DNA of 64,000 nucleotides, taken from positions 161,572,001-161,636,000 of the forward strand of contig OZ024741.1 in assembly GCA_964016885.1 (NCBI GenBank), given 5' to 3'. A program made the translations under genes and the position numbers. Below, piece by piece: positions 1-64,000 of the stretch (positions are counted from its first letter, which is position 1; the number at the start of each line of letters is the position of its first letter). The DNA is from Eledone cirrhosa. Lineage: Eukaryota. The notes below the pieces were generated by a model. That model saw nothing but the letters and a program-made list of their open reading frames with translations. It was not told the DNA's origin and searched no databases.

Positions 1-311
1 CCACACCACCCCTTTCGATGTAAAGCTATGTTGGTACCACAACATCCAGTCCGAAATAAATGAGGTCGTGTAGGTGTCACGACAAAAAAACACACAGTCC
101 ACGCTGTAATGTGGCCGTGTAGGTAACACGGTAAAAACCTCCCAGTCCACACTGTAAACGTGGTTGGTGTTAGGAAGGGCATCCAGCCGTAGAAAACCCG
201 CCAGACAGTCCTATACGAGCAAGACAACCAATCTTGCCTCAAGTGGGAAAATTCCCGTCCAAACCCATGCAAGCGTGGAAGATAGACGTTAAACGATGAT
301 GATGATGATGA
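1..311 (+). mobile_element. RTE family A 3' UTR with (GAT)n tail
   Basis: Reverse complement of the 3' UTR of the copies at 3150 and 21658; ends ggaagatagacgttaaac(gat)n followed by (TA)n. Confidence 0.85.
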
Positions 312-404
312 TATGTATATATATATATACATATATATATATATACATATGTATATATATATATACATACATATATACACACATATATATATATATATAC
401 ATAT

Positions 405-2778
405 ATCATCATCATCATCATTTTACGTCCACTTTTCCCTGCTTGCAAGAGTGGGACGGGTCTTATTCAGCACAACAACTCTCCACTTGTCACGGTCCTT
501 CATCATCTCCACTGTGAGCTTCAGCGATCTGAGGTCTGTTCTCACCACCTCCGCCCATGTTTTTCGTGGTCTACCTCTACCACGTCTTCCTTCAACTGGC
601 ATTTGCTGGCACTTCTTCACCCATTAGTCGTCCTGCATGCGCATCACATGTCCATACCACTGCAGTCTCCTCTCTCGCACACTACATTCTATCCCTCTCA
701 GACACAGTTTCTCTCTCAACACATCCATGCAGGGTCGTTCACACACATTGACATTGCACATCCAACGGAGCATGCTTGCCTCATTTCTCTCCAGCCATCG
801 CATATCCTCTGCAGTTGCTCAGTCTCACTACCATGCAGCATTGCGCTCCTCACACATGTGTCATATAACCGGCCTTTCGTACGCAGCAAGAAACCTTCTT
901 CGTCAGCAGAGGAAGCAGCTCCCTAAACTTTTTCCAACCCGTCCTTATTCTAGATACTATGGCCTCGGAACACCCCCCTCCCATGCTAATCTGATAATCT
1001 GATCTCCTAGGTACCGGAAGCTATCCACTACATCTATAGCCCCACCTGCATTTGAAAAATGTGTCTATCAATGGGACTTCTACTGTCTAATTTCCCTGTA
1101 CATCTACTGCATACGTATTTCTCCCTACCTGTTAGTTTGCCTGCTATCCCGCTACATCTCTTGTGTACTCAGGATCTGCATATCGAACATGGCCATTTCC
1201 CTGACGGTATCAGAGTTTTGTCCTCTTTTCTACTCATCAACACTTTTGTCTTAGCTAGGTTCACTCTCAGTCCTCTTGCTTCCAACTGCTGTTTCTATAG
1301 CCAGAATTTATTCTCTAGCTCCTCTACTGATTCTGTTATAAGAACCAGATCGTCAGCATAGAAAAGTTCCCATGGACAGCCAGTCTTAAACTCCTGTTAT
1401 GGCTTGGAGGACTATAATGAACAAGAGCGGGCTGAGGACCAAACCTTGATGTACTCCTACTTGTATCTGGAATTCCTCACTAAACTCCATTCCTACCCTG
1501 ACTACCTCTGTACAAAGTTTGCACTGTCCTCACAAGCCATTCCTCAACACCTAGTTTCCTTAGAGACCACCAGATGACAGATCGGGGTACCCTATCAAAG
1601 GCCTTCTCTAGGTCAACAAAGGCTAAGTATAGTGGCTTATTTTTCTCTAAGAACCTCTCTTGTAATTGTCTCACCAAGAAGAGGGCTTCTGTTGTACTCT
1701 TCTCATGCACAAAACCAAACTGCATCTCATTTAGTTTGACCCTTTCTCTAATTAGTTGTGCTAATATCCTTTCTGCCACTTTCATAACCTGATCCATCAG
1801 TTTTATACCCCTATAATTGCTCCTCTCCAGAGCATCCCCTTTACCTTTGTAGCAATTTATGAGAATACTGCTGCACCTGTCTTTGGGTATGACACCACTA
1901 TATATAGCCTGACTGATGTTGCGTGCAACCAGTTTAGTGCCTACGTCTCCTGATGCCTTCAGCATCTCAGCAACTATCCCCGATGGTCCAGCAGCCTTAC
2001 CATTTTTCATTTCCTTAATCGCCTCTCGGACCCTATATTCGTCAATCTCAATAGCTGGTCCCTCTGTTGGATCTACTGAGGGTAATTTCTTTCTCTCCCA
2101 TTCGTTCTCCACATTCATCAGTCTCTCATAATGACATTTCCAGGCCTCCTTTTTCTGATCTAAGTACATCGGCATCATTCCAGACACATTTATCTCCAAC
2201 AACATCCTGATTTGCATTGACACACTGCCTTGCAATGTGGAACACTCTCTGAGTGCTAAGTACACCTGACGTCTAGCTTCTCTCTTAGCGGCTGTATATC
2301 CTTCTCTATTCCCATCCCTTTTCCAAGCCTTCCATGCTAGTCTTTTGTCTCTAATGGCCCTATCTACTGTGCTGTTCCACCACCAGGACATTCTCTGTCT
2401 GTTTGGAGCTCTGCTCCAGCGACAAATTTCATCAGTAGCCTGCAGTAAGTTGTCACGTAAGAAATTCCAGTTATTATCTATGTCATACGACTGTAAATCG
2501 TCTTCTTTTTCATCATACACATCTTGAAGGGCTTTCCTAAATTTGTATTTTAGTGAAAGGTCTTTTAGCTTCCAGACCTTTCTTCTCCACACCTTCCTGT
2601 ATGTCTCATTCCTTCTCTTGCTTACTGAGATATCACTAATGACGAACCTATGCTGTGGGGTACATTCTTCCCCAGGGTATGCCTTGGTATTTGACACCAT
2701 CTGCCTGTCCCGCTGCCTAATTAGTAAGAAGTCAATCTGGCATATGTGCTTGCCTGATTTGTAGGTTATTAGGTGGTT
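405..2778 (-). mobile_element. RTE family B LINE, 5'-truncated with internal deletions
   Basis: ORF 1480-2820 has the end of APE plus RT motifs ([12 protein letters not shown]); highly similar to the 15549-18618 copy; C-terminus [11 protein letters not shown] followed directly by an (ATG)n tail. Confidence 0.92.
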
Positions 2779-2799
2779 GAAAGTATATACATATATGTT

Positions 2800-3072
2800 A
2801 TGTGTTGTTTCCTTGAGCAAGACACTTTATTTCATATTGCTCCAGTTTACTCAGCTGTAGAAATGAGATGATAGGGACTGGGGTCCAAATCATTCCACTG
2901 CAAAGTGGTCATGTAGGTGCCACAACAAAAAAGCACCCAGCACTCACTGTAAATGAGGTTGGTGTTAGGAAGGGCATCCAGCTGTAGAAATCAAGCCACA
3001 ATCAGTTCCCGTCCCACCCTTGCAAGCAGGGAAAAAGTGGGCGTAAAATGAAATGAAAATGAAATGAAATGA
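2800..3072 (+). mobile_element. CORE-like SINE, 5'-truncated, with RTE-B 3' tail
   Basis: Same sequence as 9045-9308 (ccttgagcaagacacttta... to cccacccttgcaagcaggg). Confidence 0.85.
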
Positions 3073-3149
3073 TATATGTATATACATCATCATCATCATC
3101 ATTTAACGTCCATCTTCAACGCTTGCATATACATATATGTATATATATA

Positions 3150-6100
3150 TCATCATCATCATCATCATCATCAACGTTTAACGTCCGTGTTCCACGCTTG
3201 CATGGGTTTGGACGGGGGGTTTTCCCACTTGAGGCAAGAGTGATTGTCTTGCTCGCATAGGACTGTCTGGCAGGTTTTCTACAGTTGGATGCCCTTCCTA
3301 ACACCAACCACATTTACAGTGTGGGTCTGGGAGGTTTTTACCGTGTTGCCTACACGGCCACATTACAGCGTGGACTGTGTGTTTTTTTGTCGTGACACCT
3401 ACACGATCTCATTTGTTTCGGCCTGGATGGTGTGGCACCAACACAACTTTACATAGAAGGGGTGGTGTGGATGGGGGGGGGGGGGGGTATTTTATTAGAG
3501 ATGCCTACTGACTGTAGTAGGTTTTACTATGTATTTAGGTAAGGCGGGTCTTCTCTATTACTGAGTACCGCCAAAGGTCTCGGTCCAGTGACATTGTCTT
3601 GGAGAGGTGTAAGTGTGTGAGGTCGGAGTTCATCAGCTCGTCCCAGGTTTTTCTAGGTCTGCCTATTCCGTGGCTACCGTCTATCTTTATTGCCCTGCAC
3701 TTTGTTATACAGCTATCGACTTTCATGTGCATCACGTGTCCATACCAACGTAGCCTTCTCTCGAGTAAACAACATCTGATCCCTCTTATTTCTAATTTTT
3801 TCCTTAGTTCGTTTATGCTTTGCCGTTCACGTATATTACTATTACACATCCAGCGGAGCATGCAAGCTTCGTTCCTCTCTAGTCTGCGTATATCCTCTGC
3901 ACACAATGCCCAGGTCTCACTGCCATGCAACATTGCTGTTCGTATGCAGGCATCATACAACCTGCCTTTCATTTTTAGGGAGAACCCTTTAGCGGCTAAT
4001 AGTGGTATAAGCTCTCTGAACTTTTTCCATCCAGTTCTGACTCTAGCTACTGAACTTTCAGAGCACCCTCCCCCACTGCTGATTTTGTCACCCAGGTAAC
4101 GGAAGCTGTCCACTATTTCTATAGAGCCCTCTGCGCAGTTGAAAGAGCTAGTATTTTGTGGGCACTTGCTGCTACTTATTGCACCAGAGCACCAGCCACA
4201 TGTGAAATCTATGTTCTTAGTTAGCTTACCTGTGATCCCACTACATCTTTTATGCACCCATACTTTGCATTTCTGACACAAAATGGAGTTTCTACCTACG
4301 CCTTTCCTACACACTGAGCATGGCCACTTCCCGGAAGGGACCGCCGCCTTATTTTCTTTCCTACAAACTAGAACTTTGGTCTTAGCCAGATTAATTTTAA
4401 GGCCTTTTGATTCTAGGCCGTGCTTCCATGTTTGGAATTTCTTCTCTAGCTCGGCCATTGATTCAGCTATGAGTGTTAGGTCGTCTGCGTATAGGAGTTC
4501 CCATGGGCAGCCGGTCTTGAACTCCTCTGTTATAGCCTGAAGGGCAATAATAAATAGTAGGGGGCTGAGAACAGAGCCCTGATGGACGCCAACTTTTACG
4601 CTAAACTCTTCACTATATTCGTTGTTAATTCTAACCTTGCTGACTGTTTCTTTATACATGGCTTGTATAGCTCTCACAAGCCATTCGTCAACACCTAGTT
4701 TTCTAAGAGCCCACCAGATAATGGAAAGGGGGACTCTGTCGAAGGCTTTCTCCAAGTCGACAAAAGCTAAGTAGAGGGGTTTACTTTTAGCAAGGTACTT
4801 CTCCTGTAGTTGTCGTACAATGAAAAGAGCGTCTGTGGTACTTTTGCCTGACACAAACCCGAACTGCATTTCATCTAGGTCAATTCTCTCTCTGATTAGT
4901 TGCGCTATTACTTTTTCCGTGACCTTCATGACCTGGTCGATTAATTTAATGCCTCTATAGTTACTCCTATCTAGGGCATCTCCTTTACCCTTATAACAGT
5001 TAACGATGATGCTGCTACGCCAGTCCTTCGGAACAACCCCATTCTGTATGACTTGGTTTACTATCCGGGTGACCATGGTGTGTCCCACCGTGCCAGATGC
5101 CTTCAGCATCTCAGCAACTATTTCCGAAGGCCCAGCTGCCTTACCCATCTTCATATCCTTGATTGCCTTACTTATTATACTACCCTCGACTAACACTGCT
5201 GGTCCCTCTATTGGGTCGATGTGGGGGAGACTGTCTTTCTCCCATTTATTCTCCTCATTTAGTAGCCTTTCATAGTGACACTTCCAAGCTACCTTCTTAT
5301 CAGCGTCAGTGATGGCAAGTACACCATCATCATTAAGTACACACTTCTCCCCGACAATATCACGGTTTTCCTTGACACATTGCCTAGCAATCCTGAACAC
5401 CTCACGTTTTTGGTCCTCGCGTTGTAGAACATGCTTGAACTTTCTTTCCTCTGCTTCCCTTCTTGTGAAGTACACTTGTCTCCTAGCTTCCCTCCTGGCC
5501 ACTTGATAGTCTTCTCTACTTCCCCCATCTCGCCATACTTTCCAAGCCTGCTTTTTGGCCTTAATTGACCCCTCCACCTTACTGTTCCACCACCATGTTA
5601 CTCCCCTCCTCCCTACAGGCCTGCTCCAGCCACAGACTTCGTCTGCCACCATCAGCAGGTTTGCCTTCAGGAATTCCCACTGTCCCTCTATATTGTCCGA
5701 CTCTAAATGCTCTTCCTTACTGTCGAAAGCATCAAGTAATATGCTTTGGAATTTATTTCTGGCTGTGGGGTCCTTTAGTTCCATATTTTTCTCCTGAGGA
5801 TAGTCCTCTTCTGCTGTCGGGTACGTCTCGTCCTGACTATGAGGTCGCTAATTATCAGTCTATGTTGGGGGGTGCATTCTTCATGGGGGAGGGATTTAGT
5901 GTTTACAACAGACACTCTGTCGCGTCTTCTGGTAAGGATATAATCTACCTGGCTTGTGTGTTCCCCGGATCTATAGGTGATCAGGTGATTGTCACGTTTT
6001 TTGAAGTTAGTGTTACAGATGGTTAGGTTATTTGCGTCACAGAATTCCAGGATTCTGGAGCCTTCCTCATTTCTAGTACCAAACCCATAGCCTCCATGGA

Positions 6101-6670
6101 TTTCGTCGTAGCCGTCACAATGTTGTCCAACGTGACCATTTAGGTCGCCTGCAATAATTATATAGTCACTGTCGGTTATTTGGGAGGTAGTGAGCATCAG
6201 TGTCTCATAGAATCTGTCTTTTATAGTGCCGGGCAGTCCGGATTGGGGTGCGTACGCAGATATTACTGTCACCGTAGTTCTATTGAGGACAAGTCTTATT
6301 TTAATTATTCTGTCGTTCACTCTATTTACGTCTATTATCTTATCTGCCCACTTTTCTGCTACCATGATTCCTACTCCACCCAGCCCATTCTCATTCCCCA
6401 CCCAGAAAAGCTTATAAAATCGTTTTTTACCCTCAATGAATCTAGCAGACCCACCCCTCCGCCTGGTCTCTTGAATACAACAAACATCGACCTCCTTACG
6501 TTCAAGCATTTCTAGAACCTCGTTAGCGCGACCTTTTAAGGTGCCTACATTTATGGTACCAACTCTGAAGTTTTGGATTGCGTTTGGAGGGTGGGAGCGG
6601 TGGGGGGCGGGGGGAGATGGGGTTATGTTAGCCATCCGCAGCCGAAACAAAGAGGAGTGCTCGCATTCTC
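3150..6670 (-). mobile_element. RTE family A LINE, near full length, one frameshift at ~5780
   Basis: ORF 5775-6650 is an APE endonuclease (GDLNGH, QETR); ORF 3535-5784 is RT (YADD) with an internal Cys/His finger; 3' UTR and (GAT)n tail present. Confidence 0.95.
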
Positions 6671-6808
6671 GTCCATGAGGTCAATTTGTCTTTATCTTTG
6701 GCATTGTCGCTGAGCGTCCAGATTTTTGTCTCTCTTCCACTCTCCAGGATTCCGTAGTCCATCCATCCATCATATATCGAAAGGTAACCAGGCAAGCGAT
6801 AGTATAGG

Positions 6809-6905
6809 CCTCTGGCTTATGATTGGTCCACGTAATAATAATGGTGGTGCGTGGGGGCTCTGGCTTATGATTGGTCCACGTAATAACAATGGTGGTGCGT
6901 GGGGG
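6809..6905. repeat. 48-bp tandem duplication upstream of the RTE-A ORF
   Basis: ctctggcttatgattggtccacgtaataa(t/c)aatggtggtgcgtggggg twice. Confidence 0.9.
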
Positions 6906-7476
6906 CGGGGGGGGAGGGGTGTTGGGTAGATAGCTATAAGGTAAGGATTGAATGAGGTCCTCGTATTTAACAAGCGATTAACAAAAATACAAGATTTGTT
7001 CTGTTCAATACGACAAAAACTCTCGTATTTAACAAGTAATAACAAAAAATACAGATTTGTTTTAGGAATACGTCAACTACATTTAGGATTTGGCAAGATT
7101 GGAGGTTTGGACTGGGTACGAAATGGAAGTGTGGAGATGGTAGAAAAATGTGTACATTACGTTACATGATATACCGTGAAGGAGCAGCGATGAATTTGGC
7201 GAAAGTGATTTACTTGAAGGGTTTATCTTATATATATATATATAGCTAAGAGAGAGAGGGGGAGAGAGGGAGAGAGAGAGATGGGGGGGATAGGTTTGGC
7301 CGCATGATGTAGGTATTGGGGTGGCTGACCGCGGAACCCTCATGAAGTAGAGGAAGGGGGGCGAAGGATAGTAGTATATATATCTATATACATATAGATA
7401 GTAGTATATATATCTATATACATATATGTCTATATATCTATATACATATATATAGTAGTATATATATCTATATACA

Positions 7477-7513
<37 letters not shown>

Positions 7514-7762
7514 TGTATTTACACCATTTTCTTGTCTCTCTCTCTGTTTTACACGATCCATTTACTTAGAATCCAAGCTTTCACTTTTATTCGTTAATTC
7601 TGTCAGACCCTCAAAAACAATCGTCTTGTATTTAAACTCTGATTACTGTTATATGTCCGTTTAAGGTTTAGATTTTTAAAAAATAGCCTTCTAGTTAACT
7701 TCCCCATATCCCTCTCCCCCCGCCCCCACTCGCCAGAATTATTAGATGGGAACTTCTATACA

Positions 7763-8355
7763 CAGATGATCATAGCTGAATCAATGGCTGAACTAGAGAA
7801 GAAATTCCAAACTTGGAAGCATGGCCTAGAATCAAAAGGCCTTAAAATGAACTTGTCTAAGACTAAAGTTCTAGTATGTAGGAACGAAAATAGGGCCCTG
7901 GTCCCCTCTGGGAAATGGCCATGCTCAGTGTGTAGGAAAGGAGTAGGCAGAAACTCCATTTTATGTCCCAAATGCAAAGTATGTGTGCATAAAAGATGTA
8001 GTGGGATCACAGGTAAGCTAACTAAGAATATAGATTTTATATGTGGCCGGTGCTCTGGTGAAATAAGTAGCAGCAAATGCCCACAGGATACTAAGTCCTT
8101 CCATTGCCCAGATGGTTCTATAGAAATAGTGGACACCTTCCGTTATCTGGGTGACAAAATCAGAAGTGGTGGAGGGTGCTCTGAAAGTACAGTAGCTAGA
8201 GTCAGACCGGGATGGAAAAAGTTCAGAGAGCTTATACCACTATTGGCCACTAAAGGTTTCTCCCTAAAAATGAAAGGCAGACTGTTATATGGCAGTGAGA
8301 CATGGGCATTGTGTGCAGAGGATCTGCGCAGACTGGAGAGGAATCAAGCTTGCAT
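7763..8355 (+). mobile_element. RTE-A internal fragment (RT C-terminal part and zinc finger)
   Basis: [15 protein letters not shown]...CSVCRKG...FRYLGD; runs into (TA)n. Confidence 0.9.
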
Positions 8356-8508
8356 ATACATGTATATATATATATATATACACATGTATATATATACATG
8401 TGTATATGTATATATATATATACATATACACATGTATATATATACATGTGTATATATATATACATATGCACATGTATATATATATACATGTGTATACATA
8501 TATATATG

Positions 8509-8540
<32 letters not shown>

Positions 8541-8731
8541 CACATGTATATATAAACATGTGTATATGTATATATATATATACATGTATATATATATATA
8601 TATATACACATGTATATATATACATGTGTATATGTATATATGTATACATGTATATATATATATATATATACACATGTATATATATACATGTGTATATGTA
8701 TATATATACATGTGTATATGTATATATATAT

Positions 8732-8789
<58 letters not shown>

Positions 8790-8830
8790 GCATATATATA
8801 TATGTATATATATATATATACATATACACA
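8356..8830. repeat. Compound (TA)n/TACATG microsatellite
   Basis: Directly visible; representative of many similar tracts (e.g. 9310-9635, 11625-11785, 19175-19580, 20320-20563, 21445-21658). Confidence 0.95.
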
Positions 8831-8964
8831 TCTTTGTAGATAGCAGCTGTTTTCAGGTTATATAACTGTTATTGAAACACGTGTCAATAAATTCCTTTTA
8901 CTGAACTATATCCATTTAAATCCTTCTACATATATATATATGTATATATATATATACATATATG

Positions 8965-9308
8965 TGGAGGCATATGGCTTAGTGGTTAGAGCATTGGCCT
9001 TGCAATCGAAAGGTTGTGAGTTCAATTCTCAGACCGGGTGATGTGTTGTTTCCTTGAGCAAGACACTTTATTTCACATTGCTCCAGTTTACTCAGCTGTA
9101 GAAATGAGATGATAGGGACTGGAGTCTCTATCATTCCACTGTAAAGTGGTCGCAGAGGTGCCACGGCAAAAAAGCACCCAGCACTCACTGTAAATGAGGT
9201 TGGTGTTAGGAAGGGCATCCAGCTGTAGAAATCAAGCCAGAATCAGTTCCCGTCCCACCCTTGCAAGCAGGGAAAAGCGGACGTAAAATGAAATGATGAT
9301 GATGATGA
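8965..9308 (+). mobile_element. Full-length tRNA-derived CORE-like SINE with RTE-B tail
   Basis: A box tggcttagtgg, B box gagttcaattc, CORE-like ccttgagcaagacacttta...ctcagctgtagaaatg; 3' end matches RTE-B; (GAT)n tail. Confidence 0.88.
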
Positions 9309-9357
9309 TATATGTATATATATATATACATATAAATATATGTGTATATATATATAC

Positions 9358-9401
<44 letters not shown>

Positions 9402-9428
9402 GTATATATATATATATGTATATATATG

Positions 9429-9461
<33 letters not shown>

Positions 9462-9483
9462 GTATATATATGTATATTATATG

Positions 9484-9515
<32 letters not shown>

Positions 9516-9637
9516 CATATATATACATATATATATATACATATATATATATATACATATATATATACACATATATATATACACATATATATATACATAT
9601 ATATATATATACATATATATATACATATATATATCGT

Positions 9638-11606
9638 CATCATCATCATCATCATCATTGTTTAACGTCCATGTTCCACGCTTGCATGGGTTTGGACGGG
9701 AGTTTTCCCACTTGAGGCAAGAGTGGTTGTCTTGCTCGCATAGGACTGTCTGGCGGGTTTTCTACAGCTGGATGCCCTTCCTAACACCAACCACATTTAC
9801 AGTGTGGGACTGGGAGGTTTTTACCGTGTTGCCTACACGGCCACATTACAGCGTGGACTGTGTTTTTTTTGTCATGACACCTACACGATCTCATTTGTTT
9901 CGGCCTGGAGATGCCTACTGACTGTAGTAGGTTTTACTTTGTATTTAGGTAAGGCGGGTCTTCTCTATTACTGAGTACCGCCAAAGATCTCGGTCCAGTG
10001 ACATTGTCTTAGAGAGGTGTAAGTGTGTGAGGTCGGAATTTATCAGGTCGTCCCAGGTTTTTCTGGGTCTGCCTACTCCGTGGCTACCGTCTATCTTTAT
10101 TGCCCTGCACTTTTTTATACAGCTGTCGTCTTTCATGCACATCACATGACCATACCAACGTAGCCTTCTCTCGAGTAAACAACATCTGATCCCTCTTATT
10201 TCTAATTTTTCCCTTAGTTCATTTATGCTTTGCCGTTCACGTATATTACTATTACACATCTAGCGGAGCATGCAAGCTTCGTTCCTCTCCAGTCTGCGTA
10301 TATCCTCTGCACACAATGCCCAGGTCTCACTGCCATGCAACATTGCTGTTCGTATGCAGGCATCATACAGCCTGCCTTTCATTTTTAGGGAGAACCCTTT
10401 AGTGGCTAATAGTGGTATAAGCTCTCTGAACTTTTTTCATCCAGTTCTGACTCTAGCTACTGTACTTTCAGAGCACCCTCCACCACTGCTGATTTTGTCA
10501 CCCAGGTAACGGAAGCTGTCCACTATTTCTATAGAACCCTCTGCGCAATTGAAAGAGCTAGTATTTTTTGGGCACTTGCTGCTACTTATTGCACCAGAGC
10601 ACCGGCCACATATAAAATCTATGTTCTTAGTTAGCTTACCTGTGATCCCACTACATCTTTTATGCACCCATACTTTGCATTTGGGACATAAAATGGAGTT
10701 TCTACCTACGCCTTTCTTACACATGGAGCATGGCCATTTCCCGGAAGGGACCGGCGCCTTATTTTCTTTCCTACAAACTAGAACTTTAGTCTTAGCCAGG
10801 TTAATTTTAAGGCCTTTTGATTCTAGGCCGTAGGGGGCTAAGAACAGAGCCCTGATGAACACCAACTTTTACGCTAAACTCTTCACTATATTCGTTGTTA
10901 ATTCTAACCTTGCTGACTGTTTCTTTATACATGGCTTGTATAGCTCTCACAAGCCATTCGTAAACACCTAGTTTTCTAAGAGCCCACCAGATAATGGAAC
11001 GGGGGACTCTGTCGAAGGCTTTCTCCAAGTCGACAAAAGCTAAGTATAGGGGTTTACTTTTAGCTAGGTACTTCTCCTGTGGTACTTTTGCCTGACACAA
11101 ACCCGAACTGCATTTCATCTAGATCAATTCTCTCTCTGATTAGTTGCGCTATTACTTTTTCCGTAACCTTCATGACCTGGTCGATTAATTTAATGCCTCT
11201 ATAGTTACTCCTATCTAGGGCATCTCCTTTACCCTTCTAACAGTTAATGATGATGCTGCTACGCCAGTCCTTCGGAACAACTCCACTCTGTATGACTTGG
11301 TTTACTATCCGGGTGACCATGGTGTGTCCCACCGTTCCAGAGGCTTTCAGCATCTCAGCAACTATTTCCGAAGGCCCAGCCGCCTTACCCGTCTTCATAT
11401 CTTTGATTGCCTTACTTATTATACTACCTTCGACTAACACTGCTGGTCCCTCTATTGGGTCGATGTGGGGGAGACTGTCTTTCTCCCATTTATTCTCCTC
11501 ATTTAGTAGCCTTTCGTAGTGACACTTCCAAGCTACCTTCTTATCAGCGTCAGTGATGGCAATCATCATTAAGTACACACTTCTCCCCGACAATATCACG
11601 TTTTTC
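9638..11606 (-). mobile_element. RTE-A, 5'-truncated, degenerate with deletions
   Basis: Fragmented ORFs 9945-10259, 10437-10865, 10807-11118 and part of 11237-11932 match RTE-A RT; the YADD region is deleted at ~10830. Confidence 0.92.
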
Positions 11607-11629
11607 CTATATATATTTATATTTCCTAC

Positions 11630-11660
<31 letters not shown>

Positions 11661-11680
11661 CATATATATACATATATATA

Positions 11681-11751
<71 letters not shown>

Positions 11752-12006
11752 GTATATATATACATATATATATATATATGTATATGAATATTGGGAGCAG
11801 CAGCTGTTTAGGGCAAGACGTGTTTTCTCGGGCTCTGCTAGAGTCAGCAGCAACACACAACCACGTGTTGCTACACACAAGGGGAAAGAGAAAAAAAAAA
11901 AAAAATGATGAGACCAATATAGATATGTACATTTATATTTATATCTAAATATTGCTATTATCATTTACAGTCCCTCTGTGTTTAATGTATGTTCATTAGT
12001 ATATGT

Positions 12007-12310
12007 GTTGTTATTTCTGCTTACATTTTACATATATACATATATATATCTATGCTTGCGTGGACCCCTCTCAAAAATTCGTTGGATTTTCTAATTGGAT
12101 ACCCCGAAACTGGATACCAACACTGAATACACCTGAACTTCTACCAGGAAATCTTTCGTTGTTATTTCTGCTTACATTTTACATATATACATATATATAT
12201 CAATGCTTGCATGGACCCCTCTTAAAAATTCGTTGGATTTTCTAATTGGATACCCCGAAACTGGATACCAACACTGAAAACACCTGAACTTCTACCAGGA
12301 AATCTTTCGT
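12007..12310. repeat. ~151-bp tandem duplication
   Basis: gttgttatttctgcttacatttt...ccaggaaatctttcgt occurs twice with few differences. Confidence 0.9.
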
Positions 12311-12597
12311 ATCAATTAAATTTTCTTTTCTTTGCTTCATATATATATATTATATATACTTGTCCGCCATTGCAAAAGGCCATAAATTCAAAATTTTGAA
12401 GAGAGAGGAAAAGAGAGAAGTGATCTATGAACTTGTACATCTCACTGACCCCCCGCCACCACAATAACAATAATGTCTACACTCACTCCCCACCATCACC
12501 ACAGTACTCATTACTCTATCTAAGGTGGCTGACCTGTTCCCTGTTCCCTGTTGACATACTGCTGACTCTTTTGATGTATGTATGTGTATATACATAT

Positions 12598-14513
12598 CAT
12601 ATCATTGCTTTCTGTCGTAGGGAAAGTTTTATGTAGGGTGCTTCTGGACTGTCTGCTGACACACATTGCAGATTGTGTTCTTCCTGAAAGTCAATCTGGT
12701 TTTCGTGCTGGACGCGGCACTACTGATATGATCTTCTCAGCTAGACAGCTCCAGGAGAAGTGCATGGAACAAGGCTTGGATCTGTATCAGGTTTTTGTCG
12801 ATCTGACAAAAGCTTTCGATACTGTTAACAGAGATGCATTATGGAAGGTTCTCCAGAAACTTGGTTGCCCTGATAAGTTCCTTGCTTTAGTTAGGTCTTT
12901 CCATGACGACATGAAGGCTTGGGTTAATGTCGGGGGTAACATGTCGGAGCCTATCTCAGTAAAAAATGGAGTGAAACAGGGGGATATTCCAGCACCGACC
13001 CTGTTTGCCATATACTTTGCAATGGTTTTCTGTATTGCATTCAGGAATTGCGAGCATGGTGTTTACATCCGATATCGAACCTCAGGCAGCATATTTAACA
13101 TCAGGCGCTTTGCTGCGAAGACAAAAGTATTTACATCAATCATAAGAGACTTCTTGTATGCAGATGATTGCGATCTTGTAGCGCACACAGAGAGTGATAT
13201 GCAGCACATTTTGAATACATTTTCTGACGCTGCACTGCCCTAGGTCTGATTGTTAGTCTCAAGAAAACCGTTGTCATGTACCAACCTGCCCCTGGTAGGC
13301 AGTACACTGAACCAAACATCTATGTGTATGGCAAACGACTTGGAGTGGTTGATCAGTTTGTCTACCTGGGAAGCACTGTCAATCGATACAGCAACCTTGA
13401 CAGTGAAATCTCACTTAGGATTAGTAAAGCAAGTGTTGCTTTCGGAAAGCTAGAAAGGCGACTCTGGGGTCGGCGAGATATATGCAGGAGGACAAAGGTA
13501 AAGGTGTACAGGGCATGTGTGCTCTCTTGTCTTCTTTATGCCTGCGAGACCTGGGTCACATATCGACACCACCTTAAGCAATTGGAGCGTTTCCATCAGA
13601 TGTGTCTCAGACGGATCCATGGCGTTCACTGGAGAGACCACATCAGTAATGTCGAGATTTTGGAAAGCTCTATGTGTGACAGTATAGAAGCTCTTGTGCT
13701 TAAGCAATGACTCCGTTGGAGTGGTCACCTTGCCAGGATGAAGGATTCTAGAATACCAAAACAACTCTTTTATGGAGAGTTGGTTAAAGGAAAATGACCG
13801 CCACATAAACCAAAAAAGAGGTATAAGGATTCCTTGAAAGCCTCTCTGAAAGACGCTAACATCTCTGTTGATACATGGGAGAATATTGCTGCTGATCGTA
13901 ATAAATGGAGAAAGACTGTATATGAGGGAAAAGTTGCCTTTGAGGCATCTCGAATCGCATACGAGAAAGTAAAGCGGGATGTGAGGAAGGGCATTGCTGT
14001 TGCACTTCCAGACGGCGAGGGTCCTCCTATGGTGCTGACATGCAGCGTATGTGCGAGACTCTGCCTAAGCAAAGCTGGACTCGAAAGTCATCTTCGCAGT
14101 CATAAAGTAAGACCAGTGGTTGACTACCAGGCTGCTGTTGGAGATGCTACTCATCATGCTTGCCAAACATGTGGTAGAGAATGTAAATCAGCAGGAGGGC
14201 TCAAGCGACATGCAAAAGTACACGAACTCCAACCACAGCCGACTATTCCCAGTGAATGTTTTGGTTGCCGACTCTGTGCAAGACATTTTAGATCATTGGC
14301 TGGGCTAAAAAGCCACATTCGATCGCAGCGCTGTTAGTTGCTATCGTGTGTGTGTGTAGATATGCTTATGTGTGTGCGTGTGTGTGTATATATATATGTA
14401 TATGTATATTATTATTGTTGTTGTCGTTATTATTATTGTTATGATTATTATTATTATTATTGTTATTAATGTATGTGTGTGTGTATATGAGTGTGTGTGT
14501 GTATATGTGTATG

Positions 14514-14570
<57 letters not shown>

Positions 14571-14710
14571 GTATATATATATGTATATATATATGTATAT
14601 ATATATATATATATATTTCTTTTTTTTTATTTATTTATTATTATTATTTTTTTTTTTTTTCTTTCTCCTCATGCAATGGCCATACTCGATAACGAGGGGG
14701 CAGCCATTAT
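12598..14710 (+). mobile_element. Third RTE-clade LINE (BovB-like), 5'-truncated, with three C-terminal C2H2 fingers
   Basis: ESQSGFRAGRGTTD, FVDLTKAFDTV, GVKQGD, LYADD, FVYLGS, YACETW; frameshifts and stops; C2H2 motifs in 14040-14335; probable 3' end at 14663-14710 beyond a microsatellite. Confidence 0.85.
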
Positions 14711-14751
14711 ATGTGTGTGTATATGTATATCTCAGTGGATGCGACCAGATT

Positions 14752-15335
14752 TCAACACAGCAACAACTACAACAACAACAGCAGCAACACCAACAACAAC
14801 AACAGCAACAACACCATCGTCTGTGTTGAATGTGTGTGTATGTATGTATTTGTATATATGCGACAGCAATAACAGCATCAACACCATTGTCTGCAGCAAC
14901 AGCAGCAGTGAAATGAAGAACAACAACAACAGCAACAACGACAACAACTACAGCACCAACGACTGCCACCACCATCACCGACCATCCACCACCACCACAC
15001 TGGCACCATCCACCACCACCACACTGACACCATCCACCACCATTCACCACCACCACCACCATTACCAGCGTAAAGCAAACAATTATTATTATTATATACA
15101 AGCTGAACTGGACTGGGAAAGGTCAACAGTTGACATGATATTGATTTTGATTTTGATGATTTTGATTTTGATTTTGTATCAGTACTGTCGGTAATATATG
15201 TATATATATGTGTGTTTGTGAGTGGTGTGTGTGATTGTAAGCATGAATGAGTGTTGGTATGTGAGTGGCGTGTGTGTGGTTGTGGTTTGTATGCATGAGT
15301 GTTGGTGTGTGAGTGTTTGTGTGTGCGTCGTGTCA
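14752..15335. repeat. (CAA/CAG/CAC)n and (GT)n low-complexity array
   Basis: Directly visible simple repeats. Confidence 0.9.
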
Positions 15336-15399
15336 ATGTTTTTTTGTTATTTTTTTAATGACCATGCTGTAAAATGGAGGGGTAGAGAGGGCCCTTGAG

Positions 15400-18300
15400 T
15401 CTAGAAAGACATCCTCTCTAGTGCTGGTGGCACAAATAAAAGCACCCAGTCCATGCTGTAAAGTGGTGCTGGTGTTAGGAAGGGCATCCAACCAGTGTAT
15501 CAATGCCAAAACGCTTATCAGCACAGCAACAAATAGGAACAACAAAATATGAAGACGTCGCATCTCAGAGTTGCAACACTTAATGTTGGCACTCTCAGAG
15601 GTAGATCTGCTGAAATAGCGCAGATGCTGGAGAGAAGGCAGGTGGATGTGTGCTGCGTGCAAGAGGTGAGATGGAGAGGTGCCTCTGCGAGACTAGTCGT
15701 AGGCAAGCGTCTTAGCTATAAGCTATTCTGGGTAGGTAAGGATGATGGTTTAGGGGGAGTAGGCATTTTCCTGGCTGAGAAATGGATCAATAAGACAATA
15801 GAGGTAGTTCGAGTTAGTAATCGAATAATTAAGCTTAGATTAGTTGTAGGTAGGAGACTACTGACAATCATCTCAGTCTATGCTCCCCAAGCAGGCCTAG
15901 GCAAAGATGAGAAAGACTGCTTTTATGAGCAACTTTTGCAAACAACCGCAATGACAGAGGACGGAGACATCGTTATGCGAGCAGGAGACTTCAATGGTCA
16001 TGTTGGACAGCTCCAGGATGGTTACACTGGGGTACATGGTGGGCACGGTTACGGTTCAAGAAATGAAGAAGGAGTGAGACTTCTTGAATTTTGTGATGCG
16101 AGTACATTGACTATTTGCAACACAAACTTCCAGAAACCTGCCACTCACCTAATAACCTACAAATCTGGTGAGCACATAAGCCAGATTGACTTCTTGCTAG
16201 TTAGGCAGCGGGACAGGCAGATAGTGTCTAATACCAAGGCATACCCTGGGAAAGAATGTACCCCACAGCATAGGTTAGTTGTTAGTGATATCTCAGTAAG
16301 CAAGAGATGGAATGAGACATATAGGAAGGTGTGGAGAAGAAAGGTCTGGAAGCTAAAAGACCTTTCACTAAAATACAAATTTAGGAAAGCCCTTCAAGAT
16401 GTATATGACGAAAAAGAAGACAATTTAGAGACGTATGACATAGATAATAACTGGAATTTCTTACGTGACAACTTGCTGCAGGCTACTGATGAAACCTGTG
16501 GCTGGAGCAGAGCTCCAACCAGACAGAGAGTGACCTGGTGGTGGAACAGCACAGTAGATAAGGCTATTAGAGACAAAAGACTGGCATGGAAGGCTTGGAA
16601 AAAGGGTGGGAGTAGGGAAGAATATACAGCCACTAAGAGAGAAGCTAGACGTCAGGTGTACTTAGCACGCAGGGAGGCAGAGAGTAGGAGATTTGCCAAT
16701 GTTCTGCGTCGGGAAGATCAGAGGCGTGCGGTGTTCCACATTGCAAGGCAGTGTGTCAATGCAAATCAGGATGTTGTTGGAGATAAATGTGTCCGGGATG
16801 ATGCCGGTGTACTTAGTGTCACGAATGATCAGAAAAAGGAGGCCTGGAAATGTCATTATGAGAGACTGATGAATGTGGAGAACGAATGGGAGAGAGAGAA
16901 ATTACCCTTGTTAGATCCGATAGAGGGACCAGTTATTGAGATTGACGAATATAGGGTCCAAGAGGCGATTAGGGAAATGAAAAATGGTAAGGCTGCTGGA
17001 CCATCGGGAATAGTTGCTGAGATGCTGAAGGCATCAGGGGAAGTAGGCACTAAACTGGTTGCACGCATCATCAATCAGGCTATATATGGTGGTGTCATAC
17101 CCAAAGACTGGTGCAGCAGTATTCTCATAAATTGCTACAAAGGTAAAGGGGATGCTTTGGAGAGGAGCAATTATAGGGGTATAAAACTGATAGATCTGGT
17201 TATGAAAGTGGCAGAAAGGATTTTAGCACAACTAATTAGAGAAAGGGTCAAACTAGATGAGATGCAGTTTGGTTTTGTGCCTGGGAAGAGTACAACAGAT
17301 GCCCTCTTCTTGGTGAGACAATTGCAAGAGAGGTTCTTAGAGAAGAATAAGCCACTATACTTAGCCTTTGTTGACCTAGAGAAGGCCTTTGATAGGGTAC
17401 CCCGATCTGTCATCTGGTGGTCCTTAAGGAAGCTAGGTGTTGAGGAATGGCTTGTGAGGACAGTGCAAACTTTGTACAGAGGTACTCTCAGTAAAGTCAG
17501 GGTAGGAATGGAGTTTAGTGAGGAATATCCAGATACAAGTAGGAGTACATCAGGGTTCGGTCCTCAGCCCGCTCTTTTTCATTATAGTCCTTCAAGCCAT
17601 AACAGAGGAGTTTAAGACTGGCTGTCCATGGGAACTTCTCTATGCTGACGATCTGGTTCTTATACCAGAATCAGTAGAGGAGCTAGAGAATAAATTCTGG
17701 CTATGGAAACAGCAGTTGGAATCAAGAGGACTGACAGTGAATCTAGCTAAGACAAAAGTGTTGATGAGTAGAAAAGAGGACAAAATCCTGATTCCGTCAG
17801 GGAAATGGCCATGTTCGATATGCAGAAAAGGAACTGGCATAAATTCTATAAAATGCACACAATGCAGATCCTGGGTACACAAGAGATGTAGCGGGATAGC
17901 AGGCAAACTAACAGGTAGGGAGAAATATGTATGCAGTAGATGTACAGGGAAATTAGACAGTAGAAGTCGCACTGATAGACACATTTTTCAAATGCAAGAG
18001 GGCGCTATAGAAGTGGTGGATAGCTTCCGGTACCTAGGAGATCAGATTAGCATGGGAGGAGGGTGTTCCGAGGCCATAGTATCTAGAATAAGGACGGGTT
18101 GGAAGAAGTTTAGGGAGCTGCTTCCTCTGTTGACGAAGGGTTTCTCCCTGCGTACGAAAGGCCGGTTGTATGATGCCTGTGTGAGGAGCGCGATGCTGCA
18201 TGGTAGTGAGACATAGGCAGCAACTGCAGAGGATATGCGACGGCTGGAGAGAAATGAGGCAAGCATGCTCCGTTGGATGTGCAGTGTAAATGTGCGTGAA

Positions 18301-18635
18301 TGACCCAGCATAAATGTGTTGAGAGAGAAACTGTGTCTGAGAGGGATAGAATGTAGTGTACGGGAGAGGAGACTGAGGTGGTATGGACATGTGATGTGCA
18401 TGGAGGATGACCGATGGGTGAAGAAGTGCCAGGAATTACCAGTTGAAGGAAGACGTGGTAGAGGTAGACCATGAAAAACATGGGCGGAGGTGGTGAGAAC
18501 AGACCTCAGATCATTGAAGCTCACGGTGGCGATGACGAGGGACCGTGACGAGTGGAGAGATGCTGTGCTGAATAAGACCTGTCCCACCCTTGCAAGCAGG
18601 GAAAAGCGGACGTAAAATGATGATGATGATGATGA
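15400..18635 (+). mobile_element. RTE family B LINE, near full length, disabled
   Basis: ORF 15549-17615 has APE (LRVATLNVGTL, GDFNGH) and RT; frameshift ~17530; 17518-18216 has YADD and the zinc finger; stops at ~18214, 18301, 18472; (ATG)n tail. 5' boundary approximate. Confidence 0.93.
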
Positions 18636-18641
18636 TATATA

Positions 18642-19174
18642 CATCATCATCATCATCATCGTTTAACGTCCATCTTCCACGCTTGCATGGGTTTGGACGG
18701 GGGTTTTCCCACTTGAGGCAAGATTTGTTGTCCTGCTCGTATAGGACTGTCTGGCGGGTTTTCTACGGCTGGATGCCCTTCCTAACACCAACCATGTTTA
18801 CAGTGTGGACTGGGAGGTTTTTACCGTGTTACTTACACGGCCACATTACAGCGTGGACTGTGTGTTTTTTCGGACTGGATGTTGCAGTACCAACATAACT
18901 TCACATTTAAGGGGGTGGTGTGGATGATGTGGGGGTAGTGGGACGGGGTGAGGGGCGAGGGGGTATTTTATTAGAGGTGCCTACTGACTGTAGGTTACGC
19001 TTTGTACTTAGGCAAGGCGGGTCTTCTGTATGACTGTGTAGCGCCAAAGATCTCGGTCCAGTGACATTGTCTTGGAGAGGTGTAAGTGTGTGAGGTCGGA
19101 ATTTATCCAGTCGTCCCAGGTTTTTCTGGGTCTGTCTACTCCGTGGCTACCGTCTATTTTTACCGCCCTGCACT
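18642..19174 (-). mobile_element. RTE-A 3' fragment, tail-to-tail with RTE-B
   Basis: 3' UTR plus last ORF codons. Confidence 0.9.
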
Positions 19175-19195
19175 ATACATATATATATATAAACA

Positions 19196-19245
<50 letters not shown>

Positions 19246-19269
19246 CATATATATTATATATATATATAC

Positions 19270-19308
<39 letters not shown>

Positions 19309-19384
19309 TATTATATATATATATACATATACATATATATTATATATATATATACATATACATATATATTATATATATATATAC

Positions 19385-19423
<39 letters not shown>

Positions 19424-19441
19424 TATTATATATATATATAC

Positions 19442-19484
<43 letters not shown>

Positions 19485-19487
19485 TAT

Positions 19488-19568
<81 letters not shown>

Positions 19569-19579
19569 ATATATATATA

Positions 19580-19910
19580 TACAGTTGGCATCTCTAACAA
19601 AATACACCCCCATCCCACCCCATCCACACCGCCCCCTTCAATGCAAAGTTATGTTGGTGCCACAACATCCAGGCCGAAACACACAATCCACGCTGTAATG
19701 TGACCGTGTAGGCAACACGGTAAAAACCTCCCAGACCCACACTGTAAATGTGGTTGGTGTTAGGAAGGGCATCCAGCTGTAGAAAACCCGCCAGACAGTC
19801 CTATGCGAGCAAGACAACCACTCTTGCCTCAAGTGGGAAAACCCCTGTCCAAACCCATGCAAGTGTGGAATACGGACGTTAAACGATGATGATGATGATG
19901 ATGATGATGA
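19580..19910 (+). mobile_element. RTE-A 3' UTR fragment
   Basis: Matches 1-311. Confidence 0.88.
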
Positions 19911-19929
19911 TATACATATATATATATAC

Positions 19930-19997
<68 letters not shown>

Positions 19998-20190
19998 TAG
20001 GTATAGGATTACCCAAGATGTAGTACTGGTTAATTACTACACTGGATATAGTTGACGTACGGTGAAAGGTTACTCTACGAGTTATGGAAGAATTGTTGAA
20101 GAAACTTAGTTCCTGATCCTTCTGTATTCCGGAGTGTATATAAAGAATGAATAATAACAGGCAGACATCAAAAAAGGTAGTTTATTCCGT

Positions 20191-20301
20191 GTGCTTACAA
20201 ATGTTTCCACGGTGGTACTACAGCCTAGTTATGCTATGTGCAAATTTACAAGTATTTGCAGAACTCAAATATCCAATGCTGTGACCACTGTATCCTCAGC
20301 A
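20191..20301 (-). ncRNA. Hammerhead ribozyme-like motif with long stem II (Penelope pLTR-like)
   Basis: Minus strand: tg CTGAGGA tacagtggt...accaccgtg GAAAC attt GTA agcac; an inverted copy tgctCTGAGGAtacagt follows at 20305-20321. Confidence 0.55.
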
Positions 20302-20528
20302 TTCTGCTCTGAGGATACAGTATATATATATACATGTATATATATATACATATACATGTATATATATATATATATACATATATACATGTATATATATATA
20401 TATACATATATACATGTATATATATATATACATATGTATATATATACATGTATATATATATATACATATATATATGTATATATACATGTATATATATATA
20501 TACATGTATATATATATACATGTATATA

Positions 20529-20565
<37 letters not shown>

Positions 20566-20595
20566 CAATATAAGGAACACTTGTGATTATTTATG

Positions 20596-20632
20596 CCCTT
20601 GAGAAGCCCAACTGGGCGAAACGTGCGTAGGT
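20596..20632 (+). ncRNA. Degenerate minimal hammerhead-like motif
   Basis: cc ttgagaa gccca ac tgggc GAAAC gtgc GTA gg; variant core, intact stem II. Confidence 0.45.
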
Positions 20633-20879
20633 GATATTTTAAATAAACATGTTTTAACGGTCTATTCTCCGATTTTTCACTTTCCTACGTGCTTACGCTC
20701 TGCTAACTCTCTAGCCCACTAAATATTAACACTTCGAATATTTAATACTGCCGGCACTAGTATCGAGCACCTTTGGCATACGCTACTTGGCAAATAACTA
20801 TATGTATCACCTATCCCCCCTTTTTTTTTCTTTCTCGATACGTAAATACAATATATATATATATACATGTATATATATA

Positions 20880-21331
20880 TCATCATCATCATCATCATCA
20901 GGTTTAGCGTCCGTGTTCCACGCTTGCATGGGTTTGGACGGGGGTTTTCCCACTTGAGGCAAGAGTGGTTGTCTTGCTCGCATAGGACTGTCTGGCGGGT
21001 TTTCTACAGTTGGATGCCCTTCCTAACACCAACCACATTTACAGCGTGGGGCTGGGAGGTTTTTACCGTGTTGCCTACACGGCCACATTACAGCGTGGAC
21101 TGTCTGGCGGGTTTTCTACAGCTGGATGCCCTTCCTAACACCAACCACATTTACAGTGTGGGGCTGGGAGGTTTTTACTGTGTTGCCTACACGGCCACAT
21201 TTACAGCGTGGACTGTGTGTTTTTTGTCGTGACACCTACACGATCTCATTTGTTTCGGCCTGGATGTTGTGGGACCAACATAACTTTACATTGAAAGGGG
21301 CGGTGTGGATGGGGTGGAGGTGGTGGGACGG
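20880..21331 (-). mobile_element. RTE-A 3' UTR fragment with an internal ~113-bp tandem duplication
   Basis: ggactgtctggcgggttttctacag...cagcgt repeated at ~20985 and ~21097. Confidence 0.88.
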
Positions 21332-21338
21332 ATATATG

Positions 21339-21389
<51 letters not shown>

Positions 21390-21449
21390 GTATATATATA
21401 TTCTAGCGTGGAAGAGCGGATGTAAAACGGTGATGATGATGATATATAT

Positions 21450-21536
<87 letters not shown>

Positions 21537-21556
21537 TATGTATATATATATATATC

Positions 21557-21611
<55 letters not shown>

Positions 21612-21628
21612 GTACATATATATATATA

Positions 21629-21657
<29 letters not shown>

Positions 21658-21659
<2 letters not shown>

Positions 21660-24600
21660 CATCATCATCATCAACGTTTAACGTCCGTGTTCCACGCTTG
21701 CATGGGTTTGGACGGGGGTAGTCCCACTTGAGGCAAGAGTGATTGTCTTGCTCGCATAGGACTGTCTGGCAGGTTTTCTACAGTTGGATGCCCTTCCTAA
21801 CACCAACCACATTTACAGTGTGGGGCTGGGAGGTTTTTACCGTGTTGCCTACACGGCCACATTACAGCGTGGACTGTGTGTTTTTTTGTCGTGACACCTA
21901 CACGATCTCATTTGTTTCGGCCTGGATGGCGCGGCACCAACATAACTTTACATAGAACGGGGTGGTGTGGATGGGGTGGGGGTGGTGGCGGGACGGGGTG
22001 TAGTTTGTTAGAGATGCCTACTGGCAAGGCGGGTCTTCTCTGTTACTGAGTACCGCCAAAGGTCACGGTCCAGTGACATTGTCTTGGAGAGGTGTAAGTG
22101 TGTGAGGTCGGAGTTTATCAGCTCATCCCATGTTTTTCTAGGTCTGCCTATTCCGTGGCTACCGTCTATCTTTATTGCCCTGCACTTTGTAATACAGCTA
22201 TCGACTTTCATGCGCATCACGTGTCCATACCAACGCAGCCTTCTCTCGAGTAAACAACATCTGATCCCTCTTATCTCTAATTTTTTCCTTAGTTCGTTTA
22301 TGCTTTGCCGTTCACGTATATTACTGTTACACATCCAGCGGAGCATGCAAGCTTCGTTCCTCTCTAGTCTGCGTATATCCTCTGCACACAATGCCCAGGT
22401 CTCACTACCATGCAACATTGCTGTTCGTATGCAGGCATCGTACAACCTGCCTTTCATTTTTAGGGAGAACCCTTTAGCAGCTAATAGTGGTATAAGCTCT
22501 CTGAACTTTTTCCAACCAGTTCTGACTCTAGCTACAGTACTTTCAGAGCACCCTCCCCCACTGCTGATTTTATCGCCCAGGTAACGGAAGCTGTCCACTA
22601 TTTCTATAGAACCCTCTGCGCAATTGAAAGAGCTAGTATTTTGTGGGCACTTGCTGCTACTTATTGCACCAGAACACCGGCCACATGTAAAGTCTATGTT
22701 CTTAGTTAGCTTACCTGTGATCCCACTACATCTTTTATGCACCCATACTTTGCATTTAGGACATAAGATGGAGTTTCTACCTACGCCTTTCCTACATACC
22801 GAGCACGACCATTTCCCAGAAGGGACCGCCGCCTTGTTTTCTTTCCTACAAACTAGAACTTTGGTCTTAGCCAGGTTAATTTTAAGTCCTTTTGACTCTA
22901 GGCCGTGCTTCCATGTTTGGAATTTCTTCTCTAGCTCGGCCATTGATTCCGCTATGAGTGTCAGGTCGTCTGCGTATAGGAGTTCCCATGGGCAGCCTGT
23001 CTTGAACTCCTCTGTTATAGCCTGAAGGGCAATAATAAATAGTAGGGGGCTGAGAACAGAGCCCTGATGGACGCCAACTTTTACGCTAAACTCTTCACTA
23101 TATTCGTTGTTAATTCTAACCTTGCTGACTGTTTCTTTATACATGGCTTGTATAGCCCTCACAAGCCATTCGTCAACGCCTAGTTTTCTAAGAGCCCACC
23201 AGATAATGGAGCGGGGGACTCTGTCGCAGGCTTTCTCCAGGTCGACAAAAGCTAAGTAGAGGGGCTTACCTTTAGCTAGGTACTTCTCCTGTAGTTGTCG
23301 TACTATGAAAAGAGCGTCTGTGGTGCTTTTGCCTGACACAAACCCGAACTGCATTTCATCTAGATCAATTCTCTCTCTGATTAGTTGCGCTATTACTTTT
23401 TCCGTGACCTTCATGACCTGGTCGATTAATTTAATGCCTCTATAGTTACTCCTATCTAGGGCGTCTCCTTTACCCTTATAACAGTTAACGATGATGCTGC
23501 TATGCCAGTCCTTCGGAACAACCCCATTCTGTACGACTTGGTTAACTATGCGGGTGACCATGGTGTGTCCCACCGTGCCAGATGCCTTCAGCATCTCAGC
23601 AACTATTTCCGAAGGCCCAGCCGCCTTACCAGTCTTCATATCCTTGATTGCCTTACTTATTATACTCCCCTCGACTAACACTGCTGGTCCCTCTATCGGG
23701 TCGATATGGGGGAGACTGTCTTTCTCCCATTTATTCTCCTCATTTAGTAGCCTTTCATAGTGACACTTCCAAGCTACCTTCTTATCAGTGTCGGTGATGG
23801 CAAGTATGCCATCATCGTTAAGTACACACTTCTCCCCGACAATATCACGGTTTTCCTTGACGCATTGCCTGGCAATCCTGAACACCTCACGTTTTTGGTC
23901 ATCGCGTTGTAGAACATGCTTGAACTTTCTTTCCTCAGCTTCCCTTCTTGCTAAGTACACTTCTCTCCTAGCTTCCCTCCTGGCCACTTGATAGTCTACT
24001 CTACTTCCCCCATCCCGCCATACTTTCCAAGCCTGCTTTTTGGCCTTAATTGACCCCTCCACCCTATTGTTCCACCACCATGTTACTCTCCTCCTGCCTA
24101 CAGGCCTGCTCCAGCCACAGACTTCGTCTGTCGCCAACAGCAGGTTTGCTTTCAGAAATTTCCACTGTCCCTCTATATTGTCCGATTCTAGATGCTCTTC
24201 CTTACTGTCGAAAGCATCAAGTAATATGCTTTGAAATTTATTTCTGGCTGTGGGGTCCTTTAGTTTCCATATTTTCCTCCTGAGGATAGTCCTCTTCTGC
24301 TGTCGGGTACGTCTCGTCCTGACTGTGAGGTCGCTAATTATCAGTCTATGTTGGGAGGTGCATTCTTCATGGGGGAGGGATTTAGTGTTTACAACAGACA
24401 CTCTGTCACGTCTTCTGGTAAGGATATAATCTACCTGGCTTGTGTGTTCCCCGGATCTATAGGTAATCAGGTGATTGTCACGTTTTTTGAAGTTAGTGTT
24501 ACAGATAGTTAGGTTATTTGCATCACAGTATTCCAGAATTCTGGAGCCTTCCTCATTTCTAGTACCAAACCCATAGCCTCCATGGATTTCGTCGTAGCCG

Positions 24601-25149
24601 TCACAATGTTGTCCAACGTGACCATTTAGGTCGCCTGCAATAATTATATAGTCACTGTCAGATATTTGGGAGGTAGTTAGCAACAGTGTCTCATAGAATC
24701 TGTCTTTTATAGTGCCGGGCAGTCCGGATTGGGGTGCGTACGCAGATATTACTGTCACCGTAGTTCTATTGAGGACAAGTCTTATTTTAATTATTCTGTC
24801 GTTCACTCTATTTACGTCTATTATCTTATCTGCCCACTTTTCTGCTACCATGATTCCTACTCCACCCAGCCCATCGTCGTTTCCCACCCAGAAAAGCTTA
24901 TAACATCGTTTTTTACCCTCAATGAATCTAGCAGACCCACCCCTCCACCTGGTCTCTTGAATACAACAAACATCGACCTCCTTACGTTCAAGCATTTCTA
25001 CAACCTCGTTAGCGCGACCCTTTAGGGTGCCTACATTTATGGTACCAACTCTGAAGTTTTGGGTTGCGTTTGGAGGGTGGGGGTGGTGGGGGGCGGGAGG
25101 AGATAGGATTATGTTAGCCATCCGCGGACGAAACAAAGAGGAGTGCTCG

Positions 25150-25155
<6 letters not shown>
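21658..25155 (-). mobile_element. RTE-A LINE with uninterrupted ORF
   Basis: Complete APE-RT ORF, 3' UTR and (GAT)n tail; 5' end cut at (TA)n just upstream of the ATG. Confidence 0.96.
22008..25121 (-). CDS. RTE APE endonuclease-reverse transcriptase (~1037 aa) with internal PHD-like zinc finger
   Basis: Likely start MANIILSPP at 25121 (the listed N-terminal extension is microsatellite); motifs [34 protein letters not shown]. Confidence 0.9.
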
Positions 25156-25201
<46 letters not shown>

Positions 25202-25305
25202 GTATATATATATATACATATATATATACACACACACGTATATATATATTCTAGCGTGGAAGAATGGACGTAAAACAGTGATGATGATGATATATATATA
25301 TATAT

Positions 25306-25359
<54 letters not shown>

Positions 25360-25360
25360 G

Positions 25361-25419
<59 letters not shown>

Positions 25420-25454
25420 GTACATATCTATATATATATATATATATATATATA

Positions 25455-26020
25455 CAGGGTGCGTACGATATTTGTTCACAATTTTCAACTGCAATTTCAT
25501 GCAATATTTTTTTACTTCCGTTGTCACTCTTGTCTTCATAAAAACAGTGACTATATTTCCATTATTTATTTTCAGAATAATTGATTATGAATAATTTTGA
25601 ACCTCCAAATTTGTGGAATCCCCGCCAGGAGGACAAATAAGACCAGAAGATCAACTCCCAGAACAACAGGTGGCTCGCTGTCTCATCCAAAGGCGTACCC
25701 AGAGTCATGCAGACAAAGTTTCCAGCGACACCATTGGTCTTAGGTGTATCAGCAGTCAAGGTGACGTCTTGTCACCTCACTTCTTCCCTGAGGGCCTCAA
25801 GCTGAACACTGATGGCTATATCCACGTTCTCAGCAAGGTAGTAAATCCCTGTATCGACCAGGTAGCTGCAGGTAGGCTGTACGTGGGGCAGCAAGACTCA
25901 GCGCCCTGCCATACCAGCCAAAAGTCCCAAGCCTGGCTATCAGGGAACTTCGTCGACTGCACTTCACCTGACATCTGGCCTCCCTGACATCTCGTCTGAC
26001 TGCAACCCCCTCGACTTCTA
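25455..26020 (+). mobile_element. Internally deleted DD37D (maT) mariner-like element
   Basis: Left TIR cagggtgcgtacgatatttgttcacaa after TA; QQDSAPCH and SPDIWPP; homologous to 51725-53032; right end absent. Confidence 0.85.
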
Positions 26021-26269
26021 TAATCAATATCTGAAAAAATGAAAGTGCCCATGACCATGCAGAGTACATAAGTAACCTATGTCTTAAGTTTGGTGAAAAT
26101 ACTGTAGAAATGCATAAGGTTTACACATTCATGCGCGCGTGCGTGTATGTATTTGTGTGTGCGTATGTATATGTATGTGTATGTCCGGCGCATACGTATA
26201 TGTACTGGCCTAAATTTTCACTATTTACTTTTTCTATTTTAAAGCAAAGTTAAAATCCCGTCGAGGTTA

Positions 26270-26358
26270 ACTTTGCCTTTCATCCTTACGGGGTCGATAA
26301 AATAACGTACCATCTACTGGGTAATTGCTGGCCTTGTGCCAAAAGTAGAAACAACTAT
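26270..26358 (+). mobile_element. Meta-like SINE fragment
   Basis: gcctttcatccttacggggtcgataaa central domain and ggccttgtgccaaaagtagaaac tail. Confidence 0.75.
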
Positions 26359-27404
26359 TTTAATAACCTCTGTCATTTTCATTTACAATTTTATTTACAT
26401 CATTCTTAAACTCCGGGGCTGGAAATCATTTGGTTATTTTAAATAGAATATTAGTCTAACGACTCCATTTACACCATATACTTGGTCTTGTTTGTGCATG
26501 AAATTGTTCTTCTCAGTCCACATAACGACGTATTATCCTCGCTTTTTTTCTGTTCATTACAAGGGAACGTCTTCACGAACCAAAATTTTGTCTCCCTGTT
26601 TTCCTGCGGTTGCAACGTTTCTCGAAATATTTAATTCTGCGATCACAGATTGAATTTTTTAGTTTCAGAAGATCCCGTTAATGTTGAAAGCAGCGATTCT
26701 TTGCTTAAACTTTCTTTCTTTCTCAACCCCTCTCCTTTTTTCTCATACCCTCTCTCTCTCTCTCTCTCACTCATACCCCCTCTCTCTCTCTTCCTCTACA
26801 GAATGGAGAACAATAAAGAACGTGCAGATCTCGATCTCTCTGTCTTTATATATATGTGTTTGTGTGTGTGTGAACCAGCGTTCGACGCCATTCTCTCTCT
26901 CTCTCTCTCTCTATCTGATTATCTTGTACCTCTCTCTGTATAACGACCTATCTCACTCTCTCTCTCTACATCTCCCTTTCTCTCTTTAGAAGTATATGTA
27001 TATGTGTGTGTGTGATATATATATATAGAGAGAGTTGCAACATGTATGTAGTTTAATAGATCTTTTAGGTTAGTAGTGTATTCAAATAGGCTTGTTTTCA
27101 TTCTGAAGGAATTGTAAACCATTTGTAATGTTGTTTGTGCAAGTATGAATAAAATATTTTTACTTGAAAACAGAGCATATAAATAAATTTACAGTAGAAT
27201 AACCTAACAAATATGTTTTAAATATCATAACAATTAAGTTTTAAATATATACATAAATAACATTACAAAGGATGATACAATGAAAGATATATTCCTTCAA
27301 TGCTACAATATTAAAGAAAATGTAAAGGAAGGGGTGAACAATGGAGCCAACACCAGAGCAAAAGACAGCAAGGTCGTGAGTACTGGGCAACCTCTCTAAT
27401 GATT

Positions 27405-28430
27405 TTTTAGGCAAGCCAACACACTCGCAGCGTTGCCTCGGGTGATGGCGAAGCTGATGCGCTGAAATATTGTTTTAAAAGACTTTTTAATGGAAATGAA
27501 GCAAAATGGAAGCTTAATGTTGAAACTTCGAACTCATGAATTTTGCAGGTTAAAATTTTGCTGGCCCGAAAACTGTTCGCGTATTTTTGTACGCGTAGTT
27601 TGTTCATAAGGTAAATAGATAAACAAATGACGCCATAAAAGGGAAATAACTCATCTCTCATCTCTATTTATACATTTGAACTGAAAAATCAATACATTAC
27701 AAATTCGATTTTTGCACTTGGCATGGGTCGATTTGAAAATTTTTTTGACTGATGTCTCCACTGGACCTTCATCTATAAGTGTAGCAATTTCACCAAAATT
27801 TTAACGTACGGTTTAGGAGGAGATGTGTGCCGACCGTTTTAGTAGACAGACAGACAGACAGACAACCTCAGTTTTATATATATAGACTAGCAGAAAACCA
27901 CCCAGTGGGTGGTTTTCTGCTAGCAAATCTAGTGTATATACTGATATTGTTGAGATTTGGATGAGAAATGTTTTCGGCACCACATGTTCACCTTCTCTCG
28001 GTGTGTCTTTTATGCATGTATAAATATATATGTTATCTATACGGTGAAATCTTTGAAATAATATGTTAAAATGAAAAAGGAGAAAAAGAGATTAGTGACG
28101 GAAATATAAACGTTATGATACATAAACGTTATGATATAACGATGGAAATATATCTTCAAATGGTCCTTGGCATGGTGTCAAGTCAGAACCGCCTCGAACT
28201 GGTTACTTCTGGCTTGTGCAAGGTGTATCTATAGCAACCAGCGATTCCCTCGGCCTCAGTGACCAAAGTCAGTGGAGAGGAGAAGGTAATGTTTCTATAG
28301 CAACAGTGTTTCTCTTGGTCGTACCAAAGTGGAGAAAGGAAGGGGAAGGTAATATTTCTGTAGCACCTAAATTTGAGTTTTAGGGAAGGACAGACAGACA
28401 GACAGACAAACAGAGAAATGCCCATATATT
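27405..28430 (+). mobile_element. Putative tandem Helentron/HINE-like non-autonomous elements
   Basis: Two units ending in (GACA)n plus an AT-rich terminus (27845-27886, 28390-28430); 18-bp-arm hairpin at the junction 27887-27923. Confidence 0.45.
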
Positions 28431-28440
28431 TCTGTGTGTG

Positions 28441-28493
<53 letters not shown>

Positions 28494-28529
28494 CACACAC
28501 AGAAATGTATATATATTTCTATGTGTGTA

Positions 28530-29363
28530 TCATCATCATCATCATCATCATCGTTTAACGTCCATCTTCCACGCTTGCATGGGTTTGGACGGGGGTTTTC
28601 CCACTTGAGGCAAGAGTGGTTGTCTTGCTCGCATAGGACTGTCTGGATGCCCTTCCTAACACCAACCACATTTACAGTGTGGGGCTGGGAGGTTTTTACT
28701 GTGTTGCCTACACGGTCTCATTACAGCGTGGACTGTGTGTTTTTTTTTCGTGACACCTACACGATCTCATTTGTTTCGGCCTGGATTTTGTGGCACTGAC
28801 TGTAGTAGGTTTTACTTTGTATTTAGGTAAGGCGGGTCTTCTCTATTACTGAGTACCGCCAAAGGTCTCGGTCCAGTGACATTGTCTTGGAGAGGTGTAA
28901 GTGTGTGAGGTCGGAATTTATCAGCTCGTCCCAGGTTTTTCTGGGTCTGCCTACTACGTGGCTACCGTCTATCTTTATTACCCTGCACTTTGCTATACAG
29001 CTGTCGTCTTTCATGCGCATCACGTGACCATACCAACGTAGCCTTCTCTCGAGTAAACAACATCTGATCCCTCATATTTCTAATTTTTCCCTGAGTTCGT
29101 TTATGCTTTGCCGTTCGCGTATATTACTATTACACATCCAGCGGAGCATTCAAGCTTCGTTCCTCTCTAGTCTGCGTATATCCTCTGCACACAATGCCCA
29201 GGTCTCACTGCCATGCAACATTGCTGTTCGTATGCAGGCATCATACAACCTGCCTTTCATTTTTAGGGAGAACCCTTTAGCGGCTAATAGTGGTATAAGC
29301 TCTCTGAACTTTTTCCATCCAGTTCTGACTCTAGCTACTGTACTTTCAGAACACCCTCCCCCA
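28530..29363 (-). mobile_element. RTE-A 3' fragment
   Basis: C-terminal ORF and 3' UTR with small deletions. Confidence 0.9.
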
Positions 29364-29421
29364 TTGAAATTATTAGTTATTTTACTAATGCTTAGATATG
29401 TAAAAATGAAGCAATGTTTCT

Positions 29422-29614
29422 AATAATTGTTTCTACTGTTGGCACAAGGCCAGCAATTACCCAGTACATTACTGGTACTTTATTTTATCAACCCCGTGAG
29501 GATGAAAGGCAAAGTTAACCTCGGCGGTATTTGAACTCAGGCCGTAAAGGGACGTAACTCCATGCTATGAAGCAAGGTGTCCGACTCTCTACAGATTCTG
29601 CCAATCCACCGCCC
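29422..29614 (-). mobile_element. Full-length Meta-like tRNA SINE
   Basis: Head gggcggtggattggcagaat, B box gagttcaaat, Meta-like domain, A/T tail. Confidence 0.8.
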
Positions 29615-29847
29615 TAATGTCTGTACGTAATGAGGAAGTGAGAGGGGAGAGAAAGAAAGGCAGAGGTGAAGTGACGAAGTGACTCTCTCCTCCTCCTCCA
29701 TCTCCCCATTCGTCACAGCGATAGAGGGGAGGAATGTTAGTGTGTTACAAAGAGAAAGAGTGAGAGTGAGAGAAACAGACAGACTAAAAGAGAGTGATAG
29801 CTGGAGAGAGAGAGAGAGATAGCAACAGATACACTACAGTAGCTAAG

Positions 29848-30049
29848 GGATGTATATATATTTCTGTGTGTATATATATATACATTTCTGTGTGTGTAAT
29901 ATATATATATATACACACAGAAATATATATACATTTCTGTGTGTGTAATATATATATATATATATATATACACACGGAAATATATATATATTTCTGTGTG
30001 TGTATACATATATATATCTATTACACACACAGAAATGTATATATATTTC

Positions 30050-30090
<41 letters not shown>

Positions 30091-30300
30091 CACACACAGA
30101 AATATATATATATTTCTGTGTGTGTATATATATATATATATTACACACACAGAAATGTATATATATTTCTGTGTGTATATATATATATATATCACACACA
30201 CAGAAATGTATATATATTTCTGTGTGTATATATATATATATTTCTGTGTGTGTATATATATATATATTACACACACACAGAAATGTATATATGTTTCTGT
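29848..30300. repeat. Palindromic minisatellite alternating TTTCTGTGTG and CACACAGAAA with (TA)n
   Basis: Repeated alternating inverted units; same motif at 28425-28530. Confidence 0.9.
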
Positions 30301-30571
30301 AGCACTCCTCAATTCCCCCTCTCTCCCTCCCGCTATCCCCCTCTTGTAGTCTGTCTCTTTCTTTCACTCTCAGTCTCTCTCTACGCGTCGCGTGCGCAAA
30401 AAACACTCGCACGCGCGCACGTGTTTCCACTGTCGGACAGACAAACTGAGAAATTGCTGGTTATATATTATAAGGAGATAAGCAAAAGGGATATTTAATT
30501 TGAACACATTCATGGCCTGGGCCAATGCTGGCCGAAAGTTATCAAAATTATCTATATATGTATACATATAT

Positions 30572-30742
30572 ATCATCATCATCATCATCATCATCGTTTA
30601 AAGTCCGTGTTCCACGCTTGCATGGGTTTGGACGGGAGTTTTCCCACTTGAGGCAAGAGTAATTGTCTTGCTCGCATAGGACTGTCTGGCGGGTTTTCTA
30701 CAGTTGGATGCCCTTCCTAACACCAACCACATTTACAGTGTG
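30572..30742 (-). mobile_element. RTE-A tail fragment
   Basis: Terminal part of the RTE-A 3' UTR. Confidence 0.85.
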
Positions 30743-30746
30743 TTAC

Positions 30747-30817
<71 letters not shown>

Positions 30818-30839
30818 GAGGCACATATATATATATATA

Positions 30840-31188
30840 ATGGAGGCACATGGCTTAGTGGTTAGAGCATTGGCCTTGCAATCGAAAGATTGTGAGTTCA
30901 ATTCTCAGACCGGGTGATGTGTTGTTTCCTTGGGCAAGACACTTTATTTCACATTGCTCCAGTTTACTCAGCTGTAGAAATGAGATGATAGGGACAGGGG
31001 TCCCTATCATTCCACTGCAAAGTGGTTGTGGAGGTGCCACAGAAAAAAAGCACCCAGCACTCACTGTAAATGAGGTTGGTGTTAGGAAGGGCATCCAGCT
31101 GTAGAAATTAAGCCAGCGTCAGTTCCCGTCCCACCCTTGCAAGCAGGGAAGAAGCGGACGTAAAATGAAATGATGATGATGATGATGT
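30840..31188 (+). mobile_element. Full-length CORE-like SINE with RTE-B tail
   Basis: Near-identical to 8965-9308. Confidence 0.88.
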
Positions 31189-31893
31189 TGATATGTATAT
31201 ATTTAGTTATGTAATAAACAACATAAGATAATTATTTCATTTACCAGTGGTTTCTTGAAAGCAAACAAATTTGCTTTCAGTCACCAGAATGGAAAAAATC
31301 CTGGTGTTTTTATTGAATGTGGATTTGAAAACCAAAAAAATATAAGGAATATGAAAGTGAGGCTGGAGGAAGAAGAAGAAAAGGAGAAGAGAAAAATAAA
31401 TATATAAGTATAAAAACACACATATATATATATATGTGTGTATGTGGTTGTATATATATTTTCTCATGTATATGTGTGTGAATGTATTTATATGTTTCAA
31501 TATATGTATATTCACCTACATTTATATATATGTACCTATACGTGTGATTGTGAGTATATGCGTGTGTATCAATGTGTATGCATGTGAGTATGCACACACA
31601 TGCACACACACACACACGCACACACACATATACAGATATATATATATATACTTACCTACACATACACACAAATACACAAACACATATATATATATGTACA
31701 CATACATATTTATACATATATATATATATATATATATATTGGCCTGCCCGCCCAGCCAGTGGGATGGCGTTATCTTATGGCCAAAACAGCACGACGAGCT
31801 GTGACCAGCGGCAGCGATTTGCGCCCGACAGACTGGTCGGTCAAGGCGATACATATATATACACACACCCAAATACATACACACATACATACG

Positions 31894-31928
<35 letters not shown>

Positions 31929-32144
31929 GTGTATATATATATATATATACACACACACACATATAATTATAAGAATAAAAAAATCAATAACAAACAAAAT
32001 ACATATACATGAAATCAAAGTAAAGTCAAATATAAGAAATAAAAAATAAGGGAATAAAATAACTATTAAGTTGACAGCGATGCGAAAGAGGGGAAAGGCA
32101 CAAATAAAAATAAATAAACAAACACACGTAGTAAGCAAATGTAC

Positions 32145-32980
32145 AAAATATCCCTCTTATACCCAGTTTCTCTCTCAACACATCCATGCTTGGTCGTTCA
32201 CGCACATTGATATTGCACATCCAACAGAGCATACTTGCTTCATTTCTCTCCATCACATAAACCTCTGCAGTTGCTGCCCATGTCTCACTACCATGCAGCA
32301 TCATGCATCTCACACAGGCATCATATAACCGTCCTTTCGTACGCAGGGAGAAACCCTTCTTTGTCAACAGAGGAAGCAGCTCCCTAAACTTCTTCCACAC
32401 CGTCCTTATTCTAGATACTATTGCCTCGGAACAGCTCCCTCCCATGCTAATCTGATCACCTAGGTACTGGAAGCTATCAACCACTTCTGTAGAACCCACC
32501 TGCATTGGAAAAATGTGTCTATCACTGCGATTACTACTGCCAACTTTCCCTGTACATCTACTGCATACGTAGTTTTCCCTACCTGTTAGTTTGCCTGCTA
32601 TCCCACTACATCTGTTGTGTACCCAAGATCTGCATTGCGTACATTTTATGGAATTTATGCCAGTTCCTTTTCTACATATCAAACATGGCCATTTCCCTGA
32701 TGGAATCAGAATATTGTCCTCTCTTCTACTTATCAACACTTTTGTCTTAGCTATGTTCACGCTCAGTCCTCTTGATTCCAACTGCTGTTTCCATAGCCAG
32801 AATTTATTCTCTAGCTCCTTTACTGATTCTGGTATAAGAACCAGATAATCAGCATAGAGAAGTTCCCATGGGCATCCAATCTTAAACTCCTCTGTTATGG
32901 CTTGGAGGACTATAATGATCAAGAGTGGGCTGAGGACCGAACCCTGATGTACACCTACTTGTATCTGGAATACCTCACTA
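32145..32980 (-). mobile_element. RTE-B internal fragment
   Basis: ORF 32026-33018: QGSVLSP, YADY (mutated), zinc finger, FQYLG. Confidence 0.88.
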
Positions 32981-33449
32981 TTCAAAAAACTCAGAATACA
33001 TTTATTGTATTCAGCCATTTAGAGTGAACATTTTTTTTTTAAATTTGAATATGGCAAAGCCGGCCATTGATCGCTCGTATACAGGAAACTGACTGGCCAG
33101 TCTGCTGATATGCAAATCTGGCTGATCAGTGGATCTGCTAATATGCAGATCTGACATATCAGCCAGTCTGCTAATATGCAAATCAGGCCAATCAGTCACT
33201 GTATATTTTTGAAAATATCATATATTTTCACTAGCTCTCACAGTTGACAGATGAACAGTGAACTATACTGATGAAGGGTAATACCCAGAAACATTAGTGT
33301 CTGCAATTCTGTTTACAAGCCAATACAAGAGCAAAAATGAGGGGCTCATTCTACCGACATGGCTTTCAAAATGAGGCTTGTTTGCATAATTGCAAACAAA
33401 TCGAATATTATTATTAATATTCGAAAAACTCAGATTACATTTATTATAT
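32979..33449 (+). mobile_element. Non-coding hammerhead-bearing retroelement, family H1 copy 1 (retrozyme-like)
   Basis: ~439-bp unit with terminal redundancy tattc(a/g)aaaaactcaga...catttatt; homologous to 49259-49777. Confidence 0.7.
33252..33316 (+). ncRNA. Type I hammerhead ribozyme (family H1)
   Basis: CTGATGA 33268-33274, stem II gggt/accc, GAAAC a ttag t GTC, stem I with distal gaacag/ctgttt. Confidence 0.7.
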
Positions 33450-33539
33450 ATACACACACATATATATATATATATATTTCGTTTCTGAATTTGTTTAGCA
33501 AGATTCTTTATCTGAAAACGTGTGTTGAAACCGATATTG

Positions 33540-34023
33540 TTATACTTTGGGAGGGTCATGTTGCAAATAAGAAACACACGCACCAGTTGCTTCCACTCCA
33601 ATTTATTATAAATTTAAGAATTTATAAATTTCCGGTTGGTTGGTTAGTTCCACAACCGGACGGTTGTTCATATATTGTCAAAGTTCTTTCGTCACACATT
33701 CTGTGACCTCTTCAGTGACTGGGGATTCTTTTCTTTGTTTTGTGCCTCTCCTTTCTTCTGCCCTACGCTATCTTGTTTTTGGCGTAGGACAGAACAAAGG
33801 AGAGGCACAAAACAAAGAAAATAATCCTCAGTCACTGAAGAGGTCACAGAATGTGTGACGAAAGAACTTTGACAATATATGAACAACCGTCCGGTTGTGG
33901 AACCAACCAACCAACCGGAAATTTATAAATTCTTAAATTTATAAATTTAATTTATAATAAATTGGAGTGAAAGCAACTGGTGCTGGTGTTTCTTATTGGC
34001 AACATAACCCTCCCAAAGTATAA
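33540..34023. repeat. ~480-bp palindrome with a hammerhead in each arm
   Basis: Arms ~33540-33769 and 33781-34023 are reverse complements with few mismatches; loop ~11 nt. Confidence 0.92.
33831..33873 (+). ncRNA. Minimal type I hammerhead (mirror copy on minus strand at 33677-33719)
   Basis: gtca CTGAAGA g gtcaca gaatg tgtgac GAAA g aa c TT tgac. Confidence 0.7.
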
Positions 34024-34048
34024 TATACATATATATATATGTGTGTGT

Positions 34049-34089
<41 letters not shown>

Positions 34090-34149
34090 TATATGTGTAT
34101 ACATACGTACATATATATATATGTACGTATGTATACACATATATATATA

Positions 34150-34975
34150 TTAAAAGTCTCTCTTGGAAGGTGCACCTCACCATAGAATTTAGGGTCTATA
34201 TTGGGACACATTTTAATGGCTAGATATAGAAACCCCAGAGTTACCTCCCCGCATGCATTAACTCCCCTTAGCCACACACACACTTCCGGTATTCAATGGC
34301 GTTTCTCGAAACGTAACAACCTCCTGTATCGAACTAAAGAACACCAGACTACGATCTCTAACTGGATTGTCGTGGATTATGTGAAAGGCATATAATCGAA
34401 ATATACACTCCCTTGACCATGAAAATGCCGAAGTACATGAATTACTTGACATCCCTGCGCTGTGCATCTCCAATACTTATAACACTTTTAATGCTTGCAC
34501 TATCTTTAATGCTTATAATATTTCTCCACACACAGACTATATCAATCATATAAAGACTTTGCCACCAGATCTACCAACCTAACACTCTTATTTACCTACC
34601 TAAGTGCCTCTACCACACATATCTCTCTGCCACACTATATAAACAAGACGCACATGCGTGCCACACATATAACATTTGCACTATATAACCACTTATCTTC
34701 ATGTTGTACTTTAACCTATATCTTTGATTTTTGATTGTACCTATTAATATAAATGTAATCTCGAAGTGTGTACTGCCACTCTAAATTCTGTAATGAATGT
34801 TGACCCACAATGTTTGAATATGTATTGGTATGTCTCTCGGCTGAAAAGGAGGTCATATAACTGTCCATGCATTAATAAATTGCTCCGAAGAATCCAAACC
34901 TCGGTTTGGAGGAAACAGCTGTAAGCACAATAATGTTTTGAACAGTTCTTTGATTCTTATATTTCATATTTCATA
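34150..34975 (+). mobile_element. Degenerate Penelope-like element 3' end (GIY-YIG remnant and pLTR)
   Basis: Broken translation VYIGT...RNNLLYRTKEH...HSLDHENAEV resembles PLE GIY-YIG; hammerhead motif downstream; flanked by (TA)n. Confidence 0.5.
34881..34927 (+). ncRNA. Minimal hammerhead with palindromic stem III
   Basis: tgct CCGAAGA a tccaaacc tc ggtttgga g GAAAC agct GTA agca. Confidence 0.65.
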
Positions 34976-34983
34976 CACATATA

Positions 34984-35026
<43 letters not shown>

Positions 35027-35188
35027 GTCAATACTCATCTTTTTCCATTTCTCCAAGGGTTCTTAACCCCACTATCAGGCTAAATAATTTCTTTAATTTC
35101 TTTAGTCAAAATACGGCGATAGCTAACATTTCTAATAATTTCAAATCAACTCGCTGTTTTGAAAATATTCTTACATATATATATATAT

Positions 35189-36768
35189 ATCATCATCATC
35201 ATCATCAGGTTTAGCGTCCGTGTTCCACGCTTGCATGGGTTTGGACGGGGGTTTTCCCACTTGAGGCAAGAGTGGTTGTCTTGCTCGCATAGGACTGTCT
35301 GGCGGGTTTTCTACGGCTGGATGCCCTTCCTAACACCAACCACATTTACAGTGTGGACTGGGAGGTTTTTACCGTGTTACCTACACGGCCACATTACAGC
35401 GTGGACTGTGTGTTTTTTTGTCGTGACACCTACACGACCTCATTTGTTTCGGACTGGATGTTGTAGTACCAACATAACTTTACATTGAAAGGGGTGGTGT
35501 GGATGGGGTGGGGGTAGTGGGACGGGTGTGTATTTTGTTAGAGGTGTCTACTGACTGTAGTAGGTTTCACTTTGTACTTAGGTAAGGCGGGTCATCTGTA
35601 TTACTGTGTAGCGCCAAAGATCTCGGTTCAGTGACATTGTCTTGGAGAGGTGTAAGTGTGTGAGGTCGGAATTTATCAAGTCGTCCCAGGTTTTTCTGGA
35701 TCTGCCTACTCCGTGGCTACCGTCTATTTTTATTGCCCTGCACTTTTTTATACAGCTGTCGTCTTTCATGCACATCACATGACCATACTAACATAGTCTT
35801 CTCTCGAGTAAACAACATCTGATCCCTCTTGTTTCTAATTTTTCCCTGAGTTCGTTTATGCTTTGCCGTTCACGTATATTACTATTACACATCCAGCGGA
35901 GCATGCAAGCTTCGCTCCTCTCCAGTCTGCGTATATCCTCTGCACACAATGCCTAGGTCTCACTGCCATGTAACATTGCTGTTCATATGCAGGCATCATG
36001 CAGCCTGCCTTTCATTTTTAGAGAGAACCCTTTAGCAGCTAATAGTGGTATAAGCTCTCTGAACTTTTTCCATCCAGTTCTGACTGGAGCTACTGTACTT
36101 TCAGAGCACCCTCCACCACTGCTGATTTTGTCACCCAAGTAACGGAAGGTGTCCACTATTTCTATAGAACCATCTGTGCAATGGAATGAGCTAGTATTCT
36201 GTGGGCACTTGCTGCTACTTATTGCACCAGAGCACCGGCCACATATAAAATCTATGTTCTTAGTTAGCTTACCTGTGATCCCACTACATCTTTTATGCAC
36301 CCATACTTTGCATTTGGGACATAAAATGGAGTTTCTACCTACTCCTTTCCTACACACTGAGCATGGCCATTTCCCAGATGGAACCGGTGCCCTATTTTCC
36401 TTCCTACAAACTAGAACTTTAGTCTTAGACAGGTTAATTTTAAGGCCTTTTGATTCTAGACCAGGCTTCCATGTTTGGAATTTCTTCTCTAGTTCGGCCA
36501 TTGATTCAGCTATGAGCGTTAGATCATCTGCGTATAGGAGTTCCCATGGGCAGCCGGTCTTGAACTCCACTGTTATAGCCTGAAGGGCAATAATAAATAG
36601 TAGGGGGCTAAGAACGGAGCCCTGATGAACACCAACTTTTACGCTAAACTCTTCACTATATTCGTTGTTAATTCTAACCTTGCTGACTATTTCTTTATAC
36701 ATGGCTTGTATAGCTCTCACAAGCCATTCATCAACACCTAGTTTTCTAAGAGCCCACCAGATAATGGA
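35189..36768 (-). mobile_element. RTE-A, 5'-truncated
   Basis: ORFs 35983-36843 and 35578-35778, 3' UTR, tail. Confidence 0.92.
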
Positions 36769-37519
36769 AATATATATATACATACATATATATATATATA
36801 CATACATATATATATATACATATGTAACTGTTACCACAGTCAATTGCTATAAATAATAGCTTAAACAAGTGGGTAAAACACCTTTATATACAGAAAAAAA
36901 TTGGTCAGCAGCTGCTATGAAGAATTGAACTCTGTACTTCTAAAATTCCAACTGAATGCTCATAACCACTGAGCTAACTTCCATCTAAACAGAAAACTAA
37001 ATAAACTGCTTAAATGTAACAAGAACCTTTCAAACCTATTGAAGCATTGAGTAGATCAAACACTGGATGGATATATTGTGTGTGTGTGTGTGTGTGTTTA
37101 TTTTTCATGTAATATAGTAGTTCAACAAAAAGAGATTGATAAATTAAGTATGACATATGAAATAAATAAGTACTGGGGATCAATATGATTGACTAAATCC
37201 CTTTAAGGTGGTTCACCAGCATGGCTGCAGTCAAATGACTGAAAACAGTAAAAGAATAACTCAGAAAAATGTCATACTAAAACAATGGATAGACACATTG
37301 AAACTTGCTCAAACAAGTGTGTGAAACTGAGCAAAGAGACAATTGTTATAAACTGAACAGACAAAACAAAATGTATAAATGTTAACCTTTTTGACATTAA
37401 GAGCAATGAATTCTGATGGACAGGAAATATACATCAGAGATACATTCATTTATTTTTTTCTCCATTTCATTACCACATTTCTAATTTGGTGAACGTAAAA
37501 GAAACGGTTGTCAACTTAC

Positions 37520-37627
37520 CAAGTAAACATGGAATTCTAGGTGTAAACTCTTTAATAACATATGGTAAAATCATGTAGCTCTGGTTTACTAGCACTGGAG
37601 ATATACCAAGCTCTGTCTGCTTCCAAT
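37520..37627 (-). CDS. SLC5A7: SLC5A7-like coding exon 7 (last exon found)
   Basis: tttcag|...|gtaagt, 108 nt; DWKQTELG...MILPYVIKEFTP matches CHT1 DWNQTAYG...MILPIVLQYLCP. Confidence 0.88.
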
Positions 37628-38078
37628 CTGAAAATAAACATAAATTTATTCTTTCACATGCCAAAAAGAGAGGTGTAAGTTTAGATTATTCTTCTTCGGC
37701 TTGACAACCTGCCTCATGCTTGGTTTAAGGGACCCAGTACACTCTGTAAAGTGTTTGGTGTTAAGAAGGGCATCCAGCTGTAGAAAAATTGCCAAACAAA
37801 GTATTTAGAGAACTCTTCAGTTATGTCATGAACATGTCAACCTCTTAGTGTTGGTGTCATGATAAAATGTAGCCAGCACAATCTGTAAAGTGGCTGATGT
37901 TAGAAAGAGCATCCAACCATAGAAACCATGCCAGACACAGGGTAGAGAAGATTCTTCAGTCAGTGTTAGAACTTGATAAACTTCCCTAAGGAAGTTATCA
38001 TGTCCTCAACACAACTGAAGATTCCTCTGAACACTTTTTTGGTATGGTTTCCATTGCTAGATGCCCTTCCTGATGTCA

Positions 38079-38419
38079 ACCACTTTACAAAGAGTATTGG
38101 GTACATTTTATTGTGATGCCAGCACTACCACATTACAGTATGGACAGTATGTATTTCATCATGACACCAGCATTACCATTTTACAGAGTATATTGGGTGC
38201 ATTTTATCATAAGACCAGCATTACCACTTTACAGTGTGAACAGTAAGTCTTTTAACATGACACCAGCTCTATCACTTTACAGTGTGTACTGGGTGTATTT
38301 ATCATGGCACTAGTACTATCTTTTCACAGAGTGTACTGGGAATATTTTATCATGGCACCAGCACTATCACTCTACAGAGTGTACTGGGTTTATCATTATA
38401 CCAGCACTAACATTTACAG
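38079..38419. repeat. ~48-bp minisatellite, ~7 diverged copies
   Basis: Unit approximately accactttacagagtgtactgggtgcattttatcatgacaccagcact. Confidence 0.8.
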
Positions 38420-38594
38420 GGTCCTCTAGTTTTAAAACCTTGTTAACAAATAAATCAGGTGATAACATTGTGATTTCATAAACATAATTCATAAACCAAT
38501 ATAAGAGAGCCTCTAGAATATCACAAACCTGGTTTTAGATATTTTCTAAAAAAAAATCATCACAGAATGTTAAAGAGTTAACCCATAAACATAC

Positions 38595-38748
38595 CAGCTG
38601 AGATGCCGGCAGCTCCAATAAGAACTGCAGGAATAACAAGAATAACAGCCAACACAGCACCAACAAAGGACAAAATTTGAGAATAAACAGCACTTTGCAT
38701 TGATAAGACTCGTTGAAAAAATGACTGCCAGGGAATAGTTCCAAATAC
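38595..38748 (-). CDS. SLC5A7: SLC5A7-like coding exon 6
   Basis: ttgtag|...|gtatgt, 154 nt; VFGTIPWQSFFQRVLS...IPAVLIGAAGISA matches CHT1 GGIPWQAYFQRVLS...IPAILIGA. Confidence 0.93.
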
Positions 38749-39719
38749 CTACAAAAGAAATAAAATATCTAAAAAGTTAGAAACATACAATAACATCATG
38801 TCGTGAGAAAGAAATATATTTTCTGACAATTTTTAGTATTTTAATTTGCTTGTGCTGAGAAAGGTCAACAACTGACCTTCCCCACAATGTGACATACAAA
38901 CTACTAATATGCATCTGCTGGGTGGCAACTGGTTAATAGACCCTGTCGAACCTGTGTAAGCTATTTTTAGAGGAGTGAGAATTTCAATCAGTTCTAACTC
39001 AAATGCATGCCACTCAGAGGCACAGATTCCCACATTCTCCAAAGTTTCCTTCAGACCCCCTTGACAATGGATGGTACATCCGAAATATAGGGGCCAATAA
39101 ATATTTACAAAGTAACATTATCTCTGGTTCTTTCTTTTTCCTTTTCTCTTCTTTACTCAACCTCACCTCTCTGTTTCTTAAAACAAGTTTGTTGCCTAAA
39201 TATTTACAACCCCATCTACATTGTAGCAGCCAAATTTCTTACATATATCAACCAATTTTCTTACATATATCATACATAAAGAAAGTTTACATATTATAAG
39301 TTTTTGCTTTGACATAGCTGTATAAATATAAATATGTGAATTTTGTATATTTATTTACATATACTATGTTTATGAATAAACATTTGAAAGCCTTTTAGCT
39401 ATGAATTTTGGAAGCTGATAGCTAGTGCCATCTAGCAGATTCTAGCAAAAGCAGTAGAAGATAACTATCGACAATTGGTTCTGGCTATCAAGATAATGCT
39501 TCCTCTACCCTGCTCTCTGCTGGAATTTAATACAGGCGAAAATATATAGTTTTTGCGCCTATGTATATGGGCTGATTAGCCTCATAGAGCTGTTAAGGCT
39601 GGCTCAGCCTGAAAATAGAGTTAAAGTTTTTGCTCTATATTTAACTCTGTATTTACTGAACTGATAATGAATAGACCACATCCTTCCTATTTAAACATAA
39701 TACAGAGAAAGTTAATTGT

Positions 39720-40155
39720 TTAAGATACTCTCAATATTCTTCAGAACATCTGTTCAGTCAGTGTTGTATGGATCAGGTACATGGACCCTGACACAAACAC
39801 TTGAGAAAAAACTAAATGGTTCATACAGTAATATGCTTAGGGTTGTACCAAACAAACAGGCATCAATATATTATAATCGAAAATTTATATGGAAATTTGT
39901 CCAAAATAACAACTACAATTGCTCAAAGATGGTTACGATTTGCAGGACATTGCTGGAGATGTAAGCAAGAAGTTATACATAAGCTACTATTGTGGGAACC
40001 AACTCACAGGAGATGCAGTAGAGGAAGACCAGCTTGAACATTCAGCGATCAACTCTCAGACTATAAAAATCTTGGTAGAGAGCAGTTGCCAGGAATATCA
40101 TGAGTTGTGGAGAAACTTTGTCAAGAAAGTTTGACTGTGGTCATAATGATGATGA
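39720..40155 (+). mobile_element. Old RTE-clade 3' fragment
   Basis: LYGSGTWTLT; RWLRFAGHCWR...LLWEPTH..RGRP; short (GAT)n tail. Confidence 0.7.
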
Positions 40156-40262
40156 AATATTACTAGTTCAATAAATATCATAGACATTATGTGTGTGTGT
40201 GTATATATATATATGTATATACATATATATATATACATCATCATCATTTAACATACCTAACT

Positions 40263-40613
40263 CATCATCATCATCATCATCATCATTTTTTTTTTACGTC
40301 CGCTTTTCCCTGCTTGCAAGGGTGGGACGGGAACTGATTCTGGCTTGATTTCTACAGCTGGATGCCCTTCCTAACCTAACACCAACCTCATTTACAGTGA
40401 GTGTTGGGTGCTTTTTTGCCGTGGCACCTCCACGACCACTTTGCAGTGGAATGATAGGGACCCCAGTCCCTATCATCTCATTTCTACAGCTGAGTAAACT
40501 GGAGCAATGTGAAATAAAGTGTCTTGCTCAAGGAAACAACACATCACTTGGTCTGAGAATTGAACTCACAACCTTTCGATTGCAAAGCCAATGCTCTAAC
40601 CACCAAGCCATCC
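40263..40613 (-). mobile_element. CORE-like SINE with RTE-B tail
   Basis: Reverse complement of 8965-9308. Confidence 0.88.
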
Positions 40614-40822
40614 ATATATTGTATCCACCCACTCCACTACCTATCTTCATCTATCTATCACTCCATCTCTCCCTCTATATATATATATATAAATTCAAGG
40701 GTAAGATATTGTCTAGACAACTGTCTCCACATTATGCGTGTTTGTGCGATTATACAGGCACAATTGTATAAGAAGATCTGACAGTAAAGTTGTTATAAGA
40801 TCGATTCTAACCATCCATATAC

Positions 40823-40859
<37 letters not shown>

Positions 40860-40986
40860 GAGGCATTGCCAAAGAAAAATCGGATAGCAAATCAAAGAAC
40901 TTACATAGATAAAATTTTGAATATTTTCAAATCGGATAGCAAGTAAAAAAACTTACTTGAGAATGGTAAAATTCCTAGATTTCAAT

Positions 40987-41021
40987 ATTCTACACAGCTG
41001 TTTCTCAATCGTCAGTAGAAT
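40987..41021 (-). ncRNA. Ultra-minimal, probably inactive hammerhead motif
   Basis: attcta CTGACGA ttga GAAAC agct GTG tagaat; 6-bp stem I, stem II lost, GUG triplet. Confidence 0.55.
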
Positions 41022-41649
41022 TGTCATCTTACTAAATGCATTATATACGACTCATCATCATAGCTTTAAAACAGGTTTTGAAAGCACATAGCAAGGAACA
41101 TAATAATATGAGGATACAGGAAGGCCAACGGGAAAGCAGTGCTATATCTAAAAAAAAACAGGCTATGTCACCATTGAAGGTCACGGACAACACAATTTGA
41201 ACTAGAACGGCCATCATCAAATGGTCGCCACTGTGTAGAGTGCCTGCTTGAAACTTCCAGAAATATCCTTTACTTGTCCCATTTTGCCAATCCAAGGTCA
41301 TGGTAGATGACAAAAGATGTCTCACTGTAGAATCAAACCATCTTAACCTTTTCATTACCATATTTCTAATGCTTTTCAAATCGTTTTGAAAATATTCAAA
41401 CATTTGGAGGAGATGTAGTAATATAACTTTGTCATTATAAAATTAGTGTTTGGAGCATAACTTAAATATTCCTATATAAAATTATATATAAACACGATAT
41501 AACAAAGGTTATCTCCCTTACATTTACTGCTCAGGGGTACATAACTGTCTAACTACAACGTATCTAACTGGAAAAAGGCGTGTATGTAAACAAATATATT
41601 AAAATCATCACTTAACGTCCATTTTTCCCTAAAGGATATGTTTATATAT

Positions 41650-41812
41650 AATGATTTCTGATTTAGGCACAAGGCCAATAATTTTGGGAGAGAGTAAAGT
41701 TGATTAAATCGACCCAATGCGTTACTGGTACTTTATTTTATCGACCCCATAAGGATGAAAGGTAAAGCTAACCTCGGCAGGATTTGAACTCAGAATGTAA
41801 AGGGCCGTAACA
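41650..41812 (-). mobile_element. Meta-like SINE (long-tail variant)
   Basis: tactggtactttattttatcgacccc...ggatgaaagg...ggatttgaactc. Confidence 0.75.
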
Positions 41813-42975
41813 ATTGCAGCAAGTCATATAATAAACATACATATTAACTCACGATGAGTATTTTAAACTGTGATTTATCTCCATTTCATCAGTACTGCTG
41901 TCAGACCACTGCATAAATGTTTCAGAATTATTATTCATCATCTGCAATACTTATGCCAAGGTATGAAAGATTTTGTAAACAAACTATTTTTGTTAAAAGC
42001 CTATTTACATACAATGCAAGTAAGGCTGGCAAGTATTAATTTGTAACAGCACTAATACAGTGTGATTCAGAATAAAGTTTAACTACCCAAGATATGCTGT
42101 ATATTACAACAGCACCTCAACAATTCTATTAGGATCAATTGATATTTGTATGTGTGTATATGTTGGACTTCCATTGGTTCCGACGACAAACATTCCATTT
42201 GTTCAATCAATGATGCAGTCTACTTGGAAAATTAACGTGTAAATATCTGAGCATTCTTCTTTTATTTTGTTGATGAGTATTCCAGATGTTCAACCAACAA
42301 AACCACCTACTCATCTATCGTGTAGCTGAGTATTTCACTAACAGTTATACTCTTAATGCAATCCTTAGGTAGACTCAGCATAAACCAGTGTGTGATATGG
42401 CAAGCTATTTGAATTACACATACAGTCTATCTGATAGAACTCTACAGTTTCCATCTACCCAATTTCTCTCTTTCTTAAGTCAATCCAACACTATAATAGA
42501 AGACACTGGCCAAGATACTGGCACCATATCTACAGATATATAGATATATGGGGAAAGGAGGGCTCTTCAATCAAATGAATAGCTTACAACCTCTCTAGAG
42601 CTGGTACCATGATAAAACACATCCAGTATATGCTGTAAAGTGGTTGGTGTTAAGGACATCCAGTCATAGAAACCATGCTAAAGAAGGTTGAGAGAATTCT
42701 TCAGTCACATAAAGGACATGATAATCTGTCTACTATTGGTGCCACAATAAAATGCCTCCAGTATAGCCTGTAAAGTGGATAGTGTTAAGAAGGGCATCCA
42801 AATAAAGAAAACATGTCCAATCAAGGAACATGTATAAGCGAGATGTGACCTCACAGCCTGTCTATGAGGACAGCAACATTGATTAAGTACTGACTCTGTC
42901 AAACCCATGCCAGCTTAGAAAAAACAGTTGCAAAAAGATGATGATGATGATATATGCACATATATATCTACACGC

Positions 42976-43007
<32 letters not shown>

Positions 43008-43044
43008 TAGACAGACACATGCATGCGGAAAAATATAAAATTAC

Positions 43045-43170
43045 CATAGTGATAAGAAGATCAGTCCAAATACCAGCTTCATCGTTTGAAATTGAACCAA
43101 GCCATTTGTCCTTTGTAGAAGCAATATTCGCTACTCTATCATCCAAAAGTATAAACGGAGTGCACACAGA
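43045..43170 (-). CDS. SLC5A7: SLC5A7-like coding exon 5
   Basis: taacag|...|gtaatt, 126 nt, phase 0-0; SVCTPFILLDDRVANIASTKDKWLGSI...WTDLLITM matches CHT1 VPF...WLG...WLD. Confidence 0.88.
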
Positions 43171-43314
43171 CTGTTAAAAGAATTTCAAACAAAATGGACA
43201 AAAGTTTAATTATTAATATTCGGAACATATGTTATATAATGTCACATCGAAGCAAATAACATTCATGGTCTGTATAGTTTGATATTTTGTTTTTACTTAA
43301 TAACTCTGGAAGGA

Positions 43315-43690
43315 GTAGTAGTGCCCATCACCTTCACAAACCTAGGGGAAGGAGGGGTACCTAGAGGAAGAGACACTGCCCATGGCCTTCACAGACTAGC
43401 CAAATTCTGTTGATGTACTGTATAAATTGTTACAGGTTCACAACTTTGGGAAAGACATCAGCAGGGAGGGAGTTCCAAAGGGATCATGTTATGGGTAAGA
43501 AGAACTGGACATAATAGTTAGTATGGGATATTGAGTGTTGGACACGTGGCTGATGAGAGCAGGAATGAGTAAATCAGGTACATCTGAGTGGAAGTAGCAT
43601 GAGATTACCAAGCTTCAAGGAGCGGAGACCATAGTAATAGAGGGAGAATAGGAAGAGGAAAGAGATAACACATCTAGGGGCCAGATACAC
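43315..43690 (-). mobile_element. Old CR1/Jockey-like 3' fragment
   Basis: Minus-strand LWNSLP-type motif at ~43460-43482 and SL(F)YYY motif upstream. Confidence 0.45.
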
Positions 43691-43717
43691 ATAGCAAAAA
43701 TAAGTAACTGTATTTAC

Positions 43718-43866
43718 CATTCCAATAATGATAAAACCTAACTGAATGACATCTGTATAAACAATAGCCAACATCTGGCCACAGACAGAATATATAATAG
43801 TTACGAGAGCCGACACCACAATTGCTATGTTTGTATCAATGCCAGTCATTATTCCCAGGCTAGTAC
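43718..43866 (-). CDS. SLC5A7: SLC5A7-like coding exon 4
   Basis: tttcag|...|gtaaat, 149 nt, phase 1-0; GTSLGIMTG...YSVCGQMLAIVYTDVIQL contains the SSS-family YTD motif. Confidence 0.92.
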
Positions 43867-44107
43867 CTGAAAAGAAAAAAAAAACACAATAAGCCAGAGT
43901 CAAATAATCTATATTATAATAAATGTATAACATATGTTTGTCTGTCTATTACAGATATATTATGATCTGTCAAAAAAGTTCTAAGATTTCTATTAAAAAT
44001 TCAGGAAATACAGTTGAAAGTAAGACAAAATTTGAAGGAATATTCAAAATGTTCTAAAATGCTTTCATTGATGACAAAAGTCAGTGCTCTCTCTCTCTTG
44101 CACTCAA

Positions 44108-44471
44108 TAATGATAATAATAATAGTTTCTGATTTAGGCTCAAGGCCAACAATTTTGGAGGAGGAGAAAGTCAATTAAATCAACCCCAGTGCATTACTGG
44201 TACTTTATTTTATTGACCCCTTAAGGATGAAAATCAAAGCTAACTTCAGCAGGATTTTAACTCAACAATAATAATTGTTTCTACTTTTGGCACAAGGCCA
44301 GCAATTACCCAGTACATTACTGGTACTTTATTTTATCGACCCCGTATGGATGAAAGGCAAAGTTAACCTCGGTGGGATTTGAAATCAGATCATAAAGGGA
44401 CGTAACTATGTTGGAAAGCATGTCCGACCCTCTACCGAAACTGCCAATTCACCGCCCTAACTCAACAATAA
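44108..44471 (-). mobile_element. Two adjacent Meta-like SINEs; the second has a 14-bp TSD
   Basis: taactcaacaataa at 44258-44271 and 44458-44471 flanks the full copy. Confidence 0.8.
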
Positions 44472-44654
44472 GAATAATAACCCAAAGGTTCAAACGGAAT
44501 TTACAACATTTTTATTTGTCTTACGCACGTTTTCACAAATGAAATAAAGTGCAAAGATAGGATTAGTCAAAGATTGTGAGAGAACCTCTCGACCATCATC
44601 AAGCAATCGCACAGATACATAGAACTGCTACTCAAGGACCTACTGTCAAGTTAC

Positions 44655-45865
44655 AAATCTCAGGACTGCCACCCTCAATGTTGACACCCTGAAAGATAAA
44701 TCAGGTGAAATTGTGGAGCTGTTAGAGAGAAAAGAAGTAGATGTATGCTGTGTACAAAAAGTGAGATGGAGGAGTGCCTCAGCAAAACTAGTCACAAGCA
44801 AACAGCATAGATATAAACTCTACTGGGTAGGAAATGACGATGGGGTAAGTTGTGTAGGCATCTTACCAGCTGAGAAATTGATAGATAAGGTGATAGAGGT
44901 AGTTAGAGTGACAGAACTGTCAAGCTTAGAATAGCTGTAGGAAATAGAATGGTGACAATTACATCTACCTGTGTGGTCTTTACTCAGGCAAGACCGAGTA
45001 AAGGCCAAAAGGACAGGTACTCTGAGGAACTTTTACTGACAACCTCAGCTATTAATGAAAGAGATTTCAATGGACATGTTGGACAGTACCAGGATGGATT
45101 CACTGGAGTTCATGGCAGCTATGGCTTAAGAAATGAAGAGTTCACAGCAGCTATGGCTTAAGAAATGAAGAGGAAATGAGGCTACTGAAATTGTGTGATG
45201 CAAACGAACTAACCATTTGCAAAACAAATTTCAGAAAACCAGCTAGCCATCTGATCACATACTTAATCAGGTGAATACACAAGCCAGATTGATTTCTTAC
45301 TTGTAAGACAAGATAAATTAACTGTAATAAATGCTAGGGAAGAATGTGTTGCCTAATACTAGTTATTAGTGACTAAACACAAAACAGAACAAGATACACA
45401 AGAAAACATGGAAATGGAGGGTTTGGAAACTAAAGGACTTTTCAGTTAAATATATATTTAGAAAGGCCCTACGGGATGCATTTGATGAGAGCTAGATAAG
45501 TAAGTGATGAGAGGGGTTGATGAGTAAAGCACCAGCCAGCTAGAAGGTGACATGGTGGTGTAACAGCACAGTGGATAGAGCAATTAAAGCCAAGAGACAG
45601 GCATGGAAAGACTGGAAAAATGGGGGTACCAGGTAACTAAGAGAGAAGCTAGGCGACAGGTATACGCAGCTCAAATAAGCTGGAAAAGAAAGTTTGCAGC
45701 ATGAGGTCCACAGACATGAAGTGTTCTACATTGCAAAGCCATGTGTCAATGGAAATTGGGATATAGTTAGGAAAAAGTATGTTAGAAATTACTCTGGTGC
45801 ATGCAGCACCACTGATGCTCAAAAGAAAGAGGCATAGAAATGTTACTATGAGAGGCTGATGAATA
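44655..45865 (+). mobile_element. Old degenerate RTE 5' (APE) fragment
   Basis: [26 protein letters not shown]; many stops. Confidence 0.8.
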
Positions 45866-45907
45866 CCAATTTGCTGCTTATAATAGAAAGGAATCATTAT
45901 CCTCCTC

Positions 45908-46078
45908 ATCGGCAGTATTGGTTGAGCATCAGACACCATGCTTTGTAGCATAGAGTTATGGTCCTTTGCGTTCTGAGTTCAAATCCCACCGAGGTTAGCT
46001 TTGTTTTTCATCCTTATGGGGTCAATAAAATAAAGCACCAGTAATGCACTGGGGTAATTGCTGGCCTTGTGCCAAAAG
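45908..46078 (+). mobile_element. Meta-like SINE
   Basis: B box gagttcaaatcc, ttttcatccttatggggtcaataaa, tail. Confidence 0.75.
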
Positions 46079-46624
46079 GTCTGCTCTTCTATTCTGACAT
46101 AGATTGGGCAAATTGTTACAGATCAAATCAGTGCTTTACCCTTTCATGACCATATTTCTAATGAAATACAATCTATTTCATTACTAAGATAGAAACTTAA
46201 TGTAAGGTTGTTATATAAAATTATGTTTGAAGATTTTGATTTAAAATGGGTGGTTTTATTTCATAGAACCAGAGCCAGTTTTGGCCAGGTTGGTTAATCA
46301 GAGCTACTGTCCTCCTTGATAGGTTGGGAGACCTTGTCATGCTCAGATATGTTCCATTTTGGCATGGTCTCTACAGCTGGATCTCCTTCCTAACACCAAC
46401 CATTTTACAGACTGCACAGGGTTAATTTTATCATAGTACTAACACTAGAGAGGTTATCAGATCCTTGACAGAACTACAATGGTTTCTATGGCTGGGGACA
46501 CTTCCTAACACCAACCACTTTACAGAGTGTAATGGGTGCATTTTATCATGACACCGGCACTGCTAAAAAACAAACATGCACTAATGTTCTAACAAACAAG
46601 TTCCTCTAATATTGTTTTACTTAC

Positions 46625-46780
46625 CAAGTGCTATGAGAATTGAAGCTGACCAGAGAAGATCTCCAAACAAGGCAGTTAAGTAAATTGGTACAACCATTAC
46701 AGAACCATATCTTTGGTGAAACGGATCCAACATTGTCAAGTATTTACATTCACGCATCTTTTTGGCAAATATGAGCCCAC
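46625..46780 (-). CDS. SLC5A7: SLC5A7-like coding exon 3
   Basis: ttctag|...|gtaagt, 156 nt; GGLIFAKKMRECKYLTMLDPFHQRYG...GDLLWSASILIALG matches CHT1 [21 protein letters not shown]. Confidence 0.93.
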
Positions 46781-47399
46781 CTAGAAAAGAGGATAAGGTA
46801 ATGGTGTTATTGTCTGAAGTGTTTATTTTTATCTAAAAGCTTTCCATCATAATTTCATATAAAAACCTTTGTTAAGTTATGTTCCAAACACCAACTTTAT
46901 AATGAGAAAGTTAATTATATTAATAAATCCCTAAAGGTTCTTGATGATTTTCAGAAATGATTTGAAAATTACAAGCAGAGCCTTTCTTTAGAAAAAGATA
47001 TATACATTATATATATGCTAATAAAAAGTCCATGTTTATCTAAAATCTTTCAATCATAATTTTATGTACAGACTTTTGTAATGTTCCAAACATCAACTTA
47101 ATAATAATAAAGTTATTTTAATAAACCCTTCCAAATTTGAAAATGATAGGCAATGTAATTTAAAAAAGGGGTTATTGTGTGCTCCAAGCCCAGAAGTTCA
47201 TCAGGCCAGAGCTTATCCCAATTTTATTGATTTTAAATGACTGGTATCCATTTTCAATGGAGTTAACTGGATTAATATATGAAATATTTTGCTCATAAAC
47301 ATATGTCACTCAGTTCAGGAATCAAACCGATGATATTATGATCATGAGCACAATACCCTAACCACTAGGCCACACACCTTCACTAAGAGAAATAATCTC

Positions 47400-47755
47400 A
47401 ATGGATTTCCATTGGTTTCAAAGACGAGTGTTCTAGGTGCTTGATCAATGAAATAGCCTGCTCATGAAATTAATGTATAAATGACAGAGCATTCTACAAA
47501 CACATGTACCTTTAGTATAATTCTCAAGGAAATGCAGTGTGACAAAGTATGTATGACAAGGTTAGTTTTTTTAATTATCGGTACAATTCATCTGACAGGC
47601 TTCCAAACAGTTTCCATCTGCCCAATCTCCCTTACAGAACACGGTTCAACCCAAAATCAAGATAAATGACACTTGCCCAAAATGCTATGCAGGGGGATTG
47701 AACCCAGGGCCTAATGATTGTAAAGCAAACTCCTTAATCATTCATTCATACTGCA
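47400..47755 (-). mobile_element. Old tRNA-derived SINE (related copies ~42165-42520, ~56455-57110)
   Basis: Reverse B box gggattgaaccc, CORE-like gacacttgcccaa, shared body. Confidence 0.55.
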
Positions 47756-47780
47756 TCCACCTAAGATAAATAATACTTAC

Positions 47781-47888
47781 CAAATATTAAACCAAAAAGG
47801 ATTCCTACAGGAGCTAATGTCCAGGCTAAACCATAAGTGGCCACAGACTCCGCAGTACCATTTAAAAACCCTCCACCAACAATGGTAG
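47781..47888 (-). CDS. SLC5A7: SLC5A7-like coding exon 2
   Basis: ttttag|...|gtaagt, 108 nt, phase 1-1; ATIVGGGFLNGTAESVATYGLAWTLAPVG matches CHT1 ATWVGGGYINGTAE...GLAWAQAPIG. Confidence 0.92.
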
Positions 47889-48170
47889 CTAAAACATGAG
47901 AAATATCATATAAACATGACACAGTTTGATAGAAGACAGATATTACAAGAGAACAAATAATTCTTTACAGTTCATATCATCATCATGAGGAGTAGCTGAG
48001 TATTATATGCTTATGGAGGAGTAACTGGGAAGAGTAGCGGATTATTATATAGCCATGATTTTAGCTCTACACAGTGAGATATACAGTATTCTACAATGTT
48101 TCATCTATGAAACCAACTTATGGTGGTAGATCTGCAAAATTGTTAGAGCATCGGACAAGATGCTGTGTAG

Positions 48171-48456
48171 CAGTGTTTCCCAACCTATGGCTACATGGCT
48201 AAAATAGGCCATGGCAAATTTCAGGTGGGCCACAGAAATTTTATCATTTTTACTGGGCCACAGAGCTTTCATTGACTACTAATATTTTAGATGCTTGTGA
48301 AATTGTTTGTCTCCAATAAATAGATATAGTTGTGTCTTTATTGGATATATTCTATGTAAAATGGAAGTAATTTTTTACACTATAATAATTCCATGGGCCA
48401 CAGAAACATTCTGGGTTTAAAGTGGGCCATGAACTAAAAAAGGTTGTGAACCATTG
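48171..48456. mobile_element. hAT-type MITE
   Basis: TIRs cagtgtttcccaacct / aggttgtgaaccattg; 8-bp flanks ctgtgtag / ctttatag (6 of 8 match). Confidence 0.7.
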
Positions 48457-49164
48457 CTTTATAGTATTTGTTCTGAGTCTGTGCATTCTGGTGTGTTTAT
48501 ATTATACTAAAGGCCCATACTAATCATCCAACCACATGACCACAACTGATTTTGAAAGCTACAGTTAGTGGAAGAGGAATGTGGACATTTGGTACTACAG
48601 TGTAACAATGATGATGGTTGCGAGGTTTAATAATGTATGGCTATTTTGTCAACAACAGTTTAGCGAATTGGTTTATTGGTATAATCTTCTCCGGAAGATA
48701 CCGCTGGTAACCAACCACTAATTCAATTATAAGGAAAATATAGAGAGCTGCTCGTCAGAACGAGGCCAACAGTGAATAAGAGAGTGAGAAACACAAGTCT
48801 CGTCTATTTATAATGCCTACGGGAAGTAACTCTAATTAATTCTCTTTTTTTTACCCTAGAATTGTATCTGCCAACATGTCAAGTGATAAGACTAAATATC
48901 AGAATTTCATGTAAAAACTTGGTCATATTGACACAGAAATTACAGCGTGATAGTGATGGGGAGATTCAATATGTATCTACCTTATAAATTACCCAGTGTA
49001 TTACTGGTACAAATTAAATAATGTAGTCCAAGATAACCACATTTGAAAAAAGAAAAATAATTGATGGGATGGTCACAGCTGAAACACCTCTGATCAGAGT
49101 TTTGTTTGATCAAGGCTGAGCTGGGGTTTAAACACCATTCACAGCCTACTGAAAACAGGCTCAA

Positions 49165-49777
49165 ATTGCAAACAAGTCTCAATTTTATAGCAATGTCAGT
49201 AGAATGAACCCTTTATTCTTGCTCTTGTGTTGGCATGTGAATAGTTCTGCTTATAAGTAAGGGTTCATTCTACTGACATGGCTATAAAATTGAGGCTTGT
49301 TTGCATAATTGCAACGAAATGAATGTTATTAATATTCGAAAAACTCAGATTACATTTATTGTATTCAGCCATGTATTGGCAAAGCCAGCCATTTATCGCT
49401 CGTATACAGGAAACTGACTGGCCAGTCTGCTGATATGCAAATCTGGCTGATCAGTGGATCTGCTAATATGCAGATCAGCCAGTCTGCTAGTATGCAAATC
49501 AGGCCGATCAGTCACTGTGTATTTTTGAAAATAGCATATATTTTCACTAGCTCTGACAGTTTGGCAAGTGAACAGTGAGCTGTACTGATAAAGGGTGATA
49601 CCCAGAAACATTAGTGTCTGCAGTTCTGTTCACATGCCAAAACAAGAACAAGAATGAAAGGTTCATTCTACTGACATGGCTATAAAATTGAGGCTTGTTT
49701 GCATAATTGCAAACGAATCGAATGTTATTATTAATATTCGAAAAACTCAGATTACATTTATTATATTCAGCCATGTA
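49165..49777 (+). mobile_element. Family H1 copy 2: inverted 5' piece plus ~1.3 tandem units
   Basis: ~115-bp direct repeat 49259-49374 / 49659-49777; 49165-49250 is the reverse complement of ~49620-49712. Confidence 0.75.
49561..49640 (+). ncRNA. Type I hammerhead with extended stem I (core variant CTGATAA)
   Basis: ttggca a gtgaacag tg agctgta CTGATAA a gggt gat accc a GAAAC a ttag t GTC tgcagtt ctgttcac a tgccaa. Confidence 0.7.
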
Positions 49778-49789
49778 GAGTGAAAATTT

Positions 49790-49827
<38 letters not shown>

Positions 49828-49828
<1 letters not shown>

Positions 49829-49934
49829 TCCTATGCGAGCAAGACAATCACTCTTGCCTCAAGTGGGAAAACCCCCGTCCAAACCCATGCAAGCATGGAA
49901 CACGGACGTTAAACGTTGATGATGATGATGATGA
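49828..49934 (+). mobile_element. RTE-A tail fragment
   Basis: gtcctatgcgagcaagac...ggacgttaaac(gat)n. Confidence 0.85.
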
Positions 49935-50167
49935 TAAACAAACCAAGCATTATAATAAATGTTCGGTAAACCGATACGTGCATATATATATGTGTGCATA
50001 TATGTATATATATACATACTACTGTACGTCTGTATACATATATGTATGTACGTATACATACATACTTACATCTAAGTAAGTGCCGTACTAAGAGTGAGAA
50101 ATGAAATTTCGTTTCATTCTATTCCATTTATATATATATATATACACACACATATATATATACATAT

Positions 50168-50455
50168 ATCATCATCATCATCATCACCGTTTTATGTCCG
50201 TTCTTCCATGCTAGCATGGGTTAGACGGGTTGTCCTGTTGTGGGCAGTGTCTGGTCGGCTGACCATGCCTTGCTCATACAGGAACTGATTTTGGCTTGAT
50301 TTCTACAGCTGGATGCCGTTCCTAACACCAACCTCATTTACAGTGAGTACTGGATGCTTTTTTCCGTGGCGCCTACACGTCCACTTTACAGTGTGGGCTG
50401 GGAGCTTTTTTGCTGTGGCACCTCCACGACCACTTTGCAGTGGGAGGGTGTGGGG
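50168..50455 (-). mobile_element. Retroposon 3' part with tail type C (second copy 51540-51700)
   Basis: Shares the aggaagggcatccagctgtagaaatcaagcc module with the CORE-like SINE but has a different 3' tail ending aaaacggt(gat)n. Confidence 0.7.
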
Positions 50456-50540
50456 CATATTGTCTATATGCTTCAGCTTGTACCCATGGGGGGAGGGGGT
50501 CGGTACTCTGTGTGTGTGTGTATATATATATATATATGTA

Positions 50541-50904
50541 AAAGTTCTATTTAAATTGTTGGGATACAACAAGCAAATATTTTTATAACTGATATAAAGC
50601 ACTCAACAAATATTTGGAGTAAAAATACGATATTAACAAATGGAAACTATATTTATAAAACCATATTTATTTCATTATACATATTTCAAGGACACCAAGT
50701 TAAATTATGGTGTGCTTTCATCAGATAAAATATAACATAGATCAGTTTTATAAATAAATATTGACATACCCTTAAAGAATGCAACCATTACTGTTGGAAG
50801 CTCCAATTATCTGATGAAAGCACACCATAATTTAACTTGGTGTCCTTGAAATATATATAATGAAATAAATATGGTTTTATAAATAGTTTCCATTTGATAA
50901 TATC

Positions 50905-50908
<4 letters not shown>
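50541..50908. mobile_element. Family H3 inverted-repeat element with hammerhead-like motifs
   Basis: Arms 50625-50728 / 50807-50908; CTGATGA 50811-50817, stem II acacca/tggtgt, GAAA 50848; homologous to 55316-55769. Confidence 0.7.
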
Positions 50909-50956
<48 letters not shown>

Positions 50957-51205
50957 TTCAAGAGTAACCAATCTTAAAGAGAGAGATTGAGATAGTAGAG
51001 GAGATATGAGAGGAAAGATTGGTGAGTTAGTTAGAAGCCAAAGCGTAAAGGCATGTGCTCAATGTGCAATATGCAGTAGAAAGCAGCTAGGTGGCTGGGT
51101 TCATGCAGAGGTTAGGTGCGCAGAGCTGGAAATATTCATTAGTTAAGCAAAACAAGACCACAAATTTCACAAGGAAGACATTATTAAAAGATTGTCAACT
51201 TATTT

Positions 51206-51472
51206 AGTTTCCTTGAGCAAGACACTTTATTTCACATTGCTCCAGTTTACTCAGCTGTAGAAATGAGATGATAGGGACTGGGGTCCATATCATTCCACTG
51301 TAAAGTGGACGTGGAGGTGCTACGGAAAAAAGCACCCAGCACTCACTGTAAATGAGGTTGGTGTTAGGAAGGGCATCCAGCTGTAGCAATCAAGCCAGAA
51401 TCAGTTCCTGTCCCACCCTTGCAAGCAGGGAAAAAGCGGACAATGCTCTAACCACTAAGCCATGTGCCTCCA
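51206..51472 (+). mobile_element. Headless CORE-like SINE followed by an inverted head fragment
   Basis: Body 51206-51441; 51441-51472 is the reverse complement of the SINE's first ~32 nt. Confidence 0.8.
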
Positions 51473-51724
51473 TTATATGTGTATATATACACACACATAT
51501 ATAAATATATACACACACACATATATATATATATATATATCATCATCATCATCATCACCGTTTCACGTCCATTCTTCCACGGGAGCATGGGTTAGACGGG
51601 TTGTTCTGTTGTGGGCAGTGTCCAGTCGGCTGACCTTGTCTTGCTTATACGGGAACTGGTTCTGGCTTGATTTATACAGCTGGATGCCCTTCCTAACACA
51701 CACACATATATATGTATATATATA

Positions 51725-53029
51725 CAGGGTGTGGACGATATTTGTTCGCAATTTTCAACTGCTAATTTTATGCAAATTTTTTTTACTTCCGTTGTCACTC
51801 TTGTCTTCATAAAAACAGGACTATATTTCCATTATTTATTTTCAGAATAATTGATTATGAATAATTTTGAACCTCCAAATTTGTGGAAGAGACACGGAGT
51901 TCTTCTTGGAATCCGCGCCGGGAGGACAAATAAGGAAATTTCAGACTTTCTCAGCATCAGCAGGAGAATGGTGGAAAAGGTGAGAAAGGAATTGGAAGAT
52001 TCAGGATTCGACTACGAAGCAACATCAGAGAGGAAAACACATGATCGACGCTCTGACGGCTTCAGAACGCCCGAATTCGTCGCTTAAGTTCAAGATATCA
52101 TCAACAATGAACCTAGCAAGTCGATGCGTGCCATTGCAAGGGAGAAAGGCGTGGATGCAAAGCTCATTAAGCTGGGGGTACATGAAGACATTCGCTATGT
52201 TTCATACAAGATGAGCAAAGGACAATTTCTGTCAAAGGCGATGAAAGAAAAGCGAGTGAAGCACGCAAAGAAGCTGATCAACAAGTTGAAACACCCACTG
52301 GAGCCAGACATGTGGTTTTTCTCCGACGAGAAAAACTTCTGCCAAGACCAGAAGATCAACTCCCAGAACAACAGGTGGCTCGCTGTCTCATTGAAGGACG
52401 TGCCCAGAGTCATGCAGACAAAGTTTCCAGCGACAACATTGGTCTTAGGTGTCGTCAGCAGTCAAGGTAACGTCATGCCACCTTACTTCTTCCCTCCCTT
52501 AGGGCCTCAAGCTGAACACCGATGGTTACATCCACTTTCTGAGCGAGGTAGTAAAACCCTAGATCGACCAGGTAGCTGCAGGTAGGCCGTACGTATGGTA
52601 GCAAGACTCAGCGCCCTGCCATATCAACCGAAAGACCCAAGCCTGGCTGTCAGAGAACTTCGTCAACCACACTTCACCTGATGACATCTGGCCTCCCAGC
52701 TCGCTTGACTGCAACCCCTCGACTTCTGTGTGTGGGGCGCAGTGGAATGAGACACTAACAGATCTAGCTGCAATACGAGGGACGATCTGAAGGCCAGGAT
52801 CACAAGTGCCTTTAGGGGCCTAAGTTGGGGGACAGTGATGAAGGCCTGTAGCCGATTCCAACCCGCCTTGAGGCCGTCACCAAAGCCAATGGCGGGTTTA
52901 TCGAGTGAGATCGAAAGAACAAGTCATGAAAACAAACTGACCCAAGTTTGATAAATATATCTTAAAAAATAAAACTACTGTGTTATTTTTTCCTAGACAG
53001 TAATCTTGCGAACAAATATCGTCCGCACC

Positions 53030-53032
<3 letters not shown>
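51725..53032 (+). mobile_element. Full-length DD37D (maT) mariner-like transposon, disabled transposase
   Basis: 27-bp TIRs cagggtg(t/c)ggacgatatttgttcgcaa, TA flanks, 1308 bp; FFSDEKNF, QDSAPCH, DCNP(L)D with D-37-D spacing once the extra Asp codon (absent in the 25455 copy) is discounted; stops and frameshifts. Confidence 0.92.
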
Positions 53033-53066
<34 letters not shown>

Positions 53067-53069
53067 ATT

Positions 53070-53417
53070 TCATCATCATCATCATCATTTCATTTTACGT
53101 CCGCTTTTTCCCTGCTTGCAAGGGTGGGACGGGAACTGATTCTGGCTTGATTTCTACAGCTGGATGCCCTTCCTAGCACCAACCTCATTTACAGTGAGTG
53201 CTGGGTGCTTTTTTGCCGTGGCACCTCCACGACCACTTTGCAGTGGAATGATATGGACCCCAGTCCCTATCATCTCATTTCTACAGCTGAGTAAACTGGA
53301 GCAATGTGAAATAAAGTGTCTTGCTCAAGGAAACAACACATCACCCGGTCTAAGAATTGAACTCACAACCTTTCGATTGCAAGGTCAATGATCTAACCAC
53401 TAAGCCATGTGCCTCCA
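53070..53417 (-). mobile_element. Full-length CORE-like SINE with RTE-B tail
   Basis: Reverse complement of 8965-9308. Confidence 0.88.
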
Positions 53418-53427
53418 TATATATATA

Positions 53428-53691
53428 TATCAAATTACAAATTATGAGGAAATAAAGACAAAAATATACCTAATTTTTCTTCAAAGTCCTGACTGCAGTT
53501 TCGCCAATCCATGTGCAACTTACCGCATTATAAAAATGTACCGTTGTTGTGAGACTAATACGGTTTATCAAGGACTTGATGCATTTGTAGCAAGCACACA
53601 GATACACAGATCAGCATAACTGCAGTCAGGGCTTTGAAGAAAAATTAGGTATATTTTTGTCTATTATTTCCTCATATTTTGTAATTTGATA
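53428..53691. repeat. Inverted repeat, ~72-bp arms, ~118-bp spacer
   Basis: tatcaaattacaaa...ctgactgcagtt / aactgcagtcag...tttgtaatttgata. Confidence 0.85.
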
Positions 53692-54367
53692 AATAGCTCT
53701 GCTTATTGAGTTATTTTAACTCTTTCAGTCATCGATCAAAACTTGTTAAAGCAGACACCACACACACATATACATATGAATATGTGTGTGTATTTCATTA
53801 TTATATATAATAAGGTGGTGCTATTAAGTTAGACATGGCCTGGACCAATACTGGCTGAAACCTATCAAAGTTATTAAAGTTGTTATTATTGCTGGAGAAT
53901 GAACACGCGATAGGGACGCAATGTCTGCTACTACAGTAGTAATTTACTGCTACACTTCACACCGTTTAAGGCACAGAACGAAAACATGTTGATAACGTGA
54001 GTCCCTGTTTCGCTCTACAATTACCAAAAACTTGCATATTGCGCAAGTTGGATTGTTGATTTTGGATTCATATAAACCAATCGAGGATATTATATAATAT
54101 CCTACGATATGATCCAGGTTTGTTATTTAACCTGATTGTTTTTTCGTTGTTGTGGTGGCTTCTGTGGCTTTGTCCCCTTAACCACAGTTTTCAATTTGTC
54201 ATACTATCTAACATATGTTTATGACTCTAAGATGTAACCTATCGATTTAGCGATATATTCTTATTGAGTGCTTTGTGCAAATCCAAATTTTGTTCTATCG
54301 CGGATGTTGGCCGACCGCCACAGCTTCGATTTTACTAAACTTCCAATCGTGTATATATATATTTATA

Positions 54368-55067
54368 TCGACTGACAGGAAGGTATACGGTGCTGATGAC
54401 AGTTAATAAGCTAGAAACTAGTTCATCGTTCCTTTGTCAGTGTTGAACAAAAGGGCAATGATGGTTGCCAAACACTGTACGGCTTAATTCGGGCTGTTTG
54501 TTTACAAACAAACCTAACATTATAATAAATGTTCAGTAAACCCATACGTACATATATATGTGTGTGCATGTATGTATGTATATACATACTACTGTACGTC
54601 TGTGTACATATATGTATGAACGTATACATACTTATATTTAAGTATCAGCCGTACTTAGAGTGAGAAATGAAATTTCATTTTTCCCATTTATCGTTTCCGG
54701 TATGCCTAGCAGACTAACTCACTCGATATGCACATTAGGCTGCTCAGCCGTTAATATGCATAAGGAAAGTATATACTTTCAAACGTTCAATCGACTGACA
54801 GGAAGGTATACGGTGCTGAACAAAAGGGCAACGATGGTTGCCGAACACTGTACAACTTAATTCGTGCTGTTTGTTTACAAACAAACCGAACATTATAATA
54901 AATGTTCGGTAAACCCATACTTACATATATATATATGTGTGTGCATGTATGTATGTATATACATACTACTGTACGTCTGTATACATATATGTATGTACGT
55001 ATACATACTTATATTTAAGTATCAGCCGTACTAAGGGTGAGAATTGAAATTTCATTTTTTCCATTTA
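54368..55067 (+). mobile_element. Family H2 hammerhead-bearing partial tandem (~423-bp unit); fragment also at 49936-50130
   Basis: Unit restarts at 54791 (tcgactgacaggaagg); TA-flanked; no credible ORF. Confidence 0.75.
54371..54441 (+). ncRNA. Type I hammerhead with extended stem I (family H2)
   Basis: actgacag..agg..acggtg CTGATGA c agtt aata agct a GAAA c ta g TT catcgt t cct ttgtcagt. Confidence 0.75.
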
Positions 55068-55081
55068 TATATATATATATT

Positions 55082-55113
<32 letters not shown>

Positions 55114-55399
55114 GTAATAATAATAAAATTAAAGACTAAAATCCAAAGAGGGCTCGATAAGGAAAATATATATCAAATATATAAGAACCGCAGAGCAAAT
55201 ATTTATTAAAATAACAGATTAAAGTTTGAGCAAAGAATCGCTGCTTTCACCCTTAACGGGATCTGCTTAAACTTTAATCTGTTATTTTAATAAATATATA
55301 TTTATATATATATGGAAAGTTATATTTAAATTGTTGGGTTACAACTAGTAAATATTTATAACTGATATAAAAGCACTCGACAAATATTTGGAGTATATT

Positions 55400-55767
55400 T
55401 ACAATATTAAATAAATGGAAACTATATTTATAAAACCATATTTATTTCATTATATATATTTCAGGGATATCATATTAACAATATGCTATGCCTTCCTCAG
55501 ACAAAATACAATATAAACAGTTTTATAGATAAATAGATTCGACATACCGTAACATCTACTTGCATTTGAGAAGGTTGATTTACTACCAAATCAACCTTCT
55601 CAAATGCAAGTAGATGTTACGGTATGTCGAATCTATTTATCTATAAAACTGTTTATATTGTATTTTGTCTGAGGAAGGCATAGCATATTGTTAATATGAT
55701 ATCCCTGAAATATATATAATGAAATAAATATGGTTTTATAAATATAGTTTCCATTTATTTAATATTG

Positions 55768-55769
<2 letters not shown>
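55400..55769. repeat. Palindrome with 182-bp arms and 6-nt loop (family H3)
   Basis: 55400-55581 / 55588-55769 read as exact reverse complements by eye; CTGAGGA 55669-55675 ... GAAA 55707. Confidence 0.93.
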
Positions 55770-55822
<53 letters not shown>

Positions 55823-55828
<6 letters not shown>

Positions 55829-56405
55829 GCAATAACTCTAACAGCTTTGTATATGAAATACATGAAGTTGTATAAATGGTGACATACGGTATGTCTAAAC
55901 ATTTAGAACTATGGATTTGAAAACTGATAGTACTTTTGACCACTTATCGTTGGAAATTAATATAAGCTAAAACATAGTTTAAAAGCCTATTTACATTGAC
56001 TGATCAGCCAAATTTGCATATAGAATAACGAGCACCAGTTTCATAACGATCAAAAGTCAGAAATGATGACGTCGACACTGGTTGCCCATACTTAACTTCT
56101 GTTGGAACACGTGTTATGCTATCAGTTTTCAAATCCATAGCTGACGGCTTTCTAAATGTTTATTTATAAACATACCATGTCGCCAAATATAAAACTTCAC
56201 GTATTTCATATACAAAGCTATGTTAGAGTTATTGCCCTTATTTTATCCCCGGCAGAGCCAGCCATTACTCTATATGCAAATTTGGCTGATCAGTCAATGT
56301 AAATAGGCTTCTAAACAATATGTTTTAGGCTATATTAATTTCCAGCAGTAATCAGCCGGGAGCACCAGTTTGACAACGACCAAAAGTCAGAAATGATGAT
56401 GTCAT
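55823..56405. repeat. Interleaved inverted and direct repeat complex
   Basis: A 55823-55930 / A' 56119-56241 inverted; B ~55950-56028 / B' 56265-56344 inverted; C ~56030-56073 / 56360-56403 direct. Confidence 0.8.
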
Positions 56406-56681
56406 CATCACTAGTTGCCTAAGAGAAGGGCCTCAACAGGTTAGAGTTAGGCCCAAGACACATGTATCCTTAATGTAATTCTCACAGAGATTCAGCATGA
56501 TGCAGTGTGTGTCAAGGCTGGCCCTTTGAATTGCAGATACAGTCCATCTTGTATTGTAGAGCAAATGACTGAGTATTCCACACACATGTACCCTTAATCT
56601 AATTCTAAGAGTGATTCAGTAAGACATAGTGAGCAACAAGGCTGTCCCTTTGAATTACAGGTACAGTTAATCTTATGAAGT

Positions 56682-56960
56682 GAAGGAGTATGGCCTAGTG
56701 GTTAGGATATTGGGCTTATGATCATGTTATGGGTTCAATTCCTAGACTGGGTTGTGTGTTGTGTTCTTGCGCAAAACACTTCATTTCACATTGCTCCACT
56801 ATACTCAACTGAAAATGAGTACCAGCAATAGCTGTGGTTTACCTTGCAATGGACTGGCGTCCAGTCTGAGGGAGGGTTTGATACTCTCAGTTGCTTAACG
56901 CCAAGGAAGCCGGGATAAGTACCAACCTAATGAGTCTCTGAGCTTGAGACAGACTTAGAC
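56682..56960 (+). mobile_element. Older tRNA SINE with CORE-like and V-like domains
   Basis: A box tggcctagtgg, B box ggttcaattcc, CORE-like segment, then gcaatggactggcgtccagtc...gccgggataag; nested in an older SINE. Confidence 0.65.
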
Positions 56961-57129
56961 TATCTGATGGGCTTCCATTACACCATTTCTGTCTACTGAA
57001 TTTCACTCACAAAGCTTGGGTCGATCTGACGCTATGAAAAATAACACTCATTCAATGGGATTGAACCTAGGTTTTGAAATAAACATGTTAAACCATTTGG
57101 TCATGCTGTGTCCAGATATCATCAACATC

Positions 57130-57530
57130 ATTTTATATCTGCTTTGCCATGCTTACATGGTCGCACAAGTCTTTATCAGCACAGCGTCTCTCCACTCGTT
57201 GCGAGCATCAGTAATTTAAGATAAGCTCTCACTACCTCCACCTAGATCTTCCTTGGACATCTTCTATTGCAGTTTCCTGCCACTTTGGCACCTATTCACC
57301 CAGCAATCATCATCCATATGCATCACATGTCCATTCCGGTACAGTCTTTTCTCTCACACAATACATTTGATTCCTCTTCTACCCAATTTTTCTCTCAGTC
57401 CATTGATGCTTCGTTGTTTATGTACATTAACGTTGCCCATTGATCAAAGCATATCACTTTATATCTCTCCAGCCTTTGCATATCATCTGCATTCACTCTC
57501 CATATTTCACTACTATGCAATATTGCACAT
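57130..57530 (-). mobile_element. Old RTE 3' fragment
   Basis: Degenerate similarity to the RTE-B C-terminus (catccatatgcatcacatgtcc). Confidence 0.6.
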
Positions 57531-57560
57531 CATAGAAAATATTAAACTAGCGCAGTATAC

Positions 57561-57732
57561 CTGTCATAGTGGAAATTCCAAGGAAAACAGAAAGGTTTCG
57601 TCCAGCAACTAGCTCAAACTCAAATTGTGAACATTCATGGTGGCGTCGAGTGAATTTCACTAACATAAGGCCTGTAATGAAGACAAAAGCATATGCCAGG
57701 ACTACAACTACCACTGCCACAATGTCAACCAT
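57561..57732 (-). CDS. SLC5A7: High-affinity choline transporter-like (SLC5 family), coding exon 1
   Basis: ATG at 57732; MVDIVAVVVVVLAYAFVFITGL...VAGRNLSVFLGISTMT aligns with the CHT1 N-terminus (VGGRDIGLLVGGFTMT). GT donor at 57560 (phase 1); upstream acceptor ctttccag at 57761-57762. Confidence 0.85.
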
Positions 57733-58577
57733 AATCACAGAAGTGTAGATTCAATTTCAGCTGGAAAGAGACAAAATTAGAGAATCATGCAATAAGTAAC
57801 AAATAAATAAAGAAGGGGAGAGCTGACAATGTCATTTTAACACTGTTGTAGTCCCCCTGGCAATGGGAGCTATTGTCGTCATCATTGGAATTATAAATAG
57901 TCAAACAAGATACTTTCTTGTATCTGATCCGACTCTGAGCATTATGCATTCTACTTCTGCCTCTTTCTGCTAGGAGTTGCAGCTGGCAGATATTATCAGC
58001 AATGGAAAGATCAATGGAAAAACTGTTTCCTTGATCTGATCTGAATATCACTCCTTTCTTTCACTGTAAAATACTGAGGTCCTCAAACACCACTGTAAAA
58101 CATTGGGGTCCTCAAACACAACCACTACTTTTCTAACAATTCATTGTGTCTTCATGCTCTGAATAAGGTTGGTGAACCTTGAATTCTCTTCAAACCTGAT
58201 TTACTGTTGGGGTTGATTCCCCTGGCGTTTGCCTCTAAACAGGTAGTGATGGTATATTCTCAAAGTTGATCATCTCCTAGTCTAGTTGCCGAGACCAAAC
58301 CACCCACTCAGTTATACTGCATTAGTGTCCTGCGTACTGTTAGACCACTGAGAGTAAAACACTCTTTAGCTTCTGTTAAAGTATGTCTCTCAGTGTATTG
58401 GAATAACATTTCAAAGAGACTGTGAGTAAACAGTACATTCAGTTTTGAGATAATGTTTCTTTAAATCCTGGATAACAGTATGTCTAGTATTGAAATAATG
58501 TTTCTTTAACATGATATTGCATGGTCATCCTCATTTAATGTCCATTTTCCTACAGAACTATAAATATCAAAGACAAA

Positions 58578-58770
58578 TAATTGTTTCTATTTTTGGCACA
58601 AGGCCAGTAATTTGAAGAGAAAAGGAAAGTCAATTAAATCTACCCCAGTGCTTTACCGTCACTTTATTTTAACAACTCCAGAATGATGAAAGGCACAGAT
58701 GATCTTGGCCGAATTTGAATTCAATTTGCCAGAATAAATACTGCAAAGCATTCTATCCAACATTCTAAAT
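58578..58770 (-). mobile_element. Old Meta-like SINE
   Basis: tgtttctatttttggcacaaggccag...gatgaaaggca...atttgaattc. Confidence 0.65.
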
Positions 58771-59256
58771 AGAAATTACCTTCCAACACAAATTTTTCTT
58801 AGTAAAGTTTAGAAAACTTCATTAAACTATTTGAAACAATTTTTTCTTTAAAAATTAAAAACCCTACATGACGTATAAATCTTAATACCAAAGTTACTAA
58901 CAACTACCCTTAAAGAACTGATAACACTATGTGTGTGTGTGTGTACATATACACAAGTCATGTGTATCTGATTTAAAATAGGTACACCATATCTATATGT
59001 TGTAAGAAACAATTAGAAAGGTTAGTGCCAGGAAAGGCATCTGGCTATAAAACACTGCCTTAAAACATTCCATTCAACCTATGTCATGTCACCAACATGA
59101 GTACCTTTCAAGGTGAACAAGGGGCTTTTGTTGTGTCAAAAGTATGACCACTTCACAGGGTGGACTGAGCGCTTTTAGCCATTTCAACAGCATTGTGGGA
59201 CATGTTCAGCTTTCCATGCTTGTATACATAGGTTGGTCAAGAAAAGTACATCAGAT

Positions 59257-59624
59257 GTGGAAAGTGGGGGTGAGTTACATGTGTAGCGACTAGCGCCACC
59301 TTGCCCGGGGAGAAAAAACTAATTGGAGTTACTTCCCCGTGGCCAGTATATAAGGGAGTGTTCTGATGTCACTCGACCTCTCTTGCTCACTCACTCTCTT
59401 TTTGGCTGCACCTCTCAAACTGGTCACATCGAGCGCAAGCATGCTAACCTTTTTCAACCATATCTTATAATTCAGGATTATTCCTTGTCATGCCACGAGG
59501 CACATTTGTTTACCACAAATGTAATTCACGGACTACAATAAACGCAAGTTATTTTGATACTCATTTTGAGAAACTGATTATGCTTCAATTATTACTTCAG
59601 ATGTATTGAGAGATAATTCTCACA
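59257..59624 (+). mobile_element. Possible solo LTR
   Basis: TATATAA at ~59347, CT-rich tract, AATAAA ~59537, ends TCACA; no TSD found and 5' end uncertain. Confidence 0.35.
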
Positions 59625-59864
59625 CGGCAGGAAATTGTATGAAAATTCTCGTATCTCTTATTTCTATTAAATTTAGTAGTTGGGTTCCGGTGGTACTTAC
59701 TGGAGTAAGTAACCCTGGGACCAACTCACTAAACATGTATGTAGGGTGGGGATTGGAGGTGTAGGTTTAGGGTGGGTACTTAGCTGGTAAAGGGTAGAGT
59801 GTTAGGACATGGGAGGTGTATGGAAGAGAGAGGGGGAGAAATGCTGTATACTAGAGACCACTAC

Positions 59865-60170
59865 TAGTTGCTACATCCCGTGCACAAGGAAAGATGGGTC
59901 TTCTGCAGTACTGCATATTGCCAGAAATCTCGATCCTGTGGAATCACCTTTGAGAGGTGCATTTGTGTAAGGTCAAATTTTATCACCTCATCCCAAGCTT
60001 TCCTGGGTCTTCCTCTTCCATAGCTTCCATCAACTTTGAGCACCTTGCACTTTTTTATACAACTGTCATCCTTGATATGCATCACACGTTCATACCACTG
60101 CAACCTCCTCTCCTGCACACTGCATTTGATCCCTTTTATGCTCAGTTTCCCTCTTAGTCCGTCTCTCGTT
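59865..60170 (-). mobile_element. Old RTE 3' fragment
   Basis: LRGKLSIKGI...ERRLQWY...GRGRPRKAW in ORF 59864-60226. Confidence 0.8.
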
Positions 60171-60228
60171 GGGTTGTGCTGCAGGTTTAAGGCAGCTGTA
60201 CTTGCAGAGTGTATATAAAGTGACAATA

Positions 60229-60810
60229 AGAATTTACATGGGTGGTCCCATCAAAGCTATTGACATATGTTCATTTTATATACATTATTGGTGGGTGGAT
60301 GGGAGTGGGTAGATGGTGAATAGTGGTTTTCAATGTGACAGAGGTGGTGAATTGTAAAGAGTTGTAAAGAATTGTAATTTGGGATGGGCATAGAATTTTC
60401 TTTAGATGAAATTATAAATATCAAAATTGGATTCCTTTTCATTCTTCCCAATTTTGATATTTATAATTTCATCTAAAGAAAATTCTATGCCCATCCCAAA
60501 TTACGATTCTTTACAACTCTTTACAATTCATCACCTGTCACATTGAAAACAATTATTCACCATCTACTTTACGGTCTGAGTTCAAATCCCGTCAAGGTTA
60601 ACTTTGCCTTTCATCCTTACGGGGGTCGATAAAATAAAGTACCAGTAATGTACTGGGTATTTGCTGGCCTTGTGCCAAAAGTAGAAACAACTATTCACCA
60701 TCTACCCACTCCCATCGCCCACACACCCACCATATCCCAATAACATGTATATATATAACGAACACAGGACATATGTCAACAGTTTGGATGGGACCACCCA
60801 TATAAATTCT
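60229..60810. mobile_element. Foldback element with a Meta-like SINE (60568-60691) in the right arm
   Basis: Arms 60229-60430 / 60448-60810; SINE flanked by TSD tattcaccatctac (60554-60567, 60692-60705). Confidence 0.85.
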
Positions 60811-61015
60811 CATATCTGAAGTGTTGATTAAGAGTCGAGATCCGATCACATGATCAAACCCGAGCTGATCGATATGGAAACAATTTGTAATATGTAATAA
60901 AGTTTACAAAAAGCTGCAATTCTTATTGTCACTATATATATATGCATATATGGGTGTATGTATATATATATGTGTGTGTGTGTGTGTGTTTCTATATGTA
61001 TGTTTGTATATATAT

Positions 61016-61471
61016 CGAGAGAAACGAAGCTTGCATGCTCCACAGGATGTGTAATAGTAATATACGTGAACGGCAAAGCATAAACGAACTAAGGGAGAAA
61101 TTAGGAATAAGAGGGATCAGATGTTGTTTACTCGAGAGAAGGCTACGTTGGTATGGTCACGTGATGCGCATTAAAGACGACAGCTGTATAAAAAAGTGCA
61201 GGGCTATAAAAATAGACGGTAGCCACAGAGTAGGCAGACCCAGAAAAGCCTGGGACGACTTGATAAATTCTGACCTCACACACTTACACCTCTCCAAGAC
61301 AATGTCACTGGACCGAGACCTTTGGCACTACACAGTCATACAGAAGAACCGCCTTGCCTAAGTACAAAGCGAAACCTACAGTCAGTAGGCACCTCTAACA
61401 AAATACACCCCCCGTCCCACTACCTCCACCCCATCCACACCACCCCCTTAAATGTGAAGTTATGTTGGTAC
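61016..61471 (+). mobile_element. RTE-A 3' fragment interrupted in its 3' UTR by the Gypsy element
   Basis: ERNEACML...QKNRLA*; UTR breaks at gttggtac|tgtgg. Confidence 0.9.
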
Positions 61472-64000
61472 TGTGGGTATGGTGTGGCGTGCGGCGGCCG
61501 GAAGCTGGGGAGTGCTTGACCGGAAGGGTGCTTGGCCGGAAGCGTGCTCGACCGGAAGGGCCAGCAGATCGGCTTCTCTCTAGTGGTGACCAGGAATGGT
61601 GTGGACGCGAGTTTTGGCAGCTCCCGGTGTTAATGAGTTGGACGCATGTGGAGGAGGAGAAACCAGCAATGGGATTTAGCGGCGCCTATGAAAAGCGGTA
61701 AGTGAGATAGCTTTTTCTAACCACAAGCTATTTCGGCACTGGAAACTGAGATCTGATTGAAAAATAAAAAAAAAAAAAAAAGACTTTCTCGAAAACAAAG
61801 CTAGTGGAAAAACAGAGAGGAGTCTGTTGTTTTTTTTTTTTATCACGTACCGCAAGACAAATTAGGATATGGCGACGAACGAGTGAAGTGATTAGGGCAT
61901 TTACCGGCTGGTCGCAAGCTTACAGAAGATAGATGTGGCTGGCCTCATGGCACTGTACCTCGAGGGGGACGCGTTGGTACTCTTCCTTGAGTTGGATGAA
62001 CACAGCTAAAGAGATGCGCAAAAGATTGAGAGGCGCATGATGGAAGCGTTCGCAGAGGGACCGTTAGCCGCTTTTGCTAAGCTGGCAAGAATTAGATGGA
62101 ACGGTGAACGCGTGGACATTTTCACAGCGGAAATACGGCGATTGGCCATGTTGGCTGGATATCAGGTGGAATGCGAACGCACGGTGCGGTTGGCGTTCAT
62201 AAATGGATTTCCAGACGACATAGCGGTGAAACTGCAGCAAGTCCCGGGTTACAAAGAAATGGAAATGCGTTCACTAGTGGAACAAGCCTGGATCATAGCA
62301 GAAAATGCCAAGAAGAGTGTCGCGGCGATAGCAACTACAGAGGCTCAAGACAGCGAAATGGTGAAAGGGAGACAACCACAGCACGCGGTCGCCCGCGAAC
62401 GTTTAGAGGTCGCTGTTTTAGGTGCCAGGACCCGCACATGGCTAGAGACTGTAGAGAGTCAAGGCCGGAAATAATATGCTACCGGTGTAAGCGACCAGGC
62501 CACATCGCTACTAACTGCGACTGGGGAAATGATCCAAGGGGAACTACTGCGCCGGTAGTTGCCCCTTACGAGTAGAGGCGCTGCCCGTGGTGGAAGTCTT
62601 CGTGAGGGGAAAGCCACAGCGAGCCCTCGTGGATACGGGCTGTACGATGACACTGGTGACCGCGGGGGTGGAGCAGAGGTGGAGAAGGAAGAGCAGCGTA
62701 AGGGCACTCGACGGAAGGAAAATTGAATGCCGTGGTCGCAGCGAGGTGGAGATAGCGGTACGGGGAAGGAAAATAAGGCTTTCTGCCATTGTAGTTGATA
62801 ACGTGGTGGATGGGATCGGCGTGGTTATGGGCATGGACGCAATTGGCTGTCTAGGAGGCGTCACAGTGAACAACGTCGGTGTGTCGTTTGGCGGCGCTGC
62901 ATCGGTATGCGCTGTGAGAACGCGACAGGAGAACCAGAAGGCCCACGAGGAGAAATACCCCGCTTACACTGTGCAGGACAAAGACTTCAAGGCCGTGTTC
63001 GATGGGCAGCGATGGGTTGTTGAGTGGTACTGGAAGGGAGAACCACCAACACTGAAGACCAAAGTGGGCTGCTATCAACACACATTGAAGGGAAACATTA
63101 GGAGCGAGTTCGAGCGAGAGGTAGAGAGATGGATTGAGGAGAGCATACTGCTTCCCTGGAAAGAGGAGGTGAAGTGTGGAGTATTGCCGTTAATGGCGGT
63201 GGCGCAACCCACGGAGAACAAGGTGAGGCCGGTGCTGGACTTTCGGGAGCTGAACGAGCACGTGTCATGCCACACGGGTGGCGAGGTCACGGATATCTGT
63301 GGGGAAACCCTGCGTGAGTGGAGACGCATGGCGGGTTCAGTAATCGTAGATCTAAAGTCGGCATACTTGCAATTGCATATAGATGAGAAGCTCTGGCAGT
63401 ATCAGCTGGTCAGGTATAAGGGCCGGACATATTGTCTGACCAGGCTCAGTTTCGGGCAGAGCTCCGCACCGAAGATCATGGCGGCGGTCCTCAAGACCAT
63501 TCTGGGAAAGGCCGACAAGATGAAGAGGGCCACTAACTCCTACATTGACGACATCCTAGTGGACTAGTCTGTGGTGTCGGTTGTCACGAGCCATTTATAC
63601 ATTGACATCCTAGTGGATGAGTCTGTGGTGTCGGCGGTCACGAGCCATTTACAGGGGTATGGACTGGCTGCGAAGCCGTCAGAAGCGTTCGAGGGAGGCT
63701 CCGCGCTGGGACTTAGGCTACGGCAAGACAGGACAGGCGTCTTGGTATTCCAGAGGGGAAATGAAGTTCCAGAACTGGGCCCAAGTATGAGTAGGCGGGA
63801 GCTTTTCTCGGTGTGTGGAAAGTTGGTGGGTCACTACCCGATTGCTGGGTGGCTCTGGACGGCATGCAGCTATGTCAAGAGACGAGCGGGAGGGGTGACT
63901 TGGAGTGACAGAGTGGACGGTGGCCATGATGCAGGAGATCGTGGGGAGGGTGAAGGCCAACGACCCAGTGCGGGGACGCTGATATGTTCCCAAATCGCAG
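61472..64000 (+). mobile_element. Gypsy/Ty3 LTR retrotransposon, degenerate, continues past the window
   Basis: TG start; gag with CFRCQDPHMARDC and CYRCKRPGHIATNC; protease ALVDTG; RT motifs RPVLDFRELN, DLKSAYLQL, YIDD; GC-rich; stops and a ~57-bp duplication at 63541-63651. Confidence 0.92.
62587..63567 (+). pseudogene. Gypsy pol (protease and RT), truncated by a stop after YIDDILVD
   Basis: ORF track translation; the RT frame is broken by the duplication. Confidence 0.85.

Follow-up and report, generated by a model that had tools for sequence, protein, structure and literature searches.

An ORF-less, hammerhead-bearing repeat of Eledone cirrhosa with Penelope-like insertion ends

In a 64-kb stretch of the Eledone cirrhosa genome, the whole of which is referred to here as the window, two copies of a repeat named H1 combine a hammerhead ribozyme motif with a terminally redundant unit. 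This locus raises the question of how a repeat of this kind has been multiplied, by what machinery and from what form of RNA. A preliminary description took H1 for a retrozyme candidate, and this retrozyme-like reading (ORF-less, hammerhead-bearing, with Penelope-like insertion) is supported here by the unit, the motif and the insertion ends. Both copies were found where they had been placed (32979-33449 and 49259-49777), with copy 2 running on beyond 49777 to 49797, and each carries a single hammerhead core. Positions within the unit follow a natural reference copy (L004:1645-2078, numbered u1-u434), in which the core lies at u223 and the predicted cut after u256. The features of the two copies are as follows.

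32979..33039, + strand: copy 1, 5'-truncated upstream unit (u372-432), with tail
33045..33449, + strand: copy 1, unit u1-403, stopping at the tail-less end point and followed by TA/CA repeats
33244..33323, + strand: copy 1, hammerhead motif, with CTGATGA at 33268-33274, predicted cut 3' of C33301 and decayed stem I
49167..49250, - strand: copy 2, inverted arm (u258-341), from blastn
49259..49375, + strand: copy 2, 5'-truncated upstream unit (u295-414)
49376..49797, + strand: copy 2, full unit (u7-434), 93.5% to the reference copy
49413..49512, + strand: copy 2, self-complementary repeats of ~33 nt, predicted long hairpin
49561..49640, + strand: copy 2, type I hammerhead motif, from sequence, folds and covariation
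49561-49584 and 49619-49640, + strand: copy 2, arms of hammerhead stem I
49585-49591, + strand: copy 2, core CTGATAA, with A49590 where the family has G
49592 and 49604, + strand: copy 2, the two extra As, with stem II at 49593-49603
49605-49608, + strand: copy 2, GAAA, followed by helix III CATTAGTG at 49609-49616 and a predicted cut 3' of C49618
49762..49797, + strand: copy 2, optional 36-nt tail, between the fixed 3' end points u398/403 and u434
49795..49824, no strand: (TA)n target microsatellite after copy 2

The terminal redundancy had been read as one unit plus a repeated start; in both copies it is instead the 3' end of a 5'-truncated upstream unit. The inverted fragment with which copy 2 was said to open is indeed an inverted arm (49167-49250 by blastn), whose 5' end adjoins the predicted ribozyme cut (u256|257) and whose outer 3' end is absent. 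The proposed unit size of about 400-440 nt suits the normal unit of ~434-439 nt, while copy 2 departs from it by lacking ~27 nt at the junction between its upstream and full units. The GUC triplet and the stem I pairings were recovered in the sequence and folds of both copies; as had been noticed, copy 1 keeps CTGATGA and has a weakened stem I (fold z of -1.3, against -3.8 for copy 2), and copy 2 carries CTGATAA.

At the family level, H1 is a dispersed non-coding repeat with a unit of 434-439 nt (~437), present in copies of 0.2-2.3 units. In this 3.0-Gb genome, rich in AT microsatellites, the 34-nt hammerhead core occurs in 1,104 exact copies and the 36-nt tail motif in 1,539, with 0 for the control in either case. 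The usual core of the family is CTGATGA, as had been expected from the two window copies. The true copy number is probably 3,000-5,000, and the median divergence from the column majority is 3.1% over 300 H1 segments. The sample consisted of 86 core-anchored insertions from the first 100 core matches, 101 tail anchors, the 30 best matches of DNA similarity searches and 111 junction anchors retained from 130 places considered (100 of 245 and 30 of 255 pattern matches, the first list being followed as far as C2:296 Mb); three loci duplicating others were removed before the divergence and lineage measurements. H1 lineage variants and end-to-start joints are also present in contigs from three sequencing runs of unrecorded kind. 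One contig of 321 nt (run X4, record 11; depth 644) carries an H1 variant changed in stem II and in GAAA.

The absence of a credible ORF was confirmed in four natural tandems, where the longest ATG-started frames span 47-83 aa and differ among copies. When PLE proteins of this genome were compared by tblastn with 333 H1-bearing loci (some of them fetched twice), 80 gave matches and no consistent ORF join was found; the close PLE-H1 matches are mid-ORF neighbours or an artefact of one query containing antisense H1. Upstream of u1 one finds another unit's tail, an arm in inverted orientation or flanking sequence unrelated to H1, and the H1 unit therefore closes on itself. These data bear on the idea that H1 is no more than the pLTR, or 3' end, of an autonomous PLE, full copies of which are scarce or were missed. 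Its end structure is the same as that of PLE pLTRs, its hammerhead precedes the 3' end points by 140-180 nt, resembling the pLTR geometry in PMC11167929, and the ~330 loci examined are a small part of several thousand, but neither the self-closing unit nor the lack of a consistent ORF start or end beside H1 in the 333 loci fits with it, and this improbable explanation is already largely refuted. The preliminary description had named fixed ends attached to a coding Penelope ORF as the sign of an ordinary pLTR: the 3' ends are fixed, and an attached ORF appears in none of the 333 loci. Ancestry of H1 from a deleted PLE is nevertheless likely.

The ends of H1 insertions are strongly patterned. 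Their 5' ends lie at scattered positions, whereas the 3' ends run into (TA)n at fixed points: of 148 terminal 3' ends in core-anchored loci, 67 fall at u385-404 and 53 at u418-434, with 3 between the two clusters and 25 shorter. Inspection by eye places the end points at u398/403 and ~u432-434, ~36 nt apart and each finishing in TAT. The circular permutation anticipated for the copies is thus not seen. Truncation is strand-asymmetric among H1 copies, and 100 head-to-head (inversion) junctions are present in the core- and tail-anchored loci, about half of them with short overlaps. A microsatellite adjoins 150 of the 178 outer ends of 89 two-armed insertions, and the tail sits on exactly one arm in 35 of the 43 two-armed insertions that were not chosen by tail (P=2e-5). 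According to the available text of Craig et al. (PMC8557442), the marks of a PLE insertion are truncation at the 5' end, partial tandems, an inverted copy alongside and, at one end only, a tail of 30-40 bp. H1 displays all of these marks, its tail being 36 nt long, together with an AT-rich/microsatellite target. A PLE protein has also been demonstrated to cleave AT-rich DNA on both strands and to start cDNA at two internal RNA sites bounding the tail (Frangieh et al., PMC11167929). The suggestion of a Penelope-like insertion is borne out by the tail asymmetry, the two outward-facing arms, the TA target and the 5' truncation. PLE-type ends at (TA)n make it likely that H1 was copied in trans by a PLE RT/endonuclease.

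We consider it most likely that H1 is a non-autonomous PLE passenger, probably an ORF-loss PLE derivative, inserted by two-ended TPRT at (TA)n from continuous RNA. A PLE enzyme would cut both strands of a TA repeat, and cDNA would be primed on two RNAs, at u398/403 and u434, starting inside the RNA; such RNA-internal initiation has been shown in vitro for the Anolis PLE. The two truncated cDNAs would then be joined through microhomology. Most templates would be uncut multimeric RNA (or re-ligated monomer), and a minority would be ribozyme-cut, giving 5' ends at u254-259. The rival idea that H1 is a tandem repeat or satellite propagated at the DNA level, through recombination or DNA transposition, could appeal to the existence of tandem units and to a C19 locus with 90-bp repeats of an H1 fragment (a minisatellite at G000:C19:27056060-27056670). 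It is hardly credible in view of the strand-asymmetric truncation, the 3' ends fixed at (TA)n, the RNA-type G-U covariation and the dispersal of copies of 0.2-2.3 units, and the end statistics already contradict it.

A SINE found within H1 was considered as a carrier of the H1 tail or a co-mobilised element and proved to be an ordinary SINE family, with 65,048 exact 33-mers. Of 259 H1 sites, 48 are occupied by it, ~2x the rate in the flanks, where 8.8% of TTATTA clusters are occupied; the two arms of an H1 insertion are filled independently (P=0.13), and H1 age is the same with or without it (P=0.40). The SINE in H1 was judged to be an ordinary insertion at a favoured site. This tRNA-type SINE targets a palindromic ATTATT site at H1 u364 (for example in L061, L072 and L201), with variable duplications of 0-18 nt. 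Further copies lie in the window at 44276-44453, 29428-29610 and 45908-46078, and at L127 the 44-bp 5' end of the SINE forms a minisatellite of ~19 copies.

The ribozyme motif had been described as a full type I hammerhead. The motif itself and a covarying stem I hold, but the core is not canonical, as an extra A stands on each side of stem II. The family core reads CUGAUGA-A-GGGU-loop-ACCC-A-GAAAC, and the As flanking GGGU and ACCC are present in 207 of 211 and 209 of 212 segments, respectively, in a sample partly selected on the core; both also occur in an older H1 lineage. The closing pair of stem II therefore does not lie directly between A9 and G12, as it does in canonical type I hammerheads. 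At E<=10, Rfam returned no hammerhead match for 49500-49700, and there was none for the whole window among the 150 matches listed of 316, all of which were microsatellite or hairpin miRNA noise. In the available text of PMC4209133, PLE hammerheads typically carry an additional nucleotide after A9; for the second extra A, before G12, by which H1 differs from them, the literature search returned no precedent. Were such a two-extra-A core to cut, it would widen the known hammerhead core.

Between H1 lineages, the RNA fold covaries. Stem I comprises 21 predicted pairs, and the unit folds with z=-9.6 relative to shuffles. Across 40 copies picked to span the young and older lineages, 94.4% of cells are paired in the hammerhead plus the next hairpin, against 32-46% in slid controls, with covarying pair types AU/GU/GC, UA/GC and AU/CG/GC. 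The covariation score was reached by 0 of 500 shuffles, a test inflated by the relatedness of the copies; six pairs changed on both sides, a number that 50 of 500 shuffles also reach. Stem II gave no informative covariation in the 40 copies. While stem I covaries, CUGAUGA, GAAAC and GUC are unchanged across lineages that are ~82% alike. In a single copy, an alternative CUGAUG/CAUUAG fold is predicted to lie 6.2 kcal/mol below the catalytic one. Helix III, CAUUAGUG, is self-complementary with two G-U pairs, and its sequence suggests that it could pair with a second copy of itself in the manner of a double hammerhead; the available descriptions of PLE pLTR hammerheads likewise include a short palindromic helix III suggesting a double hammerhead. 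On account of this helix and of the non-catalytic preference of ~6 kcal/mol, cutting probably needs two ribozymes per RNA. Given the two extra As, the lack of covariation in stem II and the lack of an Rfam match, the ribozyme may be weak or dead.

If H1 RNA is cut, some 5' ends could be expected at the ribozyme site. In the tail-anchored sample the truncation hazard is 0.0115/nt at u254-279 and 0.002-0.006 elsewhere. In the discovery set, where the excess was noticed post hoc, 6 of the 24 upstream arms reaching the site stop at u254-257; among new loci chosen by junction motif alone, 5 of 31 stop at u254-259 against 1.35 expected (P=0.012). Terminal arms stop at the cut site in 4 of 45 cases, and ~80-90% of all arms that reach it read through. 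5'-end piles of similar magnitude stand at u270, u301 and u356 (at u356 an indel in the reference copy is partly responsible). Because the palindrome CTGCAG overlaps the cut site, microhomology or RT pausing could contribute to the excess; the TGCA sites u338 and u346 show no comparable excess. A truncation-hazard step at the cut site was not obtained, as a one-change-point fit fell at u316-325, and confinement of the excess to upstream units was not established (11 of 55 upstream vs 4 of 45 terminal). With moderate confidence, the excess is attributed to a minority of ribozyme-cut linear templates, and the 5' ends of H1 would thus preserve a replicated, if modest, genomic sign that the ribozyme site was cleaved. 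A rather doubtful alternative is that the hammerhead is a non-catalytic relic kept as a protein-binding structure, the excess arising from RT pausing plus microhomology. The modified core, the more stable alternative fold, the 5'-end piles at other hairpins and the missing Rfam match would all be accounted for in that way, but not the constancy of CUGAUGA, GAAAC and GUC beside a covarying stem I, nor an excess that sits at the predicted position, is replicated in new loci and has no counterpart at u338 and u346.

The joints between successive units speak to the form of the template. All 96 direct junctions are free of TA runs; 92 retain the tail, and in 87 the sequence resumes at u<=8. Passage through two junctions was seen in 2 of 95 new arms (L436, with ~2.3 units, and L386). 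Precise head-to-tail junctions that keep the tail and extend to 2.3 units mean that the template RNA was continuous across the unit junction. In the predicted fold, the tail is base-paired with u28-33 of the following unit, and u434 falls in a U-rich stretch that stays unpaired. An RNA 5' end at u1 combined with end-to-end jumping is disfavoured by the 92 junctions with tail; a T-rich tail is almost always present 5' of u1. Two whole cores stand in tandem in 15 core-anchored loci and in many more of the matches to a dimer query, and the 40 best of these matches include no long H1 arrays. The derivation of the redundancy from a circular or multimeric RNA, put forward in the preliminary description, is accordingly sustained as to a continuous template, and a circle is not singled out, since linear multimers explain the junctions equally. 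Fixed 3' ends are compatible with a circle because PLE RT initiates internally at two sites (PMC11167929).

Lineage markers indicate how often two units came from one source. Background discordance between units is 6.5% in 120 direct tandems. At the lineage marker u298 (G/T), 8 of 69 tandems are discordant, where 33.8 would be expected at random and later mutation would account for 2.6% (66 of 2,583). These counts imply that ~4/5 of tandems carry one lineage and ~1/5 two. Inverted arms share lineage at 0.84 vs 0.66 by chance, and their discordance at u298 (26 of 86) denotes less sharing than one molecule would give. Mixed tandems cannot derive from one circle read twice without template switching. 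Together with the 5'-end excess at the cut site, the ~1/5 of mixed tandems speak for linear or mixed templates in some of the family.

A circular intermediate would refine the passenger explanation rather than exclude it: an RNA with two ribozymes would be cut twice, the monomer ligated, and a PLE RT would start at the tail and roll, regenerating dimers. This is a genuine possibility, if one short of an even chance. It agrees with the read-through of ~80-90% of arms at the cut site, with precise junctions that keep the tail, with the ~4/5 of single-lineage tandems and with the 15 loci bearing two whole cores, and it would explain the renewal of dimers. The lineages with compensatory changes would imply that sources are renewed, whereas 5' truncation would erode them under a purely linear model, which needs long-lived multimer sources. 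In addition, retrozymes of coral, mussel and axolotl make circles, according to the available text of PMC7229834. Against this stand the u298 discordance in excess of later mutation, which leaves ~1/5 of tandems that are not one molecule read twice, and the second-pass stops at the cut site, which a circle would not lead one to expect. Moreover, for the Anolis PLE in vitro cleavage is dispensable and uncut RNA is the main substrate (PMC11167929), and 8 of 9 Xenopus retrozyme dimers are uncleaved (bioRxiv 10.64898/2026.07.22.740005). A more specific version, in which a germline dimer RNA is cut by the variant double hammerhead into a ~437-nt circle on which a PLE RT starts at the tail and rolls, is put forward only tentatively, as rather less likely. 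If true, it would constitute direct evidence that animal circular RNAs are mobilised by PLE enzymes, and the 5' ends would preserve a fossil record of ribozyme cleavage in vivo.

The passenger explanation supposes a partner, and the same genome contains young PLEs. One autonomous family, with copies at 98-99% protein identity and open frames to ~1,280 aa, makes two-armed insertions with a ~56-nt tail (L314, L316, L328 and L329), a pattern that is a within-genome positive control for the H1 ends. The young PLE families seen in L314-L333 and L294-L313 comprise this one and two others, one with frames of ~830 aa and ending in (CA)n, where a regex found no core motif in the 3' UTR, the other with ~825 aa and a minimal hammerhead. 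These young long-frame families are candidate partner enzymes, and their presence makes both the partner and the circle directly testable. None of the four or five ORF-bearing PLE families sampled shares the 3' end of H1; likewise, protein searches and 20 fetched loci yielded no partner with that end. The sampled families have their own 3' ends, most with their own minimal hammerheads. From their motifs, we take the sampled PLEs to include Neptune-like and Hydra-like ones; Pfam gave a weak RVT_1 match in one of three PLE proteins. In a single chimera (L119), the ~57-nt tail of the young autonomous PLE family lies head-to-head with an H1 arm, both ends being in TA repeats, a possible H1/PLE co-insertion that is a lead to the partner and not proof. 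A second candidate (L056), head-to-head with an 80%-identical older PLE copy, was discarded because that copy stops before its own 3' end, and insertion of H1 into an old PLE copy is more likely. In the window, a short two-armed insertion of the young autonomous PLE family (33460-34020) shares the TA run of H1 copy 1; its hairpin is centred at 33697-33852, and CTGAAGA...GAAA hammerheads lie on both strands, at 33835 and 33715.

Animal retrozymes have been defined, with circles in coral, mussel and axolotl and PLEs as candidate partners, in the available text of Cervera and de la Pena 2020 (PMC7229834). Vertebrate retrozymes have since been linked to pLTRs, with no mollusc sampled and with cleavage seen in 1 of 9 elements (Li, Clavereau and Pollet 2026, bioRxiv 10.64898/2026.07.22.740005). 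Like animal non-LTR retrozymes, H1 has a non-coding unit in the 150-450-bp range with a type I hammerhead in each, low GC, a highly self-paired fold, thousands of copies and head-to-tail repeats, and PLEs have been proposed as the mobilising partner. Judged from its sequence, H1 would be placed among animal retrozymes by their genomic definition. It differs from them in its dispersed, truncated insertions of 0.2-2.3 units in place of long arrays, in a core with two extra As and in the lack of a matching pLTR among the sampled PLEs. The tail, two arms and TA target of H1 are not reported in the available text of PMC7229834 and the bioRxiv preprint, where the PLE-retrozyme link is argued from co-occurrence and pLTR similarity.

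With endonuclease PLEs, as far as the available texts of PMC8557442, PMC4209133 and PMC11167929 describe them, H1 has in common the 5' truncation, partial tandems, inverted copy, optional 30-40-bp tail and AT-rich/microsatellite target; unlike them it is without an ORF, and its stem I, with 21 predicted pairs, is long where theirs is minimal. Chlamys PLEs, such as MRC1 of Chlamydomonas, also include ORF-less passengers, pLTRs and head-to-tail insertions in the available text of PMC8557442. There, non-autonomous members have 3' sequence in common with an autonomous family and most Chlamys are without canonical hammerheads, whereas H1 has a hammerhead and no autonomous relative among the sampled families. 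A search of the accessible literature found no description of the H1 family or its core variant, and the supplements of PMC7229834 and of the bioRxiv preprint may list related families. H1 is thus of a kind already known, and it is the core variant and the explicit PLE end marks that differ. H1 bears on which enzyme mobilises animal retrozymes and on the role of PLE hammerheads, as its tail asymmetry, two arms and TA target provide insertion-level evidence of an ORF-less hammerhead repeat using PLE machinery.

Other features were seen in the window and in the fetched loci. A LINE-type RT open frame on the - strand (~32030-32978) abuts H1 copy 1 and is, by its motifs, presumably RTE-like; similar frames occur at 25250(-), 15537(+), 5847(-), 2826(-) and 7643(+). 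A second type I hammerhead repeat family, GGTACGGTG-CTGAYGA...GAAA-CTAG, is present in L149, L224, L235 and at window position 54393; it forms ~430-bp tandems of two or three units and is a retrozyme candidate. Inverted pairs of AT-rich hammerhead motifs with a TATA helix III were observed at 50724/50811 and 55500/55668 and in many loci, and the fetched H1 flanks contain at least 8 further hammerhead families. From 62533 onward on the + strand, a 344-aa frame lies in a GC-richer stretch, and by its motifs we take it to resemble a retrotransposon zinc-knuckle/protease region.

Follow-up and report, generated by a model that had tools for sequence, protein, structure and literature searches.

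Metazoan non-LTR retrozymes, as the available portions of the reports on them describe them (PMC7229834; 10.64898/2026.07.22.740005), are non-coding, low-GC tandems of units a few hundred bp long, each with one type I hammerhead and a predicted self-paired circle, and the element analysed here, which we call H2, shares these features. Penelope-like mobilisation has been proposed for them in the accessible text of PMC7229834, which also describes axolotl HHR_Amex2, a hammerhead in which U.U stands mismatched at the base of helix II and cleavage is better in the dimer, and which provides a precedent for the mismatch that H2 carries at the same place. In the accessible part of 10.64898/2026.07.22.740005, an "active" retrozyme is one with two or more consecutive units bearing a complete hammerhead, and Li et al. 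report cleavage in vitro for 1 of 9 predicted frog retrozymes. Set against these retrozymes, as far as the same portions go, H2 differs in that its 423 nt lie at the upper end of the size range, that it is known here from sequence alone, that most of its copies are short insertions scattered through the genome, with inverted arms and with ends fixed in the manner of Penelope elements, and that no pseudo-LTR parent was found among 70 GIY-YIG loci. Among the papers listed for hammerheads in octopus or cephalopods, none concerns a retrozyme family of this kind, judging from titles and the opening lines of abstracts. An octopus repeat annotation of 2026 (PMC13282606) does not mention hammerhead, ribozyme or retrozyme in its main text; its supplements may list such motifs.

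The second group of relevance is that of the Penelope-like elements with a C-terminal GIY-YIG domain, for which partial tandems, inverted copies and tails have been described (10.1101/2021.04.23.441226, in part). According to the accessible sections of PMC11167929, a Penelope-like protein from a lizard cleaves AT-rich DNA and extends each of the two strands, with synthesis beginning at a pair of internal sites that define the genomic "tail", and the hammerhead is dispensable for insertion in that system. H2 resembles these elements, to the extent that the available parts of PMC11167929, PMC4209133 and 10.1101/2021.04.23.441226 describe them, in its partial tandems, 5' truncation, inverted 5' copy and optional tail, in its AT-rich or (TA)n targets, and in a hammerhead with a palindromic helix III. 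It differs from them, on the same partial basis, in having no ORF, in a tail of ~51 nt rather than 30-40, and in a hammerhead that is canonical (6-bp helix I, 4-bp helix II) and not of the minimal form, with the G10.1-C11.1 pair absent.

The locus lies in a 64,000-nt stretch of Eledone cirrhosa contig OZ024741.1, referred to below as the window. We are confident that it is a 5'-truncated insertion, ~3% diverged, of a non-coding 423-nt repeat that is very abundant and has a type I hammerhead motif, likely written into (TA)n by a Penelope-like reverse transcriptase/endonuclease acting in trans, and that unit 2 lost its catalytic core through a rare, microhomology-bounded deletion that is likely plain decay. 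Its parts, and those of a separate insertion of the same family nearby, are as follows.

54352..54368, no strand: TA-rich 5' flank (sequence).
54367..54789, plus strand: unit 1, a 423-bp monomer at the 5'-truncated start of the insertion (sequence and BLAST).
54443..54448, plus strand: TTGAAC, the 3' arm of the basal extension of helix I (pair counts and folding).
54454..54469, plus strand: conserved 6-bp hairpin, not a hammerhead; its counterpart in unit 2 is at 54827-54842.
54634..54641, plus strand: family end site A (unit position ~274), through which the window copy reads.
54785..54790, plus strand: GTTCAA, the 5' arm of the basal helix, ahead of unit 2 (pair counts and folding).
54790..55068, plus strand: unit 2, partial, lacking the 50 nt that hold the catalytic core and stopping at end site B (~position 325).
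54813..54819, plus strand: deletion junction with 7-nt microhomology (sequence and BLAST).
55066..55113, no strand: (TA)n 3' flank, the likely target (sequence).
49936..50130, plus strand: separate 5'-truncated insertion of the H2 family, unit positions ~140-325, ending at site B into (TA)n and without a hammerhead.

The 423-bp partial tandem proposed by the first-pass annotation is borne out, both the sequence and BLAST giving a period of 423 bp with a partial second unit. Unit 2 matches unit 1 at 30/30 nt before its gap and at 237/256 nt after it (BLAST). Measured against the subfamily majority, unit 1 carries 8 substitutions over ~250 nt and unit 2 carries 7, with none in common, so that both were copied from an unmutated template and then aged separately. 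The copy is one-armed, with its 3' end at site B, and its flanks are TA tracts; a TA-rich word of 15-17 nt recurs on the 3' side and is too simple to be called a target-site duplication. GC in the surrounding 2-kb bin is 0.29, and no ORF of at least 110 aa overlaps the element. A long AT-rich inverted repeat at 55197-55297 adjoins it, and similar sequence flanks several other loci of the family in the same (TA)n tracts, which suggests, on sequence similarity, shared insertion hot spots.

Several other elements share the window. The fragment at 49936-50130 is real, its first part (49936-50114) matching the H2 unit at 158/179 nt and the match continuing to ~50130; between it and hammerhead family H1 lies another, unrelated repeat, which has matches at 12 further places in the window, and the closeness of fragment and H1 is no evidence for a composite element. 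H1 itself is present on the plus strand at 49540-49800 and 33224-33449 and has an A.A mismatch at the base of helix II; the copy at 49585 has a G8-to-A change, and copies in loci L202 and L205 have an intact core. Hammerhead family H3, the third, has a long helix II and occurs at 55412-55775 and 50521-50900, inserted as two opposed arms beside (TA)n, one such pair lying just downstream of the H2 element. The minus strand also holds a 1080-aa LINE frame with endonuclease, reverse transcriptase and PHD finger (22008-25250) and a sodium:solute symporter exon (43706-43891), with another exon ~46 kb before the window; upstream exons of the symporter gene were not found in the 194 kb searched for intronic placement. 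Zinc-knuckle, protease and reverse-transcriptase frames of an LTR retrotransposon lie at 62108-63564 on the plus strand.

The hammerhead of unit 1 is intact, and its anatomy is as previously described, with an exact core, GAAA, helices and triplet where they had been placed; the C.A mismatch at the base of helix II and the absence of an Rfam hammerhead match are additions to that description. All features in the following list are on the plus strand.

54371..54441: type I hammerhead motif with extended helix I (descriptor scan and pair counts).
54371-54377 with 54435-54441: distal helix (sequence).
54387-54392 with 54424-54429: helix I, 6 bp.
54393-54399: core CTGATGA, exact.
54401-54412: helix II, 4 bp with one G.U.
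54400/54413: C.A mismatch at the base of helix II (sequence).
54414-54417: GAAA (sequence).
54416-54423: palindrome, helix III of 1-2 bp (sequence).
GUU triplet, with the predicted cut after 54423 and the 3' product from 54424 (sequence).

Unit 1 thus contains CUGANGA, GAAA, an NUH triplet and helices I and II, the elements by which we assigned membership. Across the 263 units from all loci, the position of the G10.1-C11.1 pair is occupied by a mismatch in 255, with U.U in 179 and C.A in 76, and a sister family has A.A there. A search of Rfam with the motif returned no hammerhead family, neither at gathering score nor among 50 matches at E <= 5, the matches at that threshold being microsatellite-driven miRNA matches only. 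In folding models, the lowest-energy fold of the monomer motif (-20.2 kcal/mol) lies below the catalytic fold (-11.1 kcal/mol), placing the catalytic form ~9 kcal/mol higher, in line with the dimeric action proposed for such motifs (PMC4209133, accessible part). The weak helix III and the mismatch at the base of helix II together predict slow cutting. In the modelled circle, 67-71% of positions are paired, with z-scores of -6.5 and -9.9 relative to sets of 25 shuffles, and a part of this self-pairing stems from an internal TA/TG tract.

The window copy is one of a great many. Genome-wide, over the 3.0-Gb assembly, a pattern spanning the junction of helix I and core has 34,803 matches (at most 1 mismatch), against 0 for a reversed control, which places the hammerhead junction far beyond chance. 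We sampled the family with a 24-mer that lies upstream of the ribozyme and has 5,579 exact matches; the first 100 of these, every one on contig C1, gave 90 loci, 87 after removal of 3 overlapping ones, and 100 units; this sample is independent of the ribozyme and biased to subfamilies with that 24-mer and to copies spanning the cut site. Conservation of the core in other copies had been set beforehand as a test of the motif, and the core is exact in 80 of these 100 units, which were chosen by an anchor outside it. Subfamilies are distinguished by the cleavage triplet, GUA in 167 and GUU in 94 of the 263 units, by one pair in helix I, which is G.U in 111, U.G in 75 and A-U in 56, and by the mismatch at the base of helix II. 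The copies are dispersed and one to seven units long, with low GC, no ORF and tandem units inside the 150-450 bp range of metazoan non-LTR retrozymes. Tandem arrays of up to 7 units were found, and 3-7 consecutive units with complete hammerheads exist, for example in L213 and L215, so that the family as a whole contains "active" loci as defined above. L213 (G000:C1:9968245-9972400) consists of two arms with 2 + 7 units, among which there are 0-2 differences over 175 nt as well as variants common to the whole locus, a near-identity which indicates recent activity of the family.

A sister family ~70% identical to H2 came to light when 40 of 1,996 candidates were scored, which yielded 41 matches; of 25 copies, 18 retain the core. 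Its members (L293-L317, e.g. G000:C1:359263579-359263819) are older, mostly single copies with a different helix III palindrome. When the fold is scored in 14 copies of the family and 10 of its sister, pairing is seen in 96.6% of 648 cells, compared with 26-45% for slid controls, and 7 of 27 pairs are altered on both sides, including compensatory changes in helices I and II; helix III also remains palindromic with changed letters in the sister family (8/10). This comparison of copies shows the hammerhead fold to be under selection and kept by compensatory change, the double-sided changes representing a few subfamily splits and not independent events. An A-to-I editing scar was considered and set aside, A>G changes in unit positions 4-170 standing at 10.3 versus 8.1 per 1000 with no clear excess. 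One sequencing run, whose status as RNA is a guess, contained 0 contigs matching the window copy or a young copy, which speaks neither for nor against expression, and a run from another organism contained 5-6 contigs of the family, a small share.

Downstream of the ribozyme, each unit carries a second hairpin that the first-pass annotation read as a decayed hammerhead. The hairpin exists in both units, and the reading of it as a hammerhead fails: CUGANGA occurs at this site in 0 of 100 sampled units, the GAAA-equivalent varies (GAAC, AGAC, AAAC, GAGC; GGCA in the sister family), and the neighbouring TTGAAC forms one side of a helix. Its invariance follows from pairing with an equally invariant GTTCAA just upstream of the ribozyme, which extends helix I; TTGAAC has no partner before unit 1 because the insertion is truncated there. 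This GTTCAA/TTGAAC helix is paired in 142 of 144 cells across 24 copies and has a modelled pair probability of 0.99-1.0 in a young monomer folded from cut to cut, and since it shows no covariation, the pairing rests on complementarity and folding. The hairpin, a conserved structure, is paired in 82/84 cells in H2 and in 58/60 in the sister family, where both partners have changed in three of its pairs. A role for the second domain as a switch, through GUGUU pairing downstream, was rejected, because this pairing is conserved but has a modelled probability of 0 in the cut-to-cut monomer.

The loss of the core from unit 2 is confirmed as a gap of exactly 50 nt, bounded by gtgctga (54390-54396) and gtgttga (54440-54446). 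The pattern of the deleted junction has 5 matches genome-wide, of which 2 are true junctions and 3 are intact ribozymes with point changes; the second true junction, at G000:C3:46550155 on contig C3, belongs to a different subfamily, and in both known cases (n = 2) it is the unit at the 3' end that bears the deletion. Across the same ~200 nt, deletions of at least 10 nt affect 9 of the 91 units sampled, one of them removing the whole ribozyme by another junction and one clipping the core. Two deletion junctions against 34,803 intact ones mark the loss as sporadic decay, and the missing core of unit 2 is likely a rare and ordinary event that did not spread and has no family-level meaning; the 50 nt may have been lost either when the reverse transcriptase slipped or through repair of the DNA afterwards. 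One could instead suppose that the unit once held two hammerheads, the second now decayed, and that recombination between the two produced the deletion, which would then have its own role, as the 6-of-7 microhomology, the hairpin at a plausible distance and the recurrence of the junction at two loci would allow. We regard this as highly improbable, however, since the second site has neither CUGANGA nor GAAA in H2 or its sister, TTGAAC is accounted for as a helix arm, matches as good as that microhomology occur 13 times within the unit at distances of 30-80 nt, and the junction is so rare. With one complete hammerhead and a second unit without core, the window locus falls short of two consecutive complete units; judged by sequence features, H2 is a family with the testable hallmarks of metazoan non-LTR retrozymes and the window locus is an inactive copy of it. 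Going by the two-ribozyme definition of Li et al., a locus with a single remaining core would not release a monomer and would be a dead end.

How the family spreads can be read from the ends of its insertions, which we examined at 84 of the 87 loci (3 were dropped as duplicates or for lying at a locus edge). The 3' ends fall at unit positions 262-290 (site A) in 40 and at 305-332 (site B) in 33, with 11 elsewhere, so that 73 of the 84 insertions end at two fixed sites ~51 nt apart; the 5' ends are scattered, and (TA)4 lies within 45 nt in 59. An inverted arm is present in 44 of the 84, and of the 31 two-armed loci in which both ends could be classified, 29 have arms that end at opposite sites (p = 5e-7, in a test run with two fixed ends already in mind). 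H2 insertions therefore carry a Penelope-type footprint of two 3' ends, an inverted 5' copy and a microsatellite target. It is scarcely likely that H2 is instead a DNA satellite with a relic ribozyme, spread by unequal crossing-over or DNA-level duplication: the locus L214 does show a local two-unit duplication after insertion, but copies that are dispersed, that share fixed 3' ends yet vary at the 5' end, and that have inverted arms and unlike flanks argue against such an origin, as does an RNA structure kept by compensatory change. We had considered the A-B-A-B array of L214 (L214:2337-4273) as evidence for a dimeric circle and rejected it, because the repeat stops part-way through the array and the fifth unit belongs to neither type, which points to a later local duplication (~842 bp) after insertion or to an assembly effect. 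L007 shows a weaker period of two units.

Potential donors of the enzyme are present in the same genome, which has several families encoding reverse transcriptase with a C-terminal GIY-YIG (loci L273-L292; also L193-L212). In one of them, a young autonomous Penelope-like family whose open frames are about 900 aa long and which forms back-to-back pairs, the 3' ends into (TA)n are of two kinds that differ by ~41 nt, the short one in 12 of 20 copies and the long one in 8; another carries its own small hammerhead ~380 nt after the ORF. A motif shared between the ends of H1, H2, H3 and the autonomous elements was sought and not found above shuffles (z <= 1.6). Might the H2 unit be the pseudo-LTR of an autonomous Penelope-like element, and its copies the truncated ends of that element? 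The end footprint is the same as that of autonomous elements, and frog retrozymes are homologous to pseudo-LTRs (10.64898/2026.07.22.740005, accessible part). Nonetheless we consider this unlikely. Longer copies continue upstream into further monomers and not into an ORF in the loci examined, no ORF of the size given above overlaps the element, and the hammerheads beside reverse-transcriptase ORFs are different sequences. Among 50 + 20 GIY-YIG loci, no autonomous element is homologous to H2 in its own terminal region, the H2 copies near such loci being separate insertions; the search for a partner covered 150 of 10,596 GIY-YIG candidates, a fraction that leaves the pseudo-LTR reading some room.

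The question of the template is more finely balanced. None of 30 rows anchored 11 nt downstream of the predicted cut site starts at that site, which means that a unit-length cut RNA copied once is not the template, and since copies run through the cut site, the template is likely a circle or an uncut multimer. We somewhat favour the circle. Multi-unit loci would be transcribed and cut at their hammerheads, probably as dimeric ribozymes, a mode of action proposed because helix III is a palindrome of 1-2 bp. The long helix I, including its GTTCAA/TTGAAC base, is predicted to hold both ends of the cut monomer and would favour ligation to a circle. Copying would start at the two fixed internal sites, one on each side of the (TA)n break, a mechanism we propose for a footprint that is itself observed, and would pass through the cut site without stopping. 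Taken as a whole, we put forward tentatively, as plausible and not as established, that the insertions of this ~35,000-unit retrozyme family record a step so far only proposed for animal retrozymes, namely Penelope-like priming at two fixed internal sites, one on either side of a (TA)n break, followed by copying around a closed RNA circle whose ends an unusually long helix I had splinted, the invariant basal helix and the hairpin next to it, both kept across ~30% divergence, being signals for ligation and protein recognition.

The same element and enzyme could, however, work from a linear template, either an uncut multi-unit transcript or cut monomers joined by template jumps, with the hammerhead serving processing or regulation and no circle copied. 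We think this possible, if less probable than not, and it has evidence behind it. In the accessible sections of PMC11167929, hammerhead mutants leave insertion by the Penelope-like protein in vitro unchanged and unprocessed RNA is the main substrate; the slow cutting predicted for H2 from its weak helix III and mismatched helix II points the same way, as do main blocks of at most two units in 73 of 84 loci. Against it stand the young arrays of up to 7 units such as L213, whose near-identical units and locus-wide variants would be easier to derive from a circle, and the accumulation of related retrozymes as circles in coral, mussel and axolotl (PMC7229834, available portion).

Regardless of which template is copied, the deletion that drew attention to this locus matters little in itself, and the family matters more. 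It adds natural hammerhead motifs with U.U, C.A and A.A at the 10.1-11.1 position. Penelope mobilisation of animal retrozymes has been proposed from co-occurrence and pseudo-LTR homology; the H2 insertions themselves carry the two-start-site, two-arm footprint, for which the autonomous Penelope-like element in the same genome is a control. With a published in vitro Penelope system at hand, a young 422-nt unit offers a substrate for tests of trans-mobilisation and of a circular versus a linear template.
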